Source: Paramicrosporidium saccamoebae KSL3
Taxonomy: Eukaryota > Fungi > Cryptomycota
Direction of reading: 5' to 3'
Length of the DNA stretch: 32,000 nt
Assembly: GCA_002794465.1 (NCBI GenBank)
Contig: MTSL01000050.1
Span: 75,087-107,086 of the forward strand
Shown: positions 1 to 32,000 of the stretch, one piece after another
Numbering within the stretch: the first letter of the stretch is position 1
Layout: each line of letters starts with the position of its first letter
The notes under the pieces: model-generated
Databases searched by the model: none
What the model was told of the DNA's origin: nothing
What the model saw: the letters and a program-made list of their open reading frames with translations, nothing else
Made by a program: the position numbers and the translations under genes

Positions 1-117
1 TGGCACATTTACTCGGCCGCTATGTATGTCAAGTCCATTGACATGACAGTCTTTTCTATTACATGGGCCCCACTCAATTGTAGGATTCAGAGCAGATAGT
101 ATGGGCTCATGGTCCAT
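1..117 (-). CDS. 5' end (39 codons) of a third S33-type alpha/beta-hydrolase paralogue, truncated by the window edge
   Basis: Manual translation from ATG at 117 gives MDHEPILSALNPTIEWGPCNRKDCHVNGLDIHSGRVNVP, colinear with the N-termini of the 542..2278 and 2716..4461 proteins. It shares their TAA-ATG start context and has CCCTGG 13 nt upstream. Confidence 0.9.
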   Translation of the reverse strand, partial: MDHEPILSALNPTIEWGPCNRKDCHVNGLDIHSGRVNVP

Positions 118-287
118 TTAACTCTGATGGCCAGGGATTTACCTCAAAAGGCGCTTCATAGACATTAATGGGAATGTGTCACATTCACAGAGTAGGGATA
201 AAGGGGTTTTAGCTGCCTCACAGCTTGAGTAAATCATCTGTCTTTTAATGACATTATTCGTAATATTCATCTTTGCCATTTTAGTGC

Positions 288-338
288 TATTAGGCAATGA
301 TGTACGCTACATGCAATATCCCAGGTGGCAGCACATGT
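288..338. promoter_or_regulatory. Conserved non-coding block upstream of a hydrolase paralogue (copy A, core CAGGTGGCA)
   Basis: Gapless 46/51 nt match to 2563..2613. The core CAGGTGGCA recurs at 4740..4748 upstream of the third paralogue. The regulatory role is inferred. Confidence 0.45.
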
Positions 339-541
339 CCGTCCCTGGGTCCCGGCGCTCGCTGATAATCAGAGAAAGTTGTTCAGTGCTATTAATCCGT
401 CCCGAAAAGCTCATTTAATTTGGTTTTACGTGCAGTCAAGTAGTAAATAATAGTGAACAGTCTTTTGTTGTTGTGTTTACAATGTCCAGGCTATCTATTA
501 TATTTGCCATGTAAGTATTATAAAATTGTCGCTGTACATAC

Positions 542-2278
542 TTAGAACAGGTCTTGGAATTTCAGAAGCAGCACTAGAATTGCTACAATGAAAAAAATAG
601 CCTCATTTTTCAAACTGAAGTATTCTTGATAAAACTCAGTAGCTGAGGCATAGCGGTGTATTAAATCCAACTCGGCAGATGAGGCATAACTTCCCATCTC
701 GCCAGCCTCTAGGAACACCGGTATAGAGTCCATGGATGGACTGTCCAAGTCATTTCTGTCGGACACACAGTCCCACATTTGTGCATACTTTCTATGACCG
801 GAAAAGGTCCAGTCCAACTTGTATGCCTCGTCAGTCTTATGCACACACGACTCGAAATCGAAGCCAGTGGATTTTCCAAAAAAAGCCTCCCACTCAAAAT
901 GGTCACGGCATTCTCCCCTGTATCCGCCACGATGGCCGCGATTGTCAAACAGCAGCCATTTCTTTGTCGGAGCGTCAATCGACTCAAAGAGGGACCATGC
1001 TGGCATGTAAGGGGTGACAAGGTCCATCTTGCTCGCCATCATATAGATTGAAGTTCTACGGGTAATGGCTGGACGCTCCTCGGAGAGCTTGCGACCCTTC
1101 AGGAACGGTTCCAGGAGTTTCCAGCCTTGGTAGTATGGTTCCAGATAATACACTTCCGGGTGTAGGTCTGTGTTATCAAAGAGTGGTTCGGGTACACCCC
1201 CTGAGAAATCCTGATAATCCACATCAAGACAAATAGCGTAATTCACTAAAGTATTACTGCGAGCATTACTTCCACCATCATCTCCTTGCGATGAAAGGAT
1301 CTCTAGTATGGGCTGCAAGACTTTGGTACGGTATTCTGCCGCATTCATGCAATTTTTGGTGGCCGTCAGGAATGGAAGCAAAAGCTGCTGTGACCTAAAG
1401 TTTTTATCTTTTTTCAGCTCGATTGAAGATTTACTCAGTAGCTTGTACAGCACCTTGACGATCTCGAGAGTACGCTCTCCCACTGTGCCCGTGAGCTTGA
1501 TCCCCAGGCTATCATGAAACATTTTGGTGCATTCGTTGTGATCCTCATTGCCCAGATTCAGAACCGCTAAATTCATAGACCCATAAACGTCGCCTCCCAT
1601 CTTGCGACGGCAAAACTCGTCTTTGGCACACATTTCAGCCAGGCCAACCAAGCTTCTTCTGTGCTCCACTCCTGAAATTGAAGGAACACCCCCGAGAAAG
1701 GCACTGTCAAATATGTTGGGAGTCAGTTGCACGATATGATGGGCCCATTGAGCACCATACGAAAACCCGTGCAAAACAAGCCGAGCTGAGATGCCCATTT
1801 CTGTTCGTATCGCTATGGCAAGGACCGACACGTCTAACGCTGCATTAGTCATTATAAGATCTCGAATGTCAAAAGCTTTGCCCTCAAATGCTTCTGAAAG
1901 TATATCATGACTATCCCTTGATACGTCTCCCACTGCTGAGAACTCCCCTGAGCAGCCTAGCCCTCTGTGGTCAACAAGATATGCAGCGACAGATTCGCCA
2001 TACCCTTTAGCCAGCCGAATCGCATGCTGTCGTTCTCTTTCCCCGCCGTAGCCAGGACCACCGGCGAGAAGAATTACATGGGCTTCTGGGTGACTATCAG
2101 GGTTGATGTATCGTGCGACGTGCAACGAAAAACGCTTTCCCTGTGGCTTGTCGTAGTCTGACAGTACATCCAATTTGCCACTACGTACATCAAGTCCCTC
2201 GAAAAGCCAGTCCTTTTCACTGGGTGGCCCCCACTCCACTAGAGGATTCAAGGCAGATAATTTGAGCTCGTACCCCAT
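542..2278 (-). CDS. Alpha/beta-hydrolase, peptidase S33 / TAP-like family, C-terminal hydrophobic tail (578 aa)
   Basis: Motifs: LAGGPG oxyanion region, YLVDHRGLG, nucleophile elbow GFSYG, Asp in SKMDLVTP, His in DNRGHRG. C-terminal tail AIFFIVAILVLLLKFQDLF. Confidence 0.85.
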   Translation of the reverse strand: MGYELKLSALNPLVEWGPPSEKDWLFEGLDVRSGKLDVLSDYDKPQGKRFSLHVARYINPDSHPEAHVILLAGGPGYGGERERQHAIRLAKGYGESVAAYLVDHRGLGCSGEFSAVGDVSRDSHDILSEAFEGKAFDIRDLIMTNAALDVSVLAIAIRTEMGISARLVLHGFSYGAQWAHHIVQLTPNIFDSAFLGGVPSISGVEHRRSLVGLAEMCAKDEFCRRKMGGDVYGSMNLAVLNLGNEDHNECTKMFHDSLGIKLTGTVGERTLEIVKVLYKLLSKSSIELKKDKNFRSQQLLLPFLTATKNCMNAAEYRTKVLQPILEILSSQGDDGGSNARSNTLVNYAICLDVDYQDFSGGVPEPLFDNTDLHPEVYYLEPYYQGWKLLEPFLKGRKLSEERPAITRRTSIYMMASKMDLVTPYMPAWSLFESIDAPTKKWLLFDNRGHRGGYRGECRDHFEWEAFFGKSTGFDFESCVHKTDEAYKLDWTFSGHRKYAQMWDCVSDRNDLDSPSMDSIPVFLEAGEMGSYASSAELDLIHRYASATEFYQEYFSLKNEAIFFIVAILVLLLKFQDLF

Positions 2279-2562
2279 TTAACCCCGATGACCAGGGATC
2301 TATTTCGCGGGGCGCTTACTAAATATTAACACGAAAGAGTGTATTAAATTTACAGAATAGTGGTAAAGAGCCTTTCCTAAACGCCTTAACTTGAATGAAT
2401 CTTTCTATCAATTGGACTACCGGTTCTTTGTCTCGTTATTAATCATGGTCACCAGTCTTCTTGTAATGTTCTATCTTTTGTTTACTTCCACTTTCGCAGT
2501 CAACAACTGTTTCTGAGCGGCCTCGTTAATAACGTTCATCCTTCTGTTTGCCATCAGAGTAT

Positions 2563-2613
2563 TATTAGGTAATGATGCACGCTATTTGCAATATTCCAGG
2601 TGGCAGCACATGT
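2563..2613. promoter_or_regulatory. Conserved non-coding block upstream of a hydrolase paralogue (copy B)
   Basis: 46/51 nt identical to 288..338, with CAGGTGGCA at 2597..2605. Confidence 0.45.
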
Positions 2614-2715
2614 GATCGAAATGATGGTGAACCATCTCTTGTTGCTTTGCTCACAGTCTCTAGGCTATCTATTAGGTTTGCCATGCAGATATTATAAAAT
2701 TGTCGCCGCACATAC

Positions 2716-4461
2716 TTAGAACAAGCCTTGGAATTTCAGAAGTAGCGCTATAATTACCGTGAGAATCATAGCCGTATTGCTGAAAATGCGGTATTCCCGA
2801 TACAACTCGGTAGCCAAAGTATAGCGATATATTTGATTCAACTCGGCGAAGGAAGCATTGAGGCCCAACTCACCAATCTCTAAAAACACCGGTACAGGGT
2901 TTATGAGTGGACCGTCCAAGTCATTTCTGCCAGGTACACAGTCCCACATCTGTGCATACTTGTCATGCTTGGAAAAGGTCCAGTCCAACTCGTATTTCTT
3001 GTCAGTCCTACGCACGCATGACTCGAAATCAAAGCCGGTGTATTTCCCAAAAAGAGCCTCCCACTCGAAATGGTCATGGCACTCTCCCCAATACCCATCA
3101 TGATCCCGGTTGTCAAACAACAGCCATTTCTTTGTAGGAGCACTGACCAAGTTGAACAGGGACCAGGCTGGCGTGTAAGAGGTGACAAAGTCCATCTTAC
3201 TCGCCATCACATAGATGGCAGTCTTGTGAGTAATGGCTGGATGCTCCTCGGAGAGCTTGCGATCCGTCAGAAACGAACTTAGGAGCCCCCATTCCTGGTA
3301 ATAAAGTTTCTGATAAAACACTCTTGGGTGTAGGTCTGTGTGGTCGGAGAGTGGTTCAGGTACGCCCTTGGGGAAGTCCTGATAATCAATATCAAGCCGA
3401 ACAACACAATTCACTATATCATTCCATTCATAAAGACTGTGGTCATTAGGTGAATGAATATTTGCTCCTTGCGATGAAAGGGTCTCTAATATTGGCTGTA
3501 AGACTTTGATATGGTGTTCTTCCGCATCAGTGCACCTTTCGGTGGCCATCAGAAGCGGGAGCAAAAGCTGCTGTGACCTGAAATTATTGCTTCCGTGCAG
3601 TTCTTTGAAAGAATTTGTCAGCAGTTCATACAGCGCCTCAACGATCGTGAGAGCACGCTCTCCCACTGTGCCCGTTGGTCTGATGTCCAGACTGTCATGA
3701 AACATCTTGGTACATTCATTGTAATCCTCATTGCCCAGATTCAGAACCGCTAAATTCATAGACTCATAAACGTCGCCTCCCACCTTGCTGCGACAAAACT
3801 CGTCTTTGGCACACATTTCAGCCAGGCCGATCAAACTGTCTTTGTGCCCCACTCCTTTAATTGGAGACACACCTCCAAGAAAAGCACTGTCAAATATGTT
3901 GGGAGTCAGCTGCACAACATGATGGGCCCACCTGGCACCATATGAAAACCCTCGCAACACAATTCGGGCCGAGGTGTCTAATTCCGATCGTATTGCTATG
4001 GCGAGCATGGACACATCTAACGCCGCGTTAGTCATGGTCAGATCTCGAATGTCAAAAGCACTGCCCTCAAATGCCTTTGAAAGTGTAGCATTACTAGTCT
4101 TTGATAAAGCCCCGTCCAACAGAAACTTTCCTGAGCCACCCAGGCCTCTGTGGTCAACAAGATACGCAGCGACAGATTCGCCATACTTTGCAACCAGCCT
4201 AATCGCATTATTTTGCTGTGTCTCCCCGCCGCGACCAGGACCACCGGCAAGGATAATTACATGGACCTTCGGGTGACTACCAGGTTTGGTGTAGCGTTCG
4301 ACGTACAGTGAAAATCGTGTTTTTAGTGGTTCACCATAATCTGACGGTACATTTACTCTGCCGCTCTGTATGTCAAGTCCATTGAAATAACAGTCTTTTT
4401 TAGTGCATGGTCCCCACTTAACTGTAGGATTCAAGGCAGATAACTCGAGCTCGCGCCCCAT
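2716..4461 (-). CDS. Alpha/beta-hydrolase, peptidase S33 / TAP-like family, tandem paralogue (581 aa)
   Basis: Colinear with 542..2278. Motifs LAGGPG, YLVDHRGLG, GFSYG, SKMDFVT, DNRDHDG, and hydrophobic tail AMILTVIIALLLKFQGLF. Confidence 0.85.
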   Translation of the reverse strand: MGRELELSALNPTVKWGPCTKKDCYFNGLDIQSGRVNVPSDYGEPLKTRFSLYVERYTKPGSHPKVHVIILAGGPGRGGETQQNNAIRLVAKYGESVAAYLVDHRGLGGSGKFLLDGALSKTSNATLSKAFEGSAFDIRDLTMTNAALDVSMLAIAIRSELDTSARIVLRGFSYGARWAHHVVQLTPNIFDSAFLGGVSPIKGVGHKDSLIGLAEMCAKDEFCRSKVGGDVYESMNLAVLNLGNEDYNECTKMFHDSLDIRPTGTVGERALTIVEALYELLTNSFKELHGSNNFRSQQLLLPLLMATERCTDAEEHHIKVLQPILETLSSQGANIHSPNDHSLYEWNDIVNCVVRLDIDYQDFPKGVPEPLSDHTDLHPRVFYQKLYYQEWGLLSSFLTDRKLSEEHPAITHKTAIYVMASKMDFVTSYTPAWSLFNLVSAPTKKWLLFDNRDHDGYWGECHDHFEWEALFGKYTGFDFESCVRRTDKKYELDWTFSKHDKYAQMWDCVPGRNDLDGPLINPVPVFLEIGELGLNASFAELNQIYRYTLATELYREYRIFSNTAMILTVIIALLLKFQGLF

Positions 4462-5013
4462 TTAGCTTCGATGGCCAGGGATTTATTTCAAAGGCATTCC
4501 ATAAGAACTAATGCGAAAGAATTGTATCCACAGAGTAAGACAAAGGGTCTTAGCTATAGACTTTACAGTTCTAATGCATTATTAATTTTGGGACGACTAG
4601 GCAGCCTTCCCGTTCCAAGAGGAATTCCAAGTGCTTCCTGTGTGGATGTGTATAAATTAATTTATTGAATCGCATCTTTAGTTTGATGAGGCATCCTAAT
4701 ATCGCGTGGCTGGGGCAAAGCCACGTATACGTGCCTTGTCAGGTGGCAAGAAAACTCTTACTATTACTATTACTCTTACTCTCAATAAAATCATACTCCT
4801 ATAGTCTTTTCAGGTCGGAGATGAGATCTGTACTTTTGACTGGCCAGCTTCAACTTTTCGGTTTCAAACGTTTCACTCTGAATAAATAACCTGCTGGCCA
4901 GGACATTACATTAATGGAATTATTGTTCAGTATACCCTCTGGTGCACATAAACCCGACCATTTATCTATTTTATTTACAGTTACCAATCTTGCCCGTAAT
5001 GCCAAGAGCCTAC

Positions 5014-5883
5014 CTAGCTCTGCAAGTTGAGAGCGCTCAGCTGTGCTTGGTAGAGTTCACGGAGATCGGCAAGATCTGATTCGAGGCAAAAAATACAATC
5101 CTGTTGTTCGCCGACTGTCTGCAGAGCGACTTCAAAACGTTCCTCCAAATCTGCCAGCTTGCCTTGAACAGTGTCGGGATCACGAAGTTTACTATGTAGC
5201 TCTTGCAACTGATCTTGAAGACTTTTAATGGTTTTCATTAGACTGCTTCGCTGATCTTGCCAATATTCAGATTCGACACTTGTTGCCGGTTCGGGCGCTT
5301 CCGGAAGAGTAGTTACTGTTTCAACGGGTAATGCACAAGTCTCCAGAGATCTCACCCGCAAATCTTCGGTCAGCTTTTGATTTCTTGCCTTTTGCAAGGA
5401 TAAATCAGTGCGAGTCTTTTCAAGAAGCTCAAAGAGTCTTTGCTTCGAAGCCCGTTCCTTTTCCAAAGCGCTCTCGTAATGGCATCTGACTTCTGTAATT
5501 TCTTTTTCGTGCTCATTGCTGATCCGCTCTAAGTGACTACCACTTTCTGCCAACTGACGTGTCAAGTGCAAGACCTTTCGTGACATTTCCTCCAACTCCA
5601 ATTTTAGTGGCGTCATTGCTACTGCATATTGTCGTTCCGTCAGTCGTGCCCTGCTCTCTGTCTCTCTCACTACTGTCCAGTCCGGTCCGTCCGGTGCACG
5701 TTCCACTGGGTCTGTCTCGACACATTGGTCGACTTTGCCGCTCGTTGACATGCCGCCCATTGCCAGACCGCCAAGGTCGAGGGAATCAAAACGGGACTCT
5801 ACATTTGCAAATGCCTGCTTCAGCATCCCTCCCCATTTTCGACGAGTCTCGGGCGTGTCAATGGACTCTAACAAATTTTGCAT
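5014..5883 (-). CDS. TMF1: TMF1/Sgm1-like Golgi coiled-coil protein (289 aa, short)
   Basis: N-terminal WGGMLKQAFANVESRFD resembles the conserved fungal Sgm1/TMF N-terminus. C-terminal ERFEVALQTVGEQQDCIFCLESDLADLRELYQAQL matches the TMF_TATA_bd-type end. The middle is coiled coil. Confidence 0.7.
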   Translation of the reverse strand: MQNLLESIDTPETRRKWGGMLKQAFANVESRFDSLDLGGLAMGGMSTSGKVDQCVETDPVERAPDGPDWTVVRETESRARLTERQYAVAMTPLKLELEEMSRKVLHLTRQLAESGSHLERISNEHEKEITEVRCHYESALEKERASKQRLFELLEKTRTDLSLQKARNQKLTEDLRVRSLETCALPVETVTTLPEAPEPATSVESEYWQDQRSSLMKTIKSLQDQLQELHSKLRDPDTVQGKLADLEERFEVALQTVGEQQDCIFCLESDLADLRELYQAQLSALNLQS

Positions 5884-5932
5884 CTTGGCTGTAAATTACA
5901 ACACACCGTCCAATTAAGGAAACATTTAGCTT

Positions 5933-7614
5933 TTAATAGCGACGATGGTACAGGACAAGTCGTTCGTAGTGATCCTTTCGTTTTTTGGTCGGCACAACGA
6001 TTCCAACCAGTTGCAGTTCGTGAGCTGACCTCAGGAAGCGCAATATTAAATCAGATTCGGCCTCTTTGCGGTGTGGATCAACGACTTGACGGAAGCTGAT
6101 GAACCAGTCCAATGTGTTGATGAGCCTTCCACATTCCGAGGCTAATCGATAGGTCAGGCTCGTATCGGGACGTCTTGTATCAGCATTCTTGACAATTGTG
6201 CCATTTAAATAGAATTCGGGATGAGTCAGGGCCAGCTGCACTGACTCGCAAATTTTGGGCGAGGTTAGTTTTATGGTTGAGCGTCCCAGAGGAAGTAGTA
6301 ATATCTCGTAGAGAGGTACCAGGTCCCACTTTTCAGGCATCATCCGATCCACCCACTCTGAAATGACGTCAATGCAATCTGGAAGCACCGAATCTGATGC
6401 GGCCAAAAGGTCTTTCACAAAGGGGCACTGTAAATCAAGACTCTTTCTGAATGCAGACAACTTTCGGGCCAATTCTTCGGGATCATCGTTTGCCCTAATC
6501 TTTCGTGCAAGTGTGTCAAACCACGAGTGCTGCCGTTGTTTAATAAACAAAAGCCCCGTCAAAAGGTCTGCAGTCTCGCATAGACCCTTACCAAACAATT
6601 CACAAAGGGTGACCAAAACCCGAAATACGGCAGCAAGTCTGCGAACAGCCGTCTTGGCATCGCAAACAAGTGCATTGCACAGCTCTTTCAACTCTTTTTT
6701 GTCTTCCAAATTAATTTCCACCATGAGGCTTTCAAGACCTCGCCGGAATGACGGCACGCTGGCACATAATTCAACATTTCGTTCTACATGGCTCCATTCC
6801 ATGAGCGACAGACCTAGTAGGTTCTTGATGGAATTGCGTGGATTTAGAGATTGGCAAGACAAATCCTGCAATCTGCTAATCAGATCTGCCGAGGGGATAA
6901 TTTCCAGGCTGAGCAGTTCGCAGACAATCTCTGCCAAGATATTCATGGGGGGCCGAGAGGAGACTGCACTATGATTAAGAGACATTTGCAAGGGCAGTGG
7001 TAGGCGTGTCAGAAAGCCAATGTCATCGACTACCCACCCAACTTGACCCATCGTTCCCATCATTGTGTATAGTCTCTGGAACGCCAACGCCGGCATTAGA
7101 TGAGCGTCACTAATAAATAGCCCCAATGTACGAATCCCCTTTTGTTCAAAATAGGTCTGAAGCTCTGCAATGTCCCATGCGGCGGGACAGCCCGTGTTCT
7201 CGGCTATAATTTTAAAGACACTCTGTGCGCTAACGGGGAGAGTCAGTGACATTCTCACCAGTGCCGTCTGTTCGTCGATCAGATTCTGCGCCGACTCGAA
7301 TGTCATGGCCATGTCTGAATATTAGAAAGACTGACTGGATACCGCAGGAAGGCATATCAAGAAAGATTTGTCCCCGTGAGTCGTAAATTGTGTGCAATAG
7401 CCGTTCCGCAAATAAATGCTGGGACTCGTTATACAAATCCTAAAATCATTCAGAATAATAGTGACAAATACATCGACAACCCCATTCACATGCGAAATTA
7501 GCCTGAGAGCGGCATCTTGTTTGACGGTGTGCGTAGAGTGTTGCTTCCCTATAAATTACGGCCAAGTGAATAATGCACACCCTTTCTCGGTGGTCGATAT
7601 GACACTGCCGTCAT
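5933..7614 (-). CDS. ORC3: Origin recognition complex subunit 3; exons 7614-7581, 7548-7472, 7439-7343, 7314-5933 (529 aa)
   Basis: C-terminal winged helix PDTSLTYRLASECGRLINTLDWF...RFLRSAHELQLVGIVVPTKKRKDH is the ORC3 signature. Three GT-AG introns (32, 32, 28 nt) join four exons in frame (1590 nt). Exon 1 is the least certain. Confidence 0.85.
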
Positions 7615-7742
7615 GTCAACGTCAAAATTCAACAAAATGTTTTATTATGTGATTTACAATACGGGCTATAGGGAACTGTTCACTACCAACTGACGTATCT
7701 GTTAATGGGTGAACCTACTTTTATTAAAGCATATGACTTCTT

Positions 7743-7800
7743 TGTCGCGTAGTGGGTTTCCGCATGACTTGGGTCGTGGTATTATCCCCACTACACGACA
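7743..7800. repeat. Inverted repeat / hairpin made of two copies of the dispersed TGTCGCGTAGTGGG element
   Basis: Arms 7743-7756 (tgtcgcgtagtggg) and 7787-7800 (cccactacacgaca) pair at 13/14 positions. The mismatch is a G-U pair on the minus strand. Confidence 0.8.
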
Positions 7801-7803
7801 TAT

Positions 7804-9250
7804 TTATGACAAACACGGGGTGTATATTGACAGAATTGAGGGTACAGATTCAAAGTAAATGTTTCCAGGTGAAACTAGCTCACCATCAACATCCAGTTTG
7901 ATACCTTCATATTCTCGAAAGAGAAGCTGGCATGCGCGTACCTTGCCGTGCCAACACCGTTCCGGATCGTCATGTAGAGAGGCAATGTCGTCATTGGCCA
8001 TTGCCTTTAACAACGTCGTTCTTGTAATTGAGACGTGTTTTGGTATCGTTATCACATCAATTGCATCTGTTTCACTTATCATGAACCGCGACGCGGGCAC
8101 TTTAAGGTCGAGCCATGCATGCTTAGTGGCCAAGAACGAGTGATATGCCGCCTCGGGTAGTCTTTTTATCGTGGGATTGTCTTGAGTGAACATGTGCTTA
8201 TACCGTGCTGTGATCATCTCGCTCTGATTGTCACTGGGAGGGATGCTGGGCGTCTCTGTATCGAGATATTCAATGACGGCATGGTACGTCTTGAATCTAA
8301 AAATCTGATATAGGGCTGAAAAGACCATCCGACATCTCCCACAACATCGACATCCATCTCCTCCAAGGTCCAAATCGGCAATCAGTCCCCAGAAGAATGC
8401 AAAGTGACCGTAAAATCGATGACCATTCTGTTCAAACAGCATGGCGTCAAAAGCAGCCTTTTTACCACGCAAAATAGAGTAACATGCATAAACGGGATCA
8501 GAAAGACCTATACTCCGGGCCACGGCATTACTGGTTCCGCACGGCATAATGCCAATCGGAAGATCTTTGGTGCTCTGCCAATCGGATCTCGAAAGCAATC
8601 CATTAATTACTTCATGTAGTAGCCCGTCACCTCCAACAACCATGAGCGACCCATAGATTTCCATGTCGATTTGCGAGGCCAGCATGTGGGCATGATGCTG
8701 GTGCTCGGTGAGAAACAGTTCATGGGGGATCTGTGCAGCATTAAACATGGACTCTACCACCCTTTCATAAGTCTTTAGAGCCGTCTTGTTTCCGCCCACA
8801 GGATTAAGGATTACGCAAACTTTTCGCTTCCCCCCCAAATTATCTTCCATAGTATTGTTGATGAGGTTGTACAAGACCCCCAATTCCGAGAGGTCCCTTC
8901 CCTCAATTACAATTTGATGAGGTTTAGCCTTTACGTAGGGATCAACTTGAGTGAATTCAATATAGAATACACTTAGTTTTCTCGAGTTGGAGTCAAAATT
9001 AAGAGCATAAATACTTGTCAACAGTACTAAAGGTAAGCATGGTAGAGGATGTACGTCCGTCCTGAGAAAAGCTGCGTGGATGGCAAGCTCTCCCACCCTT
9101 CTCCAACACCAATCTGCCCGCCCTCACTCCCACCTGACAGTCAGCATGTTTCCATCGCCCTTGCTGGATAAACAGAGCCTCCACCATCCAGGGATAAGAC
9201 GGAAATGGATATTGCCGTAGATGTGGACCAATGGCATGATCCGCGGACAT
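7804..9250 (-). CDS. Sphingosine / long-chain-base kinase (LCB4/LCB5/SPHK-like); exons 9250-9055, 9026-7804 (472 aa)
   Basis: DAGK-type catalytic motifs VILNPVGG, VVGGDGLLHEVINGL, IGIMPCGTSNAVA, LDVDGE. A 28-nt intron GTACAT...CTTACCTTTAG (9054-9027) joins ATG 9250 in frame. Confidence 0.9.
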
Positions 9251-9317
9251 TAGATTTTTCCAGCAAACCGGGCCTTGCCTATTTAAGTGAGCGGAAAGCC
9301 CGGACGCAGTACTAGAA
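9251..9317. promoter_or_regulatory. 67-nt bidirectional promoter between the LCB kinase and HSP60
   Basis: Symmetric layout: GCCCGG on the minus strand (9268-9273) 17 nt before the kinase ATG, TATTTAA at 9280-9286, and GCCCGG on the plus strand (9298-9303) 14 nt before the HSP60 ATG. Confidence 0.6.
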
Positions 9318-11054
9318 ATGCCATTCAGCAGCCGCCAATCCATTCAACGTGCACTACGCGCGAGCCTGACAAAGCACCTCTGTCGTCAATACAGTGGAGC
9401 AAAGGACGTATCCTTTGGAGACGAGGGGCGTGCAGCCATGGCGCGTGGAGTGAACATTCTGGCCCGTGCAGTCGCAGCGACATTGGGACCAAAGGGAAGA
9501 AACGTTATCATTGAGCAGTCATACGGTGCGCCCAAGATTACCAAGGACGGAGTGACCGTGGCCAAGGCCATCACACTGAAGGACCGAATGGAGAATTTGG
9601 GAGCGGCACTGGTACAGAATGTTGCAAGCAAGACGAACGAAGTTGCAGGAGACGGCACCACCACGGCCACCATTCTGGCACGCGCCATAGTAACGGAGGG
9701 ACTGAAATGCATTGCGGCGGGAGTTAACCCGGCAGAATTGCGCAAGGGAGTGCAATTGGCCGTCAATGAGACAATAGACTTTTTGCGTACCAACAGCACA
9801 AAGATTACAACCTCTGAGCAAATCACGCAAGTAGCGACCATCTCGGCAAACGGAGATCGTCATATTGGAACAATGATTTCCGAGGCAATGTCCAAAGTGG
9901 GAAAGGAAGGTGTAATCACGATCCAAGACGGAAAGACGGTGGAAGACGAGTTGGCAGTGACGGAGGGCATGAAGTTTGATCGCGGCTTCATCTCACCTTA
10001 CTTTATCAACGACACTAAGGAACAAAAGGTGGCCTTTGAGAATCCATACATTTTGTTGTGCGATAAGAAGATTACCTTGGTTTCTGATGTGATTCCGGCG
10101 TTGGAGATTGCGGCCCAACAGCGTCGTCCGTTGTTGATTGTGGCAGAGGATGTGGATGGAGAGGCTTTGGCGTTACTGCTGCTCAACAAACTGCGTGGAC
10201 AGATTGCTGTGTGTGCGGTCAAGGCACCAGGCTTTGGCGATAACCGAAAGGCAATTTTGGAGGATATTGCTGTACTGACGGGCAGCACAGTGTTCAATGA
10301 GGAGTTGGGAGTGAAACTGGACAAACCACAGGTCAACCATCTTGGCTCGGCTAAATCGTGTGTAATCACCAAAGACGACACTGTCTTCCTCAATGGTCAA
10401 GGAGCCACTGAGACGGTTCATGAGCGCTGCGAGGCTATCCGAAAGGCCATTAGTGCCACAACCTCAGACTATGAACGCGAAAAGCTGCAGGAACGTCTGG
10501 CAAAGTTGTCGGGAGGCGTAGCAGTGATAAAGGTGGGAGGTGTGTCTGAAGTGGAGGTGGGCGAGCGCAAAGATCGCTTCGTCGATGCTCTCAATGCCAC
10601 CCGCGCGGCTGTTGAAGAGGGCGTCATTCCTGGCGGCGGTTCAGCCCTCATCAAGGCCGTCCCGCGTCTCCTCGAGCTGGCCTCCAAGGAGAAGAGTAAC
10701 GATCTGCGACTGGGAATCAAGATTGTTGCTGAAGCCATCCAGGCTCCCATCAAGACCATTGTCGATAATGCCGGTGAACACGGGGCGGTTGTGGCTGGCG
10801 AGATTCTCAAAAAGGCCGACACCTTTAACTTTGGTTACAACGCTGCCTTGAGTCAATACGTTGACATGATGAGCGAAGGTATCATTGATCCTCTAAAGGT
10901 GGTGCGTACAGCCTTGACTGATGCATCCGGTGTGGCCTCTCTGTTGACAACCACAGAGGCAATGATTGTGGAGGCCCCGAAGCCCGAAAGTGCGACTCCC
11001 TCGATGGGCGGCATGGGAGGAATGGGAGGCATGGGAGGTGGTATGGGTTATTAA
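9318..11054 (+). CDS. HSP60: Mitochondrial chaperonin 60 (578 aa)
   Basis: GroEL-family motifs [42 protein letters not shown] and GGM-repeat tail. Arg-rich, acid-free N-terminal presequence. Confidence 0.98.
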
Positions 11055-11336
11055 GCTGTGCTATTCCAATAACATGCTGTAGAAGAACAATAAAGTCACT
11101 ATAATGGGAGGTGTTATATTAAATGGTCAATGTCGGTATCAAATGACATCGAGCAGTATAGAGGATAAAGAGGGTGCTGTTTACAAGGTTCTGCATATAA
11201 TGTACCTAAAGCGCATAAAGCATTATCAACTAAGCATGACGAATAGATCCATCGTTCATAATTGTTCATCATCGCCTATAACCACTCATAGTCGCCCATA
11301 ATCCCAAGGCTCAAGTGATCCAATGCCGATTCCTTT

Positions 11337-12878
11337 CTACTTCTTCTTGGCACCAATCATCCACTCAAAATGTCCACATCGCGCTTCCGGGTCGTCGTTG
11401 TTGCCCACACCGCGAGCACACGAGTAAAATTTGCGTCCTCGATTGGGCCCCGTTTTGTTGACTGTTCGCAATTGACACGGCTCCGAGTGGCCGCGACAGA
11501 GCGGAGGAGGTTTGCGCTGGAATATTCCCTTCCAATCCTGTGATGCCCGTTCATTGTTTTCAAATTGTTCCAGCACGCCATCAGGCAACTCTTCATCCTG
11601 GACAGTTGATGCTGGCGGATTGGTTTTGACGGGGAAAAAGTCGGTAATCTTTGCTGCCAGAGTACAGGACCTTTTTGTTCCAACCAGAGCTGTTGTCGTA
11701 TCTGCCAACGGCTCCACTATCTGCTGTACTGGCGGGCTTGCTTCCGGGTCCATCTCGAGCGTTTCATCCTTTTTTTGGAAAAAGTCTGACAGGCGTTTTT
11801 GGTTGTGGTGAATTTTTAGGTTCTTCGGTACTGCTGGGGTGGTAATTGGCGTCGGATCCAGATCCAACTCCATATATACAGGACAATGATCTGATCCCAT
11901 CACCTTTGGCAGAATGTCAGAATTTGTGACGGTTATTCCATTAGCGAATAAAGGACCTGCAACCAATATCAGGTCAATGCGTGAGCCGTGATTCGTACCT
12001 CGAGCTGCCATTTGAGTATTCCATGCAGTGTATTTTTGCTCTTCCTTGGGATGAAATGTCCGAAATACATCTCGCAGACCGTATTTCTGCGCTTCCTTGT
12101 CCATAAATAAAAGACGATATAACCAGCTTCTCAATGGCCGGTCATTATAGAACGCCTCAATAACAAGTCGGTCATTGGCACTTACTGTCTCGTCCAGACC
12201 GTGTGTATTATGCAGTCGAATCAATTCTTCGGCCCTTTCGTCTCCAACGCGACTGCAAAGATCCTGAAACGCTCGAGCGTATTCACAGCGATCCCTCGGA
12301 TGGTATGCCACGTTTATGTCGCCCAACAACACAATAGATCGTCCCGCCCGTAATAGTTCCAAACATCGGCACCATAGAGCATCGTAGAACTTTTCCCGAA
12401 AATCTGTGCGTTCGGGTCCAGAATAATTTGGAAAATACACATGAATTAGTACAAAATGGACATGATCAGTAATGATACAACGGCCTTCGCTATCCAGAGT
12501 CCGAAGAATATCCGTGTCGTATTTCTGATTTTCCGTGTTTCCCAGCGACCCAGTCGATCCGGTTGACCCGGTTGATAAGACGCCAGTAAATCCCTCTTCA
12601 TAGGCAATTGGCTCCCATGTGCCTCGTTTGCAATAGGTTACCACCCCGGAATAACCAACCTTCTTGACGGCCTTTTGAAATGTAAAGTAGCCCGTGTACT
12701 CGGACGGCATTGCATATTCTCGTTGTAATTTTGCCACCTCATTTATTTTACTCTCTTGGAAACAAATGATATCCGCCTCCAACGAGTCTAAAAACTCATC
12801 AAACGTCCATCCCTTGGAGATTGCATAGTGTTCGCGGATGCTGCGCAGTCCGTTAACATTAAAAGAAATAATCCTCAT
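11337..12878 (-). CDS. APN2: AP endonuclease 2 (ExoIII family with C-terminal zf-GRF; 513 aa)
   Basis: Motifs MRIISFNVNGLRS, ICFQESK, GYSGV, LLGDINV, GSRIDLIL, GSDHCPV. PIP-like QKRLSDFF. zf-GRF PLCRGHSEPC...GPNRGRKFYSC...CGHFEW. Confidence 0.95.
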   Translation of the reverse strand: MRIISFNVNGLRSIREHYAISKGWTFDEFLDSLEADIICFQESKINEVAKLQREYAMPSEYTGYFTFQKAVKKVGYSGVVTYCKRGTWEPIAYEEGFTGVLSTGSTGSTGSLGNTENQKYDTDILRTLDSEGRCIITDHVHFVLIHVYFPNYSGPERTDFREKFYDALWCRCLELLRAGRSIVLLGDINVAYHPRDRCEYARAFQDLCSRVGDERAEELIRLHNTHGLDETVSANDRLVIEAFYNDRPLRSWLYRLLFMDKEAQKYGLRDVFRTFHPKEEQKYTAWNTQMAARGTNHGSRIDLILVAGPLFANGITVTNSDILPKVMGSDHCPVYMELDLDPTPITTPAVPKNLKIHHNQKRLSDFFQKKDETLEMDPEASPPVQQIVEPLADTTTALVGTKRSCTLAAKITDFFPVKTNPPASTVQDEELPDGVLEQFENNERASQDWKGIFQRKPPPLCRGHSEPCQLRTVNKTGPNRGRKFYSCARGVGNNDDPEARCGHFEWMIGAKKK

Positions 12879-12897
12879 TGCGCCCTGGTCAAGCTCA
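12879..12897. promoter_or_regulatory. 19-nt gap between the divergent APN2 and TOM22 start codons, containing CCCTGG
   Basis: Sequence tgcgccctggtcaagctca, with CCCTGG at 12883-12888. Both flanking N-termini match family-typical starts. Confidence 0.55.
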
Positions 12898-13191
12898 ATG
12901 GTTCAAGTGCGCGAAGTCTCCGCCGCCCCCTCCGACACTGAATACGAAGACGTCAGTGACGACTACACTGACAGCGAAGAGTCTGCTGCGCCGCGTCAAT
13001 GGTCCTGGAGTGGATGGTCTGGGCTGTACAATCGCATGCAGGGACTGTGGAAGATGGCAGGAAGTCTGGCATGGATATTCACCACGTCCCTGCTGTTGAT
13101 CGGATTGCCAGTGCTGTTTGCATATGACCGGGAGAAGAGTCTGAGTGAGCAGCAATTGGGTGGGTTGCCGCCGGTTCCGCTCCCACAATAA
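12898..13191 (+). CDS. TOM22: Mitochondrial import receptor Tom22 (97 aa)
   Basis: MVQVREV start, acidic DTEYEDVSDDYTDSEE cytosolic segment, TM AWIFTTSLLLIGLPVLFAYDRE. The ORF-track start at 12838 overlaps APN2 and is rejected. Confidence 0.8.
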   Translation: MVQVREVSAAPSDTEYEDVSDDYTDSEESAAPRQWSWSGWSGLYNRMQGLWKMAGSLAWIFTTSLLLIGLPVLFAYDREKSLSEQQLGGLPPVPLPQ

Positions 13192-13364
13192 GTAGTCTTC
13201 GGCTGGCAATTGGCGGTCAATTGATAGCTGGTTGACAGTTGTGTTTAATAGAATCTGTGCATTCTTTAGTATTCCGTGTTGTTAAACATTAATTATTGTC
13301 TCTACACTATTGTCCAGTGTCTCCCGTCTACAGAGTATCATACGGACCCTGGAATCCTTCTGGG

Positions 13365-15137
13365 ATGCCCTCACTGATATTACCTAAACGGGCAGTCTCA
13401 TTAAGGCCATTTTCATCCAAAAATCATGTACAATTCTCCAGCCATTTACCATAATACATTTTAGAAAGGACACTATAAGGCAGGACATGGAAAAGGACCT
13501 CTTCGGCCCCACGTCCCGCTCCGCTACTTGCCACCGAGACACCCCACTCAGCCAACACCACCGGCAAAGTCGCATACTTCCATCTCCCCTACACAGAATT
13601 TAAACAACCCAGAGACAGTCAAAAAGACATTGGATTGTCAAGGTCTTGAATTGAAGCGTACATCATCGGGCCCAATTCATCCTGTAGGGATAATGTCAGA
13701 CCGTGCCGCTCCAGGCTTGTCTTATGGACTGGAACGGGTTCTATTTAACCCAGGTGTACATTGGCTCCGGGACATTCGTACAAATGTTTTCAATTACGAT
13801 CCCTTTCTCCGTCAAATCCCCGCTCCGGAAGAGTTTAACTTTAACGCCGTCCCCGAATTCATACCTGCCTCCAAGGACTCTGGACTGCACCGACTTGCCT
13901 CACAGGAAGGCTGTTCTTTTGTCACCTCTACATCATCCATCTCCCAGTCCATGGGATCCATCTATTTTGTGCTATCCAAGATGAAGCCCCTTAACCTGGA
14001 GGGACTATCGCAGCATTTCCTCGAAGAACCAAAGACTTTTACCATGTTGACCAGATCGCCTACCACAGTGTTGCTACGGCCACATGGACCAAATCTAAGA
14101 TCAATTGTGGTGGAGAAAGCCAAGGAGCCAGAAAATGTCCTGCAGAAACTCGGCCAGATGATGGAACGATTGCTCACCGAGCCAAAGGCCAATTTCCAAA
14201 AAATGCTCGCAAATAGTTCCGAAGCCCCGGAGATCCGTGATTCAGAAGCATATGCGTACACGGCGGTACATGGTTAAAACGTTCTTATTGTTTAGGCCGG
14301 ACGGATATTGTTACGATCGCAATTAGACTGTCAGGATCCGCGATTACCTAGAAAGACCTTTGATCTCAAGACGAGGGCCGCTCTCCCCGTGCGGATGGAC
14401 ATTCAAAACTACAAAAATTATCGAGACTATCGGATAATTTCCAACACGGGCCTCTACTCTTCCTATGAACGAGAGTATTTTGACATGTGTCGCTCTGCCT
14501 TTTTGAAATACAAGTAAGATCCCCTATGCGTCCTCATGAACATAGCTTCCAAGTCCGGATCGGCGATATGGACGGCATCTTTGTAGCCTATCACAATGCG
14601 TTTGAAATATTTGGCTTCCAATACGTAAGTCGTGATGAGATGGACGAGCGGATCTACGGAAACTCTGCTACTGGCGACGCCGCATTTAATCTGATTTTGC
14701 AAGTTTACAACGAGCTGCTGGCAGCCATTGTGCCGCTTTACCCCCGAGAACATTCCATCCGGCTGACCTTTTCTTCTGATCGGGCAGGCAACAAATTAAC
14801 CGTCTTTGCTGAGGATGCGGGCCTCGATGAGCTACAACAGGGCGTACAGGTCCGCCAGTTCAATGTCACTCTTGGATCAGTACTAAATGGGTTCCGTACA
14901 GAACATGTACTTCTTGATCCCCGCGGAACAGACGAATGGAAGATTAACATGGCTATTACCCAGACTGCCACCAACCCGTCCGAGTATGATGCTGTGCGTG
15001 CCAAAGTTACTGCCGTGCGCGGTGACCCAGAAGATGGACGTGGAGATAACTTTTTGCGCATCATCAAGGAGAACAATAACACTTTTCCTAGATCAGAAAA
15101 TGTCCCCGATATAACTGCTCCCTGGACAATTTTATAA
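13365..15137 (+). CDS. PET127: Mitochondrial RNA-processing nuclease Pet127; exons 13365-13427, 13465-14265, 14296-14513, 14546-15137 (557 aa)
   Basis: Family motifs LSYGLERVLFNPGV, EFIPASKD, LRSQLDCQDPRLP..TFDLKTRA, FQVRIGDMDGIFVAYHN, FGFQYVS. Introns of 37, 30 and 32 nt join four ORF fragments in frame. Exon 1 gives the presequence-like MPSLILPKRAVSLRPFSS. Confidence 0.9.
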
Positions 15138-15265
15138 ATTTTATAGACACGGGTGCTACACTGATGGACTTGTATTACTAGCAAATGCCCGCTATCCCGG
15201 AGCCGTGGTATATCGGTATATTATTTCACAGTACACTTGTTATCGCTGATGCGGCGATTCAAGCT

Positions 15266-15457
15266 CACAATACACCTGTTGTCTCTAGACTGGTAGTACT
15301 AAGTACACAATAAACTCATCATCTATGGGCCGCCGAGTCAGACACAATACACCTGCTGTCTCTGGACTGGTAGTCCTAAGCACACAATAAACTCACCATC
15401 TCTGGACCGTCGAATCAGACACAATAACCTCCCTACTCCTGCGACTCGGACACAATT
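15266..15457. repeat. Tandem repeat of about 77 bp x2.5, built from alternating 40/37-bp subunits that begin with CACAAT
   Basis: CACAAT at 15266, 15306, 15343, 15383, 15420 and 15451. Units 15266-15342 and 15343-15419 are near-identical. Confidence 0.85.
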
Positions 15458-15579
15458 AAAATCAACCTTGACAGCCAATCAACGCTCAATTAGAAGAGGC
15501 ATCCAATCATTGTGTCCAAATCTTGGTTACTAATAATAGAAGTGTACATATAAACCATCAGTCAAACCGTGACGCCAGA

Positions 15580-17721
15580 ATGACAATAGAACGATCGCTA
15601 ATTCAAGCAAGCGAGATAGTGTCATTGATTACAACACTGCTGTGCAAGTGCTATTTGTTGAGTTCTCTGAATGAATTGACCAAGTGGCGTCAGTATCCCC
15701 GGATCCCAGCCCTCCTGATTCCCGATGCGGTACTCATTCTGCTACTTGGAATGGCCATGCATTTTGCGTTGCGCAGGTCAGAAAAGCGACGCAGCAAGAT
15801 GGGAATGGTCGCTGTGATGGTTTGGTCAGTGCTCACTCTGATGCTCGTGTCATTTATAAACTCGGTGGGAGGCGCCTATTATGAAGTATCGGGGGCAATC
15901 TTCCAATGGTCGACGGGATTTGATTTTCTCAAAGACATTAAAACTGCCGTAGAGTTTGGAGGGGCCAATTCTGGCCCAGCAGTGTTTTGGATGTGGATTC
16001 ATCTGTTCATCTTTTTTGGAGTGGCGGCGCTATTGTATTCCAGGACACGCATGAGGGAGTACTACTCTTTGAATCTAAAGATAATCGAGGATGAAGACGC
16101 TGAAATGGACAAAGACGAGGATGACGAAAAGACTTCCGGTTATGGGCTGTGGATACTAGGCGCAAGCATCACAGTGTATTGCATCTGGGCAATTATGACC
16201 GGACCCAAGGTTGGCAATTGGAACATGCTCTGCGAACCGCAGCTCGTGTCCTTTACCAAGGCCGCCTGTGGTGCAGTATGGTCATCCAATCCCGTTGTCA
16301 TGACCGCCCGTGTCGGGGAGGATGAGTATAAAAATTGCGAAACGATAAGATCCCTATTTGACGTATACACCAAGGCCAAGCAAACCTGCAGCAAACAGTC
16401 AGCACCGGACTTTAGATTCACCAAGCGCACTGAAAATCATCAGATCAAAAATGTCATTTGGGTATATCTCGAATCAGCAAGAAATGACATTATGCCTCTA
16501 AACAAGAATAGCGAATGGGTTAAGAAGAATCTTGACCAGAAGCTCATTGACGAGAATCCCATTTGTCCCTTCTTCAGTTCACTGGTTAATAAGGGCATTT
16601 ATGCCGAGGACGTGCGCACCATTGGGACTTTTACATTAAAGTCTCTACTCGGTGGGTTTTGCAGTGTGGTGCCGTTGCCGGTAAACCGACTGGTTGAATG
16701 GGAAAAGGAGCCGTACCGTAAGTGTTTGCCTCGCATTCTGGAGCAAAACGGCTGGGAGACGCTGTACATGCAGCCGGGTTCGTCTGCCTGGGATCACCAG
16801 CGGGACAATCTGCTCAAAATCGGCTTTAAGAACGCCCTTGGCTTTCAGGAGATTGATGAGGGAATGATTGTGGGGGAGCGCAAATCACGTTTCCAAAGTG
16901 TCAATTACTTTGGACGCGACGATATACCGCTGGTAGAGCCCATGATCGAATGGATTCTGGACAACAAGAAGAAGGGAAAATCATCGTTAGCTGCAATGCT
17001 CACCAACGTCAACCACGATCCATATTACGGACCAGTAGAATGGCCAATGTACAGCTTTATGAAGACCAGTGAGCCCAAAATCAACCGCTACCTCAACACG
17101 GTACGGTACACAGACGCCTTTCTTCACAAGCTGGTCAAGACGCTGGACGAACAGCATCTGCTCGAAGAGACTCTCCTTGTCATTATGGGAGATCACGGCA
17201 TGGCGCTTGGTGAACACAAACGAGTGGGCACAAATGAGAATCCCGAAGAGCCGATGATGAAGGTTCCACTCCTCTTCTACTCTAAAAACAAAGAGTGGTT
17301 GGCCAAAAACCCACCCAGGAGGATTCGCGAGACATGCTCCTCTTTGGACGTCCTGCCAACCATCCTCGACATCTTGAATGAAGACAAGAAGGTACCAGAG
17401 TACGTCTTTACCGACTATTATGAGGGAAAGAGTCTCTTGAGGGACGCTCGCAACAAACTCCAAATAACAACTGTCAATCCTGGTGGACATTCTATCGTTT
17501 TCCACGAGGACGGTCAAAAGGTGGTGGCAAAGTCGGATACGGACGCCGTCTATTATAATCTGAAGCGTGATCCCAACGAAGATGAACCGCTCGCCGAAGA
17601 AGAGCTGGACAGCGATAGCAAAACATTTTTTTCCACCATGATGGGATTTCGCAAGGTGCTCTTGCAAAAGTCGCTTGTTTTCTGGGATGCTCTTGAGGGA
17701 GTGCCACTTGATCTCGAATAA
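15580..17721 (+). CDS. Membrane-anchored LtaS/MdoB-like (sulfatase-fold, alkaline phosphatase superfamily) protein (713 aa)
   Basis: N-terminal multi-TM region, then NVIWVYLESARND (metal Glu), TFTLKSLLG (putative Thr nucleophile), TNVNHDPY, YLNTVRYTD and IMGDHG. No CxPxR. The first ATG is at 15580; an upstream exon is possible. Confidence 0.8.
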   Translation: MTIERSLIQASEIVSLITTLLCKCYLLSSLNELTKWRQYPRIPALLIPDAVLILLLGMAMHFALRRSEKRRSKMGMVAVMVWSVLTLMLVSFINSVGGAYYEVSGAIFQWSTGFDFLKDIKTAVEFGGANSGPAVFWMWIHLFIFFGVAALLYSRTRMREYYSLNLKIIEDEDAEMDKDEDDEKTSGYGLWILGASITVYCIWAIMTGPKVGNWNMLCEPQLVSFTKAACGAVWSSNPVVMTARVGEDEYKNCETIRSLFDVYTKAKQTCSKQSAPDFRFTKRTENHQIKNVIWVYLESARNDIMPLNKNSEWVKKNLDQKLIDENPICPFFSSLVNKGIYAEDVRTIGTFTLKSLLGGFCSVVPLPVNRLVEWEKEPYRKCLPRILEQNGWETLYMQPGSSAWDHQRDNLLKIGFKNALGFQEIDEGMIVGERKSRFQSVNYFGRDDIPLVEPMIEWILDNKKKGKSSLAAMLTNVNHDPYYGPVEWPMYSFMKTSEPKINRYLNTVRYTDAFLHKLVKTLDEQHLLEETLLVIMGDHGMALGEHKRVGTNENPEEPMMKVPLLFYSKNKEWLAKNPPRRIRETCSSLDVLPTILDILNEDKKVPEYVFTDYYEGKSLLRDARNKLQITTVNPGGHSIVFHEDGQKVVAKSDTDAVYYNLKRDPNEDEPLAEEELDSDSKTFFSTMMGFRKVLLQKSLVFWDALEGVPLDLE

Positions 17722-18086
17722 AGGCCTATAATACTGTGTTATATAAGATTAATCAGCCGGGTATTTGAGGATAGTTGCCTAGTTTGAAAAAGACATTTGT
17801 GTAATGTAGAGGATCGATTAACTAGGCATTTGTCCCAATATTGAAGGGAGAGCCAAACGAGGGATGGGGACATCGGCTCGCCAATGTTTGGATACTATGC
17901 TGGTGAGTCCGCACCAGCTGTTTGTCCCCTGTCGCCCATTTCTATTAGCACCGCGGCAATACTCCCACCACACAACATTTATAACCTTTTACATACTGGC
18001 CTTCGCACGCGGGAGAATCAAACCTAATTAGGACAATACCATATTTGGGCTCCACTGACTTTCCCCCATCATCGACCAACCAATCA

Positions 18087-20328
18087 ATGTCGTCGTCCAC
18101 ATCTAACGTTGCCAACCAACGAGAAGGCCGGAACGCATACTGGAGGCCAATTACAGCGGTGCCGGTTAATCTTGAAACGCTACAATACGCAATTCTAAAA
18201 ATAGGAGTGGTTGATTGACATGACGATAGAGAGAACAGTTGTCACAACTACAGGGATTGTTTCCTTAATAAGCACAGCGGCGAGCAAGTGCTACTTGATC
18301 ACCTCGCTGAGCGAGCTGCGAAAGTGGAAGAATTGTGCACGAGTTCCCGCCTTGGTGATCCCTGACATATTGCTTATGACAGCGCTGTCGCTGGGAATGC
18401 TCTGGGCCATAAACATGTCGGGACGACGCAAGAATGGCGTGCTGAGATATGGAATCCTGGGCCTTTCACTGGTGCTCTTTGGTCTGGTTTCCACAATCAA
18501 TTCGGTGGGAGTGGCGTACTTTCAGCAGTCAGGTGCCTTGGTGGAATGGAGCACAGTGTTTGATTTTCTGGTGGACTTTAGGGCTGCTTCGTCCTTTTTC
18601 GTTGCCAACTCGGGACCGAGCTTATTCTGGATTTGGCTTCACGTCTTTTTCTTTGGCTGCGTGCTCTTTTTCCGATGGAAGCGCAATGGGAGTGAATACT
18701 ACACTCCGCTTTTGGCTCCAAAGACACTCGACGAGAGGGCCTCCTATGGTGTCAGTACCTGGCTGTCCGCCATTCTGGTGATATTTTACACAAGCTGGGC
18801 TCTTTTGACGGGACCAAAGGTGGGCAACTGGAGAATGCTCTCCGAGCCGCAATTAGTATCATTTTCCAAGGCGGCATTGGAAGCTCTCTTTGGAGACTAT
18901 TTTATTCGCTTCAGCTCTCCCCATGATGGCGGTGATATGTATGATGAATGCGAAACCATTTCCTCCATGTATGATGTATTCTCGAATCAAAAGCGACGAT
19001 GCACCAAGAGAATGTCTCCCGATTATTCCTTCTTAAGACGTACTCCAAAGAGCGAAATTAAAAACGTTGTCTGGCTGTACCTAGAATCGGCACGCAACGA
19101 CATTTTGCCGTTTAAAAATGACAGTGCTTGGGCAGTGGAAAATTTGAGTGCAGAGTTACGCCAACAAAATCCATTTAGCCCCTTTTTGAGTTCTCTCATT
19201 GAGAAGGGTCTTTACTTTGAAAATTTTCGGACAATCTCCACCTATACCCTCAAGGCCCTGCTGGGTGGACTGTGCAGTGTGGTCCCACTTCCAGCGAATA
19301 GACTGATAGAGTGGAATCTAGAACCGTACCGAAAGTGTTTACCTCGAGCCCTACACGAGAATGGCTGGGAGACTCTCTTTATGGAACCTGGTACAGCCGA
19401 TTGGGAACACCAGCGTGAAAATCTGGCCAAGATTGGCTTCAACACCTCGGTAGCCGTGGAAGAGATGGATGCCGGGATTTTTGTTGGCCCCTACCGATCA
19501 CGGTTCCAAGAAGTCAACTACTTTGGAAATGACGATCTTCCCATTATCGAGCCGTTGATTGATTGGATGAACAAGAACCGACGTGAGGAAAAGCCTTCCT
19601 TTGCCACACTTTTGACAAATGTCAATCATGATCCGTACGACCTGCCAAAGGGATGGGAATCGGTGGACTATGTAAAGAACAATGACCCCAAAGTGAACAA
19701 ATTTCTGAACACGGCCCGCTACACTGATAACTTTGTGAAGGAATTTGTCAAAGCCCTTCAGGACAATGGCATCCTCAAGGACACATTGCTTGTGGTTATG
19801 GGAGATCACGGAATGTCTCTTGGCGAGCATTCCCGCGTGGGCACCAACGAGAATTCAGAGGAGCAACTGCTTAAAATTCCCTGTCTCCTCTATTCAGAGA
19901 ATGAAGCGTGGAGGAAAAAATATCCACCCAAGCGACATTCGGATGTGCACTCTTCACTAGACATGCTCCCCACTATAATGGACATGTTGAATGAGGATCC
20001 GAAAACGCCCACATCTCTCTTCACCGAACATTACGAAGGAGGCAGTCTGGTACGACGACCAAAACGCGACCCATTGCACATTAGTCTGATCAATCCGGGC
20101 GGTCACTCCACAGTCTTTTGGCAGACTGACAAGAAAGTAGTTCTAAAGGGCTATTCCGATGCCGTGTTCTATGACCTGCAGCTCGACCCGCAGGAGAATG
20201 ACCCCAAGCCTATTGACGTTGTGGAAGGGGCGGATGGGAAATGGTTCAATCGGATCCTGAACTTTAATGAGTTGCTGATGCACAAGATGCGACAGGCGTG
20301 GAATTCTACTGCGGAGCCTGTGGAGTAA
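18087..20328 (+). CDS. Tandem paralogue of the LtaS/MdoB-like protein; probable exons 18087-18164, 18205-20328 (alternative start 18220)
   Basis: Same motifs (YLESARND, TYTLKALLG, TNVNHDPY, VMGDHG). A 40-nt intron GTTAAT...CTAAAAATAG joins ATG 18087 in frame. Confidence 0.8.
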
Positions 20329-20451
20329 TAAGAAATGATGTAATAAAGACTATTTTGCGTCGACCATGCAGAGTGGCATAGTCGAGTGATATTATATAGT
20401 GGCGGTTTGAATTAATGGTACAAAATGGCAAACAGATCTCGGAGACGACAA

Positions 20452-20476
20452 TGTCGCGTAGTGGGGATAAAGCCAC
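20452..20476 (+). repeat. Copy of the dispersed intergenic element
   Basis: tgtcgcgtagtggggataaagccac matches 7776-7800 and 30831-30857 read on the minus strand. Confidence 0.75.
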
Positions 20477-20682
20477 AGACGGGAGGGGGGTCGTCCACTG
20501 CTAATCCTAGAATAGTATGGATACACATTTCACTGTCCTCAAATACCCAGCAACTAATCAACCCTCTGCCTCTACGTCACAGTAGCAACGTGCGTTGACA
20601 GTGCGGAATAGCACAGTCAGGGTCTAAGCTTGAATAATTGGATTCCTTACAACAACTCCTTTGCGCTGATAATAACTGCATT

Positions 20683-21123
20683 TTATACAAACGAAAGCAG
20701 ACAAAGGACGACGTAGGACAGAACTGAGAACAGCGGAATGGTCCAGAAACCATACACCGGCCAGAATGCAATGGTTAAACCTAAAGCCGAGGTGATGCCA
20801 GAGAGTGTCAGCACTTGCACTGGTCTTCGCATCCGAACCCGCCAATGTCGGAACGTCGCACCCCGCTGTAACACGTGTCGCCAAATAATCAACAACAGGG
20901 TGCAGATAATGAATACAAGTCCGGAAGCAATGCCCACATGGTACGGCCTGCTCCACAAAAGCGTTGGGTTTAGGAGTAGGGCAGGAATTCGACTAGAATG
21001 AAGCAGTATGGCGCCCCCAATGACGACTGTGAGACGAAATATGGTATCTAATGCTGATGGACCGTCTCCCGGAACCTCGTCAATTTCAACTCTTTTCTTA
21101 CCCGAGCCCTTCTCCCGAGGCAT
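20683..21123 (-). CDS. Small multi-pass membrane protein, TMEM128-like (146 aa)
   Basis: Four hydrophobic segments. C-terminal W...R.P...L.GI.SALGLTIAFWPVYGFWTIPL resembles the TMEM128 family pattern (recognised from memory, not searched). Confidence 0.6.
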   Translation of the reverse strand: MPREKGSGKKRVEIDEVPGDGPSALDTIFRLTVVIGGAILLHSSRIPALLLNPTLLWSRPYHVGIASGLVFIICTLLLIIWRHVLQRGATFRHWRVRMRRPVQVLTLSGITSALGLTIAFWPVYGFWTIPLFSVLSYVVLCLLSFV

Positions 21124-21521
21124 TATCGACTGAAATTATCAACTGAAATTGATTTTGTTGTTGATATTAACTAATGTCGAAGAACATAGGTGTTTGCTCG
21201 TCAGTTTATTTTAAAACCGTAAGTGATATGCAAAATCAAGACAGTACCACGGACACAGCATTTTGGTTACTTGATGGAGCTGCGTCAACCGCAATCAGCT
21301 AGGACAAGGTGCTGATTGCTCCCAATAATGCTCTTGTTCACTAACTACACTTGTGTTTCAGTGGCTTATCCGATCTAAAATCATCTCCATTATCCGCATC
21401 ATCCCACCATTCCCCCATCACTATTCCGCCATCGGTCCAAGTACAAGGTGACTGCCTCACTTTGCCTCATTTTTACCAATTTTTTACTCAATTTTTCTTT
21501 TATTGCCGCTCAGTAGCTACC

Positions 21522-22655
21522 ATGGGAATCCACGGACTCTCTCGGGTGATTGCTGACAATGCGCCCAAGGCGATGAAGGAGAATCAGATAGCGCAATACT
21601 TTGGACGAAAGGTTGCCATTGACGCCTCCATGAGTATCTACCAGTTTCTCATTGCCGTACGCAGTGAGGGCAGTGTGCTGACCAACGAGGCTGGCGAGAC
21701 GACCAGCCATCTTATGGGAATGTTCTATCGCACCCTCCGAATGATTGAGAATGGCATTAAGCCCATCTATGTGTTTGACGGAGCACCGCCTAAATTAAAG
21801 TCGGGAGAGCTTGCAAAACGACTGGATCGTCGGAATGAAGCTGAAGAGCAGGCCCGCCAAGCCAAGGAGAGTGGGTCAGTCGAGTTAATGGACAAGTTTA
21901 GTCGAAGAACCGTCAAGGCGACGAGACAACACACGGAGGACTGCAAGAAATTACTCACTCTGATGGGTATCCCGGTGATTCAGGCGCCCTGTGAAGCAGA
22001 GGCGCAATGTGCTGCCTTGGTGAAGCAAGGACTTGCGTTTGCCGCAGGATCGGAGGATATGGATACTCTCACCTTTGGAACGCCCGTGCTTCTCCGCCAT
22101 CTGACGTTCAGCGAGGCACGCAAAATGCCCATTTCCGAGATTAGTATACAGCCTGCGTTGGAGGGACTGGGTCTCTCAATGGACGAGTTTATTGATCTTT
22201 GTATCCTTCTTGGCTGCGATTATTGCGATTCGATTCGAGGCATTGGTCCCACCCGTGCCCTCGCCCTCATCCGTCAACATCGGAACATTGAGACGATCCT
22301 GGAAAATCTCGATCGTGACAAATATACCGTGCCAGAGGGATGGCCTTATAAGGAGGCGCGTGATTTGTTCCAGCATCCCAGTGTTCTGGCTGCGGATGAT
22401 GAGCAGATGCAGATTAAATGGGAGCGGCCTGACGAGGAGGGAATCGTCCAGTTCTTGGTGACAGAGAATGGTTTCAACGAGAAGCGGATTAGGGCGGGGG
22501 TGGAGAAGCTTATAAAGGCAAAGGGAACGTCAACACAGGGTCGGTTGGATACTTTCTTCAAGGTGGTTGAGGGAAAGCGTAAGGAGCCGGAGGTGAAGAA
22601 ACCCACTCCTGCCAAGGGACCGAAAAAGAGCAAGACTGCAAAGGCGGCCAAATAA
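21522..22655 (+). CDS. FEN1: Flap endonuclease 1 (377 aa)
   Basis: Motifs [61 protein letters not shown], and PIP box QGRLDTFF. The real ATG is at 21522, not the TTG at 21351. Confidence 0.98.
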
Positions 22656-22906
22656 ACCTAATTTTGTTTTGGATGCTGTCTATCTCGAAAGTATTGGCGA
22701 ATCTACAGCATGAATATGCTTTAACCTTGTCCATACTGGGTCGACACAGGTCCGCACCTTGTAGTCATGCTCGAATACAAAGTAATATATGCCCGCTAAA
22801 ATAATGACTGACACGGACACATTCCATACTCACAGAGAGCGCACCGACAATTAGGTTGAAGGCGTATTTGGGAACAATTGGTGCATTCATCGGCTCACCG
22901 CGGTCA

Positions 22907-23515
22907 ATGTCCGCCTCCCTCAACACCGACCCCTCCATCCCGCTCTCTGCCAATCCTGACACTCTCCAGCCTGCCACCTCTGGAAATGTGATATCAAACA
23001 TTCTCTCTGAATCGAGCCATCCCACTGCGCTAATGTTCCATGTCGGCTTCCGCACCGCCGCGTTGTTTGTCTATCTCTTCTCCTCGCTCCTCATTGGCGC
23101 CTCTTTTGTCCTCACCTTTGTGTTGACGGTTGTTCTGCTGGCAGCCGATTTCTGGACGGTAAAGAATGTTACGGGACGCATATTGGTGGGCCGACGGTGG
23201 TGGAGCGACACGGCCGCCGATGGTACGACTCAATGGACCTTTGAAGCGCGCAAGGGATGGCAGGCCAACCCGATGGACTCGCGTGTCTTCTGGGGCACTC
23301 TGTATGGTTACACCGCCGCTTGGATGCTCCTGGGACTGGCGGCCCTACTGAGATTGAGCTTTGCATGGCTGCTGGTGGTGGGATTTGCATTGATGATGAA
23401 CATTACCAATCTAATTGGATACTCCAAGTGCGATCACAATGTGCAGACGGCATCGCCAATGTCGGGGATGGTCGGTGGCTATGTAGGCAGCAAGTTAAAT
23501 TCCTTCTTTTCCTAA
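22907..23515 (+). CDS. TVP23: Golgi membrane protein TVP23 (202 aa)
   Basis: Motifs SHPTALMFHVGFR, LLAADFWTVKNVTGRILVGRRWW, DSRVFW, NLIGYSKC. First ATG at 22907. Confidence 0.92.
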   Translation: MSASLNTDPSIPLSANPDTLQPATSGNVISNILSESSHPTALMFHVGFRTAALFVYLFSSLLIGASFVLTFVLTVVLLAADFWTVKNVTGRILVGRRWWSDTAADGTTQWTFEARKGWQANPMDSRVFWGTLYGYTAAWMLLGLAALLRLSFAWLLVVGFALMMNITNLIGYSKCDHNVQTASPMSGMVGGYVGSKLNSFFS

Positions 23516-23855
23516 GTAAATCAGCCTTCACCAGTGTTATCAGATAGACTAGCGGTATTGAGCGCTGATGATGGTCTCAATTCAAATTGTCCCGTGACGA
23601 ATCGATTAGCGTTTAGGGTCTGATTGTCCTTACTTGCAACCCAATCTGCCCCCACAAACCAATCCTGTAGACAACCTATTATGCTCCACAAACCAGCCCT
23701 CCTTCCATGCATACGATAACAGTTTCTGTATGTAGATTGAAGGATACCCTCGATGCACATGTTTGTCTAGCGACCAATAACAACGTGACGCGCTTCTGAT
23801 TGGCCCATCCAAGAGGATTATTTATAGCAAAAAAGGCCGAGGTTGGGAAGGAACC

Positions 23856-24560
23856 ATGGACGACGACGACTTTAGTGCAGACGCTCTCGCAAAAAACCGT
23901 GCAGCAAAGGCGGCAGAGCAACGGCGTGCACAAGAGGCAGCCATGCAGGAGGACCCCGAACTGCGGGCCATCCTTATGGAGAGCAAAGCCGTGCAGAAAG
24001 ACACACTGATAAGCACGCAGAATTCCGTGCGTACCATCAAAGAGACGATAGTGGTGGCAGATAAGACGAGTGCTACGCTTAATGCGCAGGGCGAACAGCT
24101 CGACCGTATCGAAAACAAGGCGGAGACGGCAGATGCCAACGCCACCGACTCTTATGCCAGTGCACGAGAGTTGCACAAGTACAAAGGCTTCATCCCGCTG
24201 TCTTTGAAGAATACATTTACAGGTGGAAAGAAGCGGGAAGAGGATTCAAAGCTAAAGTCTATGAACAAAAAGTTGGACCGGGAAGAAGGTCGACTGGACC
24301 GCGAGGCGGAGACGAACAGGCCCAACTTGGCGGGGACGCCAAAGACGGCGGGTGATTCGGGCGGCGACGAGACGGAGCGACAAATCAATGAAAATCTGGA
24401 CGAAATTTCGGCTGGTCTAGACCATCTGCAGGCCCAGGCGACGTCGATGAACCAGGAGCTGTCCCGACAGAATGTTAGCATTAAAAGGGTGGAAGCCACC
24501 ACTGAGCATACTGACTACACCATTAACTCGGCTAACCGAAAGATTCAAGAATTCATGTAG
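23856..24560 (+). CDS. SEC9: Qbc-SNARE of the Sec9/SNAP-25/SNAP-29 type (234 aa)
   Basis: Two SNARE motifs (TSATLNAQGEQLDRIE; ERQINENLDEISAGLDHL...MNQELSRQN). No TM segment and no Cys cluster. Confidence 0.8.
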   Translation: MDDDDFSADALAKNRAAKAAEQRRAQEAAMQEDPELRAILMESKAVQKDTLISTQNSVRTIKETIVVADKTSATLNAQGEQLDRIENKAETADANATDSYASARELHKYKGFIPLSLKNTFTGGKKREEDSKLKSMNKKLDREEGRLDREAETNRPNLAGTPKTAGDSGGDETERQINENLDEISAGLDHLQAQATSMNQELSRQNVSIKRVEATTEHTDYTINSANRKIQEFM

Positions 24561-24580
24561 AGACCGAGATGGGGGTATAT

Positions 24581-24688
24581 AGAATGAAAAGAGACGTATG
24601 GAAAATGAAAGGAGACGTGTAGAGAATGAAGTGGGACGTGTAGAGAATGAAATGAGACGTGTAGAGAATGAAATGGGACGAAACGTAG
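24581..24688. repeat. 21-bp minisatellite, about 5 copies (consensus agaatgaaatgagacgtgtag)
   Basis: Units start at 24581, 24602, 24623, 24644 and 24665. Confidence 0.9.
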
Positions 24689-24730
24689 AGTAAATAGTAA
24701 ATAAAGCCAAAGAACCATTATAACCACCCG

Positions 24731-24795
24731 TATAACAGTCCATCCATATGACAGTCCATCCATATAACAGTTCATTCATATAGCAGTCCATAATG
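24731..24795. repeat. 16-bp minisatellite, about 4 copies (consensus tataacagtccatcca)
   Basis: Units start at 24731, 24747, 24763 and 24779. Confidence 0.85.
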
Positions 24796-24862
24796 TATAA
24801 AAGTTTATGACTTTGAGGTACAAACATAAAGGTATTACGACTCTAAAAGGCCCATTGTGCTT

Positions 24863-26199
24863 TTAGAACCGGAAGGGGTCGTTGGTATAAGAGGTAAAGA
24901 GGGAGACAGCCCGTTCAATCTCTTCAGTGTCAAAGTTGCTGGCATGGGCAAGATCGTCTACTGTGATTGCCGGCTCACCCAACACAGCCTCTTGATCTGC
25001 ACATTGGGCCTCCATAAGGCTTCGGATGCATTGTACCGGCTGTTCTGAAAACTGTCGCAGCACCCGTTCATGTGCCACTGACGCTTTTAGGGCCGTGGTC
25101 ACTTCACTAATCTTCTGGTCAAGCAAGGCAATTTCCCGTTGCTGTGCCACAAGGTTGGCGCTCATGGGACGAGGTTTGGACGGATCGTCAATTTCCACAT
25201 CAATGTCCCAAATGGCGGATCCTTCCATACGGCCCACCCCTACTAAATATTCTAATTCAATCGGTTCAGGCGGCATTAGATGCGGATCCAAACGCGCAGG
25301 AATTTCAGTAAATGTCATCTTATCGCAACCAAATAGCCGTTGCAGGGTGGCGTCATTGTTGACCACCTTTTTCTCGTCGCTTTCCTGCAGTTTGTGCAGT
25401 TTAATATACTGCCAAATGGCAAGGACAATTTGTGGCCGGGTAGCCAGTTCCAGATCAACAACCTCAGAGAGTGCAGCTGACACTCGGAATCGTTCTGGCT
25501 GATAGTCCAACCGGAGCAGAATCCGCACCGGCACATCCTCTGACCCCACCCGACGAATCTCAAAGCCGTCCGTTTCCGTCAAGGGACCCTTAATCCATTC
25601 CACCAGCTGGTCTGTCTCCTGGCCGTCTCCGAGTTGCACTACTAGAGACTTGATAAAGTGCGAAAACGGCTTGGCAACAGAGCGTCCCTGTCGTCCATAC
25701 GACTCTACCCGTGCGTCAATCCGCAGCGTCCAGCAAGGCGGGTTGCTGGGCTCTACCGGCACTCCAAAGGTCGGCTGGTTCTCGGAAAAGTGCGAAACAT
25801 ACACCTTCAGTGTCCTCTTTACCTACAAAGTCAGTTTTACGTCTCGCAGTCCATGTACCTTGTTCACTTTGAAGGCAGCATCGGCGATCTGCGTTTGTTT
25901 CCGCGTTATCTTGTGGTCCAGGTCGCGTTCCAGCTCAAGTAGTTTGTGATATGCACTGTCGTTTCCCACCAGTTCCTCCAACTACAGATGAGAATAGCGT
26001 CCAAAAACGTACCGAAGGGACGACCGGGACAATCCTCTCAGAGTCCATTTCGACTGGCCAATCAGAGCAGGAGAGCTGGAGCCCTTTATGATGCCTTTTT
26101 CGGGATGATGCATTTTTCGACAAGAGCTTAAAGTGGCGGACTGAGTATCCGCAAATAGACTAAACACGGAATACCATGGTACTGCCGCAGTCCTGACAT
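24863..26199 (-). CDS. SMARCD: SWI/SNF-RSC subunit SMARCD/BAF60/Snf12 (SWIB domain); exons 26199-26175, 26140-26013, 25981-25859, 25822-24863 (alternative start 26048)
   Basis: Motifs AYHKLLELERDLDHKITRK, KRTLKVYVS, WTLRIDAR, FSHFIKSLVV, DGFEIRR, and SWIB IVLAIWQYIKLHKLQ. Introns of 34, 31 and 36 nt; the first exon is tentative. Confidence 0.88.
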
Positions 26200-26341
26200 C
26201 TTATGCTGTAGATTGCAGATTGGACATTGGCAGTGTTGGTGAACACATCAATGGTAGTCTTGACAATTGCCATCATTGGATATCATGTTGTGGAAAAGTA
26301 CTCTCCCCTTCATCAAGCCTGCATGACCAAATAAACACTCT

Positions 26342-27730
26342 TTATTGCAACGACTCGACCGCAAGCTTCTTCAGCGGACTGGGACAATCATTGGGTAAAC
26401 GACTGAGCAGCTCTGGGATCTGCATAAGCGGTATTCGGGCCAATAATGTCTCCCTCGTGTCGACTGTCTCTCCCATCTCACTCCTTGCACTCTGTACAAT
26501 TCCACGTCCCACCAACATATCGAGGGCCGCACGCATCACCGTTCTGGAAAACTTTCGGGCAATTAGGGAGCCATCGTTGATCTTTGCAGAGGCTGCAAAG
26601 CCTTGGCTGTACTCGACGAAGAGCATGTCAAAGTTGATGGACTCCTCGGGATACTTGTTGGAGGCTCTTTTTAGGGCGATCAAAGCACACCATTCCGCCA
26701 TGGAGAGATCAGGCAAATGGTCATCAGATTCTTGGAACTCCAATTCCGCCTCCAAACTGGCTAGAATCATGTTCAAGTCAAACTCTCGCTCTTGCTCACA
26801 TTCAATCAATGCGTCAACCTACATGTTACGAACCCCATACCTTTTTACAAAGACGGCCATTGCGGGAATAGGATCACAGCAAATGCCATATTGACCCTCC
26901 AAGTAATGCAGCACTTTGTCATCTGTCAAGACCATCTAACTGTCAATAGCCGCATCATCCCATACCTCCACACTGTCCTGATACTTTTTCCACTGTCTCT
27001 CCATTCCACCCATCAGGGTGGCTCGAATTACTTGCAGATATTTTTCAAAAGTCCTTGGATGTGGCAAATAAATGACGTTTTGCGCAAAACGCGACTTGAC
27101 TCGCTTTTCTAGCATGTCCATTACATCCTACATGGATAAATCCATCACCCCAATGTCGGTATACGCATCTGGTTGTTGTGCAGATTACAAATAGCCGTAG
27201 GGTCGCTGTGAGGTCAAATATGCTGTACAGGAAATGCTGGTTGGCAGCCGCAAATCGTTCAAAACACTGGAGGACGACGTAGAGTGTATCGTGGGTGGCG
27301 AGATAGTCGCAGATGCACTGAGATAGCTCTTCATACGTACGCTACAGGATTACTGGACAATCCTGGTGCTAAATACAGGGAGGGGGCATTTGAGGGCAGC
27401 TTGAAAAACGTTGAGGATGGAACTATTTTCGGAGCATTGTACGCCGTGGAGATAAATCACAGCTGGATTATCCAAGCTCACAAGCTGTTTCTTTACGAGC
27501 TATGCCTGTTAGGTATGAATGTTTGGTACAGAAAGTTGAGCAGCGGACTGTGGACCGAGGAGGAGAACAGACGTTCCATGCGGTTGGGAGGGTTTCACCA
27601 GTGAATTCAGTAGTCTACACTATCATCATTGCAAACTTCATCACTACTTTGCTTCCTCGTCATAATGAGCAGTTGGATAGGCTAGCGCATCACCCGAAAT
27701 GGCTCTAAGAGCATGATTCCATGGTTCCAT
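26342..27730 (-). CDS. ORC4: Origin recognition complex subunit 4; 7 exons 27730-27648, 27614-27530, 27499-27377, 27341-27165, 27127-26966, 26935-26849, 26818-26342 (397 aa)
   Basis: Motifs GTSVLLLGP, NQHFLYSIFD, DVMDMLEKRVKSRF, LSMAEWCALIA, INFDMLFVEY. Six GT-AG introns (33, 30, 35, 37, 30, 30 nt) give a continuous 1194-nt frame. Confidence 0.92.
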
Positions 27731-27910
27731 TAATGCTTAAGCATTGATCGAATATTCTTATCCACTTTGAGATAGTACAACTACGAACCAAAGATGATAC
27801 TAAGAGACAGTCCTCTCATAGTCTCACATACAAGGACCACTTTTAAGCACATATGATGCGAGTACTTGTAAATGATCTAGTATTTTTATTCAAGAGGAAC
27901 TTTCAATTAT

Positions 27911-28564
27911 TTAATAACCACCACGACCGCCATAACCGCCGCGACCACCAAAGCCACCACGACCTCCACGGTCACCACCAAATCCACCACGGCCGCCAAA
28001 TCCGCCTCGAGAACCACCACGACCTCCAAAGCCGCCGCGACCTCCACGATCACCGCCAAAACCGCCACGGGATCCTCCTCGACCGCCACGGCCGCCAAAG
28101 CCACCGCGACCACCAAAACCACCACGACCGCCGGGTCCCTTTGACTTGGGAGCCTTGGGTCCTTTGGGCTTGGGGAGGAAACGCTCCAGGGGAAGAAGCT
28201 TGTCTGTTCCAATGAAGACCTTGTCCGTACTCTTGAACGACGTGGCCACCACACCCTCTGTCACTTTTACTGAGAAATAAACCTGGTTGATGGGACCAAG
28301 AATTTCATCAACACGTCCAATCTGTGTCTTGTTCTCCAAATAAATGGGTGCATTGAAGTAGGGAATCTTTTCATTTGTCGATTTGCAGACCATGTCGCCC
28401 TCGCAAGCATGCATGAATGTTCCCATCGGCTCAATTTGGTCAGAGGACTGTTCCTCATAGCCTCCACGACCGTATCCACCGCGGCCATATCCACCACCAC
28501 CTCCACGACCGCCGCCGTAACTACCGCGACCTCCGCGTGAACCGTAACCTCCACGTCCACTCAT
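27911..28564 (-). CDS. GAR1: H/ACA snoRNP subunit Gar1 (217 aa)
   Basis: RGG-rich termini flank the core [14 protein letters not shown]...[25 protein letters not shown]. Confidence 0.97.
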
Positions 28565-28685
28565 AATTCTGTAAAGGGTTCTCGAATCCCCGGCCCGGAT
28601 GCATTACTAAATTAATTATTGGGGTTTGTATTAAAGGCCCTTTATCCCTGGTCCCTAATCCAACGGTCCACAGTTGGTTTATAAC

Positions 28686-28758
28686 GGGTAGTCCACAATT
28701 TGGTGGCCCATAATCTGGTGGTTCATAATCTGGGGGTTTATAGTTGGTGGTTCACGCT
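28686..28758. repeat. Degenerate 14-15-bp minisatellite, about 5 copies (consensus tggtggttcataatc)
   Basis: Units start at 28686, 28701, 28716, 28731 and 28745, in the divergent gap upstream of GAR1. Confidence 0.7.
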
Positions 28759-28801
28759 TGTGGCTGACACATATAATTATCTTACCACTGTTTAAGATCC
28801 C

Positions 28802-29716
28802 ATGCCGACTTTGGAGGAATGCAATGCCAAGGAATTCTGCAAATTGCTCATAGAGAGAAAGAGCTTATTACGGAATGAGCGGGACTGCAATGTCTTCCTG
28901 TTAGACTTGTGGGCTTGGTTCAAGATTCGACAAAAGACGCTTTTGCCCATTCAATTACAGTCTGTTACGTGCTTTCTAGAGACGGTGCTACAACAAAGCA
29001 GTTCAGAGTACTAATGGGTTCATCGATAATGTTTAGAATTCAGCAACGCTTTTGCTATTCATTTATTCGACACATTTGTAACATTGAGTTGACCATTTCG
29101 GAAAGCAGACAACTACCTAGTCTTTACAAGCTGGGACTGGGTCGTCTTGATCTCTGCAAAGCCACAATGTCAGTGACACGACAAAAGATTCTCGACGACA
29201 TCAGTGCAGTATGCACTGGTGCATCTCCCGATTATGTACGCAGCTTCTTGTAGCTCATGCTGTTTAGACGAGGATCGCTGGACTGGCAGAAAAGTGTCTT
29301 TGTATGAGTCTGAAGCGAGAGCTCACGTGCCAGATCTTTGAGTTGGTGGCTAGGTGCGCTGGTACTCGACCGGAATTTAGAAATGTATGGGCTTCTACCA
29401 TCCTGGATCATGAATATATTTTTCATTCGCTCTCCACAACGCTGAAAGAAGCAATTCTCCTTGCATTCCCCGACATTGTCGAATACTTTGTATGTTCTGT
29501 CTCGCCTGTAATGACATTTAGATGTTGAAAGACATGGGCTCGTGGGTGATGCAAAAGCAATTGAATTGCCAGCCGGGCCAGTTGTTTTCCAATCCCCTCA
29601 CCCCCTCTCTTATAAGCAGCCATCAAAAGACTATAGACAAGCTGTTGAACGCATTTGCCAACTTGCCTGTGCATGGGGAACTGGAAACGGCCATCTGGAA
29701 CTTTAACAACACATAG
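28802..29716 (+). CDS. Hypothetical alpha-helical protein; exons 28802-29007, 29037-29235, 29268-29489, 29522-29716 (273 aa)
   Basis: Four separate ORF-track fragments join in frame through three GTA...TTTAG introns of 29, 32 and 32 nt. Family not recognised. Confidence 0.75.
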
Positions 29717-29823
29717 CAATGTATGGCAACACGTAACAACGATGACAGAGGGTCTCCATGGCAACGCGGGTTGTTATCTGCTTGTGGCAACAGACGACAC
29801 CAACACTTCTGTGCACATTGATA

Positions 29824-30615
29824 ATGGCACAGTATAGCACGTCCTTTCAGCCCGACGACCTATGGTCCTATTTGAATCTTGATCCGTATTCTTCCGATCT
29901 CCTCCTCCGGCCGAACACTGAGTCTATGCGGACCGTAATGAACATGCATCCAGTACGGCCCCTCCCAGCTCCCTCTGCAGCGGTGTTTGCACAGCCTACG
30001 GACAGCACTATGGGCGGAATGTACAAGCCCGTGATGCCAGCCAATCAGCGCGTCATCCGTCCCTATTCCCCACGTAATCGACTGGTCAAATCACGAGGTG
30101 GTCCCATATTGTCCACCATGCCGAAAGCCCCCTCGGCAGCAAAGGAGCGTATCCGACAAAATATCCATCGACGGCTCCGCGAAAAGATTGAGAGGGCAGC
30201 AGTGGAGACGAAGAATCGGAAAAAGATTCTTGATGAGGAGCACGAGGCGGACGAGCTGGCGCGCAAGGATCTGGCAAGCGGGAGGGGACGAAAATCGCGT
30301 TTTGATCGAGACATTTGTTCGCCCCGGTCCAAGCGAATTGCTCCGAATATGCCTCTCATGATGGTTCCCGTTCCCATGGAGGAGCTTTTCTACGATTTCC
30401 ATCCACACAACATTGGGTCGGGCCAGTCTGGATCTGCCGTCCAAATTATCTCTCCGCTGTTTGATTTTGGCGAGGTTACTTCACCTGCCACTTCGATGGG
30501 ATCCAATAACACTTTTGTGCAAAGTCCCGAGTTTACCCAGACTGACTTTGATCAGTATTTTGTGTCTTCCACAATGGATTTTGCTTCTGTTGATGACATT
30601 TTCACCGGCCTATAG
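29824..30615 (+). CDS. Hypothetical protein with a basic helix and an acidic-aromatic C-terminus, possible transcription regulator (263 aa; upstream ATG 29758 possible)
   Basis: Long uninterrupted ORF containing KERIRQNIHRRLREKIERAAVETKNRKK and the C-terminus DFDQYFVSSTMDFASVDDIFTGL. Confidence 0.65.
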   Translation: MAQYSTSFQPDDLWSYLNLDPYSSDLLLRPNTESMRTVMNMHPVRPLPAPSAAVFAQPTDSTMGGMYKPVMPANQRVIRPYSPRNRLVKSRGGPILSTMPKAPSAAKERIRQNIHRRLREKIERAAVETKNRKKILDEEHEADELARKDLASGRGRKSRFDRDICSPRSKRIAPNMPLMMVPVPMEELFYDFHPHNIGSGQSGSAVQIISPLFDFGEVTSPATSMGSNNTFVQSPEFTQTDFDQYFVSSTMDFASVDDIFTGL

Positions 30616-30830
30616 TGATACATTATGTTGATGAGCGAATTAGTTTTATTAAAATACGTGGTGCCTTTGTGATGTAGAGAATGAGAAGTGAGATCTGTGT
30701 CCTTGCAGTTTTAAAGCTTGCAGGGAGCAAGGTTTCTTTTCGCATGAATTAGGCCATTGGACCAGCAGCGAACGAGTTTTCGTCTCGCCTCGTCTCATCC
30801 CTTCACGTCTCTCTCCGCCTGGCAAAGTAT

Positions 30831-30857
30831 GTGGTGTTATTCCCCCACTACGCGACA
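30831..30857 (-). repeat. Copy of the dispersed intergenic element
   Basis: Minus strand reads tgtcgcgtagtgggggaataacaccac. Confidence 0.75.
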
Positions 30858-31196
30858 AGCAGATACTGTCTAACGATATTGTATTAGTAAAATCTTGCTA
30901 GCTGTCATTGCGGGTAGTATTGGGGAGAGTTGTGCTTAGGGCCGATGGCTAGGATGCTACGCTCCATCTGTTCCAACTAAAGGATGGCAAATACAGTCCA
31001 GACCTGTCGTTGAGAAAATTTATTGTTCTCACAGACAGCTTGTTAGAGACTATTGCAACTAGCACAGTGAGCCACACTTATGTCATAATAGATTATTGTA
31101 TGAATTATTGTCATCTACTAAGCCACTGCAACGCACTCAATTACGTTCCGAGTATGACCCAAGCAAGGATTGTGCAGGGGTGCACGCGCCCTGCCG

Positions 31197-32000
31197 ATGT
31201 TTGCTGCTTCTGTCTTTCTAGCTTTTTTGCTGACCACACAAGCCAGTAGGATCCCCACTCTGCTAAGCTTATCAGAGCCGCTTAAAAAGAATGCTGGCAC
31301 TGTATCCAAACTGAGAAGTCGGATACAAAATCCTGTGCCTCCCAAAAGCAGCTCTAGGTTTGAAATAGGAAGCTATCCTCTCGGATACTTCCAGAGTAGT
31401 ATTAACGGAAATGGCTTATTCCCTGAACGCTCTTGCTCAAACCAGCCTGTCAGTATGAGCTCGGTTGATGCAGGATTACCCTCCAAGGCTACCGATACTC
31501 CTTCGAGTTCCAGATCTAACCCAGAGGAGTCATACCGCGCAAAAGTTGTAGAGCGCGAGCACTGGTTCCCATCAAGCCGATACAATGCTTCCAAACACAA
31601 AGAACACAGCTTCACTGACGGTATCATCCAGAGGGTTGTCGGATTCGGCCAATTTTTCCAATGCCATAACTATGGATTAACCACAGCGACAAGTCAGTTT
31701 GGCTCCTTGATAAAGCGCAATAGAATGATATTCTCTGAGCAACTCAAATGTGGTCTGGTTGCGAAGGGAATGGAAGCACTAAAGGATCAGGGCTTCTTTG
31801 GCAGTGAGAGGCTGTTGAAGGTGGAAAAGTCTGCCAACAATACGCTGGCAGTGGTTCTCGCTGGGAAACGCATCGTGTTCCATTCATTTGGTACACCAGC
31901 TTTGGCCGCTGTCTTACTCCGTGTCAAGGAGGACCGATATGAATCAATAATGATCAGCGAAGACAATATGTCAGTTGAGGGAACTCTAAAGTCGAAAGAT
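31197..32000 (+). CDS. Putative secreted protein, 3'-truncated (at least 268 codons)
   Basis: Manually read frame from ATG 31197 has no stop before the window end (absent from the ORF track). The N-terminus MFAASVFLAFLLTTQASR is signal-peptide-like, followed by a Ser/Pro-rich region. Confidence 0.75.
   Translation, partial: MFAASVFLAFLLTTQASRIPTLLSLSEPLKKNAGTVSKLRSRIQNPVPPKSSSRFEIGSYPLGYFQSSINGNGLFPERSCSNQPVSMSSVDAGLPSKATDTPSSSRSNPEESYRAKVVEREHWFPSSRYNASKHKEHSFTDGIIQRVVGFGQFFQCHNYGLTTATSQFGSLIKRNRMIFSEQLKCGLVAKGMEALKDQGFFGSERLLKVEKSANNTLAVVLAGKRIVFHSFGTPALAAVLLRVKEDRYESIMISEDNMSVEGTLKSKD

Follow-up and report, generated by a model that had tools for sequence, protein, structure and literature searches.

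The locus and the copies of the repeat

The spacer considered here separates two convergent genes of Paramicrosporidium saccamoebae, a sulfatase-like gene with the stop codon at 20328 and a TMEM128-like ORF on the minus strand (20683..21123), and contains a 130-bp copy of a dispersed repeat; the originally reported feature consists of the first 47 nt of this copy and 10 nt of the flank. Coordinates without a prefix refer to the window, that is, the whole stretch of 32,000 nucleotides that was analyzed, which belongs to contig MTSL01000050.1 of assembly GCA_002794465.1. No other public contig contains the HSP60 gene of the window. The accession MTSL00000000 is that of the genome paper on this species, an intranuclear parasite of Saccamoeba, where the genome is described as comprising 7.28 Mb, with 46.9% GC and 3750 protein models (PMC5701793). 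The TMEM128-like ORF (Pfam E 1.6e-16) is missing from the public gene list, as is an ORF for the complex I subunit NDUFA5 at L008 16475-17210 (Pfam E 1.4e-13); both are probably unannotated genes. For two proteins of the window, the annotated gene models differ from the ORFs. Lineage-specific tandem families are located at window positions 1-4492 and 15523-20328 and at L002 11440-18942 and L005 2182-12838; these include three esterase-like and two sulfatase-like genes, at least five members of a 312-aa family without a Pfam domain, and three paralogues of 950-1120 aa, with relatives detectable only in P. saccamoebae and a few metagenome or Logan contigs. A 77-bp tandem repeat (15266-15430; 2.2 copies, 88% identical) is located in the spacer that precedes the first sulfatase-like gene.

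In the first-pass annotation, the feature was described as a dispersed element of 25-27 bp. The quoted 25-27-mers are present in the window, and the shared 14-mer TGTCGCGTAGTGGG is indeed over-represented, with exact matches at 7743 (plus strand), 20452 (plus strand) and 30844-30857 (minus strand) and one mismatch at 7787-7800 (minus strand), that is, four matches against 0.10 expected, a count reached in 0 of 100 shuffled sequences. The proposed unit size and the statement that the flanks are not shared do not hold on the 3' side of the motif, where the similarity continues, over a total of 58-234 bp, to a second conserved end. The motif is not seen alone: in every case, it forms the initial 25 nt of a longer repeat whose other end is also defined.

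The sample used to delineate the family comprises 106.4 kb, about 1.5% of the P. saccamoebae genome, gathered via the window proteins and their paralogues (49.4 kb of contig 50, 26.4 kb of contig 3, 17.8 kb of contig 128 and 12.8 kb of contig 95), and annotated genes cover 74.8% of it. It contains nine robust copies, on contigs 50, 3 and 128, which add up to 1.47 kb or 1.4% of the sequence, and two tentative relics besides. A copy is considered robust when it is recovered by an nhmmer profile built without that copy (E 2.6e-29 to 4.7e-06). When the first 93 kb of the sample are compared with themselves, this family is the sole dispersed non-genic repeat. The copies are the following.

Window 7743-7800, minus strand: element copy, 58 bp (leave-one-out nhmmer E 4.7e-06)
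Window 20452-20581, plus strand: element copy, 130 bp (leave-one-out nhmmer E 1.7e-25)
Window 30668-30857, minus strand: element copy, 190 bp (leave-one-out nhmmer E 6e-11)
L002 14215-14448: element copy, 234 bp, robust
L002 19483-19707: element copy, 225 bp, robust
L003 19352-19485: element copy, 134 bp, robust
L004 8693-8855: element copy, 163 bp, robust
L007 15346-15532: element copy, 187 bp, robust
L008 1843-1989: element copy, 147 bp, robust
Window 17737-17977, minus strand: tentative, strongly diverged copy, 241 bp (leave-one-out nhmmer E 0.26 only)
Window 4702-4755, plus strand: tentative decayed relic in a tandem spacer, left part TATCGCGTGGCTGGGGCAAAGCCACGTATACGTGCCTTGTCAGGTGGCAAG (family-profile nhmmer E 0.015)

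The copy at 20452 starts with TGTCGCGTAGTGGGGATAAAGCCAC and ends with ...CCTCTGCCTCTACGTCACA; its flanks (ACAA/GTAG) keep no duplication. It shares 88.8% identity over 125 nt with a copy on contig 3 (L003 19355-19476), and the copy on contig 128 can be aligned over about 150 nt with both the 20452 copy and the one at L003 19352. The copy at 30668-30857, with the left end TGTCGCGTAGTGGGGGAATAACACCAC at 30857 and the right end ...TTCTCTACATCACA at 30668, is located 52 nt past the stop codon of the ORF 29758..30615 and about 340 nt upstream of the next gene; again, no duplication is kept in the flanks (TGCT/AAGG). A 21-bp tandem array of 4.8 copies (unit AGAATGAAATGAGACGTGTAG) in the convergent spacer at 24581-24680 resembles the reverse complement of the right end of this copy (30668-30691, TGTGATGTAGAGAATGAGAAGTGA); the array may be a minisatellite derived from the element, or the resemblance may be coincidental.

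On the minus strand, the shortest copy (7743-7800) consists of the full left end TGTCGTGTAGTGGGGATAATACCAC and 16 further nt of family sequence and closes with CCCACTACGCGACA, an inverted left terminus (13/16 ungapped), so that it has two left-type ends; the stretch 7743-7756, previously taken for a separate partial copy, is the second arm of this single 58-bp inverted-repeat element. The two strands of 7743-7800 fold into hairpins with z-scores of -4.2 and -5.6 against shuffled sequences, and the flanks AATA/AAGA match in three of four positions. The public gene list includes, at window positions 5933-8850 (L001 6616-9533), a model of 786 aa with DAGK_cat and WHD_ORC domains that joins the ORFs 7804..9096 and 5933..7312 across the spacer containing this copy; this DAGK-ORC3 model is probably a mis-fusion.

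Membership of the strongly diverged copy at 17737-17977, between two sulfatase-like paralogues, is not secure. It shows a left end TGTTGTGTGGTGGG (11/14), the blocks CAAATGCC..TAATCGATCCTCTAC and CTCAAATACCCGGC, and the end ...ATATAACA, and a 20-nt inverted match of 90% joins positions 17756-17775 and 20532-20551. The possibility that 17737-17977 and 20452-20581 make up a composite element enclosing the sulfatase gene was considered and rejected, given that the outer flanks differ.

Termini, target-site duplications and empty sites

Aligned copies define an element that starts with 5'-TGTCGCGTAGTGGGGATAA.. and ends with ..CTCTACGTCACA-3'. The left end of the family is sharp (TGTCGCGTAGTGGGGATAATACCAC), and alignment of longer stretches shows that distant copies also have a common right end, ...ACTAATCA..CYTCTACGTCACA. 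Between the ends, the blocks ..TCCACTGCTAATCC..GGATACACATYTCAC..CAAATACCC..CTAATCA.. are separated by stretches of variable length, and an internal module is present once or twice depending on the copy. Conservation is far stronger in the left 19 nt than in the interior. The two ends are imperfect inverted copies of each other, so that the element is bounded by an inverted repeat of about 13 bp that conforms to the pattern TGTNR...YNACA: the left end reads TGTCG and the reverse complement of the right end reads TGTGA, both of which fit TGTNR. The consensus ends TGTCGCGTAGTGG and TGTGACGTAGAGG match in inverted orientation at 10 of 13 positions, and across ten aligned copies the mean inverted match between the left and right ends is 8.9 of 16, compared to 4.1 +/- 1.8 for internal control windows. 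All nine robust copies start with TGT, and seven of the nine end with ACA. With lengths of 58-234 bp (241 bp for the tentative copy), the copies are too short to encode a transposase.

Insertion of the element can be observed directly among the tandem genes of the 312-aa family downstream of the window. Four paralogues follow one another there, and their four spacers can be aligned over the full length; an additional block of 234 bp, TGTCGCG...GTCACA, with CATG at either side, is found only in the spacer after the second paralogue, whereas the three empty spacers contain a single CATG or GATG at the insertion point. The element is therefore mobile and its insertion generates a 4-bp duplication of the target site. 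Perfect 4-bp duplications flank four of the nine robust copies (CATG, GACC, CGCT and CATG), and two more show a match in three of four positions; by our own calculation, with a chance of 1/256 per copy for a perfect 4-bp duplication, at least four in nine would occur with a probability of about 3e-8. When the boundaries of eight copies were displaced by as much as 6 nt in either direction, the optimum, with three perfect duplications, was found at the called ends, where 20 of 32 duplication bases match; the 168 shifted boundary pairs average 8.3 matching bases. Two copies, at L002 14215 and L002 19483, are 80% identical but have unrelated flanks and different duplications, and the similarity between them detected by blastn ends exactly at both termini. 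The remaining three robust copies (20452, 30857 and c3_1989) show no recognizable duplication, which is consistent with, although no proof of, considerable age; among copies about 10% diverged from their source, some 40% would be expected to retain intact duplications.

Taken together, these observations indicate that the 25-base motif is no free-standing cis element but the sharp left terminus of a non-coding mobile element of 58-234 bp, a reading to which we assign a probability of about 0.9. The possibility that the motif is the conserved end of a small non-autonomous mobile element had been listed in the first-pass annotation as an alternative, and it is this alternative that the empty-site comparison, the 4-bp duplications and the arrest of similarity at the termini bear out. 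The inverted cgaca noted at 20446 belongs to the flank and lies outside of the element.

Genomic distribution and the regulatory and RNA readings

None of the copies in the 106.4-kb sample, of which genes make up 74.8%, is located within an ORF, in agreement with the earlier statement that all copies are intergenic; the 58-bp copy falls within an annotated gene span, in an intron of the DAGK-ORC3 fusion model of NCBI. The nine copies occupy four convergent, four tandem and one divergent spacer, in variable orientation to the neighboring genes. Some are located immediately downstream of genes: the distance to the stop codon is 3 nt for the copy ending at 7800 (the DAGK-like ORF 7804..9096, minus strand), 14 nt for L004 8693 and 15 nt for the tentative relic at 17737. 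The family appears to survive only between genes because insertions into coding sequences are removed by selection; in a genome that consists of genes to about 75%, such insertions would be purged and the elements would persist in the spacers, often just past stop codons. In coordinates extended beyond the window, the robust copies of this contig start at 7.7, 20.5, 30.9, 34.0, 39.2 and 43.6 kb, with the tentative relic at 17.7-18.0 kb, and once all these copies are counted, the regular spacing of 10-13 kb suggested previously vanishes. Extrapolation from the six copies in the 74 kb outside of the window, a sample that is biased in its choice, would yield some hundreds of copies in 7.28 Mb, more than the total of 0.53% repeats, mostly simple or low-complexity, reported for this genome (PMC5701793). 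The genome paper mentions no transposons, integrases or motifs, and such terms are absent from its supplements (PMC5701793); literature searches returned no description of P. saccamoebae transposons. The family is of an ordinary kind but apparently undescribed in this genome.

No related copies were found in other organisms among the JGI metagenome contigs, IMG/VR, prokaryote genomes and three contigs of related uncultured organisms. In particular, the exact degenerate pattern has no match in the JGI metagenome contigs or IMG/VR, the three related contigs contain no copy of the element, and the single match in a prokaryote genome, in an AT-rich Saprospiraceae contig, was judged to be due to chance, the rest of the motif being absent. 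Another conserved non-coding block, about 60 nt long (GAGTCGCGAYCYAYCTCYC..TAATCCTTTGACGTGG..AACGG..CCCG.CACA), shows no evident relation to the element. It is found in P. saccamoebae, where it precedes the ribosomal protein L2 gene by 167 nt (L004 13205-13270, plus strand), and at unrelated loci in two JGI metagenome contigs of a relative (L010 1381 and L011 846); it has no match in Rfam and may represent a promoter module, a gene for a small RNA or a further repeat.

The leading interpretation in the first-pass annotation was that of a genome-wide cis element, such as a transcription factor site with CGCG or GATAA cores, a terminator or boundary, or a replication origin signal. Such a role of the 25-mer in the host could account for the much stronger conservation of the left 19 nt compared to the interior and for the clustering of copies near the 3' ends of genes (four convergent, four tandem and one divergent spacer, with three copies at most 16 nt from a stop codon). 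However, any transposon is expected to have a conserved terminus: if only the copies with an intact end are recognized and propagated, the left end would be the best conserved part without any use to the host. Furthermore, the motif is invariably part of the longer element with its second end and target-site duplications, is found in both orientations relative to the neighboring genes, is irregularly spaced, and is dispensed with by three paralogous spacers, and the proposed stem shows no covariation. We therefore regard a host cis element as highly improbable, although individual copies may have been secondarily co-opted, for example, as 3'-end signals.

The least probable of the readings considered is that each copy represents a gene for, or a retro-copy of, a small structured RNA, such as a SINE with an A-box-like TCGCGTAGTGG, an H/ACA-like snoRNA or another ncRNA. 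Read as sequence, the core matches the Pol III A box TRGCNNAGTGG at 10 of 11 positions, one copy (L002 19483..) contains a hairpin followed by T5, and in the left approximately 60 nt, GTAGTGG can pair with CCACTGC. The RNA reading nevertheless finds no support. ARAGORN detects no tRNA or tmRNA in the window and five loci; a search of Rfam yields nothing at the gathering score for the window and four loci and nothing relevant at E <= 10 for two copies, a miRNA match at E 8.8 being attributed to chance, so that there is no match to a known RNA family. There is neither a B box nor an A-rich or microsatellite tail, the duplication has a constant length of 4 bp as opposed to the variable, longer ones of LINE-mediated insertion, and three long copies yield only weak consensus folds on either strand. 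The GTGG...CCAC stem, which had been thought to be kept in each full copy, is broken in three of ten aligned copies and is no better than in shuffled sequences; no pair is changed on both sides, so that compensatory changes are absent. The extrapolated number of some hundreds of copies is too high for a gene family of the snoRNA type. Ideas of an H/ACA-like RNA, an HDV-like ribozyme or a 5S-derived element were dropped given the absence of the defining pairings and of an Rfam signal.

Class of the element and comparison with known systems

The TGTNR...YNACA ends in combination with the 4-bp duplication suggest a DDE enzyme of the integrase type as the probable agent of insertion; the end sequence and the length of the duplication, from which this assignment is drawn, characterize both Gypsy LTRs and the Ginger1 and Ginger2 transposons (PMC2836005). 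An enzyme of this kind, similar to the retroviral integrases, would cut the two target strands with a stagger of 4 bp, and the 4-bp target-site duplication would result from the repair. No reverse transcriptase, integrase or transposase domains were detected among the called genes and the ORFs of the largest spacers in the 106.4-kb sample, nor did this sample, about 1.5% of the genome, contain an autonomous element bounded by the same ends. The copies are diverged by 12-20% or more and no two of them are identical, which implies that the family is old and probably no longer active.

Two kinds of non-coding element have to be weighed. We prefer, at a little better than even odds, a MITE-like non-autonomous element propagated by a cut-and-paste mechanism, because the 58-bp copy has two left-type ends, the sizes span a wide range (58-234 bp) with duplications of internal modules, and neither paired copies nor remnants of pol are seen in the 106 kb. 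The competing reading, which we consider a substantial although minority possibility, is that the copies are solo LTRs of a Ty3/Gypsy-type retrotransposon, or LTRs of a TRIM-like miniature derivative, left behind by recombination between LTRs, with the motif representing the U3 end recognized by the integrase. It accommodates the TG...CA ends with the Gypsy-type TGTNR, the duplication of 4 bp within the LTR range of 3-6 bp, the solitary dispersed copies, and the short imperfect inverted repeat of all copies but one, which resembles LTR ends more than it does the terminal inverted repeats (TIRs) of Ginger; strings resembling CCAAT and TATA boxes in some copies (e.g., AATCCAATGGCCCTTTTATAG in L002 19483-19707) are as in U3. 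It is difficult, in contrast, to see how an LTR could have given rise to the 58-bp copy with its two left-type ends; at 130-234 bp, the copies would rank among the shortest LTRs, and the wide range of lengths, with variation by internal modules, is atypical. Furthermore, no paired direct copies, internal domain, primer-binding site, polypurine tract, or remnant of reverse transcriptase, RNase H or integrase were seen in 106 kb: the copies at L002 14215 and L002 19483 are direct copies 5 kb apart but each has its own duplication and they enclose host genes. Fungal Ty3/Gypsy and Ty1/Copia elements usually produce 5-bp duplications, which also counts against solo LTRs. So does the low repeat content given in the genome paper (PMC5701793).

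Under a more specific scenario that we consider unlikely, the MITE-like family would be the fossil progeny of an integrase-related cut-and-paste transposon of the Ginger or IS481EU kind, maybe acquired in the nucleus of the amoeba host, and some of the copies located 3-16 nt past stop codons may supply signals for 3'-end formation or termination. The phylum of the amoeba host carries Tdd/Ginger2 elements. No representative from Rozellomycota or Microsporidia is reported in the accounts of Ginger (PMC2836005) or IS481EU (PMC10045372), and the only possible fungal vestige of Ginger has been noted in Malassezia (PMC2836005).

Altogether, the attractive but wrong reading as a new regulatory or origin motif is replaced by a tested one, and a genome credited with 0.53% repeats turns out to carry a real transposon family. 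This finding bears on the persistence and loss of transposons during genome reduction toward Microsporidia. The insertions can be used as site markers for the comparison of strains, and they expose annotation problems such as the gene model fused across a copy.

Among the known systems, Helitrons can be set aside, with the expected 5' TC and 3' CTRR and no duplication compared to the TGT/ACA ends and the 4-bp duplication of the element, and so can SINEs, as the element shows only an A-box-like string, no B box, no tail, no relationship to a tRNA and a duplication of constant length. Ginger1 and Ginger2 (Tdd) share the TGTNR termini and the 4-bp duplication, and non-autonomous copies that share the ends of the autonomous element are known in Ginger (Bao et al. 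2010, PMC2836005); however, the TIRs of Ginger are 40-270 bp long compared to about 13 bp here, and the targets are CCGG/CCGT or RTATAY as opposed to CATG, GACC and CGCT (PMC2836005). The reported duplications are of 4 bp for Ginger1, 4-5 bp for Ginger2 and 3-6 bp for LTR elements (PMC10045372). The IS481EU elements are similar in having TGT...ACA termini, TIRs mostly below 50 bp, 4-bp duplications in several families, and non-autonomous families (Kojima 2023, PMC10045372); unlike the present element, they are known only from the parabasalids Trichomonas and Histomonas, and many of their families have 15-16-bp duplications (PMC10045372). Finally, MITEs as typically encountered differ from the P. 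saccamoebae family in that its inverted repeat is only about 13 bp long and imperfect in most copies, and the combination of TGT...ACA with 4 bp is unlike that of the common MITE sources (Tc1/mariner with TA, PIF/Harbinger with 3 bp, hAT with 8 bp). Like MITEs, the elements are short (well within the customary limit of about 800 bp) and non-coding, with many copies dispersed near genes at unrelated loci; they combine a terminal inverted repeat with a target-site duplication of fixed length and with filled and empty sites; and they come in size variants produced by internal deletion or duplication, down to the minimal copy of 58 bp, which consists of little beyond the two ends.
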